In this document: positions 1 to 64,000 of the stretch, in pieces
Numbering within the stretch: the stretch's first letter is position 1
Layout: every line of letters begins with the position of its first letter
Source: an uncultured Eubacteriales bacterium
GTDB taxonomy: Bacteria; Bacillota; Clostridia; Lachnospirales; Bianqueaceae
Length of the DNA stretch: 64,000 nt
Reading direction: 5' to 3'
Assembly (NCBI GenBank): GCA_902796435.1
Contig: CADBPG010000005.1
Span: 148 to 64,147 of the forward strand
Made by a program: the position numbers and the translations under genes
The notes under the pieces: model-generated
Databases searched by the model: none
Told to the model about the DNA's origin: nothing
Seen by the model: only the letters and a program-made list of their open reading frames with translations

Positions 1-1
1 T

Positions 2-1054
2 GAACGTGCGGTGCCGCTGCGCCTGGACAGTCGGGAGTTCCATTTCCCTGAAGATGTGGAGAAGGGCGATGCGCTGATCGTGTTCTCCAAGAAATCCGTC
101 CTGTATGTGGCGGCGGAACTTCGGGCGCGGCATGTTTCCACCAGTGTGATCTACGGCGCATTGCCCTATGACGTGCGCTCCAACGAGGTGGAACGGTTCG
201 CCTCCGGCCAGACCGATGTGGTCGTGGCCACCGATGCCATCGGCATGGGCTTGAATCTCCCGATCCGTCGGATCGTTTTCCTGGAGAATACCAAATTCGA
301 CGGGGTCGAACGGCGTCCGCTGAAGCCTTCGGAGATACAGCAGATCGCTGGCCGTGCCGGACGGTATGGTAAATTCGAGGTGGGTATGTACACCGCGGAA
401 TTTGGCAAGCGGGAGATCCGCCGGGACTATCATACCCAGGTGGAGGAACTGGAAAAAGCCTATCTGAAATTCCCCCGCACGCTGATCAGCATCCCGTCGC
501 CCATCTCGGTCCTTCTGGAGCAGTGGGCCGCCATGGAGAATCCCGGCCTGTTCTGGAAGGGTAACATCGAGGAGGAGATCAAGCTCTGCAAGGAACTGGA
601 AGAGCTGTCCGATGACAAGCTGCTGATCTATGATTTTGCCATGATCCCCTTCGACACCGATGATCCGGATCTGCATGATATCTGGCTGGAATTGTTCTCC
701 ATCGCGGAAGCCGGAGACGATACCTACAATATCTTGCATTATCTGGCAAAACGTCCCTATGAAGGCATGGATCTGGATGATCTGGAGCATGAACATAAGA
801 AGATCGGTCTTTTGTTATACTATTCCTGGAAGCACTCGATCACAGAGTATTCCGAAGCTCTGCTGGAACGTAAGCACCAGGTGTGCGAGGAAATGATCCG
901 ACAGCTGTCCCGCCAGAATTATGCCATCCGGACCTGTCCGGCCTGTGGCAGACGCCTGGCCTGGAACTGGCCCTATCGTTTATGTAATGATTGTTTCGAA
1001 AAGGAAGGAAACGGCAGGTACCGGGAACGCCGGTACCGGAAAGGCAGAAGATAA
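2..1054 (+). CDS. Superfamily-2 ATP-dependent helicase (SUV3-like), C-terminal part; the 5' end lies outside the window
   Basis: The frame is open from the window edge. It has a helicase C-terminal domain motif (DVVVATDAIGMGLNLPIRRIVF ... QIAGRAGR) and a C-terminal CPAC...CNDC zinc-ribbon-like tail followed by a basic tail. Confidence 0.7.
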   Translation, partial: ERAVPLRLDSREFHFPEDVEKGDALIVFSKKSVLYVAAELRARHVSTSVIYGALPYDVRSNEVERFASGQTDVVVATDAIGMGLNLPIRRIVFLENTKFDGVERRPLKPSEIQQIAGRAGRYGKFEVGMYTAEFGKREIRRDYHTQVEELEKAYLKFPRTLISIPSPISVLLEQWAAMENPGLFWKGNIEEEIKLCKELEELSDDKLLIYDFAMIPFDTDDPDLHDIWLELFSIAEAGDDTYNILHYLAKRPYEGMDLDDLEHEHKKIGLLLYYSWKHSITEYSEALLERKHQVCEEMIRQLSRQNYAIRTCPACGRRLAWNWPYRLCNDCFEKEGNGRYRERRYRKGRR

Positions 1055-1055
1055 C

Positions 1056-2780
1056 ATGCTTGCATCACAAAAATTAAGAGAGATCGCGCCGGAGCTGGAT
1101 CCCTTACGACTGGGCACCGGATGGCAGATCGAGGACCTGTCCAAACCCCAGATCATGATCGAGAGCACCTTTGGTGACAGCCATCCCGGCAGTGTCCATC
1201 TGCTGGAACTGGCGGAAGAAGCCCGCCGGGGCATTCAGGATGCGGGGGGATTCGGTGCGCGCTATATCACGACGGACATCTGTGATGGGGAAGCCCAGGG
1301 GCATGACGGGATCAATTATTCCCTGGCCTCCCGGGATATGATCTGCAATATGATCGAGATCCATGCCGGCGCCACGCCCTTCGATGGAGCGGTCTTTGCC
1401 GCCAGCTGTGACAAGGGCATGCCCGCCCATCTGATGGGCCTAGGCCGGGTCAATATCCCTTCCATCGTCATCACCGGCGGTGTGATGGACGCAGGCCCTG
1501 ACCTTCTGACATTGGAGCAGATCGGTGCCTATCATGCCATGCTGGAGCGGGGCGAGATCACGGAAGAGCAGATGACGTTCTACAAGACCCATGCCTGCCC
1601 CTCCTGCGGCGCCTGCTCCTTCATGGGTACCGCTTCCACCATGCAGATCATGGCAGAAGCTTTAGGCCTGATGCTGCCGGGCACGGCTCTGATGCCGGCC
1701 ACATCCAAGGAACTGCGGGAAGCCGCCTATGAAGCGGGCAAACGCAGTGTAGCTCTGGCGAAAGAACGTATGAAGCCTCGGGACATCGTCACCATGGATT
1801 CCTTTGAGAACGCGATCCTTGTGCATGCGGCGATCTCCGGATCCACCAATTCGCTGCTGCATCTGCCGGCCATCGCCCATGAGTTCGGCCTGACCATCGA
1901 TGGTGATACCTTCGACAGGCTGCACAGAGGCGCCCATTATCTGCTGGACATCCGGCCTGCGGGTTTCTGGCCGGCCCAGTATTTCTATTATGCGGGTGGC
2001 GTACCCAGGATCATGGAACAGATCCGTCCCTTCCTGCATCTGGATGCGATGACGGTCACCGGACGCACCTTGGGTGAAAACCTGGACGAACTGAAAGCCT
2101 CCGGATTCTACGATCGTACCGATGCCTTGCTGGAGGCGCACGCACCAGGCCATACCTGGCAGGAGATCATCCGTCCTTACGATGATGCATTGGGTACCGA
2201 TGGCAGCATCGCCGTGCTGTACGGCAATATCGCACCACAGGGCGCTGTCGTCAAACATACGGTGGTCCCGAAGGCCATGTTCCAGGCGGTCCTGAAGGCA
2301 CGTCCCTTCAATAGTGAAGAAGAGGCCATCGCCGCGGTCCTGTCCCATGAGATCCAACCGGGAGACGCGGTGATCATCCGATACGAGGGCCCCAAGGGAT
2401 CCGGTATGCCGGAAATGTTCTATACCACCGAAGCTATCGCTTCTGATGAGAAATTGGGTGCATCCATCGCACTGTTGACAGATGGACGTTTTTCCGGTGC
2501 CTCCAAGGGGCCGGCCATCGGCCATATTTCTCCGGAAGCCGCGGAGGGCGGTCCCATCGCCTGCATCGAAGAGGGTGATCTGATCGAGATCGATATCCCG
2601 AACAGGACCCTGCGCATGGTGGGGATCCATGGTGTGCCTGTGGAAGAGGCAGAAGTCGCCCGGGTACTTGAGGAGCGGGCCGCTCGTCTTGAACCCTTCC
2701 ATTCCAAATATGAATCCGGGGTGCTGAAGTTCTATGGAGAACATGCGGTATCCCCGATGAAAGGCGGGTATATGGCCTGA
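1056..2780 (+). CDS. IlvD/Edd family dehydratase (sugar-acid dehydratase-like paralogue)
   Basis: The ATG at 1056 (MLASQKL...) sits 1 nt after the helicase stop. Family motifs are present: SCDKGMPAHLMG, TDICDGEAQGHDG, GACSFMGTASTM, LLTDGRFSGAS. The ORF-track start at 921 overlaps the upstream gene and is unlikely. Confidence 0.85.
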   Translation: MLASQKLREIAPELDPLRLGTGWQIEDLSKPQIMIESTFGDSHPGSVHLLELAEEARRGIQDAGGFGARYITTDICDGEAQGHDGINYSLASRDMICNMIEIHAGATPFDGAVFAASCDKGMPAHLMGLGRVNIPSIVITGGVMDAGPDLLTLEQIGAYHAMLERGEITEEQMTFYKTHACPSCGACSFMGTASTMQIMAEALGLMLPGTALMPATSKELREAAYEAGKRSVALAKERMKPRDIVTMDSFENAILVHAAISGSTNSLLHLPAIAHEFGLTIDGDTFDRLHRGAHYLLDIRPAGFWPAQYFYYAGGVPRIMEQIRPFLHLDAMTVTGRTLGENLDELKASGFYDRTDALLEAHAPGHTWQEIIRPYDDALGTDGSIAVLYGNIAPQGAVVKHTVVPKAMFQAVLKARPFNSEEEAIAAVLSHEIQPGDAVIIRYEGPKGSGMPEMFYTTEAIASDEKLGASIALLTDGRFSGASKGPAIGHISPEAAEGGPIACIEEGDLIEIDIPNRTLRMVGIHGVPVEEAEVARVLEERAARLEPFHSKYESGVLKFYGEHAVSPMKGGYMA

Positions 2781-3919
2781 TGGAACGCGCACAATACCTG
2801 TCTTACCTTGTAAAGACCGTGCTTCCTGTACTGGAGGCGGCGGGCAAGGAAGAACTCATAGCCACCTTTCCTATCGAGGAAAGAGAAGGCACGAACCGTA
2901 CCGGATGCTCGTATTTTGAATGGATCGGGCGTCTGGTCTGTGGCATCGCGCCTTGGCTGGAGGCTAAGATCTCGGACCCGGAGGAGGAGCAACTGCGGAA
3001 GACCTGCACTGATCTGACCCTGCGTGCGATCCAGGCCCAGTTCGATCCCGCTTCCCCTGATTACGCGGGCTTTGATGAGAAGATTCCGGCACAGCCCCAG
3101 TTTCTGGTGGACCTGGCCTTCCTGGCCCAGGGCATCCTACGAGCGCCGAAAGTCCTGAAGGATGCCATCGATGCGGAAACACGCAGCCGCATCCTGGATG
3201 TGCTGGTCTGTTCTCGCAAGATCCAGCCCTATCCCTGCAACTGGATCCTGTTTTCCGCCGTTGTGGAGGCCCTGATCCAGGCCTGGACTGGGAACTATGC
3301 GGAGAAGCCAGCCCGCTATGGGCTGACCCAGATGGACGCCTGGTATAAGGGCGATGGCATCTACGGGGACGGTCCGGAACTGGCTGTGGACTATTATAAC
3401 AGTTATGTGATCCATCCCATGCTGCAGACATTGGCGGATCATTTTCCGGCGCTTTGTGGCCCTGAACTTGTGTCCAGAATCCGGGTAAGAAGCCTGCGTT
3501 ATGCACTGATCCAGTACAAGATGATCGCTTCGGATGGCACTTTCCCGGCCACAGGACGTTCCATCACCTACCGGTGCGGCGCCTTCCACCATCTGGCAGA
3601 CTGTGCCCTCAGGCACCAGTGCCCGGAGGAGACGACACCTGGTGACGTGCGCGAAGCTTTAGGTAGCGTCATCCAAAGGACCCTGACGCCAGAGGATTTC
3701 CGCCCGGACGGAGCCCTTTGGATCGGTCTCAGCGGGCATCAGCCGGGTCTGGGGGAGGATTATATCTCCACCGGCAGCCTGTACTTATGTGTCACGGCAT
3801 TCCTGCCTCTAGGGCTTGCTCCGGCAGACCCCTTCTGGATGGAAGCGCCGTCCGGTGCTGATCCTTGGAGCGGCAGGGACTGCCTCCGGGATCACGCCTA
3901 TCATGAATCTATAGAATAA
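2780..3919 (+). CDS. Hypothetical protein, DUF2264-like (recalled family resemblance only)
   Basis: A 379-aa ORF whose start overlaps the upstream stop (TGATG). The segment WYKGDGIYGDGPELAVDYYNSYVIHPML resembles the DUF2264 N-terminal domain as I remember it. Confidence 0.5.
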   Translation: MERAQYLSYLVKTVLPVLEAAGKEELIATFPIEEREGTNRTGCSYFEWIGRLVCGIAPWLEAKISDPEEEQLRKTCTDLTLRAIQAQFDPASPDYAGFDEKIPAQPQFLVDLAFLAQGILRAPKVLKDAIDAETRSRILDVLVCSRKIQPYPCNWILFSAVVEALIQAWTGNYAEKPARYGLTQMDAWYKGDGIYGDGPELAVDYYNSYVIHPMLQTLADHFPALCGPELVSRIRVRSLRYALIQYKMIASDGTFPATGRSITYRCGAFHHLADCALRHQCPEETTPGDVREALGSVIQRTLTPEDFRPDGALWIGLSGHQPGLGEDYISTGSLYLCVTAFLPLGLAPADPFWMEAPSGADPWSGRDCLRDHAYHESIE

Positions 3920-3930
3920 GGAGCCTGTAT

Positions 3931-4362
3931 TTGAATATCAGCAGCTGTTTCCTCGGCCGCGAGCCGTTGACAGAAAAAGAACTTAAAGCTCTCCAGCCCA
4001 TCGCCATGGCATTTATCGGCGATACTATATTCGATGCCTTTCTGCGCAGCCGCCTGGTGGCCTTCACCACGCTGACACCGGCCGGCCTGCATCAGGCCGC
4101 TTCCAAGTATGCCAATGCCGGGGCCCAGGCGCAGATCATGTACCGCATCGAGAAGATCCTGACGGAGGAAGAGCATGAGATCTTCCGCCGCGGACGCAAT
4201 GCCAAAAGCCATACGATCCCGAAAAATGCTAAACCCTATGATTACCGCATGGCCACCGCTTTTGAATGTCTGCTGGGCTATCTGTACCTGTCCGGCCAGG
4301 ACTTAAGGTTGATGGAGGTACTGGAGGCAGCCGTGCCTGAACTGATCGAGGAGGTATCTTGA
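3931..4362 (+). CDS. mrnC: Mini-ribonuclease 3
   Basis: About 140 aa with FIGDTIFDAFLRSRL and ATAFECLLGYLYLSG motifs. It sits in the conserved mrnC-rlmB-sigH context of Firmicutes. Confidence 0.85.
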   Translation: MNISSCFLGREPLTEKELKALQPIAMAFIGDTIFDAFLRSRLVAFTTLTPAGLHQAASKYANAGAQAQIMYRIEKILTEEEHEIFRRGRNAKSHTIPKNAKPYDYRMATAFECLLGYLYLSGQDLRLMEVLEAAVPELIEEVS

Positions 4363-4363
4363 G

Positions 4364-5122
4364 ATGAAACAGGAGATCATGTATGTGATCGGCCGCAACG
4401 CAGTGCGTGAAGTGCTGGAATCCGGCCACGAAGTATATAAACTTTCCGTGCTTTCCTCGGGAAAGGATGAGACGATTTCCTCCCTGGTAAAAATGGCACA
4501 GGCCCGCAGGATCCCCATCGAGTATAAGAACCGGGATGAACTGAACCGGATCAGCAAGGGCAACCATCAAGGCGTCATCGCCTCCTGTGCCGGCTATGGC
4601 TATGTGACCGTGGACGAGATCCTGGACAGAGCGCGGGAGAAGGGGGAGGACCCCTTTGTCCTGATCCTGGAAAGCATCCAGGACCCACATAACCTGGGAG
4701 CGATCATCCGCACGGCGGAGACCGCGGGTGTCCATGGTGTCATCATCGGACGCAACCGGGCCGTGGGGCTGACCTATGCGGCGGCTAAGACGGCCGCAGG
4801 TGCCCTGGAATACGTGCCCGTCGCCCAGGTGACCAATCTGGTGCGGACCATCGATCAATTGAAGGAAGAAGGCCTGTGGGCCGTCTGTGCGGATATGGAC
4901 GGGGAACTGATCTACGGAGCGGATCTGACCGGCCCCATCGCTTTGGTGATCGGTGGTGAGCACGAAGGGATCGGCCGTCTGGTGAAGGAACATTGTGACC
5001 GGACCGTCCGCCTGCCCATGCAGGGGCATATCACATCATTGAATGCGTCAGTCGCCGCCGGGATCAGTATCTATGAGATCGTGCGGCAAAGAAGAGGAAA
5101 AGTGCATGCCGAAACGAAGTGA
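4364..5122 (+). CDS. rlmB: 23S rRNA (guanosine-2'-O)-methyltransferase, TrmH/SpoU family (RlmB/YacO type)
   Basis: SpoU-type motifs are present (LESIQDPHNLGAIIRTAETAGV, LVIGGEHEGI, LNASVAAGISIYE). It lies immediately after mrnC. Confidence 0.85.
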   Translation: MKQEIMYVIGRNAVREVLESGHEVYKLSVLSSGKDETISSLVKMAQARRIPIEYKNRDELNRISKGNHQGVIASCAGYGYVTVDEILDRAREKGEDPFVLILESIQDPHNLGAIIRTAETAGVHGVIIGRNRAVGLTYAAAKTAAGALEYVPVAQVTNLVRTIDQLKEEGLWAVCADMDGELIYGADLTGPIALVIGGEHEGIGRLVKEHCDRTVRLPMQGHITSLNASVAAGISIYEIVRQRRGKVHAETK

Positions 5123-5723
5123 TGAAAGCATGGTCCGGGAGATCCAGGAGGCTGGCCCCTTGGAAAGCCGGAAGACTCTGGAGGATCTGTTCGTCCGTTA
5201 TAAGGATTTTGTCCGTGCCAGGACCCATTCCTATTTCCTGATCGGCGCTGATCGGGACGATCTGATCCAGGAGGGTATGATCGGCTTATATAAAGCAGTA
5301 CTGGATTATGATCCCGCCCGGGATGCATCTTTCCGGTCCTTTGCGGATATCTGCGTGCGCCGCCAGATCCTGACCGCGGTGCGCAACGCGAACCGCATGA
5401 AGCATTATCCGCTGAATTCTTCCATCTCTTTGAACAGTACCATTCAAGAGGATGGAGAAGAGCAGGAATATACGTTGATGGACGTGCTGGCGGACAACCG
5501 GATCGTGGATCCGCAGATGATTCTGGTGAGCGCGGAGGAAAAGCGCAGGATCGAGTCCCAGATCGTAGATACCTTAAGCTCCCTGGAAAAGCAGGTACTG
5601 GATCTCTATGTGGAAGGACTGGACTATCAGCAGATCGCCCGGGTACTGGAGCGGCCGCCCAAATCCATCGACAACGCACTGCAGCGGGCCCGGCATAAAG
5701 TCTCCGGTATCGCCGGTAAATGA
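5106..5723 (+). CDS. sigH: RNA polymerase sigma-H factor
   Basis: Starts at ATG 5106 (MPKRSDES). It has sigma-70 region 2 (DLIQEGMIGLYKAVLDYD) and a region 4 HTH (YQQIARVLERPPKSIDNALQRARHKV), and the synteny with rlmB fits. Confidence 0.85.
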   Translation: MPKRSDESMVREIQEAGPLESRKTLEDLFVRYKDFVRARTHSYFLIGADRDDLIQEGMIGLYKAVLDYDPARDASFRSFADICVRRQILTAVRNANRMKHYPLNSSISLNSTIQEDGEEQEYTLMDVLADNRIVDPQMILVSAEEKRRIESQIVDTLSSLEKQVLDLYVEGLDYQQIARVLERPPKSIDNALQRARHKVSGIAGK

Positions 5724-5833
5724 TCAATCTTCCCTAAAAACTGACATTTATCCCTCGCATCTTGCCATCGATCCCGGCTGGGTGTATAGTGAGGGCAACT
5801 TCAGAACAACGGGAAGGAGGAAACGAAAGTACG

Positions 5834-6268
5834 ATGCAGTGGTTATATATTTGGATCGCTGTCCTGGTCATTTCAGTGATCATCGAAGCCTTAAGCATGC
5901 AGTTGATGACGATCTGGTTCGCCATCGGGGCGATCTGTGCATGGATCGTTTCCGTTGTGGGCGGTCCGATCTGGCTGCAGCTTTGCGTCTTTGTTGGAGT
6001 TTCCATACTCACATTGATCCTTACCCGACCGATCGCGCTCAAGTATCTGAATCCGAAACATGAGCCGACGAACGCGGACGCTGTTCCTGGTAAAGAAGGG
6101 ATCGTGGTCGCGGAAGTCCGGCCGGTGGAAGGCATCGGACAGATCAAAGTCGGTGGACAGATCTGGTCGGCAAAGCCGGAGGATGGGACCAACGTCATTC
6201 CGGTGGGCACCCGGGTACAGGTTTTACGTATCGAAGGTGTCAAAGCTGTGATTCGTGTTATCGAATAG
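5834..6268 (+). CDS. NfeD family membrane protein
   Basis: ATG 5834 is preceded by GGAAGGAGGA. The N-terminus has TM helices and the C-terminus an OB-fold-like region (GQIKVGGQIWSAKPE...VQVLRIEGVKAVI). It is paired with an SPFH gene. Confidence 0.8.
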   Translation: MQWLYIWIAVLVISVIIEALSMQLMTIWFAIGAICAWIVSVVGGPIWLQLCVFVGVSILTLILTRPIALKYLNPKHEPTNADAVPGKEGIVVAEVRPVEGIGQIKVGGQIWSAKPEDGTNVIPVGTRVQVLRIEGVKAVIRVIE

Positions 6269-6298
6269 CATTTCAATCTATAAAAAGGAGAAAACGTC

Positions 6299-7234
6299 AT
6301 GACATTGTACATTATTCTTGGTGTGATCATCATCCTTGCACTGATCGTGATCTGCAACTTCCGTATCGTTCCGCAGGCCAATGCCTATGTGATCGAGCGC
6401 CTGGGCGCTTACAAGCAGACCTGGGAGGTCGGCTTGCATTTTCTGGTTCCCTTCATCGACCGTGTCGAGCGTCGTGTCAACCTGAAGGAACAGGTCGCGG
6501 ATTTCCCGCCGCAGCCGGTTATCACCAAAGATAACGCAACGATCCAGATCGATACCGTCGTATTCTTCCAGATCACAGATCCTAAGGCATACACCTACGG
6601 TGTTGAAAAGCCCATGATCGCCATCGGAAACCTTTCCGCAACCACCCTGCGTAACATCATTGGTGACCTGGAACTGGATGAGACCTTCACCTCCCGTGAT
6701 ATCATCAATACCAAGATGCGCACCATCCTGGATGAGGCAACGGATCCCTGGGGCATCAAGGTCAACCGCGTTGAAGTCAAGAACATCATTCCTCCGGCGG
6801 AGATCCAGCAGGCCATGGAGAAGCAGATGAAGGCAGAACGTGAGAAGCGTGAGTCCATCCTGCGTGCGGAAGGTAACAAGCAGTCCCAGATCCTGGTGGC
6901 TGAAGGTAAGAAAGAAGCCCAGATCCTGGAAGCTGAGGCTGAAAAGGAAGCCGCGATCCTGCGTGCGGACGCGCAGCGTGCCGCTAAGATCCTGGAAGCC
7001 CAGGGTGATGCGGAAGCGATCCTGAAGGTCCAGCAGGCGACTGCGGAAGGTATCCGCATGCTGAAGGAAGCAGGTCCGGATACGGGCGTCATTTCCCTGA
7101 AGAGCCTGGAAGCCTTTGCGAAGGCGGCAGACGGCAAGGCAACGAAGATCATCATCCCCTCCGAGCTGCAGTCTCTGGCAGGTCTGGTGACCTCCGCGAT
7201 CGAGATCGCGAAACCGGAAGAGAAAAAGGACTGA
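6299..7234 (+). CDS. SPFH/Band 7 (stomatin-like) domain protein
   Basis: It has an N-terminal TM helix, an SPFH core (VPQANAYVIERLGAY..., ATDPWGIKVNRVEVKNI) and a coiled-coil Ala/Glu-rich tail. This is the classic NfeD-SPFH operon. Confidence 0.9.
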   Translation: MTLYIILGVIIILALIVICNFRIVPQANAYVIERLGAYKQTWEVGLHFLVPFIDRVERRVNLKEQVADFPPQPVITKDNATIQIDTVVFFQITDPKAYTYGVEKPMIAIGNLSATTLRNIIGDLELDETFTSRDIINTKMRTILDEATDPWGIKVNRVEVKNIIPPAEIQQAMEKQMKAEREKRESILRAEGNKQSQILVAEGKKEAQILEAEAEKEAAILRADAQRAAKILEAQGDAEAILKVQQATAEGIRMLKEAGPDTGVISLKSLEAFAKAADGKATKIIIPSELQSLAGLVTSAIEIAKPEEKKD

Positions 7235-7251
7235 TCTTAAGATCTTAAGAG

Positions 7252-7279
7252 AGGCCGGCAGTAAATGCCGGCCTTTTTA
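7252..7279 (+). terminator. Rho-independent terminator after the SPFH gene
   Basis: Hairpin AGGCCGGCA-GTAAA-TGCCGGCCT followed by TTTT. Confidence 0.8.
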
Positions 7280-7343
7280 AGTTGATTTCTTCTGATGGAT
7301 TTGTTACAATGAATATATTAATCTGTCAAAGGAATCTTTCATC

Positions 7344-7832
7344 ATGGATGATACTGCTTTTATGAGAGAGGCCCTGGTCGAGGCGCAAAAAGCCTACGAT
7401 GCAGGGGAAACGCCGATCGGGTGTGTGATCGTACAGGACGGTCAGATCATCGGCCGCGGCTATAACCGCAGAAATCAGGCCGGATGTGCCCTGTGCCATG
7501 CGGAGATCGACGCGATCCGCAGTGCCAGCGAGGTGGTCGGTGACTGGAGGTTGGATACCTGCACGATCTACATCACGTTGGAGCCTTGCCCCATGTGTGC
7601 GGGTGCCATCGTACAGGCCAGGATCCCCAGGGCGGTCATCGGTGCCATGAACCCCAAGGCTGGGTGTGCCGGATCGATCCTGGACCTTTTGCACGAGTCA
7701 CGCTTCAACCATCAGGTGGAGACCGTGACCGGCGTCCTTGAAGAGGAAAGCAGAGACCTGATGCAGGATTTTTTCAAAAGTTTACGAGAAAGAGATAAAA
7801 AACGTAAAGAGGAAGGAAGAGAACGATCATGA
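7344..7832 (+). CDS. tadA: tRNA adenosine(34) deaminase
   Basis: CDA-fold zinc motifs HAEIDAIR and PCPMCAGAI; about 160 aa. Confidence 0.9.
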   Translation: MDDTAFMREALVEAQKAYDAGETPIGCVIVQDGQIIGRGYNRRNQAGCALCHAEIDAIRSASEVVGDWRLDTCTIYITLEPCPMCAGAIVQARIPRAVIGAMNPKAGCAGSILDLLHESRFNHQVETVTGVLEEESRDLMQDFFKSLRERDKKRKEEGRERS

Positions 7833-9358
7833 TCAAATCAGACAAAGCACCTTTGTTTGCTGTGATCGACATCGGCAGTGGCCAGGTAGGTCTGAAGATC
7901 GCGCAGCTGTCGCTGCAGGGCGGGAATCTGACGCTGCTGGAGAATGTCACCAAAACGATCCCTCTGGGCCGTGATACGTTTTCGACCGGCCGCATCAGCC
8001 CCAATATGCTGGACCAGCTGTGTCAGGCGCTCATTGGCTTCCGCCAGCTCATGCGTGAATATAAGGTGCGCAGATACAGGGCAGTCGCCACCAGTGCCTT
8101 TCGTGAAGCCAGGAACCGTGAATATATCCTGGAGCAGATCAAGGTCCGCACGCATCTGAATGTGGACATTCTGACGCGCTCGCAGGAACGGTACTATATG
8201 CAGCTGTCCGTCCGCCGGAATATCGAAGGCTTCGACAAGCTGCGTAAGGAGGGGCTGCTGGTTCTGAATGTAGGTGCGGGTACGCTGCAGCTTTCCGGCT
8301 ACGGCAAGAGCGGCCTTGTATATAACCAAAGCTTCAAGCTGGGCTCCCTGCGTGTCCGCCAGCTGCTTTCCAGCATCGAGGACAATTCACTGCAGTTTCC
8401 CAAGGTCCTGGAAGAATATGTCCTGACGCATATCGGTTCTCAGGAATATCCCTTTACGAATTTCGCCGCCACCGGCAGCGTGATCGAGGCGTTGAAATCC
8501 TACGGTATCCTGAAGGATAACAATAAAAAAGAGGATTTCGACAAGAACTACGACCGGCTCATCTACATGCCCACCCAGGCCATGACCAGCCGCCTTAGGA
8601 TGGATCATGAGCATGCGCGGACCGTCGTTCCCACGCTGATCCTGCTGCATACCTTCTGGTCCCGCCTTAAGGCAAAAACCTTGCTGTGCCCCCAGTGTTC
8701 CATGACCGGAGGCCTGCTGCTCGAGATCGCGGGCAATCTTTCTGGTGAGACGGATGCTTCCTTCGAGGAGGAGATCCTTTCCGGCGCACGTTTGATGGCC
8801 GGTGCCTATACTAAAGATGAAAAGCATGTGGAGGACGTGCTGGACAAAGCGCTCCTGCTGTTTGACAAGCTTTCCAAATCCCACGGGCTGACTTCCCGGG
8901 GCCGTCTGCTGCTGCAGCTGGCGGTATTGTTCCATGAGACCGGCAAAGCCATCAGCATGTCCGAATATGAAGAGTATTCCGCCATGCTGACAGCCTCCAG
9001 CGACATCGTCGGACTGACGGCCGATGAGGAGAAGATGCTGGAGCTTTTGGTCCGCTACCACGAAGGGGCGGAGCCTGGCGACAATGATGACGTTTATATG
9101 TCTCTATCCCATAAGAACCGGATGCTGGTCTCCAAATTGACGGCGATCCTGCAGCTGGCCTGCGCTATGGATGCCAGCCATCGGCAGAAGTTGATGGATC
9201 CGCAGATCAAGATCTCGGAGGATAAAATCAGGATCCGCGTGGTCCCGAAGGAAAGCTTCCTTTTGGAACGCTGGGCCTTTGAGCGGCATACCGCATTCTT
9301 CAACGACGTATTCGGGCTGGAACCCCAGCTGCGCCTGCAAAAAGAGGGGAGTAAATAA
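7829..9358 (+). CDS. ppx: Ppx/GppA family phosphatase (exopolyphosphatase) with a C-terminal HD-like region
   Basis: N-terminal ASKHA fold (FAVIDIGSGQVGLKIA, ATSAFREARN). The start overlaps the tadA stop (ATGA) and the gene lies directly upstream of ppk1. Confidence 0.85.
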   Translation: MIKSDKAPLFAVIDIGSGQVGLKIAQLSLQGGNLTLLENVTKTIPLGRDTFSTGRISPNMLDQLCQALIGFRQLMREYKVRRYRAVATSAFREARNREYILEQIKVRTHLNVDILTRSQERYYMQLSVRRNIEGFDKLRKEGLLVLNVGAGTLQLSGYGKSGLVYNQSFKLGSLRVRQLLSSIEDNSLQFPKVLEEYVLTHIGSQEYPFTNFAATGSVIEALKSYGILKDNNKKEDFDKNYDRLIYMPTQAMTSRLRMDHEHARTVVPTLILLHTFWSRLKAKTLLCPQCSMTGGLLLEIAGNLSGETDASFEEEILSGARLMAGAYTKDEKHVEDVLDKALLLFDKLSKSHGLTSRGRLLLQLAVLFHETGKAISMSEYEEYSAMLTASSDIVGLTADEEKMLELLVRYHEGAEPGDNDDVYMSLSHKNRMLVSKLTAILQLACAMDASHRQKLMDPQIKISEDKIRIRVVPKESFLLERWAFERHTAFFNDVFGLEPQLRLQKEGSK

Positions 9359-9360
9359 TC

Positions 9361-11490
9361 ATGGTAGGAGAAATATATAACAAACCTGAAAACCTGATCA
9401 GCCGGGAACTGAGCTGGCTGGAGTTCGACCAGCGCGTACTGGACGAGGCAGTGGACCCGAAGAACCCGCTGATGGAGCGAGGCAAATTCCTCTCCATCAC
9501 CTCTTCGAATCTGGATGAGTTCTTCATGGTACGTGTCGGTTCCTTAAAGGATGCGATCCACAGTGAGATCACGAAACCGGATCCGGCAGGCCTGACCCCG
9601 AAGCAGCAGATGAAGCGGATCGCGGTCCGTGCGCACACCATGGTCCAGGATCAGTATGAGATCTATAATCATTCCTTCATCCCCATGCTGGAGAAGCAGG
9701 GGATCCGTGTGATCGATAAAAAAGAGGCAAAAGAAGTCTATTTTGATGCGTTGGAGGATTATTTCGACCAGGAGATCTTCCCGGTCCTTACGCCGATGGC
9801 CGTCGACCCCGGCCGTCCCTTCCCGTTGATCCTGAACCGCAGTCTGAACATCGCGCTTAGAATCGAAAAGGAAGATGGTGAGCCCATCTTCGCTACGGTA
9901 CAGGTACCGTCCGTGCTGGACCGCCTGGTACCCTTAAGCCAGGACCGCAGGACGATGATCCTTCTGGAGGACATCATCACTTTGTTCCTGGATCAGCTGT
10001 TCCCGAACCAGAAGATCCTGCATTCTACTTATTACCGGATCACCCGTAACGCGGATATGGAGTTCAAAGAAGAGGACGCTCCGGACCTGCTGGAGGAGAT
10101 GGCCCGTTCCGTCAAACAGCGGAAATGGGGCCAGGCCGTCCGTCTGGAGATCTCCCAGGACGCGCCGGAAGAGATCACCCGGTATCTGAAGAAGGCTCTT
10201 GAGGTGGAAGAGAAGGATATCTACTACATCAACGGACCGCTGGATCTGGGCTTTGCTTCCAAATTCGCGAAGATCCCGGGCACGGAGGACCTGCAGTTTG
10301 CCTCCATCTGGCCTCAGGAGCCGGCAGACCTGTTCGACGAGGATGATATTTTCGACGCGATCCGCAAAAAGGACATTCTGATGCATCACCCCTATGAATC
10401 CTTCGATCCGGTGGTGCAGTTTGTGGCCAAGGCAGCGGAGGATCCGGATGTTCTGGCAATCAAGCAGACGCTGTACCGTGTCAGCGGCCAGTCGCCCATC
10501 ATCCGTGCGTTGGCGCAGGCTGCGGAAAACGGCAAGCAGGTCACGGTCCTTGTCGAAGTCAAGGCCCGATTCGATGAAGAAAACAATATCCACTGGGCCA
10601 GACGCCTGGAGCAGGCGGGCTGCCACGTCATCTATGGTCTGGTCGGTCTGAAGACCCACTGCAAGATCACACTGGTGGTCCGGCGCGACGAGGACGGGAT
10701 CCGCAGATATGTGCACATGGGCACCGGTAACTATAACGATGTCACCGCACGCCTGTACACAGACCTGGGCCTGTTCACCTGCAAAGAAGCCTTTGGCATG
10801 GACGCTTCCTATCTGTTCAACAGTATCTCCGGTTATGGAGATCCGCCAGATTATTATAAGGTATCGACCGCGCCTTTGGGCCTGCGGAATGCTTTCCTGG
10901 ATCTGATCCGCCGTGAGAAAGAGCACGCGGAGCGGGGCGAAGAGGCGCACATCATCGCGAAATGCAATTCTCTGCTGGATACGGAGATCATCTGCGCTTT
11001 ATATGAAGCCTCCAACGCGGGTGTCGAGGTGGACCTGATCGTCCGCGGTATCTGCTGCATCCGTCCCGGAAAGCCCGGCCTTTCCGAGCATATCCATGTA
11101 CGCAGCATCGTAGGATGGCTCCTGGAGCACAGCCGCATCTACTATTTCCTGAACGGCGGTCAGGAGGAGATCTATCTCTCCAGTGCGGACTGGATGCCGC
11201 GTAATCTGGACCGCAGAGTCGAATTGATGTTCCCTGTGGAGACCGATGCGCATAAGGAGCGGCTGAAGGGCATTTTGGAGACCCTGCTGATGGATAACCA
11301 GAAGGCACGTGTCATGGACGCGGAGGGTGTCTATACACGCGTCTCGGATCAGGGTGAAGAACACGTCAACGCGCAGGATACCTTCTATAAAGAAGCCTTG
11401 AAGGCGGTCAAGGATCACAATACGAACCAGGAGACCGCGGTATTCCAGCCGATGCGGGCACCGCATGAGGAATCTGCTGATGGCGAATGA
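9361..11490 (+). CDS. ppk1: Polyphosphate kinase 1
   Basis: 709 aa with an N-terminal NRELSWLEFDQRVL motif, two PLD-like HKD-type domains (KTHCKITLVVRR..., GTGNYN) and a C-terminal SSADWMPRNLDRRVE motif. Confidence 0.95.
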   Translation: MVGEIYNKPENLISRELSWLEFDQRVLDEAVDPKNPLMERGKFLSITSSNLDEFFMVRVGSLKDAIHSEITKPDPAGLTPKQQMKRIAVRAHTMVQDQYEIYNHSFIPMLEKQGIRVIDKKEAKEVYFDALEDYFDQEIFPVLTPMAVDPGRPFPLILNRSLNIALRIEKEDGEPIFATVQVPSVLDRLVPLSQDRRTMILLEDIITLFLDQLFPNQKILHSTYYRITRNADMEFKEEDAPDLLEEMARSVKQRKWGQAVRLEISQDAPEEITRYLKKALEVEEKDIYYINGPLDLGFASKFAKIPGTEDLQFASIWPQEPADLFDEDDIFDAIRKKDILMHHPYESFDPVVQFVAKAAEDPDVLAIKQTLYRVSGQSPIIRALAQAAENGKQVTVLVEVKARFDEENNIHWARRLEQAGCHVIYGLVGLKTHCKITLVVRRDEDGIRRYVHMGTGNYNDVTARLYTDLGLFTCKEAFGMDASYLFNSISGYGDPPDYYKVSTAPLGLRNAFLDLIRREKEHAERGEEAHIIAKCNSLLDTEIICALYEASNAGVEVDLIVRGICCIRPGKPGLSEHIHVRSIVGWLLEHSRIYYFLNGGQEEIYLSSADWMPRNLDRRVELMFPVETDAHKERLKGILETLLMDNQKARVMDAEGVYTRVSDQGEEHVNAQDTFYKEALKAVKDHNTNQETAVFQPMRAPHEESADGE

Positions 11491-11695
11491 AAAACGTAAG
11501 AAGTGGCTGCATATCCTGCTGTGGGGTATCTGCGATCTGGCATTGATCATCCCGGTCCTGCTGTTGCTTTGGTGGTTCGGGCGTTTCATTGAAGAAAAAC
11601 GTCAGAAACCGGAGCCGCAGGAATCCGCTGCGGTCTGCCGGGAAGTCGAGATACTGCCATCCGCTGCAGTCCTTGAAGGAGAAATTGACCTATGA
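11480..11695 (+). CDS. Small hypothetical membrane protein (about 71 aa, one TM helix)
   Basis: The ATG at 11480 overlaps the ppk1 stop (ATGGCGAATGA) and the ORF's stop overlaps the GNAT start (ATGA). It has a hydrophobic helix, WLHILLWGICDLALIIPVLLLLWWF. There is no homology evidence. Confidence 0.4.
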   Translation: MANEKRKKWLHILLWGICDLALIIPVLLLLWWFGRFIEEKRQKPEPQESAAVCREVEILPSAAVLEGEIDL

Positions 11696-12834
11696 CAGAG
11701 TTTCGTAAAGCATTGCCCGTCGAGCGGGATCTTCTGATCGATTTCGGCAACTATGTGTTCAGCCATGACCATCGGCCCCATGACTTCAAGAAGATCCTGC
11801 CCAAAGTCTATGGAGATGGCCATGCCATCGAGAATTTTCATTTCATCGCGGTGGAAGATGGCAGGATCCGCGGCATGATCGCCGCCTATCCGCATACTTA
11901 TAACGTCTGCGGAACGGAACTGAAGACCCGCTTCATTGGAACGGTCAGCGTCCATCCCTATGCCCGCGGTGCGGGATACATGAAAAAGATCATGCAGATG
12001 ATCGACGATGAGCTGCTGGCTGAAGGTGTGGATTTCGCTGCTTTAGGCGGCCAGCGGCAAAGGTACCGGTATTTCGGATATGAGACCGGAGGCATAAGCC
12101 TGTCCTTTGTGGTCGATGGCGCCAATATCAAGCATACAGTGCCGGAGCTTAATGAATCCTTCTCGCTGGTGCCGGTGGAACAGGATGATGAGGAGCTGCT
12201 GGACCTTCTGTATGCGAAGTACCAGACCCGTCCGGTCACAGGCCGCGGCCGGGAAGAGTTTTATGAAATCCTGAAGACCTGGGATTCCTCGATCTATGCG
12301 GTGTTCCAGGATGTCACCTGTATCGGATATCTTGTGATCTCCGGCGACGGAAAACGTGTTCTGGAGACCCAGTTGGATTCTCCAGAGTGCCTGCCGGATG
12401 TGCTGCATACCTATCTGCACTGGTATGACAAGCAGGCAGTGACAGTCATCGTCCGCCGTTATGAGACCGCTTTGATCGACATTCTTGCGCCTATGGCGGA
12501 GGATGCTTCCATCGAAAGCAATCTCAACTATAAGATCTATAACTATCCCAAGGTCCTGAAAGCCTTCCTCGAGCTGAAGCAGACCCACGAGGCACTGGAG
12601 GACGGGTCCTTCGTTCTGGAGGTCAAGGACCATGGCAGGATGAAGATCCAGGTGGAAGACGGTGTGGTTTCGGTCACAGAGACCACCGAAGCACCGGACT
12701 GGTCCTTGTCCGATACCGAGGCAGTCCGCTTCCTCACATCACCGGAAGCCCTGTACCGCAATGTGACGCCCAAGGCCGTGCCCAGAAACTGGTTCCCACT
12801 GTCCTTTGGGATGTCTCCTCTAGACGAATTCTAA
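11692..12834 (+). CDS. GNAT family N-acetyltransferase, Eis-like architecture
   Basis: It has an acetyl-CoA motif (VHPYARGAGYMKKIM). The 380-aa length and C-terminal extension are typical of Eis-like GNAT proteins with an SCP2-type tail. Confidence 0.7.
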   Translation: MTEFRKALPVERDLLIDFGNYVFSHDHRPHDFKKILPKVYGDGHAIENFHFIAVEDGRIRGMIAAYPHTYNVCGTELKTRFIGTVSVHPYARGAGYMKKIMQMIDDELLAEGVDFAALGGQRQRYRYFGYETGGISLSFVVDGANIKHTVPELNESFSLVPVEQDDEELLDLLYAKYQTRPVTGRGREEFYEILKTWDSSIYAVFQDVTCIGYLVISGDGKRVLETQLDSPECLPDVLHTYLHWYDKQAVTVIVRRYETALIDILAPMAEDASIESNLNYKIYNYPKVLKAFLELKQTHEALEDGSFVLEVKDHGRMKIQVEDGVVSVTETTEAPDWSLSDTEAVRFLTSPEALYRNVTPKAVPRNWFPLSFGMSPLDEF

Positions 12835-12882
12835 ATAAAAAACGGTTTCATACCTTTTGTGTATGAAACCGTTCTTTGTTTT
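12834..12882. terminator. Bidirectional Rho-independent terminator between the convergent GNAT gene and pfkA
   Basis: A 13-bp perfect stem, AACGGTTTCATAC / GTATGAAACCGTT, flanked by an A-run upstream and a T-rich tail downstream. Confidence 0.85.
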
Positions 12883-12892
12883 ACGTTAAAGA

Positions 12893-13966
12893 TCAGTCGG
12901 CGAAGCAGATGCCCATGTCCTTCGCGGCGCGGACGATCTGATCATCCTTCGGGACGAATTTCGTGATCCCGGCGACTGCGGACAGCGGGTTATGGCCGAT
13001 CTTGCCATCGATCATGGCAACGGTCTGACCGTAATTCTCGTCACGGATCAGCTGGGCACCGTAGACACCGAACTGGGTGGCCAGCAGGCGGTCATAAGGA
13101 GAGGGGCTGCCGCCGCGCAGATAGTGGCCAGGCACGACCACGCGTGTTTCCAGGCCCGTGGCATTTTGGATCGTATCAGCCAGCATGAAAGAATTGGAGG
13201 AGAAGCCGGCTTCTTTGATGGCGGCTGCCCGTTCTTTTCTTTTCATTTTGGCAGCTTCCTTGGTGAAAGCACCTTCCGCAAGAGCGATGATGGTGAACCT
13301 GCGGTCCTTGCTGGTGCGCTTCTCGACGGCCTCGATGACCTTGTTGGGATCGTAAGGCATCTCCGGCAGAAGAACGACGTCCGCACCACCGGCAACACCG
13401 GAGTAGAGGGTGAGCCAGCCAGCTTTGTTGCCCATGATCTCGATGATCATGACGCGCTGATGGCTGTTGGCCGTGGTATGGATGCGGTCGATGACCTCGG
13501 TAGCCAGATCCACAGCTGTGTGGAAGCCGAAGGTAACGTCCGTGCCCCAGATATCGTTGTCGATGGTCTTGGGCAGGCCGATGACGTTCAGACCTTCTTC
13601 AGCCAGCAGATTGGCGGTTTTGTGGGTACCGTTGCCGCCCAGCGTGACCAGGCAGTCCAGACCCATTTTCTTGTAATTCTTTTTCATGGAAGCGACTTTA
13701 TCGACATTGTCCTCTTCGATCTTGCGCATGTTGCGGTAGGGGGTACGGCGGGTGCCAAGGATGGTGCCGCCCAAAGTCAGAAGTCCATGAAAATCAGAGG
13801 TTTTCATTTCTTTGTAATCGCCGTCGATCAGGCCTTGATAACCATCAGCGATACCTACGAATTCAACATCAAACATATTGTGGGCTGCCAGTGCGACACC
13901 GCGGATCGCCGCGTTCAGACCCGGGCAGTCACCGCCACTGGTCAGGATTCCGATTCTTCTTTTCAT
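12893..13966 (-). CDS. pfkA: ATP-dependent 6-phosphofructokinase
   Basis: Contains MKRRIGILTSGGDCPGLNAAIRG, LVTLGGNGT and PKTIDND motifs. The ATG at 13966 has an AGGAAAGGAA Shine-Dalgarno sequence upstream. Confidence 0.9.
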   Translation of the reverse strand: MKRRIGILTSGGDCPGLNAAIRGVALAAHNMFDVEFVGIADGYQGLIDGDYKEMKTSDFHGLLTLGGTILGTRRTPYRNMRKIEEDNVDKVASMKKNYKKMGLDCLVTLGGNGTHKTANLLAEEGLNVIGLPKTIDNDIWGTDVTFGFHTAVDLATEVIDRIHTTANSHQRVMIIEIMGNKAGWLTLYSGVAGGADVVLLPEMPYDPNKVIEAVEKRTSKDRRFTIIALAEGAFTKEAAKMKRKERAAAIKEAGFSSNSFMLADTIQNATGLETRVVVPGHYLRGGSPSPYDRLLATQFGVYGAQLIRDENYGQTVAMIDGKIGHNPLSAVAGITKFVPKDDQIVRAAKDMGICFAD

Positions 13967-14054
13967 AACAGCCAATTCCTTTCCTGTTAAATGTATCGTT
14001 GTCTTATTATACCTTTTTTTCGCAGGACTGGCTATACTTTTTTTATTACATTTA

Positions 14055-14063
14055 TGCTATAAT
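14055..14063 (+). promoter_or_regulatory. Possible extended -10 element (TGCTATAAT) for the sensor kinase operon
   Basis: TGnTATAAT lies 25 nt upstream of the kinase start. A GGAGGAAGGAGGGAGG Shine-Dalgarno region follows. Confidence 0.35.
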
Positions 14064-14087
14064 TATTGGAGGAAGGAGGGAGGATGC

Positions 14088-15413
14088 ATGATCTGGATCG
14101 CGCTGGAACAGTTGTTTCTGTTTTTTGAATGCTTTTTGTTCGTGGAATTCGTGACCCGCTTCAACCGGATCGACTGGACGCGCCGCGCCTGCCGCATCGC
14201 TATGATCCTGGCATGGGCCTTTTCCTTCCTGATCGTGGTGATCCCCGGACCGTTGTCCCAGAACATGCAGGCCCGACTGCTGATCCGTACAGCTATCCTG
14301 TTTTTATATACCCTGTATTTCCTGGAAGGCCCTATCATCGGCAAGGTACTTTCCTGCCTGTTTTTCCCATTTATCCTTCTGACAGCGCAGATCCTTGTGG
14401 CGCTGCCGTTGCTCTGGCTGACGGACGCCACGATGGAGCAGATCCTGGAAGAGCCCGGATGGGTCCATTCCGTGGACATGGGTCTGGCGGTGCTTCTGAC
14501 CTTCTATGCGACCCGACTGTTCCTGAAGCTGCGGGCCGTCTATTTCCAGCCCTACAAGAAGACCCATGTCGCCGCGGCGGTCCTGGTCCCATTGACGACC
14601 TTGATCAGTATCTGTGTTCTTATCACCATTCTGCCTGCCGCGGACGGGATCACCCGCATATTGCTCCTGCTGTCCATCGCCTGTACGATCGCTGCCAACC
14701 TGATCCTGTACTACCTGATCGGCAGTCTGGGCAGTGAAGGCAGCCTCCTGCGCGAGAATGAAATGCTGCGGGCCCTGGCCGCTTATGAGGAGCATAACAT
14801 CGAGGAACGCAGGACCTTATACGAGCAGACCCGGGGCATCCGCCACGAGATGAAGAATTACCTCACGCTGCTGGAGCAGTATATCCGCAATGACAGGCTG
14901 CAGGAAGCCCTGGAGACAATCGAGACCGTAAAAGGAAAGGTCGAAAGCCAGGGTGTGCAGATCCAGTCACCCAATGAAACGCTTAATTTCATCTTGAATA
15001 CGGCCCTGGCGCAGGCGGCAGCGCAGAAGATCCGCGCCAAGGTCCTGATCGAAGAAAGCAGGATCCCCTTGTCGGATCTGGACCTGTATTCCTTGATGGG
15101 CAATCTGCTGAACAATGCGGTCGAAGCACTGGCTGGCATGCCGGAGACAGAGCGGGACCTGAATATCGAATGTACACGGAAGGGCGGCTACGTGGCGATC
15201 CTGGTACGGAACCGGATCCTGGCAAGTGTGCTGGAAAACAATCCGGAGTTGAAGACAACCAAGGACAACCCTAATCACCATGGTTTCGGTGTCCGCATGA
15301 TCCGGGAAGTGGCACAACGTAATGGCGGAATGGCAGATTTCTTCGAAACAGAAGGCTGGTTCCAGGTGCAGGTACTGATCCCTGCGGGAGAGGAGGAGAC
15401 GGATGCAGAATGA
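14088..15413 (+). CDS. AgrC-like (HPK10-type) membrane sensor histidine kinase, GHKL ATPase domain
   Basis: ATG 14088 follows a strong Shine-Dalgarno sequence. There are 5-6 predicted N-terminal TM helices, an H-box GIRHEMKNYL, an N-box LMGNLLNNAVEAL and a G-box HHGFGVRMIREV. The ORF-track start at 13878 overlaps pfkA antisense and is unlikely. Confidence 0.8.
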   Translation: MIWIALEQLFLFFECFLFVEFVTRFNRIDWTRRACRIAMILAWAFSFLIVVIPGPLSQNMQARLLIRTAILFLYTLYFLEGPIIGKVLSCLFFPFILLTAQILVALPLLWLTDATMEQILEEPGWVHSVDMGLAVLLTFYATRLFLKLRAVYFQPYKKTHVAAAVLVPLTTLISICVLITILPAADGITRILLLLSIACTIAANLILYYLIGSLGSEGSLLRENEMLRALAAYEEHNIEERRTLYEQTRGIRHEMKNYLTLLEQYIRNDRLQEALETIETVKGKVESQGVQIQSPNETLNFILNTALAQAAAQKIRAKVLIEESRIPLSDLDLYSLMGNLLNNAVEALAGMPETERDLNIECTRKGGYVAILVRNRILASVLENNPELKTTKDNPNHHGFGVRMIREVAQRNGGMADFFETEGWFQVQVLIPAGEEETDAE

Positions 15414-16122
15414 AGTCTTGATCGCACTGTGTGATGAAGAGCAGGAGATCCTGAAGAAGCAGACAGAGGCGATCCAGATCCTGTTCTCAAAGGAAAATAC
15501 TGTATGTCATATCGATGCCTTTGCTTCATCCGAAGAACTGATGCAGACACTGGACCAAAAAATGTATGACATCGTTTTCCTCGACATCGATATGCCTAAG
15601 GTCACGGGCTTTGATCTGGCGGAGAAGGTCTCCAACCGGTATCCTTCCACGCTGATCATTTTTGTGACCTCCCACGACGAGCTTGTCTTCCCAACCTTCC
15701 GTTACCACCCCTTCCGGTTCATCCGCAAAAGCTTCTTTGATCAGGAGATCGAGGAGGCAGTGCAGGAGGCGGTGCGTTCCATCAGTGAAAAGAACCGGAT
15801 GTTCGAGATCCAGACCGCCGATGGACTCCAGTATGTTTATGCGTCCGATATCCTGTTCGCCGAAAGCGACAGGAACTATCTGCAGATCATCACAAGGCAC
15901 GGAGTCCTGCGTTGCCGGGACACGATCTCACATAAGGAAAAGGAATGGGCTCCCTACGGCTTTGTAAGGCCCCATAACGGCTTCCTGGTCAATCAGAAGT
16001 ATATTTATGCCATCGACACTGAAACGATCCGTCTGCGCAGCAAGAAGTACCCGGAGCTGCCCTTGTCGAAACGGCGTCGGGACCAGGTACTGGAAAGCTA
16101 TCAGAAGTATCTCAGGCATTAA
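15403..16122 (+). CDS. LytTR/AlgR family response regulator
   Basis: It has a receiver domain (DIVFLDIDMPKVTGFDLA) and a C-terminal LytTR DNA-binding domain (ILFAESDRNYLQIITRHG...GFVRPHNGFLVN). The start overlaps the kinase 3' end. Confidence 0.85.
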   Translation: MQNEVLIALCDEEQEILKKQTEAIQILFSKENTVCHIDAFASSEELMQTLDQKMYDIVFLDIDMPKVTGFDLAEKVSNRYPSTLIIFVTSHDELVFPTFRYHPFRFIRKSFFDQEIEEAVQEAVRSISEKNRMFEIQTADGLQYVYASDILFAESDRNYLQIITRHGVLRCRDTISHKEKEWAPYGFVRPHNGFLVNQKYIYAIDTETIRLRSKKYPELPLSKRRRDQVLESYQKYLRH

Positions 16123-16123
16123 G

Positions 16124-16150
16124 AAAGTCCTCCATGATCGGAGGACTTTT
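16124..16150. terminator. Bidirectional terminator between the convergent response regulator and TIR genes
   Basis: A 10-bp perfect stem, AAAGTCCTCC / GGAGGACTTT, with T and A runs on both sides. It fills the 30-nt gap between the two stop codons. Confidence 0.7.
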
Positions 16151-16152
16151 CA

Positions 16153-19100
16153 CTATTTATTCAGTTCTTCTTCTGCCCAGGCCTTGAGGTCGGCACGGGA
16201 GTAGTGAGGGAATGTACATAGTTTTAAGGTGTCGTTGTTCCAGAAGTAAATCTCGCCGGTCGCAGGATCATAGCCTTTGAGGTTCTCCATTTCGGAAGTC
16301 AGGACCCAATGCGTCGTATCGAGCAGGATGCCATTTGAGATAGAATCATACCTTCCAAAGAAGACTTCCATGGAACCGTCCAGGCACATGGCATGCAGGT
16401 TCTGTACCGAATCCGTATACCGTCCCAGCTGGAAAGTAGAGCGGATCTCATCCTGGATCCATTGCACAGGTTCCGCATACTTGAGTTCGAGTGTCTCGAG
16501 ATCATAAATATCGAGACGGCCGGTCTGTGTCAAGACCAACAGGTACCGGTCATCATCAGAAAAGGAGATGCAGGCAACGCCGTCTTCTTTATAGGCTTCG
16601 GATATCAGTGTGGTCGAGCCATCCTTAAGATCGTACAGGCGCAACTGATTCTGCGCATACAGAGCCATTTGAGGGCTGGTATTGCCCAAGTTAAGCACAT
16701 AGCTCTGATCCGATGAAAGTTCCTCCTGGATCTTTATGGTCTCACCAGTAAGCACATTCAGACACGTAAATGACGGTGTTTCATCCAGGGAAAACGTACC
16801 GTCGCCGTGGTCTTCCCCAGACACGCCATAATTTGCGATCCATCCGGAAGGCGATGTTAAAAATGAGGAGGTTTCAAAATCGTAGTCACGAATCAAGAAT
16901 ACATCGCTGAGATGTCTGTCGATCCAGAAATGGAGCACCCTGGCACCGATATAGCAAGAGGTGTCATAAGAAACGATCTCACCAGAGTGCAGCCGGAAAT
17001 GATCGGAAGGATAGGATAAAAGACCCAGCTCCGTGAGATCCACTTCGCAATAGTGCTCGGACCTGCCGTTACTGATCGTATAGAGATCCGGACCGTAGAG
17101 TATGTGATCCTCATCGATCAGGAACGCACCTGTAGAAAGGTCTGTATTCCTGTAGCTCTTAGTTTCCCGGGTCTCTGTGTTGAGGAGCATGTAGGTGTGA
17201 TCACTGCCGCTGATCATCATCCAGGGCGTGTCAGGAGGGCAATCGATACTGCTGGCATATGAAAGTGTGTCCGCGCCGGCAAAGATCACCTGCGCGTGCG
17301 GGTCTGTCTCGTAATGTGTGGACAGGATCCTGCCCGGATCACTTTCCGATACCGTATAGTACTGTCCTTGGGAATTCTTGGAGGAAAGATGGTCGCCTGC
17401 GCGGACCGCAAGGCAGACCTGATCCTGGTCGAACCGCGTCAAGAAGTAGTCACTGATGACAGAGCCATCGGCTTCTGGGTCCTTGAAGGTCAGTTCGATC
17501 ACATATCCATTCGCAGTAGCCAGTTCGAGGGTGCGTTTCTCTTTGTTTTTCCAGGAAATGCTCCGGACGATCCCTTCATCCAGACCATAGCTCTTGAAAA
17601 GGAAGTTGTCACTTTTGCGGAGCAGAAAAAGACGATTGTCGCTGGAGATCAGATAGAAATCAAGACCGGACAGCATATGGAAGCGTGGATACTGTCCATA
17701 AAAGCCATAGGAGGTTCCGCTGTCCTTCGTGCTGATATCATGATTGATGGTGTTGATGTCAAAATCATAACCATCCTCACCTTTTATACACTGACATGCG
17801 ATGACGCCACCGTACTGGATGGAGTGGAAGGCGATAAAGGCCTGCGACGCATCATCTGAAACATCCATGCCGTAGAAGAACTCCTGCGGATATGAGGAAC
17901 GCCCCAGCTTGGCCTTTTCCAGTGTATCCAGATCGACCACATAGAACAGATGTACTTCTTGGTCCATATCATCTGAACCTTCTTCGATCCCCGTCGCGTG
18001 TACACTGAAGAGCAGCTGCTTGTCGTTCTCTGAAAAAGCGCCACCTTGTTCAAACAAACCATCATAGTTCGTGTCTTTATCGGAGTAGGCTTCATTCGTA
18101 AGACTGATCCTTCCGTATTCGGAACCGTCCTCTGTGCTAAGGAGGATCAGATACAGGGGCGCATCAAAGGAAAAGATGTCAGGATCGTCACTGATCCGGT
18201 CCATGATGGCAAACAAGCTGCCGTCATGGGAAAGGACCTGGAAAAATATACCATAATGATGTGTATAGGACCAAAGCTCGCTTCCATCCTTGATGGAGAG
18301 ACAACGGACCGTATCATTCGTTTTATACAGGATCTTCTCACCCAGATTCTGTGTGTAGATCTGGACCCAGGGATCGTTGGAAGTATGAGACCATAGAGCA
18401 ACGCCTGTGGCACGATCGACACAGGTGATCTTTCCGAAAGAATCGACAATGAGAAGCGAGGACGTATCATCTGTGATCTTAAGATCCACGATATCCTGCT
18501 GTTGTTCATAAAAGATCTGCGTGACAGGAGAGTGCAGCTGGTACGCCCCTAAGGCATCTGCCAGCAGCAGGTCCACATGGGGATCGACCAGGGAGGGATC
18601 CTCGATGTCCATGGCCTGCACGGCATCTGTCAAGGCTCCTTTACGGTCAAACGCCTCCAGTTTCGCCGTGCCGGACTGTACCAATGCTTCAGACATGCGC
18701 TTTTCCGAAAGGGCATTCTGTTCGATGATCTGTTCCTTCTGCGCATTGATCTGCCGGTTCTTCACCAGAACGACGAAAGTAAAGGCGGTCATCAACAGTG
18801 CGGTGCCGGCCACGACGCCCATGCGTATATTGGCTTTTCTGCGGCGGTCCCGCTGCCACAGTGTGTCGAAAGAGCAGCCCAGCATGGCGGCGCAGAGGCG
18901 GATGAATTCTTTCTTGTAGGGTTGCTTCAGGTTCGCGGCTAAAGGCTCTACATTACCGGTAATATTGCCTTCTTCGTCAAAGGTATGGAGCATATAAGGA
19001 GAGAAGGAATCCTGAGGCTCGCCCTCGGCAAGAACCGCAAGCAGCTGGTCCCGGTCATGGGTCTTCAGGAAATAACGGATCTCTTCCTCGCACCAATGGG

Positions 19101-19374
19101 ACTGGGGCAGATCCGGCGTACAGATCACGATCAGAAACCGGGCATGATCAAGCGCGTCCCGGATGCTTTCTGAAAGATTCGCTGATGCCGGCAGTTCGTC
19201 CTCATCACGGAAGACCTTGCCCAGCCGTTTTCCACCGACCTGGTCACGGTATTCCGCTGGCACAGTAAAGCTTTCGATGCTTCTCTGGATCTTCTTGGCA
19301 ACAGAGGAATCCAAAGGTTTGTGCCGATAGCTGATAAAGGCGATATATTCGTTGTTTTGCTGTATAGCAGGCAT
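16153..19374 (-). CDS. TIR domain-containing single-pass membrane protein with a large C-terminal beta-propeller-like repeat region (1073 aa)
   Basis: The N-terminal TIR signature is YIAFISYRHKP ... DEDELPASANLSESIRDALDHARFLIVICTPDLPQSHWCEEEIRYFL. A basic stretch (RDRRRKANIR) precedes one TM helix (MGVVAGTALLMTAFTFVVLV). The remaining roughly 870 aa carry recurring blade-like motifs (LSHDGSLFAI, FSENDKQLLFSV, FSDDDRYLLVLTQTGRLDIYDLETLE, DRATGVALWS, IKDGSELWS). Confidence 0.85.
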   Translation of the reverse strand: MPAIQQNNEYIAFISYRHKPLDSSVAKKIQRSIESFTVPAEYRDQVGGKRLGKVFRDEDELPASANLSESIRDALDHARFLIVICTPDLPQSHWCEEEIRYFLKTHDRDQLLAVLAEGEPQDSFSPYMLHTFDEEGNITGNVEPLAANLKQPYKKEFIRLCAAMLGCSFDTLWQRDRRRKANIRMGVVAGTALLMTAFTFVVLVKNRQINAQKEQIIEQNALSEKRMSEALVQSGTAKLEAFDRKGALTDAVQAMDIEDPSLVDPHVDLLLADALGAYQLHSPVTQIFYEQQQDIVDLKITDDTSSLLIVDSFGKITCVDRATGVALWSHTSNDPWVQIYTQNLGEKILYKTNDTVRCLSIKDGSELWSYTHHYGIFFQVLSHDGSLFAIMDRISDDPDIFSFDAPLYLILLSTEDGSEYGRISLTNEAYSDKDTNYDGLFEQGGAFSENDKQLLFSVHATGIEEGSDDMDQEVHLFYVVDLDTLEKAKLGRSSYPQEFFYGMDVSDDASQAFIAFHSIQYGGVIACQCIKGEDGYDFDINTINHDISTKDSGTSYGFYGQYPRFHMLSGLDFYLISSDNRLFLLRKSDNFLFKSYGLDEGIVRSISWKNKEKRTLELATANGYVIELTFKDPEADGSVISDYFLTRFDQDQVCLAVRAGDHLSSKNSQGQYYTVSESDPGRILSTHYETDPHAQVIFAGADTLSYASSIDCPPDTPWMMISGSDHTYMLLNTETRETKSYRNTDLSTGAFLIDEDHILYGPDLYTISNGRSEHYCEVDLTELGLLSYPSDHFRLHSGEIVSYDTSCYIGARVLHFWIDRHLSDVFLIRDYDFETSSFLTSPSGWIANYGVSGEDHGDGTFSLDETPSFTCLNVLTGETIKIQEELSSDQSYVLNLGNTSPQMALYAQNQLRLYDLKDGSTTLISEAYKEDGVACISFSDDDRYLLVLTQTGRLDIYDLETLELKYAEPVQWIQDEIRSTFQLGRYTDSVQNLHAMCLDGSMEVFFGRYDSISNGILLDTTHWVLTSEMENLKGYDPATGEIYFWNNDTLKLCTFPHYSRADLKAWAEEELNK

Positions 19375-19409
19375 GTTTTAAGCTGCCTTTCTAAAATAAG
19401 GACCGCTCT

Positions 19410-20288
19410 TTAGGAACGGCCCTTTTGTTTTTCTTCTAATTCCTTCAGATACTTTTCGTGTTGATCTTCTTTGAATTGTTTTCGTTTGCGGATCAGCTCG
19501 ATCTGCTGCATCCGATAATACCTGAGGAAGCGATAGATGAAGTAGACGGCACCGGCACCCAGCACCAGGGTGATGACCAGAGAGACCCAGTAGCCCAGAT
19601 AATGGTGCGTACCATTGATGATGCAGATCACCAGGCAATAGATGATCATGGAGAGCCAAAGGCAGACCTTACGATTGCGTTTGACTCCATAGAAGACCAG
19701 AAGGAGCACTGCCAGGATACATAAGAAAACGATGAACTGCGTAATGATGGTGAGCACACGTTCCAGACAAAGCATGTAGGGACCTTGTTCAGAGACGGAT
19801 TCGACCAACGCGTTGAGCAGTTCGACCGGATATTCTTTCGAAGCCAGCGTATCCAGTGTGCCCTTGTTGGCATGCTGCAGGATGGAACCGGAGGAGACCT
19901 GCATCGCGCTGTCCAGGATCATGGGCAGGGCCCAGTAACCGACCGCCATTGCGATGGTATCGTAGAGGGTCCATTTGCCGCGGCGCAGCGTCTTGGTGAT
20001 GAACCAGGCAAGGGGCGGCAGCACCAGAGCGGCCAGCAAAGCCTCAAGGAAAAGCCCCAGAGAGACCTGTTTCAGGAAGAAGGATTCATCCCCGGCTATA
20101 AGACGGATGATAGTATAAACGTTGTTGATGACAACGTAATTTACGATGAAATAGGCGGCCAGTCCGCAGATGATGGACGAAAAGGCAAAAGTGTGTCTGC
20201 GGCGCAGAAAAAAGAGGATCAGCAGAGGGAGCATCAGCTCCAGAGCGCCGACCACGTATAAAGTAATGATCGTAAATTGAGGAACCAT
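19410..20288 (-). CDS. Multi-pass integral membrane protein of unknown function, with a possible distant YhfC-like layout
   Basis: About 7 hydrophobic segments and a charged, coiled C-terminal tail (RKRKQFKEDQHEKYLKELEEKQKGRS). The AGGAGAA Shine-Dalgarno sequence precedes ATGTCCATG, so the start is 20294 or 20288. It lies 35 nt upstream of the TIR gene on the same strand. Confidence 0.7.
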   Translation of the reverse strand: MVPQFTIITLYVVGALELMLPLLILFFLRRRHTFAFSSIICGLAAYFIVNYVVINNVYTIIRLIAGDESFFLKQVSLGLFLEALLAALVLPPLAWFITKTLRRGKWTLYDTIAMAVGYWALPMILDSAMQVSSGSILQHANKGTLDTLASKEYPVELLNALVESVSEQGPYMLCLERVLTIITQFIVFLCILAVLLLVFYGVKRNRKVCLWLSMIIYCLVICIINGTHHYLGYWVSLVITLVLGAGAVYFIYRFLRYYRMQQIELIRKRKQFKEDQHEKYLKELEEKQKGRS

Positions 20289-20318
20289 GGACATTTCTCC
20301 TAAAAAAAGACTATGAAT

Positions 20319-20347
20319 ATTATACACTTAAAGCCTGCTTTTGTGAA
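20319..20347 (-). promoter_or_regulatory. Sigma-A-like promoter of the membrane-protein/TIR cassette
   Basis: On the minus strand, TTCACA - 17 nt - TATAAT, ending about 25-30 nt upstream of the first gene's start codon. Confidence 0.5.
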
Positions 20348-20402
20348 GAGTGTAAAAAAATATCCTTTTTGGGAAATTGCGCTTTTTTTATGTCGGGAAG
20401 CA

Positions 20403-20411
20403 TGATATAAT
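20403..20411 (+). promoter_or_regulatory. Extended -10 element (TGATATAAT) upstream of prs
   Basis: TGnTATAAT lies 49 nt upstream of the prs ATG. No good -35 was seen. Confidence 0.4.
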
Positions 20412-20459
20412 TTAACAGTCAAGCAGTGAGTCTGAAAGCGAGAAAGCGAGAGATCCGAC

Positions 20460-21626
20460 ATGCACAATTTAAAGATCAGTGAAGCAAAACCCATTGCAAA
20501 ACTGGCACTCATGGCCATGCCCAGTGCTACAGAATTAGCCGAAAAGGTAGACTTCCATCTGCGGAGGCTCTATAAGGATCTGTACGGAGAAGAGCAGGAA
20601 TCCTTCCTGGTCGAGGTTACGTGCCCCAGGTTCCAGAGTGGTGACGGAAAAGCTTTGATCCAGCAGTCCGTACGTGGTCTGGACTTGTTCCTTCTTACAG
20701 ATGTCGGAAACTATAATTTACAATATAAAATGTTCGGACAGGTAGTGCCCATGTCCCCGGACGATCATTACGCGGACCTGAAGCGTGCCATCGGCGCCTG
20801 CATGCGCAAGCCACACCGTATGACGGTCATCATGCCCATGCTGTATGGCGGACGTCAGCACCGCCGCAGCTACCGTGAATCCCTGGACTGCGCCATGGCT
20901 CTGCAGGAGCTGGACGCTCTGGGCGTATCCGCGATCACCACATTCGACGCACATGATCCGCGCGTACAGAATGCGATCCCGAACTCGACCTTTGACAACA
21001 TCATGCCGCATTACCAGACCATGAAGGCGCTGGTACGCAACGTGCCGGATATCATCTTCGATAAAGACCATCTGATGGTCGTCAGCCCGGATGAAGGCGC
21101 CATGGCCCGTAACGTGTTCTATGCATCTCTGCTGGGTCTGGATCTGGGTATGTACTACAAACGTCGTGATTATTCCCGCATCGTCAACGGACGCAACCCC
21201 ATCGTCGCGCACGAGTTCCTGGGCAATAATGTTGAAGGCAAGGACGTGTTCGTCTACGACGATATGATCGCTTCCGGTGAGTCCATGCTGGATCTGGCCA
21301 AAGACATGCACAGCCGTGGTGCCAAGCGTATTTTCGCCGCCTGCACCTTCGGTCTGTTCACGGAAGGTATCGACAAATTCCAGCAGGCGTACGAGCAGGG
21401 CTATCTGAACGGTGTCCTTTCTACCAACCTGACATACCGTCGTCCGGAACTGCTGGATGCACCCTGGTATTATGAAGTCGACTGCTCCAAATATATCGCA
21501 TACTACATCGCTTCTCTGAACCACGACATCTCCGTCAGCTCCATGCTGGATCCGGTCGCCAAGATCCAGGCACTCATGGAAAAGCATGAGAAAGAGCAGG
21601 CACAGCAGCTGCGCATCGAAGAATAA
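20460..21626 (+). CDS. prs: Ribose-phosphate pyrophosphokinase (PRPP synthetase), long about 390-aa form
   Basis: The N-terminal domain (ATELAEKV..., PRFQSGDGKA) and the PRPP-binding loop VFVYDDMIASGESM are present. The C-terminal extension is longer than in classical roughly 315-aa Prs. Confidence 0.8.
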   Translation: MHNLKISEAKPIAKLALMAMPSATELAEKVDFHLRRLYKDLYGEEQESFLVEVTCPRFQSGDGKALIQQSVRGLDLFLLTDVGNYNLQYKMFGQVVPMSPDDHYADLKRAIGACMRKPHRMTVIMPMLYGGRQHRRSYRESLDCAMALQELDALGVSAITTFDAHDPRVQNAIPNSTFDNIMPHYQTMKALVRNVPDIIFDKDHLMVVSPDEGAMARNVFYASLLGLDLGMYYKRRDYSRIVNGRNPIVAHEFLGNNVEGKDVFVYDDMIASGESMLDLAKDMHSRGAKRIFAACTFGLFTEGIDKFQQAYEQGYLNGVLSTNLTYRRPELLDAPWYYEVDCSKYIAYYIASLNHDISVSSMLDPVAKIQALMEKHEKEQAQQLRIEE

Positions 21627-21645
21627 CAATCACAATTAAAAATCA

Positions 21646-21686
21646 ATCCCCAAAAGTCAGAAAAAATGACTTTTGGGGATTTTTTG
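21646..21686. terminator. Bidirectional terminator between the convergent prs and lexA genes
   Basis: A 14-bp perfect stem, ATCCCCAAAAGTCA / TGACTTTTGGGGAT, followed by TTTTT. The reverse strand is also T-rich after the stem. Confidence 0.85.
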
Positions 21687-21724
21687 TGTTGCAGTGCAGT
21701 TTTTTGGACTTGTAGCAGCGTATA

Positions 21725-22387
21725 CTAGCGAATAGTTCGGAAGAGACCGATGACCTTGCCCAGGATCTCGCAGTTGCGGACCAGGATCGGATCCATATGA
21801 TCGTTCTCGGGCTGCAGGCGTACAAAATCCTTTTCCTTAAAGAAGCGCTTGACGGTAACACTGTCGCCCAGAAGCGCCACGACGATGTCGGAATTGTTGG
21901 CGCTGTGCTGCGCACGAACAAGGATCAGGTCCCCATCCAGGATGCCGGCGTTGATCATACTTTCGCCCTGTACATGAAGCATGAACACTTCGCTGTTGTG
22001 TGTATAGGAAACGGGAATAGGGAAGTAGTCTTCGATGTTCTCAACGGCGAGGATCGGCTCACCGGCGGTGACTTTGCCGATGATCGGCACATCGACAGTT
22101 TCGATGGCGGCGCTGCCGGGCATGGTGGCCAGGTTATCTGGAATGTCGCCGTTGTAAGTGGCCTGCTGGATGGCCCGGTCCAGGATCTCGATAGCGCGAG
22201 GCTTGGTAGGATCCCTCCGGATGAAGCCCTTCTTTTCCAGACGGGACAGATAGCCGTGTACGGTAGAGGTGGAGCGCAGGCCTACGGCCTCGCAGATCTC
22301 ACGCACTGACGGCGGATACCCTTTCAATGCCTGCTGGCTTACGATATAATCCAATATTTCCTGCTGTTTATATGTTAATTCGGACAT
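21725..22387 (-). CDS. lexA: LexA repressor (S24 self-cleaving)
   Basis: It has a winged-helix N-terminus ([34 protein letters not shown]), an AG cleavage region and an S24 core ([11 protein letters not shown] ... VTVKRF). Confidence 0.95.
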
Positions 22388-22403
22388 GATAAACCCCCTG
22401 AAT

Positions 22404-22417
22404 CAAAGCTTTGTTCG
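22404..22417. promoter_or_regulatory. Weak Cheo-type SOS box A (CAAAGCTTTGTTCG)
   Basis: 2 mismatches to CGAAC-N4-GTTCG. It lies just downstream of the lexA -10. Confidence 0.35.
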
Positions 22418-22418
22418 C

Positions 22419-22447
22419 ATTATAACATATAAATCCGTAAAAATCAA
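22419..22447 (-). promoter_or_regulatory. lexA promoter
   Basis: On the minus strand, TTGATT - 17 nt - TATAAT, flanked by SOS boxes A and B. Confidence 0.55.
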
Positions 22448-22458
22448 ACAAATGTTCG
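22445..22458. promoter_or_regulatory. Cheo-type SOS box B (CAAACAAATGTTCG)
   Basis: 1 mismatch to CGAAC-N4-GTTCG. It overlaps the lexA -35. Confidence 0.6.
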
Positions 22459-22471
22459 CAAAAAGTTTATG

Positions 22472-22485
22472 CGAACAAAAATTCG
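22472..22485. promoter_or_regulatory. Cheo-type SOS box C (CGAACAAAAATTCG)
   Basis: 1 mismatch to CGAAC-N4-GTTCG, in the lexA/yneA-like intergenic region. Confidence 0.6.
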
Positions 22486-22502
22486 TATTTTTCAAAATGG
22501 TA

Positions 22503-22531
22503 TTGACAAAAGCAAACAGACGTTCTATAAT
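22503..22531 (+). promoter_or_regulatory. Consensus sigma-A promoter of the yneA-like gene
   Basis: TTGACA - 17 nt - TATAAT, both hexamers perfect. SOS box D lies in the spacer. Confidence 0.7.
22513..22526. promoter_or_regulatory. Cheo-type SOS box D (CAAACAGACGTTCT)
   Basis: 2 mismatches to consensus. It lies inside the spacer of the yneA-like promoter. Confidence 0.45.
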
Positions 22532-22542
22532 CCAAAACATAG

Positions 22543-22556
22543 AAAACAGATGTTCG
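22543..22556. promoter_or_regulatory. Cheo-type SOS box E (AAAACAGATGTTCG)
   Basis: It has an AAAC-N4-GTTCG core with 2 mismatches, and lies between the -10 and the Shine-Dalgarno sequence of the yneA-like gene. Confidence 0.45.
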
Positions 22557-22574
22557 CATATGGAGGTAGCAAAC

Positions 22575-22892
22575 ATGAAGACAAACAAACGTTCCGCAAA
22601 TACAGCCTTTGGGCGTCGCGCCCTTTCTGTGCTTATCATGGCAGCTTTTATCATTCTTGTATGGCTCATTATGTTCCATCCGGCCGCAGCGGGCAGCAAT
22701 GCGCGGGAAGAGTCCGTACAGTATGTTTCCCTGCAGATCGAGGAGGGCGATACCCTCTGGTCCATCGCCGAGCAGCATCTGCCGGCCTCCATGGATGTCA
22801 CCCATTATATCGACCAGATCCGTGCCGTAAATCACATGCATACCGATACCATCATAGCTTCTCGTTATCTCATCATTCCCGTATATGCCTGA
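22575..22892 (+). CDS. yneA: SOS-regulated LysM-domain membrane protein, YneA-like cell-division suppressor
   Basis: 105 aa, with ATG 22575 after a GGAGG. It has an N-terminal TM helix (ALSVLIMAAFIILVWLIMF) and a C-terminal LysM domain (IEEGDTLWSIAEQH...YLIIPV). It is divergent from lexA, as in B. subtilis. Confidence 0.7.
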   Translation: MKTNKRSANTAFGRRALSVLIMAAFIILVWLIMFHPAAAGSNAREESVQYVSLQIEEGDTLWSIAEQHLPASMDVTHYIDQIRAVNHMHTDTIIASRYLIIPVYA

Positions 22893-22940
22893 TCCGGCAT
22901 CAAAACTATCAAAAAACCGCTGTTTTACTACATTTTTCGG

Positions 22941-22969
22941 TTGACATGCAGTCCGGGCTGTGTTATTAT
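22941..22969 (+). promoter_or_regulatory. rplU operon promoter
   Basis: TTGACA - 17 nt - TATTAT. Confidence 0.6.
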
Positions 22970-22975
22970 AGCTGA

Positions 22976-23056
22976 GTGCCGCTCAAAGAGGTTTTAAACT
23001 CATGCCTTAAAACATGGGTACCGTATTTGGCGAGATTGAAAAAAGGAGGTGCCTGG
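22976..23056 (+). ncRNA. Possible L21 ribosomal-protein leader (5' UTR of rplU)
   Basis: An about 80-nt leader lies between the promoter and the rplU Shine-Dalgarno sequence. Firmicutes carry a structured L21 leader at this position. The fold was not verified here. Confidence 0.3.
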
Positions 23057-23368
23057 ATGTACGCAGTCATCGAAACTGGCGGGAAACAGTACCGGGTACA
23101 AGAAGGAGACATTATTTCTGTAGAAAAACTGGGCCTGCTCGAAGGCGAAGCTTATACTTTTGACAAAGTATTAATGCTGGCCGGCGAAAACGGTGTTTCT
23201 GTTGGTAGCCCCTATGTGGACGGAGCCAACGTCGAAGCCGTTACGGTCGAAGAGGGTCGCGGTAAGAAGGTCGTTGTGTACAAGTACAAGTCCAAGAAGG
23301 GTTTCCACAAGAAGAACGGCCACAGACAGTCTTACACGAAACTTCAGATCCGTGCCATCAACGCTTAA
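23057..23368 (+). CDS. rplU: 50S ribosomal protein L21
   Basis: [18 protein letters not shown]...; ATG 23057 follows AAGGAGG. Confidence 0.95.
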
Positions 23369-23389
23369 TTTGCGGAGGGCACAGGAACC

Positions 23390-23734
23390 ATGATCACTGC
23401 CGTCTTTACTAAGGATCGGGAAGGCAATATCAGTTCTTTTTCCATCTCCGGACATGCCGGCTTTGCTGATGCCGGTCAGGATATCGTCTGTGCTGCGGTC
23501 TCCGCGTTGAGCTTCAACACGGTAAACGCCATCGAAACACTCGTGCAGACACCCATCCAGTACAATGCGGAAACCGACGGGTTTCTAGTTTGTACGCTTC
23601 AGGATCCGCATCAGAAAGATGCGCAGCTGCTTTTGCAGGCTCTGGCCCTGGGGTTAAAGCAGATCCGGAAAGACTATGGCAAAGAATTCTTAACGGTTCG
23701 TTTTCAGGCAGTTGATTCCACCATCGAAATCTAA
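23390..23734 (+). CDS. prp: Ribosomal-processing cysteine protease Prp
   Basis: Contains SGHAGFADAGQDIVCAAVSAL (His/Cys dyad) and lies between rplU and rpmA. Confidence 0.9.
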   Translation: MITAVFTKDREGNISSFSISGHAGFADAGQDIVCAAVSALSFNTVNAIETLVQTPIQYNAETDGFLVCTLQDPHQKDAQLLLQALALGLKQIRKDYGKEFLTVRFQAVDSTIEI

Positions 23735-23752
23735 TAAGGAGGTACCAGTCGC

Positions 23753-24043
23753 ATGTTACAGATGAATCTTCAGTTTTTCGCTCATAAAAAGGGTGTTGGT
23801 TCTACTAAGAACGGTCGCGATTCCGAGTCCAAGCGTCTTGGCGCGAAGCGTGCTGACGGCCAGGTCGTTAAGGCCGGCAACATTCTGTATCGTCAGAGAG
23901 GAACCCGTATCCATCCCGGTAACAATGTAGGAATCGGAAAGGACGATACGCTCTTTGCTCTGATCGACGGACGCGTCAAATTCGAGCGTAAGGGCCGCGA
24001 CAAGAAACAGGTTTCTGTATATCCTGTTGAAGAGGCGGTTTAA
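23753..24043 (+). CDS. rpmA: 50S ribosomal protein L27 with a cleavable N-terminal extension
   Basis: [30 protein letters not shown]. The N-terminal MLQMNLQFF propeptide matches the Prp substrate type. Confidence 0.95.
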
Positions 24044-24066
24044 TCTGCTCAATGTCGAATCTCTGG

Positions 24067-24107
24067 ACAGGTTTCAAATAAGCTATTTATTTGAAACCTG
24101 TTTTTTA
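24067..24107 (+). terminator. Rho-independent terminator after rpmA
   Basis: A 14-bp perfect stem, ACAGGTTTCAAATA / TATTTGAAACCTGT, followed by TTTTT. Confidence 0.85.
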
Positions 24108-24128
24108 TCTAAAAAGGTATGGTAAGCT

Positions 24129-25418
24129 ATGTTTGTAGATGAAGTAACGATCTATATCGAATCCGGAAAGGGCGGCAATGGCTGCGTGTCCTTCCGGCGT
24201 GAAAAATATATCCCGAACGGTGGCCCGGATGGGGGTGACGGCGGCAAAGGCGGCGATGTCATCTTTGTTACCGACCCGGGCATGAATACACTATATGATT
24301 TCCGTGGAAAGCGGAAATACATCGCGCAGAATGGCCAGGATGGCAGCAGTAAAAAGCGTTTCGGACAGAAGGGCGAGGATCTGATCATCAAAGTACCGGT
24401 CGGTACAGTCATTCGCGAGGTCGAAACGGGTCTGGTCGTCGAGGATATGGCCGAGGAAGGCATGCGCCGGACGATCCTGATCGGCGGAAAGGGCGGAAAG
24501 GGCAACCAGCATTATGCCACGCCCACCATGCAGATCCCAAAATACGCGCAGCCCGGCCAGGAAGGCAAGGGACTTACGGTCCGCCTGGAGCTTAAAGTTC
24601 TGGCAGACGTGGGTCTGCTGGGCTATCCGAATGCGGGTAAATCCACATTTCTTTCTGCGGTTTCCAACGCCCGTCCGAAGATCGCTGATTATCCCTTCAC
24701 CACATTGGTTCCCCAGTTGGGCGTTGTCGAACTGCCGTATGGCAAGACTCTGGTCATCGCTGATATCCCGGGCCTCATCGATGGGGCTGCCGAAGGTATC
24801 GGTCTGGGCCACGAGTTCTTAAAGCATCTGGAGCGGACCCGGGTGCTGATCCATCTGGTGGATACGGCCGGTGTCGATGGCCGGGATCCGGTGGAGGACA
24901 TCATCCATATCAACGAAGAACTGGCCAGATACAGTGCGGATCTGGCGGCGCTGCCCCAGGTCATCGGTGCCAATAAGTGTGATCTGCCGGATTCTGAGAT
25001 CTTCATGGATGAAGTGCGTTCCTACTGCGAAGAAAACAACATTCCCATGTTCCCGATCTCCGCGGCGACGGGTGCGGGCGTTCGTGCCTTGCTGGACCAT
25101 GTCGTAGCGCTGCGTGATTCCATGCATGAAAGCACACCTGTCGTATTTGAAAAAGAATACTTTGTGGAAGATCACAGTACGCGTGAGTTCGAGGACGATG
25201 CCATCGGTATCGAGATCGATGCGGATGGTGATTATCTGATCTATGGTGATCCAATCGATAAAATGCTGGGTTATACCAATCTGGAATCCGAGAAGGGCTT
25301 TGATTTCTTCCAGAAATTCCTCAGGGAACGCGGCGTGATCGATCGTTTAAAGGAAATGGGTATCGAAGAGGGGGATACCGTCGTTGTGGGCGATATCCAG
25401 TTTGAATATCTGATATAA
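24129..25418 (+). CDS. obg: GTPase Obg/CgtA
   Basis: It has the Obg fold N-terminus (GGNGCVSFRREKY, GGDGGKGGDV), the G1 motif GYPNAGKST and a C-terminal OCT domain. Confidence 0.95.
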   Translation: MFVDEVTIYIESGKGGNGCVSFRREKYIPNGGPDGGDGGKGGDVIFVTDPGMNTLYDFRGKRKYIAQNGQDGSSKKRFGQKGEDLIIKVPVGTVIREVETGLVVEDMAEEGMRRTILIGGKGGKGNQHYATPTMQIPKYAQPGQEGKGLTVRLELKVLADVGLLGYPNAGKSTFLSAVSNARPKIADYPFTTLVPQLGVVELPYGKTLVIADIPGLIDGAAEGIGLGHEFLKHLERTRVLIHLVDTAGVDGRDPVEDIIHINEELARYSADLAALPQVIGANKCDLPDSEIFMDEVRSYCEENNIPMFPISAATGAGVRALLDHVVALRDSMHESTPVVFEKEYFVEDHSTREFEDDAIGIEIDADGDYLIYGDPIDKMLGYTNLESEKGFDFFQKFLRERGVIDRLKEMGIEEGDTVVVGDIQFEYLI

Positions 25419-25428
25419 GGAGCATTGT

Positions 25429-25740
25429 ATGATCACATCCAAACAACGTGCATATCTGCGTTCTTTAAGTGCGGTCATGGATCCGATCTTCCAGATCGGC
25501 AAAAGCGGCGTGACACCGGAACTGATCAGCGCCATCGATCAGGCGCTGGAAGCCCGGGAACTGATCAAGATCAACGTCCTGCCGAATTGTGAAGAGCTGG
25601 AGGGCGATGCCTACGCGCTTTGCGATGTTGTGGCAGCGCGCACCCACGCGGAACCGGTGCAGGTCATCGGACATAAGTTCGCCTTGTACCGTCGAGCGGA
25701 AAAGCCGCAGATCGAATTGCCCAAAGCAAAAAAGAAATGA
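25429..25740 (+). CDS. yhbY: Ribosome assembly RNA-binding protein YhbY (CRM domain)
   Basis: LRSLSAVMDPIFQIGKSGVT...; about 100 aa, after obg. Confidence 0.85.
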   Translation: MITSKQRAYLRSLSAVMDPIFQIGKSGVTPELISAIDQALEARELIKINVLPNCEELEGDAYALCDVVAARTHAEPVQVIGHKFALYRRAEKPQIELPKAKKK

Positions 25741-25747
25741 GCTTGTC

Positions 25748-26335
25748 ATGAAGCAGAAGATCGCCATCATGGGCGGCACCTTTGATCCGATTCACTTAGG
25801 ACACCTGATGATCGCGGAAATGGTCCGTTCCGATGCGGGCATGGACCGCATCCTGTTTATTCCCTCCGGCAATCCGCCGCATAAGCAGGATCATGAGATC
25901 ACAGCTCCTGAGGATCGTTTCGAAATGACGCGGCTTGCCATCGCCGATCATCCATATTTCGATGTTTCCAGGATCGAGATCGACCGTCCGGGCACGACCT
26001 ACACCTACGATACCATGCGTGCGCTGAACTCAGAAAATGATGGGTCCTGCGACTATTATTTCATTTTAGGCGCGGATGCCTTCGATTATGTGCCGTATTG
26101 GAAAGAGGCGGAAAAGGTCATCCAGGAGGTACAGTTCCTGGTGGTGGCAAGACCGGGTTATACGGTAGCACCGCTTGCCAATATGCCGCAGGTCCGCTAT
26201 CAGACGGTAGAAATGCCGCAGATCGACATTTCTTCCACGGAGATCCGAAATCGGGTCAGAGAAGGGCGTTCGATCCGATATCTAGTGCCTGAACCGGTCC
26301 GTGCCTACATAGAAGAGCGGAAAATCTATTCCTAA
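25748..26335 (+). CDS. nadD: Nicotinate-nucleotide adenylyltransferase
   Basis: ATG 25748 (MKQKIAIMGGTFDPIHLGHL, an HxGH motif) and ISSTEIR near the C-terminus. Confidence 0.9.
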   Translation: MKQKIAIMGGTFDPIHLGHLMIAEMVRSDAGMDRILFIPSGNPPHKQDHEITAPEDRFEMTRLAIADHPYFDVSRIEIDRPGTTYTYDTMRALNSENDGSCDYYFILGADAFDYVPYWKEAEKVIQEVQFLVVARPGYTVAPLANMPQVRYQTVEMPQIDISSTEIRNRVREGRSIRYLVPEPVRAYIEERKIYS

Positions 26336-26349
26336 GGACCATAAATATA

Positions 26350-26964
26350 ATGAAAGAATATAAAAAACTCCGTGGGGAGATCATAGATCGGCTGCAAAAA
26401 GAGCTCAAGGATTCGCGTTATCGTCATACTTTGGGTGTGGAATCCACGGCAGTCGCTTTGGCACGCCGGTTTGGCGCAGATGAGCAGGAAGCATCCATCG
26501 CGGCCTTGCTGCATGACGTGGCCAAGTATGTACCAGCTGAAGAGCAACTGGAATGGATCCGCAAGGGAAAGATCGGTGCACAGTTTCCGGATATCGACCA
26601 ATATCCCAAGCTTTTGCATGCATTTGCCGGTGCGGAGATCTGTGCCCATGATTATCCGCAGCTGCCGGAATGTGTGATCGACGCGATCCGATATCATACG
26701 ACCGGACGTTCGCATATGGGCCTGATGGAAAAAATCATCTTTGCGGCTGATTATATCGAACCAGGCCGTGTCCAATTTATTGGACTTCAAGAAGCGAGAG
26801 AACAAACGTTCGCGGATCTGGATCTAGGCGTGGGTTTGATCCTGAAACAGACGATCGCGTATCTGGAGCAAAACGGCGCACCATGTTTTCCATTAACACA
26901 GGAAGCGTACAAGCATTTTGTCGATGATTCTATGAATGTACTGGAAAAGCTTCCAGGAGTGTGA
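26350..26964 (+). CDS. yqeK: HD-domain bis(5'-nucleosyl)-tetraphosphatase YqeK
   Basis: HTLGVESTAVALA ... LLHDVAK ... RYHTTG; conserved nadD-yqeK-rsfS order. Confidence 0.85.
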   Translation: MKEYKKLRGEIIDRLQKELKDSRYRHTLGVESTAVALARRFGADEQEASIAALLHDVAKYVPAEEQLEWIRKGKIGAQFPDIDQYPKLLHAFAGAEICAHDYPQLPECVIDAIRYHTTGRSHMGLMEKIIFAADYIEPGRVQFIGLQEAREQTFADLDLGVGLILKQTIAYLEQNGAPCFPLTQEAYKHFVDDSMNVLEKLPGV

Positions 26965-26991
26965 TATAATCACGGGAAGGAGGAACTGCAT

Positions 26992-27384
26992 ATGTCTGAT
27001 AACAATAAGATCGATCAGGATCTGATCATCTCAAAGAAAATGTGCAAGCTGGCGTACGATGCATTGGATGATAAGCAAGGCATGGATATAAAAGTTTTGG
27101 ATATCCACGATATATCTGTCCTGGCTGATTATTTCATCATCGCACATGGTAATAATCCAAATCACGTGCAGGCGTTGATCGATGCCGTGGATGATTCATT
27201 AAGCAAGAACGGTTATACCGTAAAAAGTATTGAAGGTTATCAAACCGGTTCCTGGATCCTGATGGACGCAGAGCGGATCATCGTGCATGTGTTCCATAAA
27301 GATGCCAGATTGTTCTACGATCTGGAGCGTATCTGGTCGGATGGCCGGATCATCGATCCTGCGGAGCTTACGGAGCAGAATTGA
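26992..27384 (+). CDS. rsfS: Ribosome silencing factor RsfS
   Basis: LADYFIIAHGNNPNHVQAL ... WILMDAERIIVHVFH. Confidence 0.9.
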   Translation: MSDNNKIDQDLIISKKMCKLAYDALDDKQGMDIKVLDIHDISVLADYFIIAHGNNPNHVQALIDAVDDSLSKNGYTVKSIEGYQTGSWILMDAERIIVHVFHKDARLFYDLERIWSDGRIIDPAELTEQN

Positions 27385-27397
27385 CTGTTCCATACAT

Positions 27398-27431
27398 AAC
27401 TATTCGTAAAAGGCATGTTTTACGAATAGTT
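27398..27431 (+). terminator. Hairpin after rsfS (probable terminator)
   Basis: A 14-bp perfect stem, AACTATTCGTAAAA / TTTTACGAATAGTT. The T-run appears only after AGAGGG. Confidence 0.5.
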
Positions 27432-27511
27432 AGAGGGTTTTTGACAGGGGTATCCCATAAAACCCCTTTTCAATGCTGTTTTTATCAATTTGGAAAGGAT
27501 CTGTAACTATA

Positions 27512-28951
27512 ATGGCTGATCAAAAGAAAATGGTCGAAGCTATCACATCTATGGATGTCGACTTCGCTAAATGGTACACAGACGTAATCAAAAAAGCCGA
27601 ACTCATCGATTATACCAGCGTCAAAGGCTGTATGGTCTTCCGTCCGTACGGTTACGCGATCTGGGAAAACATCCAGAAGGATCTGGACGCGCGTTTTAAA
27701 AAGACGGGGCATGAAAACGTTTATATGCCCATGCTGATCCCGGAAAGCCTGCTGCAGAAGGAAAAGGACCATGTACAGGGGTTTGCGCCGGAAGTCGCAT
27801 GGGTCACCCAGGGCGGCGAAGAAAAGCTGGCAGAGCGCCTCTGCATCCGCCCCACTTCCGAGACCCTCTTCTGTGAACATTACGCGAAGGTGATCAATTC
27901 CTACAGAGATCTTCCTAAATTATATAATCAGTGGTGTTCTGTCATGCGTTGGGAAAAGACGACACGTCCGTTCCTGCGCAATTCCGAATTCTTGTGGCAG
28001 GAAGGTCATACCATGCATGAGACTGCCGAAGAAGCCAAGGAAGAAACCCTCAGAATGCTGAAAACTTACAAGGATTTCTTCGAAGAAACCCTTGCGATCC
28101 CGGTCATCGATGGCCAGAAGACGGAAAAAGAGAAATTCGCCGGTGCGGAAGCCACTTATACAGTAGAAGCCATGATGCACAACGGCGTCGCGCTGCAGGC
28201 CGGTACCTCCCATTACTTTGGTGATGGTTTTGCCCGCAGCTTCGATATCACCTTTGCCGGACGTGACAATACGCTGCAGTATCCGCATCAGACCTCCTGG
28301 GGCGTTTCCACGCGTATGATCGGTGGCGTGATCATGGTCCATGGTGATGATAACGGACTGGTCCTGCCGCCGCGTATCGCTCCGATCCAGGTGGCAATCA
28401 TTCCGATTGCGATGCACAAAGAAGGTGTTCTGGATGCGGCCAATGCCTTGAAAGAACGTCTGGCCGAGACTTTCCGCGTTAAACTGGACGCTACCGATAA
28501 TTCTCCGGGATGGAAATTCGCTGAATATGAAATGCGCGGTGTGCCGCTGCGTCTGGAGATCGGTCCCAAGGATATCGCCAATGGTCAGTGTGTTCTGGTC
28601 CGTCGTGATACCCGTGAAAAGTCCTTCGTACCGCTGGATCAGCTGGAAGAAGCCATCCAGAACCTGCTGGATCAGATCCACGACAATCTGTACGCCCGTG
28701 CGCTGGAAAACCTGCACGCACGCATGTACGAAGCTCGTACACACGAGGAATTCCTGGATATCGCCCAGAACAAATCCGGATTCATCAAAGCCATGTGGTG
28801 TGGTGATTCGGCCTGCGAAGACCAGATCAAGGATGAGACCGGCGGCGTAAAATCCCGCTGCATCCCCTTCACCGAAGAACAACTGTCCGATGTCTGTGTA
28901 TGCTGCGGCAAGCCCGCGAAGCATATGCTGATCTGGGGACGTCAATATTGA
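27512..28951 (+). CDS. proS: Proline--tRNA ligase, archaeal/eukaryote-like short form without an INS editing domain
   Basis: ATG 27512 (MADQKKMVE...); class II motifs ([32 protein letters not shown]); C-terminal Cys-rich zinc-binding tail ending in Y. Confidence 0.9.
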
Positions 28952-28962
28952 TCAAATGCAGC

Positions 28963-28998
28963 AATGACGGCGCTATGAGACATCCATACGCCGTCATT
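28963..28998 (+). terminator. Hairpin after proS (probable terminator, weak T-tail)
   Basis: AATGACGGCG ... CGCCGTCATT, a 10-bp stem with a 16-nt loop. Confidence 0.4.
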
Positions 28999-29023
28999 TG
29001 TCATAGGAGTGATTGTATTAATT

Positions 29024-30073
29024 ATGGAATATCATGAGCAGCAAAGACGGGAAAATATTCGCAAGCTCCGGGAGCTCATCCTGGAGTTGCCGGAGTTCTG
29101 CGTCGACTATTTCCGGGGCATCGAACCGACCACGGCTGAGAGGACCCGTTTAGGATATGCGCATGATCTGCGGATCTTTTTCCAGTTTCTTCTGGAATAT
29201 GAGCCTTCTTTGCAAGGCAAGACCATGCATGAGATCACTTTACAGGATCTGGACAAGATCGGTTCGCAGCAGCTGGAACTGTTTCTGGACTACCTCTCCT
29301 ACTATTCTAAACCTGGGGAAGATGAAGAATACCAGAACGGAGAACGCGGAAAAGCGCGTAAGATCAGCGCTGTACGTAGCCTTTTCAAGTATTTCTATAA
29401 AAAAGAAGAATTGTCCGCCAATCCTGCGCAGCTGGTCAGCACGCCGAAGATCCACGAAAAGAACATCATCCGGCTGGATACGGACGAGATCGCGCGGATG
29501 CTGGACGAGGTGGAATCCGGCGAAAAGCTGACGGAACGGCAGCAGAAATACCATGCACATACGAAGATCCGGGATCTGGCGCTGGTCACCCTGCTTTTAG
29601 GCACCGGCATGCGTGTTTCCGAATGTGTAGGTCTGGATATCACCGACATCGATTTTGCCAATAACGGGCTCAGGATCGTGCGCAAGGGCGGCAATCAGAC
29701 CATCCTCTACTTCGGTTCTGAAGTGGAAGACGTGCTGCGGGAATACCTCCCTTGGCGTAAGCAGATCGAGGCTGTGCCAGGTCATGAGAACGCACTCTTC
29801 CTTTCCATGCAGAGAAAGCGTCTTACGGTGCGTGCGGTAGAAAACCTGGTCAAGAAATACGCGAAAACTGTAACGCAGTTGAAGAACATTTCACCGCATA
29901 AACTGCGTAGTTCCTACGGTACGGCATTATATAATGAAACCGGGGACATCTATCTGGTCGCGGATGTGCTGGGTCATAAGGACGTCAATACAACGCGGAA
30001 ACACTATGCGCAGATCGAAGAAAACCGCCGCCGTGGCGCGGCCAACGCGATCCATCTGCGCAGGGATGATTAA
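29024..30073 (+). CDS. Tyrosine-type site-specific recombinase, XerS/XerC-like
   Basis: It has an N-terminal SAM-like core-binding domain and a catalytic domain (TGMRVSE, HKLRSSYGTALY, LGHKDVNTTRKHY) giving the R..HxxR..Y residues. The length of about 350 aa resembles XerS. Confidence 0.8.
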   Translation: MEYHEQQRRENIRKLRELILELPEFCVDYFRGIEPTTAERTRLGYAHDLRIFFQFLLEYEPSLQGKTMHEITLQDLDKIGSQQLELFLDYLSYYSKPGEDEEYQNGERGKARKISAVRSLFKYFYKKEELSANPAQLVSTPKIHEKNIIRLDTDEIARMLDEVESGEKLTERQQKYHAHTKIRDLALVTLLLGTGMRVSECVGLDITDIDFANNGLRIVRKGGNQTILYFGSEVEDVLREYLPWRKQIEAVPGHENALFLSMQRKRLTVRAVENLVKKYAKTVTQLKNISPHKLRSSYGTALYNETGDIYLVADVLGHKDVNTTRKHYAQIEENRRRGAANAIHLRRDD

Positions 30074-30084
30074 GAGAGGCTGTT

Positions 30085-30717
30085 ATGGCAAAACTGTATT
30101 TTAAATTCGGCGCCATGGGGTCTTCCAAGACCGCACAGGCGCTGATGACCAAATTCAACTACGAGGAAAAAGGCAAAAAAGTCCTATTCATCAAACCTTC
30201 CATCGATACGCGGGACGATGTGGTGGATGATCAGGGCAATGTCCACACCATAGCGCGCTCTCGCATTGGGCTGAACGCCGAGGCTTTGGCAGTCGGTCAG
30301 GACGTGGAGATCCGCGAATTGTATCATAAACTCTGCGTGCAGGACGGGCATTATGACGTGGTGATCTGTGATGAATGCCAGTTTCTGACCGATGCGCAGG
30401 TCAATCAGATGAAAGGCCTGGCCGACTGGGACGATGTTCCGGTCCTCTGCTTCGGCCTGCGGGCGGATTTCCAGACACTCCTCTTCCCCGGCTCGAAACG
30501 TTTGTTCGAGATCGCGGACAGTATCACGGAGATCAAATCTGTCTGTCGGTGCGGCCGCAAGGCAACAGTCAACGCCCGGTTCGATGATCATGGCATGATC
30601 GTGACGGAAGGCGCACAGGTCGTACTTGGCGGCAATGACCGGTACGAAGGCATGTGCTATAAATGCTATCGTGAATTGATCGATCAGCAGAAACAAGGAT
30701 ATCAGCTGCGGCTGTAA
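30085..30717 (+). CDS. tdk: Thymidine kinase
   Basis: Has the P-loop GAMGSSKT, DECQFL and a zinc ribbon (CRCGRKA ... CYKC). Confidence 0.9.
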   Translation: MAKLYFKFGAMGSSKTAQALMTKFNYEEKGKKVLFIKPSIDTRDDVVDDQGNVHTIARSRIGLNAEALAVGQDVEIRELYHKLCVQDGHYDVVICDECQFLTDAQVNQMKGLADWDDVPVLCFGLRADFQTLLFPGSKRLFEIADSITEIKSVCRCGRKATVNARFDDHGMIVTEGAQVVLGGNDRYEGMCYKCYRELIDQQKQGYQLRL

Positions 30718-30763
30718 ACCGTAGTTCAGGTATATTATGAATCCATAAGGAGGTGCCGTTTCA

Positions 30764-31435
30764 ATGGACATCAAAGAAATTTTATCCAAGGTCGACCATA
30801 CACTGCTGAATCAGGCCGCGACCTGGGACGAGATTCGCGCCATCTGCGATGACGGGATCCGTTATCAGACCGCATCTGTCTGTATTCCGGCTTCTTATGT
30901 GCGTCAGGCCAAGGATTACGTGGGAGACCGTCTGAAGATCTGCACGGTCATCGGGTTCCCCAACGGATATTCAACGACCGCCGTCAAGTGTTTCGAGGCT
31001 GCGGACGCCGTCGCTAATGGTGCGGATGAGATCGACATGGTCATCAACATCGGATGGGTCAAGGACAAAAAGTACGACGAACTGCTGCAGGAGATCCGAC
31101 AGATCAAGGAAGCCTGCGCGGGAAGACTGCTTAAGGTCATCATCGAGACCTGCCTTTTGACCGATGAGGAAAAGATCAAAATGTGCGAGATCGTTTCTGC
31201 CTCCGGCGCTGATTACATCAAGACTTCCACAGGTTTCTCCACCGGCGGAGCCACCAAGGAGGATGTTGCTTTGTTCGCCGCTCATGTGGCAGATCACGTC
31301 AAGATCAAGGCTGCGGGCGGCATCTCTTCCATCCAGGATGCTGAGGACTTTATCAATCTGGGTGCCAGCCGCCTGGGTACGAGCCGCATCGTCAAACTGG
31401 TCAAGGCGGAAAGCGTGCCGGAAGGAACCTACTGA
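30764..31435 (+). CDS. deoC: Deoxyribose-phosphate aldolase
   Basis: IDHTLL-type start (VDHTLLNQ), KVIIET and YIKTSTGF (Schiff-base Lys region). Confidence 0.9.
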
Positions 31436-31476
31436 GATCTGCAAATAAAAAGAAAAAGAAAAGGAGATGACTCAAA

Positions 31477-32229
31477 ATGGCATTACCGTATCCAGCCCCT
31501 ACGCCCCATATCGCCGCAAAACCGGGTGATTTTGCTCCGACTGTATTGATGCCGGGCGATCCTTTGCGTTCCAAGTTCATCGCAGAGAATTTCCTTGAAG
31601 ATATCAGGATGGTCAACAATGTCCGCAGCGTGCACGGATATACCGGAACCTATAAGGGCATCCCGGTCAGTGTCATGGCCAGCGGCATGGGTATCCCGTC
31701 GATCGGCATCTATTCCTACGAACTGTTCAATTTCTTTGATGTGCAGAACATCATCCGTGTAGGCTCTGCCGGCTCCATGCAGGAGGACGTACACATCCGG
31801 GATATCGTGTTCGGTATGGGTGCCTGCACCACGTCCAGCTATGCGAACCAGTATCATCTGCCGGGCACTTACGCCGCCATCGCAAGCTATCCGCTGCTGA
31901 AGACGGCTGTGGATGTGGCAGACCGCTTAGGCGCGAAATATCATGTTGGCAATATCCTCTCCTCCGATCCTTTCTATGGAGATGACGCAGATCTGCCTAC
32001 GGCGCTGCAGGGTTCTCAGAACTGGAAAAAGATGGGCGTCATGGCTGTGGAAATGGAAGCGGCCGGCCTGTACATGACAGCGGCCCGCGCCAAGAAAAAC
32101 GCGCTGGCCATCTGCACCATCTCGGACAATCTGTTCGATCCCAGCCAGAATACCACCGCGGAAGAACGGCAGACCTCCTTCACTGAAATGATGCAGGTCG
32201 CCCTGGAGACCGCAAAGGAGATGTACTGA
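31477..32229 (+). CDS. deoD: Purine nucleoside phosphorylase, DeoD type
   Basis: TPHIAAKPGDFAPTVLMPGDPLR, SVMASGMGIPS, AVEMEAAGLY. Confidence 0.9.
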   Translation: MALPYPAPTPHIAAKPGDFAPTVLMPGDPLRSKFIAENFLEDIRMVNNVRSVHGYTGTYKGIPVSVMASGMGIPSIGIYSYELFNFFDVQNIIRVGSAGSMQEDVHIRDIVFGMGACTTSSYANQYHLPGTYAAIASYPLLKTAVDVADRLGAKYHVGNILSSDPFYGDDADLPTALQGSQNWKKMGVMAVEMEAAGLYMTAARAKKNALAICTISDNLFDPSQNTTAEERQTSFTEMMQVALETAKEMY

Positions 32230-32231
32230 TC

Positions 32232-33386
32232 ATGGCCAAACGTGTATTTCTGATCGTCCTGGATTCCTGCGGCATCGGTGAAGAGCCAGACGCCCATCTG
32301 TTCGGAGATCATGACTGCAATACCATGAAGCGGATCTCCACGGATCCTGCCTACCGGAACGATACGATGCGCTCCCTGGGCCTGGCCAATATCGATGGTC
32401 AGGAGTATCTTGGCCCGGTCGAGGCACCAAAAGGCGCGGTCGCAAGGCTGAGAGAAGCTTCCATGGGCAAGGATACCACCATCGGACATTGGGAGATCGC
32501 CGGCATCCAGTCGGACCAGCCCATGCCCACCTATCCCCAGGGCTTTCCGGAGGAGATCCTGGACCAGTTCCGGGCTGCTACCGGCCGAGGCGTACTTTGC
32601 AACCTTCCCTATTCCGGCACCGACGTGATCCGGGATTATGGTGAAGAGCATCTGCGCACTGGTGATCTGATCGTATATACCTCTGCGGACTCGGTCTTCC
32701 AGATCGCGGCTCACGAGAGAATCGTTCCGCTGGAGCAACTGTATGAATATTGCCGGATGGCCAGAAATATCCTGACTGGACCCCATGCGGTCGGCCGGGT
32801 GATCGCCCGCCCCTTCGTTGGGACCTGTGCGGCTGATTTCAAGCGTACCGCAAATCGGCATGATTTCTCCCTCGAACCGCCTGCAGAAACCATTCTGGAC
32901 GCGGTCAAGGCCAGTGGAAAAACGGTATACTCCATCGGTAAGATCTACGATATCTTCGCGGGCAAAGGCATCACGGAATATGTCTATACCCACGGCAATA
33001 CCGAAGGCATGGAAAAGACCCTGGAGGCGCTGGACAAGGACTTTACAGGCCTTTGCTTCACCAATCTGGTGGATTTTGACATGCTGTACGGCCACCGGCA
33101 GGATATCCATGGATATGCCTCCGCGTTTGCGGAATTCGATGGCTGGCTTGAAGGTTTCATCAGCAAAATGCGTCCGGATGACGTGGTCATGATCACGGCC
33201 GACCATGGCTGTGACCCGGGCGATGATCATACCGACCATACCCGTGAATATGTGCCGCTGGTCATGTACGGGCCAAATCTCAAGCCGCAGAATTTCGGCA
33301 CACAGCCTACCTTTGCCGCCATCGCGGCCACGGTCGCCAGTCTCCTGGATGTTCCTTACACCTGCGAGGGAAAGGCGCTGTTATGA
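32232..33386 (+). CDS. deoB: Phosphopentomutase
   Basis: RVFLIVLDSCGIGE, GKDTTIGHWE, TADHGCDP. Confidence 0.95.
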   Translation: MAKRVFLIVLDSCGIGEEPDAHLFGDHDCNTMKRISTDPAYRNDTMRSLGLANIDGQEYLGPVEAPKGAVARLREASMGKDTTIGHWEIAGIQSDQPMPTYPQGFPEEILDQFRAATGRGVLCNLPYSGTDVIRDYGEEHLRTGDLIVYTSADSVFQIAAHERIVPLEQLYEYCRMARNILTGPHAVGRVIARPFVGTCAADFKRTANRHDFSLEPPAETILDAVKASGKTVYSIGKIYDIFAGKGITEYVYTHGNTEGMEKTLEALDKDFTGLCFTNLVDFDMLYGHRQDIHGYASAFAEFDGWLEGFISKMRPDDVVMITADHGCDPGDDHTDHTREYVPLVMYGPNLKPQNFGTQPTFAAIAATVASLLDVPYTCEGKALL

Positions 33387-33802
33387 ACCGGGAAGAGCTT
33401 TGCCGTGCCGCACTCAAGGCCATGAGAACGGCCTATGCTCCGTATTCCGACTATTATGTAGGTGCGGCGCTGGAATGTGCCGATGGCACAGTATATACTG
33501 GCTGTAATATCGAGAACGCTTCCTACACACCTACCATATGCGCGGAGCGTGTGGCTATCTTCAAGGCAGTCAGTGATGGAAAGCGTGATTTCAAGCGGAT
33601 CGCGGTCTGTGGCGGCAAGGAAGGCGTCGTTGCGGATATCTTCCCGCCCTGCGGAGTCTGCCGCCAGGTAATGAGTGAATTCTGCACTTCAGCCTTCGAG
33701 ATCCTCATGATCCGCAGCGAGGATCCGCTCCAATTCGAGACAGTCACGCTGGTGGATCTGCTCCCCTTCCGCTTCACTCCGGAGCATCTGGAGCAGATAT
33801 AA
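33383..33802 (+). CDS. cdd: Cytidine deaminase
   Basis: CAERVAIFKAV and PCGVCRQVM zinc motifs. The start overlaps the deoB stop (ATGA). Confidence 0.9.
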   Translation: MNREELCRAALKAMRTAYAPYSDYYVGAALECADGTVYTGCNIENASYTPTICAERVAIFKAVSDGKRDFKRIAVCGGKEGVVADIFPPCGVCRQVMSEFCTSAFEILMIRSEDPLQFETVTLVDLLPFRFTPEHLEQI

Positions 33803-33859
33803 AAAAAGTATTGTTTCTATTGATTTTTAACTGAAAATCAGTATAATAATTATGATGTT

Positions 33860-33878
33860 ATGCAATCATTTATTGCAT
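33860..33878. promoter_or_regulatory. Perfect 7-bp inverted repeat, ATGCAAT-N5-ATTGCAT (candidate operator)
   Basis: It lies just downstream of a TTGATT-N16-TATAAT promoter-like element (33820-33847) and 31 nt upstream of the transporter's ATG. Confidence 0.4.
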
Positions 33879-33908
33879 TGCAAATCATATGTATAAGGAG
33901 AAAGAAAA

Positions 33909-35096
33909 ATGAAAAAACTCTTGAGCCTGCTGCTCGCTGTCTCCATGGTTTGCATCATGATGGCCGGTTGTGCCAAGAAGGATGCTGCTCCTGCTGCCAG
34001 CGACGAGAAAGAATCCGCAGCCACTGCTGAAGAGGGCGAGGCCGAGGCCGCACCCGCAGCTGCTGCAGACATCAGTGTTGCTATGATCACCGACTATGGT
34101 GATATCACCGACCAGTCCTTCAACCAGACCACCTACGAAGCCTGCAAGGCTTTCTGCGATGCCAATGGTGTGAAGTTCACCTACTACAAGCCCGCGTCTG
34201 ACTCTGATGAGGATCGTATCGCCATGATCGAATCCGCCATCGACGAAGGTTACAACGTTGTTGTTATGCCGGGTTATGCTTTCGGTAAGGCAATCGAAGC
34301 TACCGCCGAGAACTATTCTGATGTTACCTTCATCGCACTGGACGTTTCCGCTGGTGACTTCTCTGAAGGCTATCAGATCCCCGCTAACCTCTACTCTGCT
34401 GTTTATCAGGAAGAGCTTTGCGGTTACATGGCTGGTTACGCAGCTGTCAAGCTGGGTTACAAGAACCTGGGCTTCCTGGGCGGCATGGCTGTTCCCGCTG
34501 TTCAGCGCTATGGCTACGGCTTCGTCCAGGGTGCAGACGCTGCTGCAAGTGCTGCTGGTCTGACCGACGTTACCCTGAAGTATGCTTATGGCAACCAGTT
34601 CTACGGCGATGCTGATATCACCGCTGCTATGGACACCTGGTATGCCGGTGGTGTTGAGATCGTCTTCGCTTGTGGCGGTGGTATCTTCACTTCTGCTGCT
34701 GAAGCTGCTGCCAAGGTCGGCGGCAAGGTCATCGGCGTTGACGTTGATCAAAAGGGTATCATCGATGGTACCTATGGCGATGGCATGACCGTTACCTCCG
34801 CTATGAAGGGTCTGGCTGCTACCGTTAACACCATGCTGCAGGTCGTTGTTGATGGCAAGTTCGCTGAGTACGGTGGAAAGATCGATACTCTGGGTCTGGT
34901 TTCCGAGAATCCGGAAGAGAACTATGTACAGCTTGCTACCTCCACGCAGTTCGCTGATGGTTTCACCGAAGATGATTACAAGGCACTGGTTGCTGATATG
35001 TTCAACGGTAAGGTCACCGTTTCCAACGATATCACCAAGGCTGCTGCCGACTACGCTACCGTGATCACCGTTGATGATCAGGGCAACATTAAATAA
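33909..35096 (+). CDS. BMP-family (PnrA/Med-like) ABC transporter substrate-binding lipoprotein, probably for nucleosides
   Basis: It has a lipoprotein signal with lipobox (LLAVSMVCIMMAGC) and the BMP family core (AMITDYGDITDQSFNQ). It sits in a nucleoside-catabolism context. Confidence 0.85.
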   Translation: MKKLLSLLLAVSMVCIMMAGCAKKDAAPAASDEKESAATAEEGEAEAAPAAAADISVAMITDYGDITDQSFNQTTYEACKAFCDANGVKFTYYKPASDSDEDRIAMIESAIDEGYNVVVMPGYAFGKAIEATAENYSDVTFIALDVSAGDFSEGYQIPANLYSAVYQEELCGYMAGYAAVKLGYKNLGFLGGMAVPAVQRYGYGFVQGADAAASAAGLTDVTLKYAYGNQFYGDADITAAMDTWYAGGVEIVFACGGGIFTSAAEAAAKVGGKVIGVDVDQKGIIDGTYGDGMTVTSAMKGLAATVNTMLQVVVDGKFAEYGGKIDTLGLVSENPEENYVQLATSTQFADGFTEDDYKALVADMFNGKVTVSNDITKAAADYATVITVDDQGNIK

Positions 35097-35118
35097 TCAG
35101 AGAAAAAGCTTTAAGAAC

Positions 35119-35161
35119 GGGAAGAGTCTATATGGGTTTCATATAGGCTCTCCCCTTTTTC
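35119..35161 (+). terminator. Intra-operon hairpin/attenuator after the substrate-binding protein gene
   Basis: An imperfect roughly 15-bp stem, GGGAAGAGTCTATAT / ATATAGGCTCTCCCC, followed by TTTTT. Confidence 0.55.
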
Positions 35162-35200
35162 AAATCCGATCATATTGATTATGAAGGGAAGGAACCATCT

Positions 35201-36736
35201 ATGTCTGAATATGCAATCGAAATGCTGCATATCACCAAACGCTTTCCCGGTATCATAGCCAACGATGATATTTCACTCCAACTGCGCAAGGGCGAGATCC
35301 ACGCGCTGCTGGGAGAAAACGGCGCCGGCAAATCCACGCTCATGTCCGTCCTCTTCGGCTTATATCAGCCGGAAGAAGGCGAGATCCGCAAGGACGGCGT
35401 CAAGGTCGAGATCAAGGACCCGAATGATGCCAACGATCTTGGCATCGGTATGGTGCACCAGCACTTCAAACTGGTGGAATGCTTCTCCGTTCTCGACAAT
35501 ATCATCCTGGGTGTCGAACCGAACAAAGCAGGATTTCTTCAGAAAAAGGAAGCCCGGGAGAAAGTCATCGCACTTTCCGAAAAATACGGCCTGAAGGTCG
35601 ATCCGGACGCCATCATCGAAGATATCACCGTAGGTATGCAGCAGCGTACCGAGATCCTCAAGATGCTGTACCGGGACAATGAGATCCTGATCTTCGATGA
35701 GCCGACGGCGGTCCTTACACCGCAGGAGATCGAAGAACTGATGCAGATCATGAAGAATCTGGCGGCGGAAGGCAAGTCCATCCTCTTTATCTCCCATAAG
35801 CTGAATGAGATCATGGAAGTCGCGGACCGCTGCACTGTTCTGCGTAAGGGTAAGTACATCGGCACGGTCGATATCAAAGATACGACGGCGGAAGGTCTGT
35901 CCGCCATGATGGTCGGCCGCAACGTCAATTTCCATGTAGAAAAAGGAGAAGCGCACCCGGGCGATGTCATTCTGGATGTACAGAATATGGTCGTCGCTTC
36001 CAAATCACATCATAACAACGCGGTCAAGGGTGTTTCCTTTAAGATCCGTGCAGGTGAAATCCTTTGTATTGCCGGTATCGACGGCAATGGTCAGACAGAG
36101 CTTGCCTATGGTCTTTCCGGACTGGAACCCGTAAAGAGCGGCAAGATCATGTTCAAAGGCATGGATATCACCCATATGCCCATCCGTAAGCGCAGCGTCA
36201 ACGGCATGAGCCATATTCCGGAGGATCGTCATAAGCATGGCCTGGTCCTGGACTACTCTCTGGAAAACAATCTGGTGCTGCAGCGCTACTTCGAACCTGA
36301 ATTCATCACCAAGACCGGTTTCCTGAAGAAACAGAACATCCGCAAATACGCAGAGCGTCTGATCGAAGAATATGACGTGCGTTCCGGCCAGGGCCCGATC
36401 ACAGCGGCCCGTGCTATGTCCGGCGGTAACCAGCAGAAGGCGATCATCGGCCGTGAGATCGACAAGGATCCGGATCTTCTGATCGCGGTCCAGCCGACCC
36501 GTGGCCTGGACGTTGGCGCCATCGAGTCCGTCCATAAGGAACTGGTGGGCATCCGCGATGCCGGTAAGGCAGTCCTTCTGATCTCTCTGGAACTGGACGA
36601 GGTCATGGACGTTTCCGACCGCATCCTGGTCATGTATGAGGGTGAGATCGTTGGTGAACTGGATCCGAAGAAGACTACGGTCGAAGAAATGGGTCTGTAT
36701 ATGGCCGGTGCAAAACGAGACGAGGTGAAAGCATGA
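35201..36736 (+). CDS. ABC transporter ATP-binding protein with duplicated ATPase domains (sugar/nucleoside type)
   Basis: It has Walker A GENGAGKST, the signature QQRTEIL and a second half with MSGGNQQK. Confidence 0.9.
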   Translation: MSEYAIEMLHITKRFPGIIANDDISLQLRKGEIHALLGENGAGKSTLMSVLFGLYQPEEGEIRKDGVKVEIKDPNDANDLGIGMVHQHFKLVECFSVLDNIILGVEPNKAGFLQKKEAREKVIALSEKYGLKVDPDAIIEDITVGMQQRTEILKMLYRDNEILIFDEPTAVLTPQEIEELMQIMKNLAAEGKSILFISHKLNEIMEVADRCTVLRKGKYIGTVDIKDTTAEGLSAMMVGRNVNFHVEKGEAHPGDVILDVQNMVVASKSHHNNAVKGVSFKIRAGEILCIAGIDGNGQTELAYGLSGLEPVKSGKIMFKGMDITHMPIRKRSVNGMSHIPEDRHKHGLVLDYSLENNLVLQRYFEPEFITKTGFLKKQNIRKYAERLIEEYDVRSGQGPITAARAMSGGNQQKAIIGREIDKDPDLLIAVQPTRGLDVGAIESVHKELVGIRDAGKAVLLISLELDEVMDVSDRILVMYEGEIVGELDPKKTTVEEMGLYMAGAKRDEVKA

Positions 36737-37851
36737 AAAAGAACATCCTGAAAAATGAAGGCGTTCAGTCCCTGCTCGCCTCTCTGATCTGCATCGTGCT
36801 GGGCCTTCTGATCGGACTGATCGTGCTTCTGTTCATCAATCCGGCCGGCGCATTCGATGCGATCCTTGCCATCATCAAAAACTTCTTTACCTATTCCCGG
36901 GCGAATCTGCAGTTGAAGAACTTCGGTAATACCCTGGTTCAGACGGCTCCGCTGTTGATGTGCTCGCTCTCCGTTCTGTTCTGCTATAAGGTCGGATTGT
37001 TCAACATCGGCGCGGCGGGACAGTATGTAGTCGGTGCCTGCGTCAGCATCTACGCGGCTCTGGCCTTCGGCCTGCCCTGGTGGGTGGCCCTGCTTCTGGC
37101 CATCCTGGTCGGCGCCATCTATGGTGCGATCGTCGGCCTGCTGAAAGCCTATGGCAACGTCAACGAAGTCATCTCCGGTATCATGCTCAACTGGATCGGT
37201 CTGTATACGACCAACATGATCCTGAGCGCGGTAAAGGAAGAAACCAGCCCCTATACGCTGCATCTGAAGGACCATGCGCCCTCCAGCATCCTGCCGACAC
37301 TGGGTCTGGACAAGCTGTTCGCCAATAACGCCTATGTGTCCCTGGCCATTCCGCTGGCGATCCTGGTGGCCATCGCTTTGAAGGTCATCCTAGATCAGAC
37401 ACGGTTCGGTTATGAGCTGAAGGCGACCGGTTACAACAAGAACGCGGCGAAATACGCCGGTATGGCGGAAAAGCGCAACATCATCGTCACTTTGGCGATC
37501 GGCGGTGCGCTGGCAGCCTGCGGCGGTGCCCTCTTCTATCTGACCGACTTCGAACAGTGGAGTGTTACCGCATCTACCGTGCCCGGCATGGGCTTCAACG
37601 GTATCGCAGCTGCCTTCCTGGGCGGCCTGAATCCGATCGGTACCATTTTCTCCTCTTATTTCATCCAGCATATCACCCGCGGCGGTGCTTATGTTGACAA
37701 GACGCTGTATTCCGCACAGATCTCCGATCTGATCTCTGCCATCATCATTTATCTCTGCGGTTTCGTAGGATTCATGAAACTGGCCATGAAGAAAAGGATC
37801 GCGGCAAAGGAAGAGAAACAGCAGAAAACGACGAAAGGAGCGGATGCATAA
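36733..37851 (+). CDS. ABC transporter permease
   Basis: A polytopic membrane protein translationally coupled to the ATPase gene (ATGA overlap). Confidence 0.85.
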   Translation: MKKNILKNEGVQSLLASLICIVLGLLIGLIVLLFINPAGAFDAILAIIKNFFTYSRANLQLKNFGNTLVQTAPLLMCSLSVLFCYKVGLFNIGAAGQYVVGACVSIYAALAFGLPWWVALLLAILVGAIYGAIVGLLKAYGNVNEVISGIMLNWIGLYTTNMILSAVKEETSPYTLHLKDHAPSSILPTLGLDKLFANNAYVSLAIPLAILVAIALKVILDQTRFGYELKATGYNKNAAKYAGMAEKRNIIVTLAIGGALAACGGALFYLTDFEQWSVTASTVPGMGFNGIAAAFLGGLNPIGTIFSSYFIQHITRGGAYVDKTLYSAQISDLISAIIIYLCGFVGFMKLAMKKRIAAKEEKQQKTTKGADA

Positions 37852-38792
37852 TGTTACTGTTATTCCAATACACATTGATCTTCGCGTCTGTTCTTCTGCT
37901 CGTCGCCCTTGGCGGATGCTTTTCTGAACACTCCGGCGTGATCAACCTGGGTCTGGAAGGTATCATGGTCATCGGTGCCCTGGGTGGTGCTTTGATGATG
38001 CGCTATCTTCCGACAGAAATGAACGGTTTCCTGACAGTGATCCTGGTCATGATCGGCGCTGTCGTATTCGGTGTCGTCTATTCTGCCCTGCTGGCAGTCG
38101 CCTGCATCAACTTCAAAGCGGATCAGACCATCGTCGGTACTGCGCTGAACATTCTGGGTACCGCCCTGGCCACCGTTCTGGTCAAGGCTATCAACATGAA
38201 GGCAAATCCGGATGATGTTTCTTCCACCATCCAGTATGTCGTCCAGAAGAAAAAGTTCATCCAGTATATCGGCAACTTTGAATTCAACTGGTTTCTGGTC
38301 GTCACCGTTATCGCGCTGATCGTCGCGTTCGTGGTCCTTTACAAGACCAAGTTCGGTCTGCGTATGATGGCCTGCGGTGAACATCCCCAGGCGGCGGCTT
38401 CCGTAGGTATCAACGTGTACAAGATGCGTTGGGCCGGTGTTCTGATCTCCGGTATCTTCGCTTCTCTCGGCGGTATCAGCTATATCCTGGCCGGTGTTTC
38501 CGAATGGAAATTCGAAAACGGTGTCGCGGGCTTCGGCTTCCTGTCCCTGGCTGTTATGATCTTCGGTCAGTGGAAACCCTTCCGTATCGCTCTGGCAGCC
38601 CTGCTCTTCGGCTTGTTCCGTGCTCTGTCCAACGTATACATCGGTATCGGTTTCCTGAACGCGCTGCATATTCCGAGTACGGTGTACAACATGATGCCTT
38701 ATATCATTTCTCTGATCGTCCTTGCGTTCACCTCCCGCTCCTCCAAGGCGCCGAAGGCTGAAGGTATCCCGTACGATCCGGGTATGAGATGA
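37851..38792 (+). CDS. ABC transporter permease
   Basis: The second polytopic permease of the same operon. Its start abuts or overlaps the previous stop. Confidence 0.85.
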   Translation: MLLLFQYTLIFASVLLLVALGGCFSEHSGVINLGLEGIMVIGALGGALMMRYLPTEMNGFLTVILVMIGAVVFGVVYSALLAVACINFKADQTIVGTALNILGTALATVLVKAINMKANPDDVSSTIQYVVQKKKFIQYIGNFEFNWFLVVTVIALIVAFVVLYKTKFGLRMMACGEHPQAAASVGINVYKMRWAGVLISGIFASLGGISYILAGVSEWKFENGVAGFGFLSLAVMIFGQWKPFRIALAALLFGLFRALSNVYIGIGFLNALHIPSTVYNMMPYIISLIVLAFTSRSSKAPKAEGIPYDPGMR

Positions 38793-38879
38793 TCTTTCAA
38801 CATCAAAACAATAAAAAAAGTCTTTCGGCAGGCATCAACGGCCTGCCGTTAGACTTCATGAAACGAGGTGCTTTGCATT

Positions 38880-40181
38880 ATGCGCATGTATGATATCATC
38901 GAGAAAAAAAGAGACGGTCATCCTTTGACTGAGGAAGAGATCCGTTTTTTTGTCGAAGGATACACGGACGGTTCGATTCCTGATTATCAGGCCTCCGCAT
39001 TATGCATGGCCATCTACTTCCGAGGCATGAATGATCAGGAGATCTCCATACTGACGGATGCTATGGCCCATTCTGGAGATATGCTCGATCTTTCCCGCTT
39101 CGGTACGCTTTCCGCGGATAAACACTCCACCGGCGGTGTTGGAGATAAGACCTCCCTCATCGTCATGCCCATCATCGCGGCTCTGGGTGCCAAAGTCGCT
39201 AAGATGACCGGCCGCGGCCTGGGGCATACCGGCGGAACCGTGGACAAGCTGGAATCCATCCCCGGCTACGATGTGACCCTGGACGGTCAGACCTTCATGC
39301 AGCAGGTGGAAGATATCGGCATTTCCCTGATCGGTCAGTCCGGCAACATGACCCCCGCGGACAAGAAACTGTATGCCCTGCGGGATGTGACGGCGACTGT
39401 TGATTCAATCCCCTTGATCACTTCCAGTATCATGTGCAAAAAACTGGCTGCAGGCGCCCATAACATCGTTCTGGACGTCAAGGTGGGCTCCGGTGCTTTC
39501 ATGAAGACTGTTGAAGATGCGCGGGAACTGGCCACGAAGATGACGACCATCGGCCGGCTCTGCGGCCGCAATATCGCCGCTGTGCTGACGAATATGAACC
39601 AGCCTCTGGGCCATAACATCGGCAACGCGCTGGAGGTGCAGGAGGCGGTCGAAGTCCTTAATGGCGGCGGACCGGATGATATGAAGCAGGTCTGCCTGGC
39701 GCTGGCTTCTGCTCTGGCCTCCATGGTCTTCCAGATCCCTCATGATGAGGCGGTGCAAAGAGCGGAAGAAGCCCTTGTTTCCGGTGCCGCGTTCCAGAAA
39801 ATGGTGGAATGGATCGGCCGTCAGGGCGGTGACGTGCGTTATCTGAAGGATACCTCGCTCTTCCCCAAATGCAGCTGTGTTTATGAGGTCAAGGCGACCG
39901 AGAGTGGTTATATCCAGTCCATGGACGCGGAACAGATCGGCCTCTGCTCTGTTCTTCTGGGTGCCGGCCGTGCTACCAAGGAAGAATCCATCGATCCTGC
40001 AGCAGGTATCATCCTGAACAAAAAGATCGGTGCACCGGTAAACAAGGGCGATGTGCTTTGTACCTTGTATACCAACCGGGAGGCAGTCATCCCGACTGCG
40101 GAGCAACAGTATATACAGGCGGTCCGGATCGGTGCGGAGGCACCCGAAGAAGAGCCTCTCATCTATGATATCATCCGGTAA
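38880..40181 (+). CDS. pdp: Pyrimidine-nucleoside (thymidine) phosphorylase
   Basis: ATG 38880 (MRMYDIIEKKRDG); DKHSTGGVGDK; TGRGLGHTGGTVDKLE. Confidence 0.9.
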   Translation: MRMYDIIEKKRDGHPLTEEEIRFFVEGYTDGSIPDYQASALCMAIYFRGMNDQEISILTDAMAHSGDMLDLSRFGTLSADKHSTGGVGDKTSLIVMPIIAALGAKVAKMTGRGLGHTGGTVDKLESIPGYDVTLDGQTFMQQVEDIGISLIGQSGNMTPADKKLYALRDVTATVDSIPLITSSIMCKKLAAGAHNIVLDVKVGSGAFMKTVEDARELATKMTTIGRLCGRNIAAVLTNMNQPLGHNIGNALEVQEAVEVLNGGGPDDMKQVCLALASALASMVFQIPHDEAVQRAEEALVSGAAFQKMVEWIGRQGGDVRYLKDTSLFPKCSCVYEVKATESGYIQSMDAEQIGLCSVLLGAGRATKEESIDPAAGIILNKKIGAPVNKGDVLCTLYTNREAVIPTAEQQYIQAVRIGAEAPEEEPLIYDIIR

Positions 40182-40199
40182 ACAGGAAAGGATAAAGAT

Positions 40200-40814
40200 A
40201 TGGAAACAATGTTGATCATCGGCATCGCCGGCGGCTCCGGTTCCGGAAAAAGCACGATCTCTGACCTGTTGAAAAAGAAATTCGGCGATGATGTGACTGT
40301 CATCAACCATGATGACTATTATAAGGCCCAGCATGATAAGACCTATGAAGAGCGCACCAAGCAGAATTATGACGCGCCGGAAGCCTTCGATACCGACCTT
40401 ATGGCCCAGCATATCGAGCTGCTCAAACAGGGGTTTTCCATCGACTGCCCCGTCTACGACTATACCATCCACGACCGCAGCGATCAGGTCAAGACCATCG
40501 AGCCTACCCGGGTCCTTGTGATCGACGGGATCATGGTCCTGGCCGAGCCGAAGCTTAGGGAAAAGATGGACATCAAGATCTTCGTGGACACCGACGCGGA
40601 CATCCGCATCCTGCGCCGCATCCGGCGGGATGTCAACGAGCGCGGACGCTCTTTGGATTCTGTCATCGATCAGTATATTTCTACGGTCAAGCCCATGCAT
40701 GAAATGTATGTGGAACCCAGTAAAAAATACGCGGATCTGATCATCCCCGTCGGCGGACACAATCTGGTCGCCATGGAAATGATCGAGAACCGCGTACGTG
40801 CGCATTTGTTTTAA
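40200..40814 (+). CDS. udk: Uridine kinase
   Basis: Has the P-loop IGIAGGSGSGKST, then DDYYK and VLVIDGI. Confidence 0.9.
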   Translation: METMLIIGIAGGSGSGKSTISDLLKKKFGDDVTVINHDDYYKAQHDKTYEERTKQNYDAPEAFDTDLMAQHIELLKQGFSIDCPVYDYTIHDRSDQVKTIEPTRVLVIDGIMVLAEPKLREKMDIKIFVDTDADIRILRRIRRDVNERGRSLDSVIDQYISTVKPMHEMYVEPSKKYADLIIPVGGHNLVAMEMIENRVRAHLF

Positions 40815-41968
40815 TGCGGCAGTATCGTTGACAATGGCAGATCCTCCCGTTTGCGGGAGATCTCCATCAAACCTAAATGTGTATACCCATGGATCGTCAC
40901 ACGTTGACGGTCCTTTTTAATTTGCTCTTTCATCAGCTGCAGTAGTTTTTCCCGGTCACTGTCACGTTTCATATCGATGAAATCCACGATGATGATGCCG
41001 CTTAGGTTGCGCAGCCGGATCTGCTCCGCGATCACGGGACAGGCCTTGGCATTGACTTTGAAGATCGAATCCTCCCGGGACTGTCCGTGGAAAACGGTGC
41101 CGCCACTGTTCACGTCGATGACCACTAAGGCCTCGGTCTCATCGATGACGATGGACCCGCCGTCCTTTAAGGGCACTTCTCTCTTCAGAGCCCGGGTCAG
41201 CGCGGAGGTGATCTTATAGAAATCACTGATATTGAACCGACCCTGATCGAACAGCCGGAACTGCGGGATCAGTTCCTGCGGCAGGCCTGGAAGCTGGACC
41301 AGCTGCTTCATAAGTTCTTTGTCAGCACATACGATGGAATCAGCAGCGGTGATCCCGGCAGAACGCAGGAAAGACACAAATGGGTGGACCGGAGCAAAGA
41401 GAATGGCCCCTACAGGCGCTGTAATGGCCTTATTTTCGATGGAAGCATATAAATCGTATAAATACGTGGCTTCCTCTAGAATCGCGTCAGAATCGGCTCT
41501 GAGGGCTTCTGTGCGGAAGATCCATCCGAACCGCCCTGCTCCCGGCAGCCGGGCAGCCAGAGCCCGTAAACGCTCCTGCGCCTGAGGATCATCGATGCGC
41601 AGGGATACATGGACCCTGTGATCGAAGGGCGTCAGCACCAGATAATGCCCAGGCAGTGTGTACCGTTCGGTGACGCGGTACCCTTTCCGCCCTTTGCCCT
41701 CCTGTTCGATCTGCAGGATCGGCTGGCTTCCGCCGGAAACCTTGCGGCCGGCATTCCAGAACCCGGGCTTGTCCAGACCCAGATCGACGAAATAGGAGTG
41801 GACCGTGCCCGTCTCCCGCTGGACCTGCCCTTTTAGGATCTGCCCGATCCGTAAAGGCTCCGTCAAAGAATACCGATGGTATTCCACAAGTGTATCACCC
41901 TCGATCAGGCCGGCGTAGAAGATCTCTGCCGTGCCCTCGATGGTGATGGTTCTTTTTGCAGTACTCAT
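40811..41968 (-). CDS. rng: Rne/Rng family ribonuclease (RNase G-like)
   Basis: It has an S1-like N-terminus (GQILKGQVQRETGTVHSYFVDLG) and a catalytic core (VVIDVNSGG, IIIVDFIDM). Confidence 0.8.
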   Translation of the reverse strand: MSTAKRTITIEGTAEIFYAGLIEGDTLVEYHRYSLTEPLRIGQILKGQVQRETGTVHSYFVDLGLDKPGFWNAGRKVSGGSQPILQIEQEGKGRKGYRVTERYTLPGHYLVLTPFDHRVHVSLRIDDPQAQERLRALAARLPGAGRFGWIFRTEALRADSDAILEEATYLYDLYASIENKAITAPVGAILFAPVHPFVSFLRSAGITAADSIVCADKELMKQLVQLPGLPQELIPQFRLFDQGRFNISDFYKITSALTRALKREVPLKDGGSIVIDETEALVVIDVNSGGTVFHGQSREDSIFKVNAKACPVIAEQIRLRNLSGIIIVDFIDMKRDSDREKLLQLMKEQIKKDRQRVTIHGYTHLGLMEISRKREDLPLSTILPH

Positions 41969-41971
41969 AGT

Positions 41972-42670
41972 TTACATCAAAGAAACGAACTGGCCACCCT
42001 GGGTCTGGTACAGATGGGTACGGTGGATCGTCTCCTCGTGGACCCATTCCAGATGCTCGATGAAGGCATAGAAGCATTCCAGCAGCGAATCCACCTTCAG
42101 GTTGACAGTGCTTCCGCAGGCACAGGTCAGCACCAGGGTGTTCGCATCAGACATTTCATACTGATAGATCAGACCTTTGACATCGACATCGAGCCATTGC
42201 TTGCGCCCCCGCACCTTGCCCAGACGGCGGATCATGATCTGCTCCTGCGCGAAGAAAGCACTGGTCAAAGCGGCCCAGTCTACATCTTTTTCAGGGAAGG
42301 TGATCTCGTAAGTAGACGCGGTCACCAGAGCCATGGCAGTTTCATAATGCTCTGGCAGATCGATGCAACGAGACAAGGAAAGACCCGGCGGGAGCTGTGC
42401 GTTGGTACGGCGCAGGATCTCCTCATTGTCCATGGGAGTTTCCAGCGTCAGATCCGCATATTCATCGGCACTGGTCATGCCCAGGCCTAAAGGATTTGCA
42501 AAAGAAAGCAATGGATGGGGATTGAAGCCCTGGGAATAGGCCAGGGGCACTTCTGCTCTGCGGAAAGCCCGCTGAAAGGTACGCAGCAGGTCCAGATGAC
42601 CGATGAACTTCAACCTGCCGGTCTTGGAAAAACAAATACGTTTATTGATCACGGCCGGCCTCCTCTCCAT
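41972..42670 (-). CDS. TIGR03936/DUF2344 family radical-SAM-associated protein
   Basis: FSKTGRLKFIGHLDLLRTFQRAFRRAEVPLAYSQGFNPHP. It lies downstream of the TIGR03960-type radical SAM gene. Confidence 0.75.
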   Translation of the reverse strand: MERRPAVINKRICFSKTGRLKFIGHLDLLRTFQRAFRRAEVPLAYSQGFNPHPLLSFANPLGLGMTSADEYADLTLETPMDNEEILRRTNAQLPPGLSLSRCIDLPEHYETAMALVTASTYEITFPEKDVDWAALTSAFFAQEQIMIRRLGKVRGRKQWLDVDVKGLIYQYEMSDANTLVLTCACGSTVNLKVDSLLECFYAFIEHLEWVHEETIHRTHLYQTQGGQFVSLM

Positions 42671-44525
42671 AACAGATACCGTGGGACGCGAGTTTTTTGA
42701 TACCGCAGCCGGAGCATTGCTCCCGGCAATTCGGGCTCGTCACGCCCTGCTTGGCGCGTTCATATTCATGATACAGGAATTCCTTACGGACACCGACGTC
42801 GATATGATCCCAAGGGAAGACTTCGTCTTTGGCCCGTTCACGGGTGATATAGTACGCAGCCTCGATCCCGCACTCCTCGATGGCTTCTTTCCAGGCATCC
42901 TCCAGGAACATATCGGACCAGCTGTCGAAACGGCAGCCCTTTTTCCACGCGGTATAGATCAGATCGGCCATACGGCGGTCGCCCCGGGCGAAATACCCCT
43001 CCAGCGTGCTCAAAAATGCATCATGACAGTTGTATTGGACCTTGCGGTTGCGGATCTTGCCGTTCAGGAACTGCTGTTTGCCCATGTACTCCTCATAGGA
43101 GGTCTGGGCGACCCACTGGAAGGGTGTGAAAGGCTTAGGCACGAAGAAGGAAGTGCTGACAGTGACCTTCAGGTCCTTGGCACGTATAGCCTTGTCGATG
43201 GAGAAATACTCATCGACGATGGCCTGGGCCAGACGGGAGATGCCTTCGATGTCCTCCTCCGTTTCCGTAGGCAGACCCAGCATAAAGTACAGTTTGACCC
43301 GGTTCCATCCACCCTGGAAGGCCAGATGCACGCCATTCAGGATCTCTTCCTCGGTGATGTTCTTATTGATCACATCCCGAAGCCGCTGCGAGCCACCCTC
43401 CGCGGCAAAAGTCAGACCGCTCTTCTTGCCTTCAGCCAGCCGTTCCATCAGGTCCAGCGAAAAGGCGTCGACACGCAGAGACGGCAGGGAAACGTTGATA
43501 TGCGGATAGCGCTCATGGATCTCCTGGATCAGTTCGAAGATCTGCGGATAATCGTTGGAGCTTAAGGATGAGAAGGACAATTCATCATAGCCCGTATTCT
43601 TCAGCAGTTCATCCGCCAATGTAAGCAGGTTGGCCTTGCTGCGCTGGCGCACCGGCCGATAGACCATACCGGCCTGGCAGAAACGGCAGCCGCGGATGCA
43701 TCCGCGGAAGATCTCCAGAACCGCCCGGTCCTGTACCGTCTGCAGATAGGGAATGATCGGACTGGTCGGATACGGTACCTTGTCCATCTCTTCGCAGATC
43801 AGCTTGACGACCTTTTCCGGCACATCCGGCCGGTTCGGGCGGATGCTTGCGATCCTTGGCGTATGGTCGCAGCCCTCCGCGGGATGATCCTCATAGGTCA
43901 CAGTGTAGAAGGCCGGCACATAGATCCCGGGGATCTTCGCCAGTTCCTCAAGGAACGCGCGGCGCGGCAGACCCTGGGCCCGATGCTTGCGGTAGGCTTC
44001 AAAGATGGATCCGAAGGCCACTTCACCCTCACCCATGTAGAAGAAATCGATGAAGGCCGCCAGAGGCTCCGGATTATATCCGGTAGAACCACCGGCACAG
44101 ACCAGAGGATCATCATCCGTACGGTCCTTGGCAAAGATCGGGATGTCACCCAGATGGAGCATGTTCAGGATGTTCGTAAAGGACATCTCATACTGCAGGG
44201 TAAAGCCCAGGAAATCAAAATCCCGGATCCGGGTAAAGGTCTCCAGAGAATACAAGGGGATCTGATGCTGGATCATCTGCTCTTCCATGTCCGGCCAGGG
44301 AGCAAAGCAACGCTCCATATAGACGTCATCATACCGGTTGTAGTCATGGTACAAGACCTGCAGTCCCAAATGGGACATACCGATATCATACACATCCGGG
44401 AAGCAAAAACAAAAGCGGATCAGGTCATCCGTGATCTCCTTACGGACCATGTTGACTTCTCCGCCAATGTAGCGGGCCGGCTTTTGTACGGACAGCAGTA
44501 CAGAATCAGGAATGTGTACCTGCAT
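42642..44525 (-). CDS. TIGR03960-type radical SAM protein (B12-binding-like N-terminal domain)
   Basis: The CxxxCxxC-type cluster motif is RGCIRGCRFCQAG. The protein is 627 aa with an N-terminal QKPARYIGGE motif. Confidence 0.8.
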   Translation of the reverse strand: MQVHIPDSVLLSVQKPARYIGGEVNMVRKEITDDLIRFCFCFPDVYDIGMSHLGLQVLYHDYNRYDDVYMERCFAPWPDMEEQMIQHQIPLYSLETFTRIRDFDFLGFTLQYEMSFTNILNMLHLGDIPIFAKDRTDDDPLVCAGGSTGYNPEPLAAFIDFFYMGEGEVAFGSIFEAYRKHRAQGLPRRAFLEELAKIPGIYVPAFYTVTYEDHPAEGCDHTPRIASIRPNRPDVPEKVVKLICEEMDKVPYPTSPIIPYLQTVQDRAVLEIFRGCIRGCRFCQAGMVYRPVRQRSKANLLTLADELLKNTGYDELSFSSLSSNDYPQIFELIQEIHERYPHINVSLPSLRVDAFSLDLMERLAEGKKSGLTFAAEGGSQRLRDVINKNITEEEILNGVHLAFQGGWNRVKLYFMLGLPTETEEDIEGISRLAQAIVDEYFSIDKAIRAKDLKVTVSTSFFVPKPFTPFQWVAQTSYEEYMGKQQFLNGKIRNRKVQYNCHDAFLSTLEGYFARGDRRMADLIYTAWKKGCRFDSWSDMFLEDAWKEAIEECGIEAAYYITRERAKDEVFPWDHIDVGVRKEFLYHEYERAKQGVTSPNCREQCSGCGIKKLASHGICYGEEAGRDQ

Positions 44526-44553
44526 AGTGTTCGTGTTCCTCCGTTCAATGATT

Positions 44554-44580
44554 AGGAAAAAGGGCCTTATACAAGGCCCG
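44554..44580 (-). terminator. Rho-independent terminator after mgsA
   Basis: On the minus strand, GGGCCTTGTATAAGGCCC followed by TTTTTCC. Confidence 0.7.
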
Positions 44581-44593
44581 TAGTCAATGGTTT

Positions 44594-44992
44594 TTATGAG
44601 CGGTAAAGGCTGCGCCAGTCCAGATCGCCCCGCTCCAGTGCCATGATCAGAGCTTCTGCCGTGGCAACATTGGTAGCGACCGGAATGTTATTGTTATCGC
44701 ACATTCTAACGATTTCGATGAAGCTCTGGTTACGCTGCGGATCCTGACCGGGATCGCGCAGGAAAATGACCAGATCCATTTCATTCCCGTTGATCTGCGC
44801 GCTGAGCTGACGGTCTCCACCTAAATGGCCTGCCAGGGCCCGATGGATCCGAAGTCCGGTGACGTCCTCAACAAGCCGGCCTGTCGTGTCGGTTGCATAG
44901 ATCTGGTGTTTACTGAGGATCGGACGATATGCGATGCAGAAATTCTGCATGAGTTTCTTTTTGTTATCGTGTGCGATCAATGCGATGTTCAT
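44594..44992 (-). CDS. mgsA: Methylglyoxal synthase
   Basis: MNIALIAHDNKK ... ATDTTG ... GGDRQL. Confidence 0.9.
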   Translation of the reverse strand: MNIALIAHDNKKKLMQNFCIAYRPILSKHQIYATDTTGRLVEDVTGLRIHRALAGHLGGDRQLSAQINGNEMDLVIFLRDPGQDPQRNQSFIEIVRMCDNNNIPVATNVATAEALIMALERGDLDWRSLYRS

Positions 44993-45007
44993 GGGACACT
45001 CCTTTTG

Positions 45008-46132
45008 CTAAGCCATTCTGGACTCTGAATCGACCTTCAATACAAGACCGATACCGATCATACTCGCGATCAGGGAACTGCTGCCGTAACTGACGAACGG
45101 AAGCGGGATACCCGTATTCGGCAGCACACCTGTGCAAACACCGATATGGATCGCGGATTGAAAAATAAAGGATACTGCAACACCGATACAAAGCAGCCGG
45201 CCGAAGAAATCTGTGGCACGCTGCGCTATGATCATGATCCGGATGAAGACCAGAAGCACAAGGATGATGACTGTCATACATCCTACGAACCCCAGCTCTT
45301 CTCCGATGATACCAAAAATGAAGTCAGTCGTGGCGACAGGCACCGTTCCGCTGGAATGGAACAATCCTACGCCCAACAGGCCGCCGGAACCGACCGCGTT
45401 GGTGGACTGGATCGTCTGGAAAGCTTCGTCCAGACGGTAGTCCTCCGGATGCTGCCAGGCCTTGATACGCATGACCTGGTAATAGCCCAGGATCTTCGGG
45501 TTTTCACTCATGGCATCCGTATAGATCAGGATGACCAGAAGTGTTCCGATGATAACGCCCGGGATGATGTAACGCCAGCCCAGATTGCCGTTCAGCAACA
45601 TGAAGAAAATGATGGAAACGACAACGACGGAGGTCGAAAGATCCGGCTCTTTATAGATCAGAAACAGCGGGATCACGACCAGGCCGGCAAGGACCGCCAG
45701 AATGATCAGATTATTGATCCGGTCCTGATACATGTTCAGGAACCAGGCCATGAACATGATGATGGCGATCTTGGCGAATTCGGAAGGCTGCAGCATGAAA
45801 CCAGCAGGCAACAGGATCCAGCGACGGATCCCCGCCTCACTGCCAACGCCGATGAACAGGACCGCGATCAGCAGAAGCAAAACGCCGACATACAAAGGTA
45901 TGACGAACAGTTTTAATTTATCATAATTCAGCAGCAGGATGAAGAATATGGCGACCAGACTGATGAAGAAGCCCAGGATCTGGCGCTTCATCATGGGGTC
46001 CAGAGAAAAGTGTTCCTGATCCAGACGCCAGCCGTCCGCACTGCCGATCATAATGATCCCGATGAAAATAAGACAGGCAACTTGCGCAAGGAGCAGAAAA
46101 TCAATGTGTCGCAGGTTATTCTTATCGAACAT
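45008..46132 (-). CDS. rodA: SEDS-family peptidoglycan glycosyltransferase RodA
   Basis: About 10 TM helices and the FtsW/RodA motif LQPSEFAKI. It lies next to mrdA and mreBCD. Confidence 0.85.
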   Translation of the reverse strand: MFDKNNLRHIDFLLLAQVACLIFIGIIMIGSADGWRLDQEHFSLDPMMKRQILGFFISLVAIFFILLLNYDKLKLFVIPLYVGVLLLLIAVLFIGVGSEAGIRRWILLPAGFMLQPSEFAKIAIIMFMAWFLNMYQDRINNLIILAVLAGLVVIPLFLIYKEPDLSTSVVVVSIIFFMLLNGNLGWRYIIPGVIIGTLLVILIYTDAMSENPKILGYYQVMRIKAWQHPEDYRLDEAFQTIQSTNAVGSGGLLGVGLFHSSGTVPVATTDFIFGIIGEELGFVGCMTVIILVLLVFIRIMIIAQRATDFFGRLLCIGVAVSFIFQSAIHIGVCTGVLPNTGIPLPFVSYGSSSLIASMIGIGLVLKVDSESRMA

Positions 46133-46173
46133 TATAACTGTATCTCTCCTCCTTTTGCAAGACTTTCTTTACT

Positions 46174-48963
46174 TTATTCTTCATCATCTTCGGTTTCTTC
46201 GCCCTCTTCGCCTGCAGGTTTCGGTTCCTCCAGGTCATAATAGGCCTCGACCACCTCTTTGAAGACGGGCACAGCCATCGAAGAGCCATTACCGAAGGGG
46301 ATGCAGATGGTCACGGAGATCTCCGGATCATCGATGTTCGTATAGCCGGTATACCACGAGTGGTCCGGATGGGCGGCAGATTCTTCCGCGGTACCGGTCT
46401 TGCCGGCCGTGGTGATGCCCATCTGGTCCAGGATCCCCAGGACTTCACCGGAAGACTGGGTGTTGACCAGACGCATGCCCTGCTTGATGATATCCAGGTT
46501 TTCCTTGGAAACATGGGCGTGGGACACCGGATGCGGATCCTTTTGCGACAGGATCTGCCCGTCCGCACTCTTGACCTGATCCACCAGATACAGGTCGTAT
46601 ACATCACCACCATTGGCTATCGTATTGGTATAGCGGTTGATGTTCGCAACGGAGAAGGCGTTGCCACCCTGCCCGATGGCGGATCGGACCGCATCTTCTG
46701 TGGACAGTCTGGGCGTGGCTTCCGGCAGTTCGATACCGGTCTCCGTTGCAAGACCCAGTTCCGTAGCAAAGTGGGCCAGTTTCTCAAGGCCGAACTGATC
46801 GTTGAAGGTCTTGTCCGGCAGCGGGTCACACAAGTGATAGCCTACATCGTAGAAGAAGTAGTTGCAGGATACCTTGATGGCGTCGATGACGTTGATGGTC
46901 CCGTGGGAGGTCTCGCTCCAACAGACAGGCTTCGCCACACTGTTGACGTTGGGATAGGCATAATCATCGTACACATAGTAATTGGTCGAGATATAGCCCA
47001 ATTCCAGCGCAGTCGCGGCGGTACAAAGCTTGAATGTGGAACCCGGGGCACGCAGCTCCTGCAGCGCACGGAACATCATCGGCGCGGACTGGTCCGCCAG
47101 GATCCTCTGATAGTATTTAGGACTGTTCAGATACAGGTTGGTATCATAGGATGGATAACTGACGATGGCACGCACTTTACCGCTGTCACAGTCCGTAACG
47201 ATCAGAGAACCGGAACAGGGGTCCAGATTGATGTCCGCAGGGGTGATCTCGTCGTTCTGGATCTTCATCAGAAGCAGGGACAGATTGCCCAGATTTCCCT
47301 CCGCGTACAGTTCGCGGGAACCATCGGAATTATCCAGAAACTCCAGATCATAGCACAGCAGGATGAAATCATGGACACTGAACAGATCCTTGGTCAGGAC
47401 ATTGGTGCAGACCAACTGTTCATAAGAGCGGTTGTGCCGGATCGCCTCCAGAATGGTATGGACGATGACGGGCAGGCCCTTCTCCGCCGGAGTGAATCCG
47501 TCTAGACCGAACTCCTCCAGGTCGAAATAACCGCTGTTGTAGCAATAGTCCAGGAATTCCCGGGCAGAAGCCACACCGCCGACATAGCGGACGTAGACTT
47601 CGGAATTATCATCATGATAGGCGTAATCAAGGTAGCCCTGATCCCGCATATACGCAACGATGAAGGTCAGATACTCCAGCATATCCTCCGGATAATAGGC
47701 CAGAATGGTGTCGGAATCCAGCAGATAATGCTCCAGTTCTGTGATCACCCGCTCCGCCTCTTTGTTGTAGACGTTCATGTAGCGGACTGCTTCAGGGTTC
47801 TTGCTGTCCTGGATCGTATACAGGTCAAAGAAACCGTTATTGACCAGGGCAACGATCACGTCCATGGCGGAATAGGACTCGTTGTTCTCCTGATGATAGC
47901 CGGTGATCTTCTCAAGAAGAAGTCTTTTGACGTTCTGATACAGAAGATCGTAGCATTCTTTCTGGAAGTCCGCGTCGATGGTCAGGATCAGGTCATTGCC
48001 CTTGGCAGGATGGACGACGGTCTCTTCCTTCAGACGTTCGCCCGTGCGGCCGGAATATGTCACGGCAACGGTACCCTTGACACTGCGCAGTTCTTCCTCG
48101 TAGGCAGATTCCAGGCCGGCCTTGCCGATGATATCGGTCTCGGTATAGCCCTTGTCCTTGTTGCGCTCCAGCTCTTCTTCGGAGATGCGGCCGGTGTAAC
48201 CGATGATATGGGCAAAATACTTGCCCTGGGGATATGTACGGGTGTATTCTGTTTCGACATAGAAGCCCACATAACGGTCTGACTGTTCCAGAACCACCGC
48301 CTGTGTCTTTTCAGAAATGTTTTCCGCCACCAGGACCGGTTCTTCCGGATTCCAGCGGTTCTGGAAAAAGACATAGCGAATGTTCATCAGGACCAGGACT
48401 GTTTCCATGGGCAGCGTCGGATCGATCTCGAAGGTGATGTCCCGCATGCGATAATAGGCATCTTCCGCGGTGGACTTGGCCTGCTCTTCTGTCAGATCCG
48501 CCCGCTTCGTCCCGAAGATCTCGGCCAGGAAATTCAGCCGGGCTGTTCCGGTAGGATTCGCGTACCGGTCGGTGAAATAAAAGCCGGTATAAGGGTCATA
48601 ACGGATCGGAAGATCGTTGGAGATGGCCAGTTCCTCATGGTTTTCTTCGAGGGTGTCCAGAAGATCCAGCAAAGAATCATTGAGGGATGGTGTATCGCTG
48701 TCGGTCTTGTAATATAAGGACTTGGAGGTGGTATTGACCGCCAGAGGTCTTCCATAGCAATCGTAGATATTGCCGCGGGCACCGCCGATGGAGAATTCCT
48801 CGACTGTATCCTCGTACATCCGCTCTGCATACTCTTCCTCGTTGAGGATCTGCATGATATACAGGTTGCGAATCAGACCGGCGAACATGGCCAGGACCAC
48901 CAGGAGCGTCCAAAGCATGCGGTTGCCCAGAGTCCGGCGTAAAAACAATCCGATCTGCTTCAT
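46174..48963 (-). CDS. mrdA: Penicillin-binding protein 2 (class B transpeptidase), unusually long at 929 aa
   Basis: It has an N-terminal TM helix and transpeptidase motifs STFK (PGSTFKL), SCN (VSCNYF) and KTG (GKTGTAE), plus an acidic C-terminal tail. Confidence 0.9.
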   Translation of the reverse strand: MKQIGLFLRRTLGNRMLWTLLVVLAMFAGLIRNLYIMQILNEEEYAERMYEDTVEEFSIGGARGNIYDCYGRPLAVNTTSKSLYYKTDSDTPSLNDSLLDLLDTLEENHEELAISNDLPIRYDPYTGFYFTDRYANPTGTARLNFLAEIFGTKRADLTEEQAKSTAEDAYYRMRDITFEIDPTLPMETVLVLMNIRYVFFQNRWNPEEPVLVAENISEKTQAVVLEQSDRYVGFYVETEYTRTYPQGKYFAHIIGYTGRISEEELERNKDKGYTETDIIGKAGLESAYEEELRSVKGTVAVTYSGRTGERLKEETVVHPAKGNDLILTIDADFQKECYDLLYQNVKRLLLEKITGYHQENNESYSAMDVIVALVNNGFFDLYTIQDSKNPEAVRYMNVYNKEAERVITELEHYLLDSDTILAYYPEDMLEYLTFIVAYMRDQGYLDYAYHDDNSEVYVRYVGGVASAREFLDYCYNSGYFDLEEFGLDGFTPAEKGLPVIVHTILEAIRHNRSYEQLVCTNVLTKDLFSVHDFILLCYDLEFLDNSDGSRELYAEGNLGNLSLLLMKIQNDEITPADINLDPCSGSLIVTDCDSGKVRAIVSYPSYDTNLYLNSPKYYQRILADQSAPMMFRALQELRAPGSTFKLCTAATALELGYISTNYYVYDDYAYPNVNSVAKPVCWSETSHGTINVIDAIKVSCNYFFYDVGYHLCDPLPDKTFNDQFGLEKLAHFATELGLATETGIELPEATPRLSTEDAVRSAIGQGGNAFSVANINRYTNTIANGGDVYDLYLVDQVKSADGQILSQKDPHPVSHAHVSKENLDIIKQGMRLVNTQSSGEVLGILDQMGITTAGKTGTAEESAAHPDHSWYTGYTNIDDPEISVTICIPFGNGSSMAVPVFKEVVEAYYDLEEPKPAGEEGEETEDDEE

Positions 48964-49502
48964 GAATCTACCTCTTCCCGCTGCATCAGGTTATGGGAGA
49001 TGACTTCCTTGATGCGGAAACGTTCCAGGACGCGGCAGACCGCGGCAATGATGCAGTACAATGGCAGGATGAAGAAGGAAGTATAGGATGCTTCCGGAAC
49101 GATGATCTTGCGCAGATAATACAGGATGTCTGTCTGTCCATGCAAGAAAGCCAGGAAGAAATAATTGACCAGTCCATAGACCAGATCCCCGACCAGGATG
49201 AACAGAAAAAGACTGGTCAGGTTCGAACGGTGCAGGCCCTTTCTGGCCTGACCGCTGATCTGCCCGATCAGGAAGTATAATAAGGCATAGTAACCGATCG
49301 AACGGAAAAACAGCACGTCCTGGGTCAGTCCGACAAAGAAACCGTTCCAGCGTCCGGTCTTGGTACCCTCACACAGGGCAATGGACATGACGGTGATCAA
49401 GGAAAGGTTCGGAATGATACCGTTGATGCGGATATGTGTCAGAAGTGTGGATTCCAGAAGCACGATCAGGAAGGAAAGAAAGAAAAGGAGGAGCTTTCTC
49501 AT
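48960..49502 (-). CDS. mreD: Rod shape-determining protein MreD
   Basis: A small polytopic membrane protein between mreC and mrdA, with overlapping start and stop codons. Confidence 0.8.
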   Translation of the reverse strand: MRKLLLFFLSFLIVLLESTLLTHIRINGIIPNLSLITVMSIALCEGTKTGRWNGFFVGLTQDVLFFRSIGYYALLYFLIGQISGQARKGLHRSNLTSLFLFILVGDLVYGLVNYFFLAFLHGQTDILYYLRKIIVPEASYTSFFILPLYCIIAAVCRVLERFRIKEVISHNLMQREEVDS

Positions 49503-50470
49503 GGTGCAGGCACCTCCTCAGTCTCGGCCTTCATATCTTCCTTCCAGAGTTCCGTGATGATCAGCACGTAGGACAGACCCTGGGTATCGGAAGCGGGTTT
49601 CAGGTAGGCTGTATTGGTCAGACCGTTTTCAGAAGGCTGGATCTCCGTGACCGTACCGATCAAAAGTCCCGGTGGATAGATCTCGCCCAGGGCAGAGGTT
49701 ACGATCTCGTCCCCCACTACCAGATCGGTCTCATTGGGATCGAACTCGATCATGCACAGACCGGAGCTTTCCAGTTCTGTAGCACCGGAAACATTGACGA
49801 TGCTGCGGTTCAGCCGGTTGACTTCGCCGAAGATCCGGCTTTCACTGTTGATCAGCGTCGTAACGACGGCATAATGCTCATAGACCTTGGTGATACGGCC
49901 CAGAAGACCGCCGGATGCCAGTACCGGCATATCCTTGCTGATACCGTCGGCCATACCCTTATCGATGATGAGGGAATCATACCAGTTGTTGTTGGAAAGA
50001 CCTACGATCTGCGCGCCGGTCTTGGGATAGGCTTCATAATAATGATCCAGTTCGTACAGCGCCAGGATCTCCTCGCTCTGGACGACCTCAGTCTTCAGCG
50101 TGGTATTCTCGTAGACATAGTACTCCAGCTCTTCCGTCAACCGCTGGTTCTCTTTCTCCAGCGAACGGATCCGCTTTAATGTAGTCACTGTATCGCCGAT
50201 GAAGTTCTCGACGCTTAAGTACATTTTCTGGAAAGGATGTGCGATCCTTCCGTAGAAGGTGTGCAATGGTTCGATGGACTGTCCGAGGATGATCGTAATG
50301 AACAGACAGATCGCGCAAACAACAGCCACGGCAGCCAACCGGTGTTTGGTCGACATTTTCAGCGGCGTGCGGTCCTGGATCGTCTGAATGGCATCCGTAC
50401 CAGGCAGGAACCTGCTCCTCCATTTGATTTTCTGTCTATGTATTTTCTTCATGAATCGTTCCTTTGACAA
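49499..50470 (-). CDS. mreC: Rod shape-determining protein MreC
   Basis: It has an N-terminal TM helix, a coiled coil (LEKENQRLTEELE) and a C-terminal beta domain (GGLLGRITKV ... YPPGLLIGTV). Confidence 0.85.
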   Translation of the reverse strand: MSKERFMKKIHRQKIKWRSRFLPGTDAIQTIQDRTPLKMSTKHRLAAVAVVCAICLFITIILGQSIEPLHTFYGRIAHPFQKMYLSVENFIGDTVTTLKRIRSLEKENQRLTEELEYYVYENTTLKTEVVQSEEILALYELDHYYEAYPKTGAQIVGLSNNNWYDSLIIDKGMADGISKDMPVLASGGLLGRITKVYEHYAVVTTLINSESRIFGEVNRLNRSIVNVSGATELESSGLCMIEFDPNETDLVVGDEIVTSALGEIYPPGLLIGTVTEIQPSENGLTNTAYLKPASDTQGLSYVLIITELWKEDMKAETEEVPAP

Positions 50471-50476
50471 GGATCC

Positions 50477-51493
50477 TTATTGCAGCAAGTCTGAATAAAC
50501 CCCGTTCCATGCGGAAGGATCCTGCATGACCTTCTGGACGCCGCGGATCACGGCGTCCGAAGTATGCTTTGCTATTTTGATATTTAGATGTGTTCTTTCT
50601 TCAATGAGCTCGAGAAGGCCGCGCATCTGGACAGCACCGCCGGTGGCGATGACACCGTTCTCGATCAGATCGGAAGCAAGTTCCGGAGGCGTCTGCTCCA
50701 GGACCTGGTAGATGCAGTCGACCATTTCATTGACCACCGGCCGGATCGCTTCCCGCATTTCTTCTGTGGTAACTACAGCGGAATCCGGCATACCGGTCTT
50801 CATATTGCGGCCGTTCAACGTGACCTGATCGATCTCCATATCCTGCGGCAGGAGACTGCCGATGCGCAGCTTGGCGCGCTGTGCGGTGGTGATATCGATC
50901 ATGATCCCGTATTGCTTGCGGACATATTCAACGATCTGCCGGCTCAGTTCCCGGCCACCCTTATGCAGGGATCCGGAACAGACAAGACCGCCCAGAGAAA
51001 AGACACCGGCCTGGGTATTGCCGCCGCCGATATTGATGACCATGGTGCCCACGGGTTCCAGGACCGGAAGCCCTGCCCCGATGGCAGCCGCCAAAAGCTC
51101 ATCGATGAAATACAAGCCTTTTTCGTTGAAGCCGGCCTGGATGCAAAGGTCCCGGATCGCTTTACGCTCGATCACGCTGCTGCCGTGGGGGATCGCCATC
51201 AACAGGTCCGGATGCAGCAAAAAGCTGAAGGGCTGATAATGGCGGACGATGAAGCCCAAGGTCTCCCTGGCCGTGGTATAATCCAACGCTCCGTTTTCTT
51301 TGACGAACAACTGCATATAGCGTTCGGTATCGAGAGAAAGAAGCTTTTCAGCCCGTGTTCCGATGGCGGCGATGGACTCTGTCCCGCGTTGGAACACGAT
51401 GATGTTCGGCTCGGTTATGATCGCGCTGCTGGGCGTATAGATGCGAATGAAGTTCGTGCCCAGATCGATACCAAAATCCTTTGCTCCTAACAA
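50477..51493 (-). CDS. mreB: Rod shape-determining protein MreB (actin-like)
   Basis: FGIDLGTNFIRIY, NIGGGNTQ, GGAVQMRGL. The probable TTG start follows a GAGGTG Shine-Dalgarno sequence. Confidence 0.9.
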   Translation of the reverse strand: MLGAKDFGIDLGTNFIRIYTPSSAIITEPNIIVFQRGTESIAAIGTRAEKLLSLDTERYMQLFVKENGALDYTTARETLGFIVRHYQPFSFLLHPDLLMAIPHGSSVIERKAIRDLCIQAGFNEKGLYFIDELLAAAIGAGLPVLEPVGTMVINIGGGNTQAGVFSLGGLVCSGSLHKGGRELSRQIVEYVRKQYGIMIDITTAQRAKLRIGSLLPQDMEIDQVTLNGRNMKTGMPDSAVVTTEEMREAIRPVVNEMVDCIYQVLEQTPPELASDLIENGVIATGGAVQMRGLLELIEERTHLNIKIAKHTSDAVIRGVQKVMQDPSAWNGVYSDLLQ

Positions 51494-51502
51494 ATGATCA
51501 CC

Positions 51503-52243
51503 TCATAGCGGGTCCTGCACATGCAGATGCCCGTGCTCTTTCATAGAATAATAAATACCATTGCCGATCACGATGTGGTCCAGCAGACGGACCTCCATCA
51601 ATTGACCGGCTTCCGCGAGGCGCTGTGTGGTCTCGATATCCTCACGGCTCGGGGTCGGATCCCCCGAAGGATGGTTGTGCAGTATGATAAAGTATACTGC
51701 CTTGCAGGCCATGGCAGCGGCCATGATGTCCCGGGTACAGACCAGCGCCTGCTGGATCGTGCCGACAGACAATGTCTTGTCAGCCAGAAGCATGCCCCTG
51801 TTATTGAAATACAGGACACGCACGGTCTCCTGCTCCAGATACCGCATGGACTCCATGCAGAAATCTGCGACGGAAGCCGGATCCTGGAAGGATACATGCT
51901 CCAGGGCTTTGGCGGAAGCGATGCGGATGGAGATCTCCAGGACCGCTTTCAGCTGGATGGCGTGGACACGACCGATCCCCCGCAGTTTGGACAACTCCTC
52001 CAAAGGCATGAGCAATAACGCGGATAAAGGATCGTTCGCGCCGGCGGTATGGGCAGCTGCAGAAGCAGCGGCGAGGGCCCGGCTGGCGACTTCTGTAACG
52101 CGCTCTCCCCGGGTACCGGAGCGCAAAAGGACCGCCAACAGTTCAGCATCAGAAAGGACCCCGGGACCCAGCCGCTCCAGTTTCTCGTAGGGACGCTCGC
52201 TCTCCGGGAGGTCTTTCATGGTCAGATTCTTTTCTTGCAGCAT
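51503..52243 (-). CDS. radC: RadC-family JAB/MPN domain protein
   Basis: It has a helix-hairpin-helix N-terminus (LSDAELLAVLLRSG) and the JAMM motif HNHPSGDPTPS. Confidence 0.85.
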   Translation of the reverse strand: MLQEKNLTMKDLPESERPYEKLERLGPGVLSDAELLAVLLRSGTRGERVTEVASRALAAASAAAHTAGANDPLSALLLMPLEELSKLRGIGRVHAIQLKAVLEISIRIASAKALEHVSFQDPASVADFCMESMRYLEQETVRVLYFNNRGMLLADKTLSVGTIQQALVCTRDIMAAAMACKAVYFIILHNHPSGDPTPSREDIETTQRLAEAGQLMEVRLLDHIVIGNGIYYSMKEHGHLHVQDPL

Positions 52244-52288
52244 CTTCGTTCTCCTTTTTCATTTCTAACGAAGATGCCGGTATTCGGA

Positions 52289-52795
52289 TTACAGGTCGAA
52301 TTCGATATGGCGGTGTGACAAAGGCAGCTGGCGCAGCCGGACACCGGCCATATTCAACATTTTTTTGGAGGCGATCACATCAGTTGTATCGGCATACTTG
52401 TCATCCTGATAGACGACCTCCCGGATCCCGGACTGGATGATGGCCTTGGCACAATTGCTGCAGGGGAACAACGATACATAGATCGTGGCGCCGCGCAACG
52501 ATGGACCGGCATGGTTCAGGATCGCGTTCAGCTCCGCATGGCAGACATACAGGTACTTGGTGTCCAGCGGGTCGTCCGCGGTACGATCCCAGGGCAGCTC
52601 ATCATCACTGCAGCCGGTGGGCATTCCATTGTAGCCCATGGAAAGGATCCGATGATCTTCGCTGACGATGCAGGCACCGACTTGTGTGTTTGGATCTTTA
52701 CTGCGCATGCCGGATAAAATAGACACGCCCATGAAGTATTCATCCCAGGAAATATAATCTTGACGTTTCACTTGTAGGAGCCTCCTCATCTGCAT
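52289..52795 (-). CDS. comEB: dCMP (deoxycytidylate) deaminase, ComEB type
   Basis: ISWDEYFM, VCHAELNAI, PCSNCAKAI. The start is uncertain: ATG 52795, or GTG 52771, which follows an AGGAGG. Confidence 0.85.
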   Translation of the reverse strand: MQMRRLLQVKRQDYISWDEYFMGVSILSGMRSKDPNTQVGACIVSEDHRILSMGYNGMPTGCSDDELPWDRTADDPLDTKYLYVCHAELNAILNHAGPSLRGATIYVSLFPCSNCAKAIIQSGIREVVYQDDKYADTTDVIASKKMLNMAGVRLRQLPLSHRHIEFDL

Positions 52796-52950
52796 AGTAA
52801 TACATTCAATATTATACTGCAAAGAGCGCTTGATTGCAAGGAATATCCAACGATGAAAAAAAGGATGAAAAGATGTGATCAAAAAAAAGGAAAAGCCGGA
52901 CTCATGGCAAATAAGATAATAACAAGAACTATACACAGGAGGTATATTCT

Positions 52951-53361
52951 ATGATTCAAATCATATCTGGCCGTGAAGGTACCGGCAAAACCAAGAATCT
53001 CATAGATATGGCCAACAACTTAATGAAGGTCACCGACGGGCACATCGTCTATGTCGATATCGACCACAGTCACATGCACAACCTCAGCTATAATATCCGT
53101 CTCGTCAATGTCGATGACTATCCGCTGGATTCCAACCGTGAATTCTTCGGCTTCGTCTGCGGTATTCTCTCTCAGGATTATGATATTAAAACTATCTTCA
53201 TCGACGGTCTTCTGAAAAACGCGAAGATCGATCCGGCCCGTGTGGACACGCTCATCCATAAAATCGAAAAGGTTTCCGAGAAGAACCACGTCGATTTCAT
53301 CATCAGTGTCTGCGCTGATGCGGAAGAACTTCCGGAAAGCGTACGGCCCTATATCATCTAA
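52951..53361 (+). CDS. Small hypothetical P-loop protein (136 aa)
   Basis: It has a canonical Walker A, GREGTGKT, at residues 7-14 and a Walker-B-like TIFIDG. I recognised no other family. Confidence 0.55.
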   Translation: MIQIISGREGTGKTKNLIDMANNLMKVTDGHIVYVDIDHSHMHNLSYNIRLVNVDDYPLDSNREFFGFVCGILSQDYDIKTIFIDGLLKNAKIDPARVDTLIHKIEKVSEKNHVDFIISVCADAEELPESVRPYII

Positions 53362-53381
53362 GCTTTATTCCAACAACAAAC

Positions 53382-53422
53382 AAGGCACGCTCCCCTCTTT
53401 CGGGATCGTGCCTTTATTTTTA
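53382..53422 (+). terminator. Rho-independent terminator after the small P-loop gene
   Basis: Stem AAGGCACGCTCCC / GGGATCGTGCCTT (1 mismatch) followed by a T-rich tail. Confidence 0.65.
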
Positions 53423-54727
53423 TTCTCTTTCAGGAAGCAGGTTTGCTTCGACCAGACCCAGAAGAACGTTCCAGACGCGTTTCATGCTTTCCGGATCAGG
53501 TTTGCCATCGGCCATATCTACGCCGATGCTGATGGCATCCATACCTTGGATAGCTTCTACAATGACCATGCAGGCGTTCTCGCTATGGATCGCTCCGGTG
53601 TCCGGGCGGGATCCATTCTGCTTTTCATATACGATGCAGTATTGCTCCAGGATATCACTCTCATTCTGGTGCTTCCAGCAGGGAAAATCACCGAAGGAAC
53701 GGAAATTCAGCCGGTTCATTTCAGCCAGGAGTTCCCACTTCTCACGCAGGGCATCCTTCTGCCCATCGTCAAAGCTGCGGACGGAAACCTCGATCTCGAA
53801 ACGATCCTTGCGGGATACGATCATACGCATGTTGCAGGAGGTCTCCACCATCTGGTCCTGGTCCGGATCCATGTTGATGACACCATTCGGTGCCAGGTTC
53901 AGGAAGCTCAGGATCCGGCCGGTCTCGTCCATGGACATGGGCGTCCAATAGGGAATATGCTCCACGCCTGTGGGATAGTGGACCTCGATCCGCGCACCGG
54001 GGTCAGTTGTACTGAAGCGTTTTGCCAGATCCTCACCGAACCACCAGCATCCACGGTCCAAATCGGCCTTTTTATCCTCGCGGATCCATAATCTCGCGTA
54101 GCATTCAGAAGGAATACCACTGTAGGGAGAACCGCCGGAGATCTCGACCAGCTGTGTCTCAATGGAATAATTGTACCAGTTGAAAAGAAATTCACCCATT
54201 AGCTTGATGGCGTTGCCGCGGTTGAAATGGATGTCTCTGGCACCGTGGCCGCCCTGCAGTCCGAAGATACGCACTTCCACCGGGATCATATGGTTCATGA
54301 CCTGGGTACGGTAAATGTCGGTATCGAAAACAAGACGCACCAGTCCGCTGCAGGAAGAGATGACGTATCTTTCGCTTGTACCGTCCAGATTGATCATATA
54401 ACGGGATGTCAGCTGCTTAAAATCAAATTTCGGAAGAGATGCCCGTCCGTCTGCACCGATCTTTGTGGCCAGAATTTCCAAAGCAGGACAGGGATCCGGT
54501 GCACCGATGATCGCTTCACACATGAATGCCAATGCCTGCCGGCTGCTGCCCTGCAGCAGTACCTTGCCGGTCTTTGTGGGATAATGGACTGCCGGTTTAC
54601 GGATCAGAATATTACCGGCTGCATCCTGGATGCAGACCAGTTTCTTTTCCTCCGCAAGATGGATCAGTTCCTCTCTGAACGCCTGCTCATCTGCGTTTGT
54701 CAATAAAAAATCATAGGGATCTTTCAT
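53420..54727 (-). CDS. PepD-like (M20C aminoacyl-histidine dipeptidase family) homologue, probably catalytically inactive
   Basis: Collinear PepD-like blocks are present (AAGNILIRKP, GLQGGHGARDIH..GNAIKLM, LAPNGVI, VETSCNM, GDFPCWK). The expected metal-ligand motifs are substituted. Confidence 0.6.
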   Translation of the reverse strand: MKDPYDFLLTNADEQAFREELIHLAEEKKLVCIQDAAGNILIRKPAVHYPTKTGKVLLQGSSRQALAFMCEAIIGAPDPCPALEILATKIGADGRASLPKFDFKQLTSRYMINLDGTSERYVISSCSGLVRLVFDTDIYRTQVMNHMIPVEVRIFGLQGGHGARDIHFNRGNAIKLMGEFLFNWYNYSIETQLVEISGGSPYSGIPSECYARLWIREDKKADLDRGCWWFGEDLAKRFSTTDPGARIEVHYPTGVEHIPYWTPMSMDETGRILSFLNLAPNGVINMDPDQDQMVETSCNMRMIVSRKDRFEIEVSVRSFDDGQKDALREKWELLAEMNRLNFRSFGDFPCWKHQNESDILEQYCIVYEKQNGSRPDTGAIHSENACMVIVEAIQGMDAISIGVDMADGKPDPESMKRVWNVLLGLVEANLLPERE

Positions 54728-55713
54728 ATGCGTTCGTGTCCTTCCCGCAACTCGCCAAAAGGTAGCGTGTTCATTGCTTCCGGCCAGTCAGCATAAAAAT
54801 GATGTGCAAACAGATACGATAAGGGTTCGATCCTCTCCCGGAAGACAAGCTCGTGTGCCAAGAGCATCTGTCCGACAGCAGGATCCTTTTTGTTACCATA
54901 TTTCGGGTCTCCATAGATGGGAAACCCCTCAAAACTTAATTGTGCGCGGATCTGGTGCGACCGCCCGGTGATCAACCGGATCTCCACAAGGGAAAGATCC
55001 TGCTGTGGGTCGGTCTGTACCGTCCGTACCTTGCTGTGCACCTGCCTGGCATCACCCGGGTGTGCACTGCCCAGTTTCACTTTGTTACGTACGGTGTCCT
55101 TTTCGAAGGCATGGACCAGATCGGTCCACTCCTTCCAGGCAGGACGGCCGTGTACGACAGCATAATAGTACTTCTCCAGCCCGCCGGAACGGATCATTTC
55201 TGAGAGCGCCTGCTGTGCCATTAGGTCCTTGCCCATGACCACCAGGCCACATGTATTGCGGTCCAGTCGGCTGACAACACCAGGTTGAAAACCGGCAGAA
55301 CGCGCAAGTCCGTTTTGGTAAAGGTATTCCCGGCCCAACTCCGTCAAAGAAACCGCATCCGAGCTGTCCTTCTGGGACAGCATGCCCACAGGCTTGTTGA
55401 AGATGATGATGTGCTGATCTTCATAAACGATGGGCGGCAGCGGCATGGCGGAAATGATACCAGTAGAAGGCACCGGTTCTTGTGCATACCCAAAGGATGA
55501 GGCCTGCTCGTCCGTCAGATATACGCGGAGCTCATCCCCCTCCTTAAGGAGGATCGCCCCATCGCGGACCCGCGTTCCGTTGATACGAAACCCGTTACCG
55601 CGCAATTGTCTGTGCAGGAACGCATCCGGCATATGCGGATACTGCTTGTGTACGTACCTGTCCAGCCGACGTCCGGCCTCAGTCGCAGAAATCCGAAAAA
55701 CTTGCATAGCCAA
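54724..55713 (-). CDS. RluA-family pseudouridine synthase with an S4-like N-terminal domain
   Basis: The S4 region is GRRLDRYV; the catalytic region is VVSRLDRNTCGLVV; HQIRAQL is also present. Confidence 0.85.
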   Translation of the reverse strand: MAMQVFRISATEAGRRLDRYVHKQYPHMPDAFLHRQLRGNGFRINGTRVRDGAILLKEGDELRVYLTDEQASSFGYAQEPVPSTGIISAMPLPPIVYEDQHIIIFNKPVGMLSQKDSSDAVSLTELGREYLYQNGLARSAGFQPGVVSRLDRNTCGLVVMGKDLMAQQALSEMIRSGGLEKYYYAVVHGRPAWKEWTDLVHAFEKDTVRNKVKLGSAHPGDARQVHSKVRTVQTDPQQDLSLVEIRLITGRSHQIRAQLSFEGFPIYGDPKYGNKKDPAVGQMLLAHELVFRERIEPLSYLFAHHFYADWPEAMNTLPFGELREGHERI

Positions 55714-55824
55714 AAGCTCCTGACAGAAAGAATTGAAAGAGGGATAAGCGTTTTGAATAACTTATCCCCTTTATTACGGATTGATTCAATTATATATCGA
55801 AAATATTTTTATTGCAATATTCTG

Positions 55825-57225
55825 TCATTTCAAGTCGATTCCGAAGAAACGGACTGCGTTATTGTAACAAATACCCGTGATTATATCTTTCAGAGCCTTC
55901 TCGTCTTGTGGATATTCGCCATTTTCCACCCACGTTCCGATCAGATCACACACGATCCTTCGGAAATATTCATGACGGAAATAGGATAAAAAGCTTCGAG
56001 AATCTGTCAACATGCCAATAAACTGTCCTAAAACACCCACATTGGCGAAGGTACGCAGCTGCTGACGCATGCCATCGATGTGATCATTGAACCACCAGGC
56101 GGAACCCAGCTGGATCCGGCCCGCGGTCTCACCGGCAAAGCAGCCGCCGACAGTCAATAAGGTGTAGTTATCGTTCGGATTCAGGCTGTACAGGATAGTC
56201 TTCGGCAGACGGCCACCTGCCTGCATAGCATCCAACAGGCCACCCAGACGTTCTGCCAGATGGACATCCAGGATCGCGTCATTGCCGCAGTCCGGTCCCA
56301 GCTTGTTGAAAAGCTTGCTGTTTACATTGCGCAGGGCCGCCATATGCAGCTGCATGGTCCAGTCATGGGCCTCATATTCCTGGGCCAGGAGGATCAAAAG
56401 CCAGGTCCGGTACTGATCCCGTTCTACGGCGGTCAGCGCGGCTCCCGCAAGAGCCTTGCGGAAGATCTGGTCGGCTTCTTCTTCAGTCGCCGGTGCGAAA
56501 GGCGCGTAATCCAGGCCATGGTCAGAGATGCGGCTGCCACGGGCATGGAAGTACTCGATGCGCTCATGCACGGCCTCCTTCAGCTGGGCGGCAGTCTCCA
56601 CCGGATGCCCTACCACTTCAGCCAGCTTGCCAATGTAGGCAACAAAACCAGGCTTCGTGATCTCGACCAGACGGTCCGGACGGAAGGCAGGCACGACGGT
56701 GGCGGACATGGTCCCCTGCTCCGCGATCAATTTGTGATACCGCAGATCATCGATGGGATCGTCCGTGGTGGCGATCAGGGAAACATTGCTCATGCGGATC
56801 AGTTCACGGCAGGAAAGATCCTTCAAACGGGCGTTGGCCTTTTCCCAGATCACAGGAGCGGTCTCTTCAGAGAGGGTCTCCTCGATGCCGAAATAATGCT
56901 TCAGTTCCAGGTGCGACCAGTGATACAGCGGGTTGCCGATGGCCTGCGACAAAGCCTTCGCATAGGCCAGGAACTTGTCATAATCGGAACCATTGCCGGT
57001 GATGAGTTCTTCCGGTGTACCTACTGCGCGCATGATACGCCATTTGTAATGGTCACCATAGAGCCATACCTGGGTGATATTGTCATAGTGGATGTCTTCG
57101 TAGATCTCTTTGGGACTGATATGACAATGATAGTCATAGATCGGCAGGTTCTCTGCGTACTCGTGGAACAAACGCTGTGCAGTTTCGGTCTGCAGAAGAA
57201 AATCAGGGGACATAAATGTTTTCAT
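55825..57225 (-). CDS. uxaC: Glucuronate isomerase
   Basis: PIYDYHCHISPKEI, GDHYKWRIMRA, WWFND. Confidence 0.9.
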   Translation of the reverse strand: MKTFMSPDFLLQTETAQRLFHEYAENLPIYDYHCHISPKEIYEDIHYDNITQVWLYGDHYKWRIMRAVGTPEELITGNGSDYDKFLAYAKALSQAIGNPLYHWSHLELKHYFGIEETLSEETAPVIWEKANARLKDLSCRELIRMSNVSLIATTDDPIDDLRYHKLIAEQGTMSATVVPAFRPDRLVEITKPGFVAYIGKLAEVVGHPVETAAQLKEAVHERIEYFHARGSRISDHGLDYAPFAPATEEEADQIFRKALAGAALTAVERDQYRTWLLILLAQEYEAHDWTMQLHMAALRNVNSKLFNKLGPDCGNDAILDVHLAERLGGLLDAMQAGGRLPKTILYSLNPNDNYTLLTVGGCFAGETAGRIQLGSAWWFNDHIDGMRQQLRTFANVGVLGQFIGMLTDSRSFLSYFRHEYFRRIVCDLIGTWVENGEYPQDEKALKDIITGICYNNAVRFFGIDLK

Positions 57226-57253
57226 AAGTCGACTCCTTTAGAAACAGTTGATT

Positions 57254-58486
57254 TCAGCAAGGTACCACGTCCTCAAGGGGACGCAGGAACCACCTGCCAC
57301 CAGTAAAATCAGGCATCGCCTGCGGCGCGCCGCCCTGGGCGATGGAGATCTCAGACAGGACCGAGACGGCCATCCAGGTCGCACCATCATACACGTCGAT
57401 TGGCACATCCGTGCCATCACGTACCGCATCGATGAACGCGCGGTAACAGAAATAGTCCATACCGCCATGACCCGCGGCAAGCACCTCCGGAGTCACCTGC
57501 TTCCAGATCTCCGGCAGATATTGGTCTTCGTAATCTTTGGCATTGTTCAGGAATGCTTCATAAGACTTGGCCGTTTCCCAGAAGGATTCCGGATGCACGT
57601 CCTCCAGGAAGACCGTATTCGTGTTCTGTTCATACAGGCCCTTGGTACCGCGCACGGTAAAGTCCCTGGCGTAGAAACGTGGCAGCGTGGTATCCAACCG
57701 AAGAGTGATCGTCTCCCCACCGGCACAGGTCAGGATCGTGGTAACGATATCGCCCTGTTTGAAGTGCACGTTCCGTGCGGATTCCGGCAGTTTTCCGGCT
57801 TTGTCCTGTTTTTCAGCATAAGCCTTCAGACCCTCGGCTCTGGATGCGACAGAAACAACAGAAACGATCCGGTTGCCCCGGTTGATGCCTAAAAGACGGG
57901 ATATGGGGCCAAGTTCATGGGTCGGATAATTCTCCAGGCAACGGTTCTGGTAGTTCTTGAAACGATAGTGGCGGTTTTCGATACCGTAGAGGATCTCCTC
58001 CCGCAGATCATGGGCGTAGGAACCCTGCATATGTACGATGGTCCCGAAAAGCCCGGCGCGGGCCATGGACGTGGCCAGAAGTTCCTCTTTACCATAGCAG
58101 CAGTTCTCCATGAACATGTACTGCATACCGGTGCGCTCTTTCGTTTCGACCAGACGATGCAGTTCTTCCATGGAATTGACACTGCCCACTTCGCTGCCGA
58201 CCGCGGCGCCATGCTCCATCGCGTAGATGGCGATCTCCGTGTGGAATTCCCATCCGGTGAAGATCAGAACCGCGTCCGGTTTAGCAGTATCGATCATCAC
58301 GCGATAGTCCGTGAAACCCAGAGGCGCCGGACGTCCGGCATCCGTGACGATCTGGATTCCTGCCTGCACCCGGTCCTCGTAAATATCGCAGACCGCGCTG
58401 ATCTCCACATCGTCCATGGCCAGCAGGACCTGTTTGAGGATCCCCTGCCCGCGGCAGCCCAGACCGGCTAATCCTAATCGAACCAT
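57254..58486 (-). CDS. Gfo/Idh/MocA family oxidoreductase (GH109-like layout)
   Basis: ATG 58486 follows a GGGAGG Shine-Dalgarno sequence. It has a Rossmann N-terminus (VRLGLAGLGCRGQG). Confidence 0.75.
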   Translation of the reverse strand: MVRLGLAGLGCRGQGILKQVLLAMDDVEISAVCDIYEDRVQAGIQIVTDAGRPAPLGFTDYRVMIDTAKPDAVLIFTGWEFHTEIAIYAMEHGAAVGSEVGSVNSMEELHRLVETKERTGMQYMFMENCCYGKEELLATSMARAGLFGTIVHMQGSYAHDLREEILYGIENRHYRFKNYQNRCLENYPTHELGPISRLLGINRGNRIVSVVSVASRAEGLKAYAEKQDKAGKLPESARNVHFKQGDIVTTILTCAGGETITLRLDTTLPRFYARDFTVRGTKGLYEQNTNTVFLEDVHPESFWETAKSYEAFLNNAKDYEDQYLPEIWKQVTPEVLAAGHGGMDYFCYRAFIDAVRDGTDVPIDVYDGATWMAVSVLSEISIAQGGAPQAMPDFTGGRWFLRPLEDVVPC

Positions 58487-58509
58487 TTGGTTACCTCCCA
58501 AAATAACTC

Positions 58510-58538
58510 TTGACAGTTATGGCAGAATATTGTAAACT
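58510..58538 (+). promoter_or_regulatory. Promoter of tRNA-Thr
   Basis: TTGACA - 17 nt - TAAACT, ending 14 nt upstream of the mature tRNA 5' end. Confidence 0.5.
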
Positions 58539-58552
58539 ATATAAGCTTTCAA

Positions 58553-58625
58553 GCTTCCGTGGCTCAGCAGGTAGAGCGACGCACTCGTAATGCGTAGGTC
58601 ACCGGTTCGAATCCGGTCGGGAGCT
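58553..58625 (+). tRNA. tRNA-Thr (anticodon CGT)
   Basis: I folded the cloverleaf by hand. Acceptor stem GCTTCCG/CGGGAGC, D stem GCTC/GAGC, anticodon stem ACGCA/TGCGT with loop CTCGTAA, T arm ACCGG-TTCGAAT-CCGGT. No CCA is encoded. Confidence 0.9.
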
Positions 58626-58638
58626 TTTTTTATTTCTT

Positions 58639-58666
58639 AAGCCGGCTGTTTCAGCCGGTTTTTTAT
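58639..58666 (+). terminator. Terminator after tRNA-Thr
   Basis: Hairpin GCCGGCT-GTTTC-AGCCGGT followed by TTTTT. It overlaps the rpe stop codon on the other strand. Confidence 0.65.
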
Positions 58667-59313
58667 TGCTTAAAAGCTGTAAGAAAGTTCTGTACGTTTT
58701 CCTCGATCGGACCATTGAAAACGGAGGATCCGGCAACGATGATATTGGCACCGGCATCCAGCACCGTCTGCACATTATCGACCTTGATTCCGCCATCCAC
58801 CTCGATGTCCAGGTCCGGGCATTTTTCATGCAGCATCTGGATCTTTCCGGTCATTTCGGGAATGTACTTCTGCCCTCCAAAGCCGGGATGCACCGTCATG
58901 ATCAGGACCATGTCCACTATGTCCAGCACAGGCTCGATGGCCGACAGGGGTGTTTCCGGATTCAGAGATACGGCCGCCCGTACGCCCTGCTGGTGGATCA
59001 ACTGCACTACAGAACGGGGATCCGACACCGTTTCGATATGGAAGGTGATCCCGTCCGCACCGGCATCCGCGAACCGCGGAATGTACTTTTCCGGATCAGA
59101 GATCATCAGGTGTACGTCGAAGAACTGGTCGCTGACAGGCCGGATCGACTCGATGATCGGGAAACCGAAGGACAGGCTGGGCACGAAATGCCCGTCCATC
59201 ACATCGATATGCAGCCAGGTGGCACCAGCCTTTTCCGTGCTGCGGATCTGATTGCCCAGGTCGGCAAAATCCGCGGACAAAATCGAAGGTGCAAGAATAC
59301 GTTTTTTCATCAT
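58663..59313 (-). CDS. rpe: Ribulose-phosphate 3-epimerase
   Basis: ILAPSILSADF, HIDVMDGHFVP, VHPGFGGQ, VDGGI. Confidence 0.95.
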   Translation of the reverse strand: MMKKRILAPSILSADFADLGNQIRSTEKAGATWLHIDVMDGHFVPSLSFGFPIIESIRPVSDQFFDVHLMISDPEKYIPRFADAGADGITFHIETVSDPRSVVQLIHQQGVRAAVSLNPETPLSAIEPVLDIVDMVLIMTVHPGFGGQKYIPEMTGKIQMLHEKCPDLDIEVDGGIKVDNVQTVLDAGANIIVAGSSVFNGPIEENVQNFLTAFKQ

Positions 59314-59987
59314 GCCTTCTCCCCTTCAAGCCGCTGCAGAAGTTGGATGCCCTCCTGCCAGCTTGTGATATAATAATCGGCCTCTTTCACAAGGTCTGCC
59401 TTGTCGGATGCCTGGGACGCATCCTCGAACGCACAGGTGACACAGCCTGCCGCATTTGCAGAACGGATCCCTTTCAGGATATCTTCAAAGACGATGCACT
59501 CCTCCGGACGGACGCCCGCGATCGAGGCTGCCTGCAGGTAGATATCCGGCGCACCCTTGCCGATATCGGCCATGGCTGCGTCTGTAAAACCGGTGAACAG
59601 GTCGTAAAGGCCGTGCCGTTCCAGGACCGCCTTGGTCAGGACTTGCGTGGAAACAGTGGCCAGGACGATGGGCAGTCCTGCATCCTTACAGAATCTGAGC
59701 ATATCACCGGCCCCGGGCTTTAAATCGATGGCATGGCCATACTCCCAGGCTGCCATCTCGTTCCATTCCCGGAACAGTTCCTCCATCGTCATATCCAGGC
59801 CCAGATAGGAGATCGTAAACTCCGCGGCCTGCCGATAATTGACATCCTTCAAGGCGCGTATATAGTTTTCGTCCTCAGCAAAGCCGTGACGCGCAAGAAA
59901 GCTGCGATCCACGCGCTCCCAGACGCCCATCGAGTCGATGAGCGTTCCATCGAGGTCGAAGATCGCAGCTTTGATCTTAGATAACAC
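59310..59987 (-). CDS. HAD-superfamily hydrolase (beta-phosphoglucomutase/sugar-phosphatase-like subfamily IA)
   Basis: Motif I is AAIFDLDGTLIDS. There is a cap domain and a C-terminal FEDILKG motif. Confidence 0.8.
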   Translation of the reverse strand: MLSKIKAAIFDLDGTLIDSMGVWERVDRSFLARHGFAEDENYIRALKDVNYRQAAEFTISYLGLDMTMEELFREWNEMAAWEYGHAIDLKPGAGDMLRFCKDAGLPIVLATVSTQVLTKAVLERHGLYDLFTGFTDAAMADIGKGAPDIYLQAASIAGVRPEECIVFEDILKGIRSANAAGCVTCAFEDASQASDKADLVKEADYYITSWQEGIQLLQRLEGEKA

Positions 59988-60408
59988 CTTTTTTCAGGAT
60001 CACATTGGCGTACAATGCGGTCTCACTGGACATGATGACGACATAGGAATTCTCCCGTGTACGATCATAGAAAGAGAAACGTTCGATGTTTTCGACGGCA
60101 TCGCCACCGCGTTCGTCGTACTTCGCGATGATCTCCTTGTAGGTATCCCAGATGGGGGTCTCGACCGTATCACCCGGTACGACTTCCATCAGAGCGACAG
60201 GTTTCTCAACGTACGGATCCAGCGGCATGACCTGCAGGATCGCATCCAGGATCTCCGGAACACCATGTCCATCCAGACGGACAATACGCTTTGCCAGGTT
60301 TTCTCCGGGGAAGTTACCATCGCCAATGGTAAGCTCGTCGCCATGGCCCATTTCAGAAAGGATCTTCAGCAGTTCCGGTGACAGGATCGGCGGGATTCCT
60401 TTTAACAT
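59977..60408 (-). CDS. fucU: RbsD/FucU family mutarotase (L-fucose mutarotase-like)
   Basis: LKGIPPILSPELLKILSEMGHGDELTIGDGNFP. Confidence 0.8.
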   Translation of the reverse strand: MLKGIPPILSPELLKILSEMGHGDELTIGDGNFPGENLAKRIVRLDGHGVPEILDAILQVMPLDPYVEKPVALMEVVPGDTVETPIWDTYKEIIAKYDERGGDAVENIERFSFYDRTRENSYVVIMSSETALYANVILKKGVI

Positions 60409-60481
60409 AAATCAGTTCCTCCTTACAAGGTTTTTCTTGCCTCAAGTATACTCAAAACAGGATCAAAAGTAAACCCTGTTT

Positions 60482-61870
60482 TTAAGCCGGATTCAGAGAA
60501 GCATCGATGGCACTGGCAGCGGTCTTGCCGGCACCCATGGCCAGGATGACCGTGGCCGCACCGGTCACAGCATCACCGCCGGCATAGATACCGGGCCGGG
60601 ATGTCAGACCTGTTTCATCCGCTACGATACCGCCCCACCGTTGTGTATCCAGGCCTTCAGTAGTAGAAGTGATCAGCGGGTTCGGGGACGTGCCGATAGC
60701 GATGATGACGCAGTCCACATCCAGGGTGAATTCAGAACCGGGCATCTCCACAGGTCTGCGACGGCCGGAGGCATCCGGTTCGCCCAGTTCCATGCGGATG
60801 CAGGTCATGGCACGTACATTGCCGTTTTCATCCGCCAGGATCTCCACAGGATTGTTCAGCAGGCGGAAATCGATACCTTCTTCCTTCGCGTGTTCGAACT
60901 CTTCACGACGGGCCGGCAGTTCTTCTTCGGAACGACGGTACACAACGTAGACCTGCTCAGCACCCAGACGCATGGCGGAACGGGCCGCGTCCATGGCGAC
61001 ATTGCCACCGCCCACGACGGCGACCTTCTTCGCGTGCATGATGGGGGTCGTACTGTCATCACGGTAGGCCTTCATCAGATTGACACGGGTCAGGAATTCA
61101 TTGGCGCTGTAGACGCCCTTTAAGTTTTCACCGGGGATATTCATGAAACGCGGCAGGCCGGCACCGGAGCCGATAAAGACGGACTCGAAGCCCTGCTCCA
61201 GCAGTTCGTCGATGGAAAGGACTTTGCCGATGACCATATTGGTCTCGATCTTGACGCCCAGCTGTTTCAGCGTTTCTACTTCTTTGCGGACGATCTCCTT
61301 CGGCAGACGGAACTCAGGAATACCGTAGACAAGAACGCCGCCGGGGGTATGCAGTGCTTCAAAGATCGTTACATCGTAGCCCTTCTTGACCAGATCACCG
61401 GCACAGGTAAGACCGGAAGGACCAGAACCGATCACAGCGACCTTGTGGCCGTTGGACTCAGGCTTCTTGACTTCAGCGGCAGGCTGCGCATTATGGTAAT
61501 CAGCGGCGAAGCGTTCCAGCCGGCCGATACCGACAGGCTCGCCCTTGATGCCGCGGACACACTTGGATTCACACTGGGTCTCCTGCGGACATACGCGGCC
61601 GCAGACAGCGGGCAGTGAACTGGATTCAGAAATGATCTGGTAGGCTTCTTCAAACTGGCCTTCCGCCATCTTCGCGATAAAATCTGGGATGCGGATCTGC
61701 ACCGGGCAGCCGGATAAACAGGGCCGGTTTTTGCAGTTCAGGCAGCGCTTTGCTTCATCGATGGCGATCTCCGCCGTATATCCCAAAGCTACTTCTTTGA
61801 AATTCCGATTGCGGACCTGCGGGTCCTGGGAAGGCATCGGATTCTTAATGGGAGACATATTCGGCATCAC
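60482..61870 (-). CDS. nfnB: NADH-dependent reduced ferredoxin:NADP+ oxidoreductase large subunit (GltD-like, NfnB)
   Basis: It has two Fe-S Cys clusters (CLNCKNRPCLSGCP; CGRVCPQETQCESKC) and two dinucleotide folds (VAVIGSGPSGLTCA; VAVVGGGNVAMDAA). It is paired with a PyrK-like subunit. Confidence 0.8.
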   Translation of the reverse strand: MMPNMSPIKNPMPSQDPQVRNRNFKEVALGYTAEIAIDEAKRCLNCKNRPCLSGCPVQIRIPDFIAKMAEGQFEEAYQIISESSSLPAVCGRVCPQETQCESKCVRGIKGEPVGIGRLERFAADYHNAQPAAEVKKPESNGHKVAVIGSGPSGLTCAGDLVKKGYDVTIFEALHTPGGVLVYGIPEFRLPKEIVRKEVETLKQLGVKIETNMVIGKVLSIDELLEQGFESVFIGSGAGLPRFMNIPGENLKGVYSANEFLTRVNLMKAYRDDSTTPIMHAKKVAVVGGGNVAMDAARSAMRLGAEQVYVVYRRSEEELPARREEFEHAKEEGIDFRLLNNPVEILADENGNVRAMTCIRMELGEPDASGRRRPVEMPGSEFTLDVDCVIIAIGTSPNPLITSTTEGLDTQRWGGIVADETGLTSRPGIYAGGDAVTGAATVILAMGAGKTAASAIDASLNPA

Positions 61871-62709
61871 TGCACCTCCTTCTGAAACAAGTTGCAGGTT
61901 TCTTCATAGGCATGCCGCTCAAATTCCTTATAGGCCGCGCCACGCTGCATCGCTTCGTCAAAATCGACCTCGAATCCATCGAAATCCGGTCCGTCCACAC
62001 AGGCGAACTTCGTCTTGCCACCAACGGTAAGACGGCAGCAGCCGCACATACCGGTACCATCGATCATGATCGGGTTCATGCTGACAACAGTCTTGATATT
62101 GTACTGTTTCGTAAGCTTGACGACGAATTTCATCATGATCAGCGGACCAATGGCGATGACTTCATCATACTGGTTTCCGGCCTTGATCAGGTCTTCCAGG
62201 GCTGCTGTGACGACGCCCTTGGTGCCATAGGATCCATCGTCTGTCATCACGCGCAGTTCCGTACTGGCCGCCCGGAATTCCTCCTCCAGGATCAACAGGT
62301 CCTTATTGCGGAAGCCGATGATGGAATGGACTTCGGCGCCCTGCTCATGCAGCTTCTGCGCTACGGGAAGCGCGATGGCGCAGCCGACGCCGCCGCCCAC
62401 GACGGCGACCTTTTTCAAGCCTTTTGTCTCGGTAGGCTTACCCAAAGGACCGACAAAATCAGGGATAGAGTCCCCAACGTTCAGCTGGTTGAGTTTGTAT
62501 GTGGTCGCACCTACGATCTGAAAGATGATGCGGACGGTCCCCTTGTCACGATCATAGCCTGCGACAGTCAACGGGATACGCTCTCCCTCATCTTCACATC
62601 TAAGGATGATGAACTGGCCCGGTTCAGCCTTGCGGGCCACAAAAGGTGCTTCGATATCCATCAATGTGACGGTAGGATTCAACACTTTTTTGTTAACGAT
62701 GCGAAACAT
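61867..62709 (-). CDS. nfnA: NfnA-type (PyrK/sulfide dehydrogenase-like) FAD/NAD-binding subunit with a C-terminal 2Fe-2S site
   Basis: RIPLTVAGYD, VAVVGGGVGCA, C-terminal GMCGCCRL...FACVDGP. Its stop overlaps the nfnB start. Confidence 0.8.
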   Translation of the reverse strand: MFRIVNKKVLNPTVTLMDIEAPFVARKAEPGQFIILRCEDEGERIPLTVAGYDRDKGTVRIIFQIVGATTYKLNQLNVGDSIPDFVGPLGKPTETKGLKKVAVVGGGVGCAIALPVAQKLHEQGAEVHSIIGFRNKDLLILEEEFRAASTELRVMTDDGSYGTKGVVTAALEDLIKAGNQYDEVIAIGPLIMMKFVVKLTKQYNIKTVVSMNPIMIDGTGMCGCCRLTVGGKTKFACVDGPDFDGFEVDFDEAMQRGAAYKEFERHAYEETCNLFQKEVQ

Positions 62710-62852
62710 CGGAGCATGACCTCCTTATATAATAATATAAAAGAATTATAGAGTCTCACACCTGTTTTGTCAAATTGAATCGTTGCTTTTTCTCTGCACC
62801 TAAAGTATAATAATACGGCAGATGATACTTGAACCTAATATCGGAGGTATCT

Positions 62853-63323
62853 ATGGTTTCATATCAAATTGAAGACGTCAGAAGCTTCATGAACCACCTG
62901 CTCCGCCAGTCCACCTTTGACGGCTGGGAGGTCCGCGAAGTCAAATTGCATACCATGATCCGGTACCAGATCACCGGAGATCTGAACCAAAGCTTTTTCA
63001 CAGAAGAAGAACTGCAGGACATGGATCGTTCCTATTGCCTGTGGGAAGACCTGAAAAACACGATCTTCAGCCTCATCAAGGGCCATAAACAGCCCACGCT
63101 GATGCAGATTACCCTGGCTTTTCCCAAGGCCCAGGTCACCGAGGTCCCGACAGACGCGGTGGAATCCTTCCTGCTGAACATCCATTTCGAGGACAACGCA
63201 CTGTCCTTGATCACGGCGGTTTCCATGCGCTCCTTCACCATGGACCGATCCGCGGAACAATACTGGGACCGTTATATTGGAACATTTCTTGAAAAGAATG
63301 AGATTGTTAGCACTCTATCATAA
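62853..63323 (+). CDS. Hypothetical cytosolic protein (156 aa)
   Basis: ATG 62853 follows a GGAGG. I recognised no motif. Confidence 0.55.
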   Translation: MVSYQIEDVRSFMNHLLRQSTFDGWEVREVKLHTMIRYQITGDLNQSFFTEEELQDMDRSYCLWEDLKNTIFSLIKGHKQPTLMQITLAFPKAQVTEVPTDAVESFLLNIHFEDNALSLITAVSMRSFTMDRSAEQYWDRYIGTFLEKNEIVSTLS

Positions 63324-63333
63324 TGAGTGCTAG
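63307..63333. promoter_or_regulatory. CIRCE-like inverted repeat (HrcA operator type), also a hairpin with a T-run
   Basis: TTAGCACTC-TATCATAAT-GAGTGCTAG matches the CIRCE consensus TTAGCACTC-N9-GAGTGCTAA at 17/18 positions. It is followed by TTTTTT and ends 7 nt before the htpG -35. Confidence 0.65.
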
Positions 63334-63340
63334 TTTTTTA

Positions 63341-63369
63341 TTGACAAGTACCTTGCCAAGGAGTACAAT
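63341..63369 (+). promoter_or_regulatory. htpG promoter
   Basis: TTGACA - 17 nt - TACAAT, 35 nt upstream of the htpG ATG. The Shine-Dalgarno sequence AGGAGG is at 63389-63394. Confidence 0.6.
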
Positions 63370-63404
63370 ACTGTTATCAATATTACTTAGGAGGTCGATC
63401 TTTC

Positions 63405-64000
63405 ATGATCAAAAAAGAAGGAAATCTCTCCATCGACAGCGAGAACATATTTCCTATAATCAAGAAATGGTTGTATTCTGATCAGGACATTTACGTCCGT
63501 GAACTTATCTCCAATGGTGCCGACGCCATCCAGAAGCGCAAAAAGCTTTCCATGCTGGGTGAGGTCGCATCCGATGAAAACGTCGATTATAAGATCCAGG
63601 TTACGCTGGACCCCGAAGCAAAAACCATCACCTTTTCCGATAATGGTATCGGCATGACCGCCGATGAAGTCGAAAAATATATCACGCAGATCGCGTTCTC
63701 TGGCGCTACGGAGTTCCTGGAAAAGTATAAGGATTCCGGCGAGGATACGATCATCGGTCATTTCGGCCTGGGCTTCTACTCCGCTTTCATGGTCTCTTCT
63801 CTGGTCGAGATCGAGTCCTTGTCTGCTTTGGAAGGTGCGGAGCCTGTCCATTGGACCTGCGACGGTTCTTCTACCTATGAAATGACCGAAGGCAGCCGCA
63901 CAGAGGTCGGTACCGATATCATTCTGCACATCAACGAAGATAGCGAGAACTATCTTGATACCTGGGAGATGCGCAAGATCATCGAGAAGTACTGCTCTTT
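63405..64000 (+). CDS. htpG: Molecular chaperone HtpG (Hsp90), N-terminal part; the 3' end lies outside the window
   Basis: I translated it by eye: MIKKEGNLSIDSENIFPIIKKWLYSDQDIYVRELISNGADAI... It is absent from the ORF track because there is no stop before the window end. The antisense ORF 63387-63929 is a shadow ORF. Confidence 0.85.
   Translation, partial: MIKKEGNLSIDSENIFPIIKKWLYSDQDIYVRELISNGADAIQKRKKLSMLGEVASDENVDYKIQVTLDPEAKTITFSDNGIGMTADEVEKYITQIAFSGATEFLEKYKDSGEDTIIGHFGLGFYSAFMVSSLVEIESLSALEGAEPVHWTCDGSSTYEMTEGSRTEVGTDIILHINEDSENYLDTWEMRKIIEKYCS

Follow-up and report, generated by a model that had tools for sequence, protein, structure and literature searches.

The TIR gene and its neighbours

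The window analysed here is a stretch of 64,000 nt from an uncultured Eubacteriales bacterium (GCA_902796435.1; contig CADBPG010000005.1, positions 148-64,147 of the forward strand), and all coordinates refer to it. A complete open reading frame on its minus strand, at 16153..19374(-), encodes 1073 amino acids plus a stop codon and, according to its translation and its homologues, joins a TIR domain, a transmembrane (TM) helix, a stalk and tandem beta-propellers. The open reading frame is genuine, and M1 of the protein lines up with the N-termini of homologues. Its ATG is the earliest possible start downstream of an in-frame stop codon, so that an N-terminal extension or a signal peptide is impossible. 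On the far side of the gene, a terminator-like hairpin with an 11-bp stem (16123..16150), likely to act bidirectionally, separates it from a convergent response-regulator gene.

The neighbours of the TIR gene code for a YhfC-like protein, a LytTR two-component pair, a Prs-like protein and LexA, and the genes of the window are of a housekeeping kind (IlvD, Ppk, MreB, RodA, PBP and Obg). The synteny of the locus is common to three species-level lineages. PADLOC matches across the window were generic, with no match to a Thoeris model anywhere in it, and the 1073-aa protein itself gave only weak matches (SAVED_TIR, 8.1e-7; PDC-S66, 1.7e-3) and none to ThsB models. Among 122 neighbours of relatives, defence genes were scattered single matches only, and no relative of the protein was found in IMG/VR. 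The original prediction had named phage adsorption as one possible cue and had asked for enrichment near defence islands; no link of the gene to a defence island, a mobile element or phages emerged from the window, the 122 neighbours or IMG/VR, and cargo of a defence island or mobile element was rejected in view of the housekeeping surroundings, the generic PADLOC matches, the IMG/VR result and the shared synteny. The locus is core and syntenic, neither in a defence island nor phage-borne, and such a setting is atypical for anti-phage systems. Thoeris was rejected as well, because an adjacent ThsA-type effector (SIR2 or Macro/SLOG) and a PADLOC match to ThsB are both missing; nor did the window contain a ThsA, STAND NTPase, STING or SAVED partner.

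Directly upstream of the TIR gene and co-directional with it lies the gene for the YhfC-like polytopic membrane protein (19410..20327(-)), recognised by a weak Pfam match. It occupies the same position at loci L001, L080, L165, L167 and L168 of the window's clade. The distant member L082 has a strong YhfC gene 4 nt past the end of its TIR gene, in the opposite gene order, and YhfC was seen twice among the 122 scanned neighbours of relatives. This adjacency would suit a regulated proteolysis, in which a signal from outside triggers a cut within or close to the TM helix, with the YhfC-like protein as a possible protease, and the freed TIR domain self-associates and becomes active. A precedent exists in an amoebal membrane-tethered TIR that is toxic once its tether is removed, for which proteolytic release was suggested (PMC13142454). 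We nevertheless regard this route as improbable, since the window's weakly matching YhfC-like copy lacks the CPBP-type catalytic motifs EExxxR, FxxxH and HxxxN, a YhfC neighbour is missing in most family members, and a stable hairpin with a short U run behind it (19393..19424(-); MFE -17.3 kcal/mol, z = -4.5 against shuffles) separates the YhfC-like gene from the start codon of the TIR gene. Placed about 20 nt upstream of the ATG, this hairpin could lower read-through into the TIR gene.

Domain architecture and predicted topology

The TIR domain spans aa 8-165 (18880..19353(-)). Pfam TIR_2 matches the protein at E=1.6e-9 with 38.7 bits (cut-off 28), a profile score that assigns it to the TIR domain superfamily, and ThsB_TIR matches it with 26.3 bits (cut-off 21.2). 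An AlphaFold2 (AF2) model of aa 1-245 (pLDDT 84.4) displays alternating strands and helices in a beta-alpha-beta TIR fold over aa 10-165, and the best PDB matches of this model in Foldseek are all TIR domains (SARM1, TRAM, TLR1, MyD88, RPP1, ThsB and AbTir). The flavodoxin-like TIR fold anticipated for the N-terminus was thereby borne out, and only its extent, given earlier as aa 8-135, had to be widened. Within the domain, the motif W94-C-E-E-E98 contains a putative catalytic glutamate, E98 (codon at 19081..19083(-)). E98 pairs with the second glutamate of WCLEEL in the Roq1 TIR upon alignment and, along with many other TIR residues, is invariant in 121 sequences. The catalytic position of TIR domains is W+4, as in E642 of SARM1 and E100 of RUN1 (PMC7282519; also established knowledge). 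Profile scores, fold and glutamate all agree with the enzymatic type of TIR domain.

C-terminal to the TIR domain, the protein has a single TM helix at aa 185-205 (18760..18822(-)), in agreement with the one strong hydrophobic helix foreseen at aa 185-204. It corresponds to the sole Kyte-Doolittle peak above 1.6 in the 1073-aa protein (aa 183-206, maximum 2.23). Exactly one TM segment is found at this position in 116 of 119 homologues, indicating that the helix is not a chance feature, and a single segment is also present in nearly all of 79 genome loci. Directly N-terminal to the helix is the basic juxtamembrane stretch RDRRRKANIR (aa 175-184; 18823..18852(-)), the cluster of six K/R residues noted from the start, which takes the family-wide form WQRxRRxxxNR. 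In the AF2 model, a single unbroken helix extends over aa 169-241, through the basic stretch, the TM segment and the stalk.

Hydropathy, charge bias and domain logic support the prediction of a type II (N-in, C-out) single-pass membrane protein. Across the 119 homologues, the 15 residues flanking the TM helix contain on average 5.1 K+R on the N side versus 2.6 on the C side. This positive-inside bias, the missing signal peptide and the Choline_bind_3 wall-binding repeats that follow the propellers at the C-terminal side in an Oribacterium relative (L041) together support an inside position of the TIR domain and an outside position of the propellers, as had been predicted for the TIR domain and the C-terminal 870 aa.

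The ectodomain begins with an extracytoplasmic helical stalk at aa 206-275 (18550..18759(-)), modelled by AF2 as helices at ectodomain residues 2-36, 40-50 and 63-71; its residues N206, I209 and S228 are invariant in the homologue alignment. It continues into tandem beta-propellers of about 17 four-stranded blades at aa 282-1055 (16210..18531(-)), supported by AF2, Foldseek and Pfam, and closes with a conserved C-terminal helix at aa 1060-1072 (16159..16197(-); ectodomain residues 856-868 in AF2), in which L1063 and A1067 are nearly invariant among homologues. The AF2 model of aa 205-1073 (pLDDT 91.2, pTM 0.88) accordingly runs from a long helix leaving the membrane through two short helices and about 68 beta strands to the C-terminal helix. 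Its top PDB matches in Foldseek are eukaryotic tandem double-propeller WD40 proteins (E ~1e-19). Pfam recognises PQQ_2 at aa 305-373, barely over the cut-off, and gives weak WD40-type matches at aa 890-965. The stalk helices, the blade count and the double-propeller matches uphold the proposal of a coiled juxtamembrane stretch followed by roughly two propellers, and the ectodomain does not model as a known enzyme or adhesin, neither being present among the 50 top Foldseek matches listed.

As the topology is a prediction from sequence and WD40-type propellers, which give the top Foldseek matches, are mostly cytoplasmic in eukaryotes, two reversed arrangements deserve mention: the TIR domain could sense a cytoplasmic event with the propellers as outside effector, or the whole protein could be inverted, with the TIR domain outside and the propellers inside. 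Both are very improbable. Inversion would demand that a folded N-terminal domain of 184 aa be exported with no signal peptide, which is unusual, and is opposed by the positive-inside bias, by the cytoplasmic location of the established TIR substrate NAD+, and by the choline-binding repeats of L041, which put the C-terminal end outside; the restriction of hypervariability to the C-terminal part (see below) fits surface exposure too. An effector role on the outside is disfavoured by the propellers, which resemble no enzyme able to act as such among the 50 top Foldseek matches listed.

A conserved TIR domain and a strain-variable ectodomain

Nucleotide comparison of the window with the conspecific loci L165 and L167 delimits a hypervariable cassette at 16150..18860(-), comprising the TM helix, the stalk and the propellers. 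Identity is 96-100% in the flanking genes and the TIR region (codons 1-142). The drop sets in at about codon 171, from where identity is 40-65% up to the stop codon; measured from about codon 192, it is 41-70%. The proteins are 100% identical over aa 1-170 versus 54% over their whole length. Between strains, dS of the ectodomain reaches 0.58-0.63 compared with 0.10-0.27 in the flanks, i.e. 3-6 times the flank value. Its omega is 0.14-0.23 compared with 0.007-0.04, and its dN exceeds the flank value at least 11-fold and up to about 150-fold, whereas dN of the TIR domain is 0. The same disparity recurs in 9 further pairs of family members, with TIR identity of at least 93% and ectodomain identity below 65%; one of these pairs consists of tandem paralogues (TIR 99.4%, ectodomain 35%). 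Over longer distances, TIR domains of distant homologues share 59-72% identity and the propellers 20-32%. The allele clusters have 5, 6 and 1 members, drawn from separate assemblies, with the same synteny on every contig fetched, so the ectodomain alleles are reproducible.

These comparisons show that the TM helix and the ectodomain together form an allelic cassette, which conspecific strains have exchanged or kept, and that the cytoplasmic TIR domain is under extreme purifying selection. The substitution rates of the ectodomain speak for old or imported alleles together with weaker constraint; omega stays below 1, and positive selection is not proven. By analogy, a conserved TIR domain joined to a variable ectodomain is a pattern typical of immune receptors.

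The same variability would also suit a wall-associated surface scaffold or adhesin, in which the propellers bind wall polymers, host glycans or partners, the TIR domain serves merely for anchoring or oligomerisation, and hypervariability reflects escape from receptor-using phages or host antibodies and not the tracking of a ligand. Many surface antigens and phage receptors are likewise variable where exposed and conserved where hidden, PQQ/BamB-like propellers are often scaffolds, one relative has choline-binding wall repeats, and the core housekeeping context is free of defence genes. We consider this explanation unlikely all the same, because no part of the protein is as conserved as the TIR domain, both between strains and across families, because the invariance of the catalytic glutamate and many further residues in 121 sequences goes beyond the constraint on a passive anchor, and because the recurrent operons, which include a DHH phosphoesterase or a channel carrying a Rossmann-like motif, speak for a nucleotide as the output.

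Operons of relatives, proposed function and known systems

A word-indexed search returned 364 homologue clusters, and an exhaustive search at E<=1e-30 returned 1,783 representatives (about 1,800 clusters at 50% identity), hosted mainly by gut and rumen Bacillota and Coriobacteriia. At 14 of the 36 full-length loci taken as representatives, the gene adjoins a K+ channel pair (chanL/chanS), and the three genes form translationally coupled operons in two gene orders. The channel is KcsA-like, with an invariant TTVGYGD filter, a GxGxxA Rossmann-like motif and a RyR domain, making it a candidate nucleotide-gated channel. The association is partial both ways, as several channel-pair loci with long flanks contain no TIR gene. 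A DHH/DHHA1 gene adjoins a family member in 5 loci, and a PARG gene occurs in 2 neighbour sets of relatives. The window lacks the chanL/chanS pair: tblastn with six channel proteins detected no channel homologue in the 64 kb (best E=0.26), and the channel is also missing from the closest sister loci. No channel, DHH or PARG gene is found near the TIR gene in the window's clade.

We propose that the protein is an outside-in surface sensor whose cytoplasmic TIR domain, once activated, acts as an NADase or signal generator, and we put the probability of this reading, suggested by sequence and structural models, at about 0.55. In the wall zone of the Gram-positive cell, the propellers would recognise a variable ligand from outside, such as part of a phage or a competitor, a fragment of the wall, or a molecule from a host or commensal. 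Ligand binding would alter how the stalk and TM helices oligomerise and bring TIR domains together. Self-association switches on characterised TIR enzymes, including SARM1 and plant and prokaryotic TIRs. The active TIR domain would then cleave NAD+, leading to NAD+ depletion or to an ADP-ribose-derived signal. For many relatives, the adjacent KcsA-like K+ channel with its Rossmann-like nucleotide-binding domain and RyR repeat would be the likely receiver of this signal, and in some others the adjacent DHH/DHHA1 phosphoesterase or PARG might remove an ADP-ribose-derived signal. As these partners are not nearby in the window's clade, its output would be NAD+ depletion itself or an effector encoded elsewhere. 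The surface-sensing signalling module envisaged at the outset gains indirect support from the contrast between a frozen TIR domain and a strain-hypervariable exposed part and from the channel operons of relatives. A role in abortive infection, the alternative named with it, is conjectural.

More tentatively, the hypervariable propellers might detect a threat or partner (phage, competitor or wall damage) and, in many lineages, the TIR product might gate the K+ channel through its Rossmann-like and RyR domains. If so, this would be the first bacterial surface pattern-recognition receptor signalling via a TIR domain, and the pairing of a bacterial TIR-made nucleotide with a RyR-domain channel would be reminiscent of eukaryotic cADPR/ryanodine-receptor signalling. 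In CBASS/Pycsar-type systems, a 2',3'-cGAMP-activated ion channel is a nucleotide-gated membrane effector (PMC10402079). The channel-bearing relatives would share with them the route from an enzyme-made nucleotide to an ion channel; the generator there is a CD-NTase or cyclase, whereas here it would be a TIR domain, acting on a KcsA-like channel with putative gating through Rossmann-like and RyR domains.

Animal TLRs and IL-1 receptors resemble the family in being single-pass proteins with a large repeat-built ectodomain outside and a cytoplasmic TIR domain (an orientation predicted here), and in having an ectodomain that evolves faster than the TIR domain. By contrast, TLRs are type I proteins with a signal peptide, an N-terminal LRR ectodomain and a C-terminal TIR domain that acts as an adaptor-recruiting scaffold, whereas in the family protein, of type II, the TIR domain is N-terminal and has retained the catalytic glutamate of enzymatic TIRs, and the propellers are C-terminal; the Pfam search of the 1073-aa protein detected no LRR, and the ectodomain models as tandem beta-propellers. 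The TLR-like architecture originally suggested is accordingly reduced to an analogy, one of convergent topology and not of shared descent of the architecture. The layout of cytoplasmic signalling domain, TM helix and propeller is identical to that of bacterial receptor Ser/Thr kinases with extracellular propeller sensors, the PknD type of Mycobacterium tuberculosis, which has an N-terminal cytoplasmic kinase, one TM helix and a C-terminal extracytoplasmic beta-propeller. That likeness is one of topology only, as PknD combines a Hanks-type kinase with one propeller and the family a TIR domain with two, and no kinase family is among the Pfam matches of the 1073-aa protein.

With SARM1, Roq1, RPP1, RUN1, ThsB, AbTir, TIR-STING and SpbK, the family shares the TIR fold and the FISYR...WxxxE pattern with its conserved glutamate. 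A sensor or regulatory domain controls TIR self-association in enzymatic TIR proteins, as proposed for the family, and plant NLRs likewise combine a conserved TIR domain with a variable sensor. SARM1, the plant TIR-NLRs and the bacterial proteins named here are cytosolic and respond to intracellular cues, whereas the putative sensor of the family lies outside the membrane. To our knowledge, characterised prokaryotic TIR proteins all sense intracellular events. If a TIR enzyme is coupled to a large extracellular sensor that diversifies rapidly, TIR signalling would reach to detection at the cell surface, and bacteria would have a functional analogue of Toll-like or receptor-like immune receptors. 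The view that bacterial TIR defence proteins are all soluble and cytosolic needs correction, since E. coli TIR defence systems with transmembrane components have been reported, in which TIR active-site residues are required for function (PMC11350192), none of them with the present architecture. These systems resemble the family in joining a bacterial TIR domain to membrane-spanning parts and differ in that no large extracytoplasmic sensor is reported for them and that they are candidate defence loci (PMC11350192), whereas the TIR gene of the window has a core locus of conserved synteny, away from defence islands.

Gut and rumen Clostridia have many members of the family, which nevertheless carry just the generic label "TIR domain-containing protein". 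The sharp boundary between its frozen TIR domain and the exchangeable cassette offers a ready set of natural specificity variants, and the channel, DHH and PARG neighbours of relatives are candidates for a downstream pathway. The cultured Lachnospiraceae MC2017 and KH1P17 carry shorter relatives, in which the TIR domain and TM helix are followed by about 350-380 residues.

Domain architecture and predicted topology

The open reading frame of the original prediction was reproduced exactly by the ORF list and translation: 16153..19374 on the minus strand, with an ATG start and 1073 aa. This ATG is the first possible start after a stop codon in the ORF list, so that an upstream signal peptide has no room, and the N-terminus MPAIQQNNEYIAFISY lines up with those of homologues. 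We found TIR_2 at this end of the protein (38.7 bits against a Pfam cut-off of 28) together with a ThsB_TIR match (26.3 bits against 21.2), and PADLOC and NCBIfam matches were weak and at the TIR level only. An AlphaFold2 model of the N-terminal 245 residues, built from an alignment of 70 sequences (pLDDT 84.4), contains an alternating beta-alpha domain at aa 10-165, and all best PDB matches of the model are TIR domains (SARM1, TRAM, TLR1, MyD88, RPP1, ThsB and AbTir). In a PDB sequence search, QSHWCEEEI of the query further aligned with SSTWCLEEL from the TIR domain of Roq1. In enzymatic TIR domains, the catalytic glutamate lies four residues after a conserved Trp, as in SARM1 E642 and RUN1 E100 (PMC7282519). 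This position is occupied by E98 in the window protein and is invariant in 121 sequences. The protein is a true member of the TIR superfamily, of the enzymatic type and, by prediction, catalytically equipped.

A Kyte-Doolittle scan gave one peak, at aa 183-206, with the six K/R of RDRRRKANIR just before it, versus two in the 15 residues beyond the helix. The basic stretch, the transmembrane segment and the start of the stalk form one unbroken helix (aa 169-241) in the AlphaFold2 model. Exactly one hydrophobic segment was found in the equivalent place in 116 of 119 homologues, with a mean of 5.1 K+R in the flanking 15 residues on the N side versus 2.6 on the C side across the 119, and a single transmembrane segment was also found in nearly all of 79 genome loci, including those of Coriobacteriaceae and one Pirellulaceae member. 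No signal peptide precedes the TIR domain, and NAD+, the TIR substrate, is cytoplasmic. At the other end, a 1643-aa family member from an Oribacterium MAG (L041:7893-12824) carries Choline_bind_3 repeats beyond its propellers (E=1.7e-18). Choline-binding repeats anchor proteins to the Gram-positive wall, and they tie the C-terminal end of this member to it. Indirect but mutually consistent, hydropathy, charge bias, signal-peptide absence, NAD+ location and the choline-binding repeats make an N-in, C-out orientation very likely, topology and structure of the window protein being predictions; there is only the faintest chance of an inverted or inside-out logic.

The ectodomain (aa 205-1073) was modelled by AlphaFold2 from an alignment of 113 sequences with a pLDDT of 91.2 and a pTM of 0.88. 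The model starts with a long helix that runs on from the membrane, plus two short ones, has about 68 beta strands in roughly 17 four-stranded blades, enough for two propellers, and has a conserved helix at the C-terminus. Pfam placed PQQ_2 at aa 305-373, just over its cut-off, and several WD40-type families weakly at aa 890-965. The 50 top Foldseek hits listed against the PDB were tandem-propeller WD40 proteins only (EML-like, UTP/PWP2 and the Apaf-1 WD region; E about 1e-19, 8-13% identity), with no enzyme or adhesin among them. The layout originally proposed, a TIR domain inside, one membrane helix and about 870 propeller-like residues outside, was thus upheld at the N-terminus, the helix and its orientation, and the C-terminal region. 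A different and unlikely reading of this layout is that the protein serves as a surface scaffold or adhesin anchored by its TIR domain.

Extracellular propeller sensors are a feature of PknD-type bacterial receptor kinases, whose layout is equal to that of the window protein except that TIR stands in the kinase's place. In contrast to the TLR family, the window protein lacks LRRs and has the opposite orientation, indicating that it is not a member of that family. E. coli TIR systems with transmembrane components exist (PMC11350192), but they lack a propeller ectodomain of this type. We found no description of the TIR-TM-propeller architecture in the literature searched, and such proteins appear in neither the eLife paper on bacterial Death/TRADD-N domains nor the TIR survey.

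Ectodomain divergence beside a conserved TIR domain

We compared the window protein with two family proteins, P0004 and P0005, encoded at loci conspecific with the window (L167 and L165, respectively). Per-domain identities were 100% for TIR versus just 35-54% for the propellers, in loci with the same synteny and flanks of 93-100% nucleotide identity. In a sliding nucleotide comparison of the window with L165, identity was 99-100% across the YhfC-like gene and TIR codons 1-142, 87% across codons 142-192, 56-70% across codons 192-642 and 41-61% across codons 642-1042, and it was 96-98% in the response-regulator gene. At the protein level, conspecific alleles are identical over aa 1-170, T171A being the first difference. 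Between themselves, P0004 and P0005 share 84% identity, and just two of their substitutions precede residue 240.

For L165 against L167, the Nei-Gojobori method gave a dS of 0.10-0.27, a dN of 0.001-0.007 and an omega of 0.007-0.04 for seven flanking genes, and a dS of 0.094 with dN and omega of 0 for the TIR domain. The corresponding values (dS, dN and omega) were 0.58, 0.079 and 0.14 for propeller 1, and 0.63, 0.147 and 0.23 for propeller 2. By this contrast, the membrane-outward part of the gene coalesces much earlier than the surrounding genome, which indicates imported or long-maintained alleles. It is under much weaker or diversifying constraint, the cytoplasmic TIR domain being frozen; an omega below 1 is no proof of positive selection on the ectodomain. 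The comparison was made on replicated, metagenome-derived contigs: the allele clusters contain 5, 6 and 1 sequences, drawn from separate NCBI, ENA and Logan assemblies, with the same synteny in every allele contig fetched, so the alleles are not assembly artefacts. Searching the window by tblastn with its own and three other alleles matched the gene itself only, revealing no silent ectodomain cassettes there. A search that used just the TIR domain to count conspecific alleles yielded nothing but short fragments, without the full-length alleles already known, and so gave no usable count.

Nine further protein pairs combine a TIR identity of at least 93% with an ectodomain identity under 65%. 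Among them, the tandem paralogues P0045 and P0055 (both in L009) show 99.4% versus 35%, which suggests gene conversion, or a recent duplication after which the ectodomain was replaced. Distant homologues retain 59-72% identity in TIR versus 20-32% in the propellers. Judged from these alignments, a frozen TIR domain with a variable ectodomain is general in the family.

Gene context in the window

The TIR gene has housekeeping genes around it. Their order in the window is ppk, GNAT, PFK, a LytTR regulator paired with a GHKL histidine kinase, the TIR gene, YhfC-like, Prs-like, LexA, LysM, L21/L27 and Obg, with the kinase/regulator pair convergent with the TIR gene and the YhfC-like gene upstream and co-directional. 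A Pfam/PADLOC sweep of 59 window genes found IlvD, MreB, RodA, PBP, RNase E/G and similar, PADLOC matches being generic only. The same order is kept in two orthologous loci (L001 and L080, 77-78% nucleotide identity) and in conspecific contigs, indicating that the TIR gene is a stable core gene of the lineage rather than island cargo. An origin from a phage or mobile element was rejected on this housekeeping synteny and because no relatives were found in IMG/VR viral contigs. Thoeris or another catalogued defence system was likewise rejected, the PADLOC matches being weak and TIR-level and the window holding no partner genes; having neither a ThsA partner nor a ThsB model match, the window protein is not a Thoeris system.

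A stable hairpin occupies 19393-19424 on the minus strand, with a stem of 11 bp, -17.3 kcal/mol and z = -4.5. AUUUUA comes after it; the hairpin overlaps the stop codon of the YhfC-like gene and its end is about 20 nt 5' of the TIR start codon. It may be a leaky terminator or attenuator limiting TIR expression. Another hairpin separates the TIR and response-regulator genes where their 3' ends converge.

The YhfC-like gene (19410-20327, minus strand) encodes a polytopic membrane protein, and activation of the TIR protein by proteolytic release, possibly involving such a neighbour, was considered. The Pfam match to YhfC is weak and none of the protease motifs EExxxR, FxxxH and HxxxN occurs in the YhfC-like protein of the window, which weakens the case for an active intramembrane protease and makes proteolytic release distinctly improbable. 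A distant family member in L082 has a strongly matching YhfC gene 4 nt downstream.

The Prs-like gene (20460-21626, plus strand) encodes a ribose-phosphate pyrophosphokinase-like protein of 388 aa, longer than the roughly 315 aa of a typical Prs. Its Prs domain matches (E-values 8.6e-14) fall far short of the 2e-42 scored by a Prs adjoining another family member. Across the clade it keeps this position, two genes upstream of TIR, and the unrelated member in L018 likewise has a Prs gene beside it. PRPP feeds NAD+ salvage, and a link of the Prs-like gene to TIR by this route may be coincidence. Elsewhere in the window, two long ORFs overlap on opposite strands. The minus-strand phosphofructokinase (12893-13975) is a real gene by synteny with L080 and L165, and the plus-strand 332-aa ORF (12992-13990), which has no Pfam match, is probably a shadow ORF.

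Family distribution, candidate partners and proposed mechanism

A word-indexed search yielded 364 homologue clusters, nearly all full-length (about 1060-1150 aa) with TIR_2 and propeller families. Few of the 364 are named, the sole label being "TIR domain-containing protein". Among 1.84 billion representatives searched exhaustively, 1,783 proteins matched at E<=1e-30, and scanning one genome per species gave 179 relatives. These come mostly from rumen and gut Lachnospiraceae, other Clostridia, Solobacterium/Erysipelotrichaceae, Christensenellaceae and Oscillospiraceae; more distant members, alignable in the TIR-TM-stalk module only, occur in Coriobacteriaceae. Several MAGs hold two or three paralogues, and tandem paralogues were seen at L009:3752-10470 and L047:7792-14651 and in L048, L049 and L052.

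Genes were called in 84 loci by a rough computation of our own, with a codon-usage score trained per locus, and the calls match database gene calls wherever these exist. The only strongly recurrent neighbour of the relatives' TIR genes is a K+ channel pair, which we named chanL and chanS. ChanL (about 625 aa) is polytopic with a RyR-like C-terminus and has no Pfam match. ChanS (about 517 aa) combines a KcsA-like pore (E=2e-14 to KcsA), in which the filter TTVGYGD is invariant, with a conserved Rossmann-like motif IVIIGxGxYA (GxGxxA) and a C-terminal RyR repeat matching eukaryotic ryanodine receptors. Three-gene operons with 4-nt overlaps occur in the orders chanL-chanS-TIR and TIR-chanL-chanS (L014:4565-11219; also L032, L002, L038, L009, L017 and L020), and the arrangement can be convergent. 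The channel is present in 14 of 36 full-length representative loci and in four contig-truncated loci. The pair is not confined to TIR loci: a TIR gene was found at 5 of 21 metagenomic chanS loci, and several of the others have long flanks but no TIR gene. In a rough neighbour-joining tree, the window's clade falls with channel-less loci, and a tblastn of channel proteins against the 64-kb window found no homologue. The literature searched contained nothing specific on RyR-domain channels in TIR or defence contexts or on a TIR-channel operon.

In the mechanism that we favour, with a probability of about 0.55 for the whole, the propellers would act as a ligand sensor outside the cell. Ligand binding would alter the oligomeric state and so activate the TIR domain, whose output would be NAD+ depletion or an ADP-ribose-derived signal; in many lineages, the K+ channel is the candidate receiver. 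Changes in oligomeric state switch on SARM1 and plant and prokaryotic TIRs (PMC7282519). Phage defence, inter-bacterial conflict, wall-damage sensing and host sensing are all candidate roles. A typical mobile defence system is disfavoured by the core location outside any island, and the pattern of alleles speaks for an antagonistic or frequency-dependent interaction at the cell surface.

Known defence genes near relatives are only sporadic. A 1018-aa TIR-STAND (NPHP3_N/AAA_16)-TPR protein of Avs/NLR-like architecture, a divergent neighbour of a family member (L003:4787-7843, minus strand), is the only clear defence-type neighbour among those examined in detail. Among 122 neighbours scanned, YhfC occurred twice, and microbial-type PARG catalytic domains were found in two; PARG enzymes process ADP-ribose, and these neighbours might have a bearing on TIR products. 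In five loci (L061:6421-9731 of MC2017, L057 of KH1P17, L059, L064 and L068), the gene directly upstream encodes a DHH/DHHA1 phosphoesterase, which might degrade a TIR-made nucleotide. The DHH/DHHA1 protein beside TIR-TM genes is 503 aa long. In MC2017 and KH1P17, cultured Lachnospiraceae strains that could be experimental entry points, the TIR-TM proteins are just about 590 aa.

Follow-up and report, generated by a model that had tools for sequence, protein, structure and literature searches.

A probable NAD+-processing TIR domain in a predicted type-II membrane receptor with a double beta-propeller from an uncultured Eubacteriales bacterium

The window analysed here is a stretch of 64,000 nucleotides from an uncultured Eubacteriales bacterium (assembly GCA_902796435.1, contig CADBPG010000005.1). 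On its minus strand, an open reading frame at 16153..19374 encodes a protein of 1073 amino acids (P0001) whose translation, Pfam matches (TIR_2, ThsB_TIR and PQQ_2) and AF2 model (full length, pLDDT 87.3, pTM 0.74) outline a TIR domain, a transmembrane helix, a coiled coil and a tandem beta-propeller. The gene for a YhfC-like polytopic membrane protein (19410..20327, minus strand; Pfam YhfC, 30.5 bits) lies 35 nt upstream of the TIR start; its homologues begin at MVPQF, at about nt 20288. Upstream of the YhfC-like gene we note a promoter-like site, TTCACA-17-TATAAT (20319..20347, minus strand), called solely from 11 of 12 matches to consensus. At the other end, a hairpin with an 11-pair stem (16123..16150), a putative terminator, sits between the end of the TIR gene and a convergent gene for a LytTR regulator. 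The wider neighbourhood is one of housekeeping genes (prs, lexA, rplU/rpmA, obg, pfkA, ppk1) and, judging by these neighbours, the locus is not part of a defence island. A PADLOC scan of the TIR protein returned a weak SAVED_TIR match (26.5 bits) and no fitting defence model; the partner proteins gave no PADLOC matches.

Within the window, the YhfC-like membrane protein is the sole operon partner of the TIR protein, and no partner with a signal-binding effector domain was found there. We considered whether the YhfC-like protein might be an obligatory partner or an activating protease. Three observations weaken this idea. First, just three of the 49 loci for which both flanks were available show the two genes linked. 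Adjoining genes are seen in L002, L003 and L009, and in the distant L005 and L006 the YhfC-like gene lies on the opposite side. Second, the EExxR and His motifs of the L005 homologue seem to be missing from the protein, a tentative observation given an alignment at 29% identity. Third, a genome of the same genus (G003) carries the YhfC-like gene without any TIR gene. The same genome speaks to the origin of the locus: a recent insertion of a 6.3-kb cassette is not supported in that form, as G003 misses only the TIR gene and keeps the synteny of the YhfC-like gene and the kinase/regulator pair, and as synteny of the entire block extends to taxa with TIR proteins of 54-69% identity.

The TIR domain and a set of conserved juxtamembrane helices span residues 10-182 (18829..19347, minus strand) and are predicted to be cytoplasmic. 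They are followed by a single predicted transmembrane helix (residues ~185-204; 18763..18822, minus strand; Kyte-Doolittle maximum of 2.23 at residue 186), preceded by the basic stretch RDRRRKANIR. The charge distribution around this helix is consistent with the positive-inside rule across the family (mean K+R of 5.15 before versus 2.54 after), and a second hydrophobic window is present in just one of 72 aligned family proteins. Directly outside the membrane, AF2 places a long helix, a predicted coiled coil (residues 205-240; 18655..18762, minus strand; pLDDT 80-97), and beyond it an extracytoplasmic tandem beta-propeller region (strands from residue 282 to 1055; 16210..18531, minus strand). 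For this region, a Foldseek search with the full-length protein ranks double WD40 propellers highest (UTP proteins, EML-like proteins, IFT-A, Apaf-1); since eukaryotic double WD40 proteins dominate the list, it is uninformative with regard to function. In Pfam the region yields the PQQ_2 match plus weak WD40 matches. Overall, these features predict a type-II single-pass membrane receptor, with an N-terminal TIR domain inside the cell and a C-terminal part of ~870 residues, coiled coil plus two beta-propellers, outside. Distant family members show a mean identity of 71% in the TIR domain versus 25% in the ectodomain.

The original prediction had placed a TIR domain at nt 18970-19353, which corresponds to residues 8-135 of the N-terminal domain, and the strings it had read there, YIAFISYRH (residues 10-18) and DEDELPASANLSESIRDALDHARFLIVICTPDLPQSHWCEEEIRYFL (residues 57-103), are found letter-perfect in the translation. 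That this is a genuine TIR domain rather than a chance motif is evident from several comparisons. Pfam TIR_2 (PF13676) exceeds its gathering threshold (38.7 bits, cut-off 28, E 1.6e-9), as does ThsB_TIR (26.3 bits versus a cut-off of 21.2), and a PDB search with the family profile matches Roq1, L6, AtTIR, AbTir, PdTIR, Cat1 and RUN1. When the AF2 model of residues 1-182 (pLDDT 85.3) is submitted to Foldseek, ranks 1 to 42 are all TIR or closely related SEFIR domains (E 7.5e-5 to ~1e-3, TM ~0.45-0.55), with TIR-1/SARM1 on top and Roq1, TLR1, SPARTA, MyD88 and TRIF included, as expected of the flavodoxin-like alpha/beta TIR fold; only at rank 43 does a protein of another kind, a flavodoxin-like one, come up. 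TM-scores against solved TIRs are just ~0.5, and the C-terminal half (residues 115-182) is divergent, points that weigh against an enzymatic reading.

Three consecutive glutamates, E96 (GAG, 19087-19089), E97 (GAA, 19084-19086) and E98 (GAG, 19081..19083, CTC on the plus strand), follow C95 (TGC, 19090-19092) and W94 (TGG, 19093..19095), all encoded on the minus strand. The original prediction had put E98 at the catalytic position, and there it stays: both phmmer and profile alignments to Roq1, ungapped over SHWCEEEI / STWCLEEL, assign it, alone among the three, to the column of Roq1 E86, the position that corresponds to SARM1 E642 and RUN1 E100. The outcome that would have refuted the original prediction, an alignment with none of E96-E98 at this position, did not arise. 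In the Roq1 paper E86 is the residue identified as catalytic, and the BB-loop includes K50, R51, G52 and K53; this numbering agrees with the residue count of our alignment. In the profile alignment the WC..E motifs of L6 and AtTIR share the E98 column, and W94, the Trp of the WxxxE motif, aligns with the Trp of WC..E in Roq1, L6 and AtTIR. Conservation singles out the same residues. Both E98 and W94 are present in 120 of 120 homologues; C95, R17, D57 and E60 are likewise invariant in the family alignments. In contrast, E96 is conserved in 105 of 121 homologues (substitutes L, A, N, M, R, G, H, T and Q), and the E97 column holds Q, A or E in homologues, with Q, A, R, K and H as substitutes across the family. 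E98 again stands out over E96 and E97 in distant subfamilies, and a catalytic role for either of the latter is rejected, since both drift across the family while E98 stays.

A further pocket residue may be S15 on strand beta-A (FISYRH; codon 19330..19332, minus strand), which is kept in 120 of 121 homologues and which a weak alignment of YIAFISYRH with AtTIR YDVFLSFRG lines up with the AtTIR serine. A conserved Ser adjacent to the catalytic Glu has been described in SNC1 (S26) and SARM1 (S567) (10.1101/2025.04.09.647920), and S15 is likely its counterpart here. Outside this genome, 93 of 95 family genes retain all three residues, E98, W94 and S15.

Does this make the domain an enzyme? The original prediction had treated the SxWCxxE(L/I) motif as a sign of activity, and on this point it went too far. 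The motif is not diagnostic: both Glu and motif are found in TLR2 and IL-1R9/10, which show no detectable NADase activity (10.64898/2026.04.20.719644), and conservation of the Glu exceeds 90% in TLR1/2/6/10 (PMC7075850). A second cautionary point comes from the BB-loop region (residues 57-67, DEDELPASANL; 19174..19206, minus strand). In SARM1 and Roq1 a BB-loop glycine is needed for the active conformation, and the Roq1 alignment puts Ser64 at the position of this glycine (Roq1 G52, SARM1 G601), keeping in mind that the criterion derives from SARM1 and Roq1. Residue 64 is S in 108, T in eight, A in four and G in one of 121 homologues, whereas P62 is a proline in 118 of the 121; pLDDT falls to 61 over this block in both AF2 models. 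Imagine, then, that the TIR domain acted purely as a scaffold, assembling homotypically or with a partner (the YhfC-like protein or a channel) without cleaving NAD+, so that E98, W94 and S15 were kept for structure or binding. Such a domain might look much like the inactive TLR and IL-1R relatives and could do without the BB-loop glycine, and Foldseek does match the domain to TLR1, MyD88 and TRIF about as well as to enzymatic TIRs. However, the best PDB sequence matches are enzymatic TIRs (Roq1, L6, AtTIR, AbTir, PdTIR and Cat1); the pocket set S15, W94, E98 and D57 remains constant over thousands of clusters in which E96 and E97 drift; the NADase function of all prokaryotic TIRs examined depends on this Glu (PMC7282519); and the genes that accompany the domain in relatives, encoding a cADPR-binding RyR fold and a phosphoesterase, suit a small-molecule product. 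We therefore consider a scaffold-only role unlikely. What stands of the predicted competence is the position of E98, its conservation and the partners in relatives; given that the motif occurs in inactive TIRs and that Ser64 takes the place of the glycine, we infer activity, on good support, rather than observe it. An enzymatic function of the domain is very probable.

The family to which the protein belongs is very large: a 50% identity threshold gives 2,879 clusters that match the TIR profile with E <= 1e-30, mostly from uncultured rumen and gut Clostridia, and includes at least 364 homologues of the same length. In relatives, the TIR gene keeps revealing company. At 13 of the 49 loci, the neighbours encode a K+ channel of the KcsA type that ends in an RyR domain, together with a long paralogue, and at nine a DHH/DHHA1 protein; channel and DHH genes either overlap the TIR gene or lie directly against it. 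In an independent sample of 41 relatives, the sole true channel orthologue (in G013) again has a TIR-family gene nearby, at a distance of ~3.4 kb. Binding or cleavage of 2'cADPR and 3'cADPR has been shown for RyR-domain proteins (PMC13232231), and type X Thoeris, in which a TIR shares an operon with an ion channel, has been validated as a defence system (10.64898/2025.12.03.692087). An RyR-domain channel or a DHH phosphoesterase abutting the TIR gene thus supports a signal-making TIR, and these neighbours fit a TIR that would produce a nucleotide signal. Note that a search of the window's own genome found neither an RyR-domain protein nor a channel orthologue, so that the evidence from linkage comes from relatives.

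The identity of the product leaves room for another view, in which the TIR domain is an enzyme with a different substrate or chemistry: a 2',3'-cNMP synthetase or a nuclease acting on nucleic acids, as reported for plant TIRs, or else a base-exchange enzyme or a producer of conjugates such as His-ADPR. By sequence, plant TNL TIRs come closest, plant TIRs have been reported as 2',3'-cAMP/cGMP synthetases (10.1101/2021.11.09.467869), and the TIRs of type X and XI Thoeris produce none of the known molecules. Yet no nucleic-acid-binding feature was seen in the protein, a membrane-tethered TIR would be badly positioned to reach the chromosome, and the RyR linkage in relatives suggests ADPR-type ligands. 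A different chemistry, which would overlap with NAD+ processing in that the same catalytic Glu would be used, has in our estimation only a slim chance of being correct.

A TIR-family gene is present in 10 of the 41 relatives (G002, where prs lies at a contig edge, is uninformative in this respect). This patchy occurrence, the TIR-less syntenic site in G003 and the lack of a detected effector partner in the window's genome might suggest that the gene is a decaying remnant of an accessory insertion with no present role here. Against this, the reading frame is intact over 1073 codons and all catalytic-pocket residues are kept; a 98%-identical copy exists in other samples, and orthologues at 54-69% identity occur in full synteny; and the gene probably belongs to an operon preceded by a promoter-like site that matches consensus strongly. 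A non-functional remnant strikes us as very improbable.

We consider it probable, then, that the protein is a type-II receptor with a cytoplasmic NAD+-processing TIR domain that is activated by clustering upon an outside cue. The variable ectodomain would bind an external or cell-envelope cue, and clustering through the transmembrane helix and coiled coil would join TIR domains into composite active sites that then cleave NAD+. The NAD+-processing site would consist of E98 and W94, which share a helix, together with S15 from strand beta-A, with E96 and E97 incidental. In many relatives, the product would probably be a cADPR-type signal read by the operon-encoded RyR-domain K+ channel; alternatively, the DHH phosphoesterase might turn the TIR product over. 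In the window's organism, the output might be NAD+ depletion itself or a signal to some other receiver, possibly with the involvement of the probably co-transcribed YhfC-like membrane protein.

A more elaborate scenario would assemble these elements into a four-step pathway: the hypervariable outer double propeller senses a cue, the TIR domain makes a cADPR-type messenger, the messenger gates the RyR-domain K+ channel encoded in the operon and, in another branch, the DHH protein ends the signal. We regard this scenario as tentative and on balance doubtful. The window's gene would then be a channel-less member, acting through killing by NAD+ depletion or through another receiver. If true, the pathway would constitute a prokaryotic counterpart, possibly a forerunner, of eukaryotic cADPR / ryanodine-receptor signalling and the first TIR pathway to be triggered from outside the cell.

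A retained catalytic Glu in a bacterial TIR is, by itself, ordinary and expected. It is the setting that draws interest: an apparently enzymatic TIR coupled to a fast-evolving extracellular double propeller. To our knowledge, the known bacterial TIR systems sense intracellular events. An outside-in TIR enzyme, if true, would represent a new mode of input. In addition, the recurrent coupling to an RyR-domain K+ channel offers a directly testable route to the old question of whether, and in what way, RyR modules are targets of cADPR-type molecules, and it is timely now that RyR domains have been shown to bind cADPR isomers. In the literature on TIRs with RyR or K+ channels and on membrane-anchored TIRs with WD40 domains, we found no description of this family.

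How does the receptor compare with known systems? The TIRs of plant TNLs (Roq1, L6, RUN1, RPP1, AtTIR) are its best PDB sequence matches and share an F-x-D-(D/E)-x-E-L opening to the BB region and S-x-W-C-x-x-E-(L/I) on helix alpha-C. However, identity is just ~20% and TM ~0.45-0.5, Roq1 K50, R51, G52 and K53 are replaced by P-A-S-A, and plant TNLs oligomerise on an NB-ARC-LRR platform whereas ours is a predicted membrane receptor. SARM1 and C. elegans TIR-1, the top structural matches, have the same FISYR(H/R) on beta-A, a catalytic Glu four residues past the Trp, as for W94 and E98, and oligomerisation-dependent activity; SARM1, in contrast, has ARM-SAM domains and an octameric ring, no membrane span or ectodomain, and G601 where Ser64 is found here.

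Among bacterial systems, Thoeris comes closest in that the protein passes the ThsB_TIR model, and the translational coupling of TIR and ion-channel genes in relatives recalls type X Thoeris (ThsB TIR plus ion-channel effector), with the implied logic of a TIR-made signal gating a membrane effector. Unlike the small cytoplasmic ThsB, the protein is a predicted membrane receptor of ~1,100 residues with an outside sensor, the relatives' channel carries an RyR domain and is accompanied by a long paralogue, and the window locus has no channel, lies outside defence islands and matches no PADLOC model. Phage RyDEP / RyR Repeat12 proteins (PMC13232231) share the Pfam RyR domain found at the C-terminus of the relatives' K+ channel; this likeness concerns the partner in relatives rather than the window gene, and the RyR domain of the channel is a putative ligand binder.

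Finally, the resemblance to animal Toll-like receptors is one of layout, not of whole-protein homology. Both combine a single membrane pass and a large extracellular ligand-binding domain with a cytoplasmic TIR, and the TLR4 TIR has recently been reported to make cADPR. Toll-like receptors, however, are type-I proteins with a C-terminal TIR and an LRR solenoid and work with adaptor TIR proteins, which the window system does not have, whereas the window protein is predicted to be type II, with an N-terminal TIR and beta-propellers. As a family, these receptors represent a variant of TIR signalling that is so far uncharacterised.

The reported TIR motif lies within one long open reading frame of 1073 codons (16153..19374, minus strand), in whose translation both peptide strings cited in the original prediction occur letter for letter. 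Nucleotides 18970-19353 correspond to aa 8-135 of the protein, and the codons of the window read W94, C95, E96 and E97 in order before E98, which is encoded at 19081-19083 (minus strand; CTC on the plus strand, GAG in the coding sense). The TIR assignment holds: the region scores 38.7 bits against Pfam TIR_2 (cut-off 28) and 26.3 bits against ThsB_TIR (cut-off 21.2), and the 42 best PDB matches returned by Foldseek for an AF2 model of aa 1-182 (pLDDT 85.3, pTM 0.82) are all TIR domains at TM scores of about 0.45-0.55, including those of C. elegans TIR-1, SARM1, Roq1, TLR1, the SPARTA TIR and MyD88, with the first non-TIR structure at rank 43. The gene is present as a single copy in its own 2.67-Mb genome.

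Does E98 occupy the catalytic position? The top match of aa 1-182 among PDB sequences (phmmer) is Roq1, aligned without gaps so that V54...SHWCEEEI stands opposite Roq1 T42...STWCLEEL. Counting along the alignment from Roq1 residue 42 places K50, R51, G52 and K53 in the BB-loop, in agreement with the numbering of the Roq1 paper, and E98 faces E86, named there as the catalytic glutamate, without which Roq1 mutants lose the hypersensitive response (10.1101/2020.08.13.246413). Combined into a profile, 21 family TIR domains match PDB sequences more strongly than the single sequence does (Roq1 3e-7, L6 2e-6, AtTIR 4e-5) and additionally pick up AbTir, PdTIR, Cat1, SNC1, RUN1, RPV1 and RPP1, with the W-C-x-x-E column in register in every match. 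Because E98 lies opposite Roq1 E86 and this column stays in register, the alternative that none of E96-E98 sits at the catalytic position does not hold. By alignment, E98 is a catalytic-type glutamate, as had been proposed.

Conservation singles out the same residue. A search of 5.8 billion proteins found at least 364 homologues that share length and architecture with the window protein, and residues were counted in 121 of these. W94, C95 and E98 are each kept in 120/120, R17, D57 and E60 in 121/121, S15 in 120/121 and E96 in 105/121; the E97 position holds Q in 63, A in 34 and E in 17. Among 95 family genes of other genomes, distant subfamilies included, 93 retain E98, the two that do not being short fragment ORFs, and many different residues occur at the E96 and E97 positions. 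Since these two vary while E98 is kept, the three-glutamate run is peculiar to the window's clade, with constraint on E98 alone. The family is large: in an exhaustive HMMER search the TIR profile matches 2,879 clusters (50% identity) at E <= 1e-30, rising to 11,285 at the looser E <= 1e-10, the best matches being mostly 1,000-1,150 aa in length.

AF2 models the full-length protein with confidence (pLDDT 87.3, pTM 0.74), placing the TIR at aa 10-180, a single hydrophobic helix at aa ~185-204, a long helix at aa 205-240, a small helical unit up to aa 275 and, from aa 282 to 1055, a beta-strand region that in Foldseek resembles double WD40-type propellers such as those of UTP proteins, EML-like proteins, IFT-A and Apaf-1. 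Across 72 family members, Lys plus Arg average 5.15 per 15 residues before the helix and 2.54 after it, and only one member has a second hydrophobic window; the N-terminus carries no signal peptide. This charge bias, together with the single helix and the lack of a signal peptide, leads us to predict a cytoplasmic TIR and extracellular propellers, that is, a type-II membrane receptor. Distant members share 71% identity over the TIR and 49% over the TM and coiled-coil part, while each propeller half drops to 25%, a gradient that points to a conserved output module coupled to a rapidly diverging sensor. Full-length paralogues also occur as tandem pairs (L007:3752-10470; also the relatives' loci L059, L075 and L082), and several genomes (G021, G006, MAG RUG11393) hold 3-4 copies, which suggests diversification of the sensor part.

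At the window locus, a YhfC-like polytopic membrane protein gene (PF10086; 19410-20327, minus strand) lies 35 nt upstream of the TIR gene on the same strand, preceded by a strong promoter-like site (20347-20319, 11/12 consensus matches), and a hairpin (16123-16150) follows the TIR gene. The surroundings are housekeeping (prs, lexA, rplU, rpmA, obg, pfkA, ppk1), along with a LytTR two-component pair. The TIR gene is patchily distributed (10/41 related genomes, 6/24 genera, some with 3-4 paralogues); taxa with a TIR protein of 54-69% identity keep the block in full synteny. It is missing from G003, a genome of the same genus, despite identical synteny: at 6115-7111 of L094 (G003:C81), amid prs, the YhfC-like gene (47% identical to the window's), the LytTR regulator, the kinase and pfkA, a hairpin alone separates the YhfC-like and regulator genes. 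The TIR gene is therefore a presence/absence polymorphism, on which the YhfC-like gene does not depend. The long-form PRPP synthetase (388 aa; 20460-21626, plus strand), transcribed divergently from the TIR cassette, is not TIR-specific, because it keeps its position in G003. The YhfC-like protein has apparently lost the EExxR and His motifs retained in a homologue adjoining a distant TIR-family member (L005:9262-10047), a tentative comparison at 29% identity, and may be a non-catalytic membrane partner.

Unbiased ORF clustering covered 78 genome loci plus ENA loci, and partner counts rest on the 49 with at least 2 kb on each side. A channel gene pair adjoins the TIR-family gene in 13/49, a DHH/DHHA1 phosphoesterase in 9/49 and a YhfC-like gene in 3/49; 24/49 have no recurrent neighbour. 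The channel genes (L022:4565-7995, L004:2602-6004, L007:290-3755, L010, L013, L025, L027, L028, L040, L043, L047) abut or overlap the TIR gene, and the stop codon of one gene often overlaps the start codon of the next. The first encodes ~515 aa comprising a KcsA-like pore (E 2e-14 to KcsA; filter TVGYGD) and, at the C-terminus, an RyR domain (30.6 bits against Pfam RyR; E ~1e-13 to RyR1 repeats); the second encodes a ~625-aa multi-TM paralogue without a Pfam match, whose weak resemblance to the first is confined to the RyR-like region at the C-terminus. The sole true channel orthologue among 41 independently sampled relatives is in G013, where a TIR-family gene again lies ~3.4 kb away, on the same strand. 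A different ~336-aa K+-channel-pore ORF lies near divergent TIR paralogues in two related genomes, G019 (~1.6 kb; C89:11357-13975) and G006 (~4.4 kb; C2:24421-29956).

The phosphoesterase gene adjoins a more distant TIR-TM-propeller subfamily, 13-136 nt 5' of the TIR gene on the same strand (L049-L054, L062, L065, L067-L069, L072, L074; for example L051:1780-3339). Downstream there often follows a 1,400-2,000-aa FecR / InlB-B-repeat surface protein (L051:7004-11329) or, alternatively, an AMP-binding enzyme fusion (L049:11717-14242).

We consider the channel linkage meaningful because RyR-domain proteins from phages can bind or cleave 2'cADPR and 3'cADPR (PMC13232231, preprint) and because type X Thoeris is a validated anti-phage operon of TIR and ion channel, whose TIR makes none of the known molecules (10.64898/2025.12.03.692087, preprint). 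The partners thus favour a signal-producing TIR by association, on evidence borrowed from relatives, since the window's genome has neither an RyR domain nor a channel orthologue.

The original prediction of likely enzymatic competence gains support from the alignment and invariance of E98 and from the relatives' partner genes; the domain most probably acts as an enzyme on NAD+. The TLR4 TIR makes cADPR; TLR2 and IL-1R9/10 have the glutamate yet show no activity, because it points out of the pocket (10.64898/2026.04.20.719644), so the motif is necessary and indicative, and insufficient alone. In its C-terminal half the domain diverges (TM ~0.5), and the BB-loop glycine (Roq1 G52, SARM1 G601) is Ser64 here, with Pro62 conserved; the SARM1 G601P mutant is nearly inactive (10.1101/2020.08.13.246413). 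The domain may assemble differently from plant and SARM1 TIRs.

A catalytic glutamate in a bacterial TIR is by itself ordinary. The whole protein is not: it is a predicted type-II membrane receptor with a double propeller outside and a TIR inside, one of a very large and uncharacterised family of Clostridia, and in its relatives coupling to RyR-domain K+ channels or to DHH phosphoesterases recurs. We reject membership of Thoeris, as the window locus, unlike Thoeris, has no effector and no defence context, and of the TLRs, which differ in topology and ectodomain. Rather, the protein would represent a new variant of TIR enzymatic signalling.
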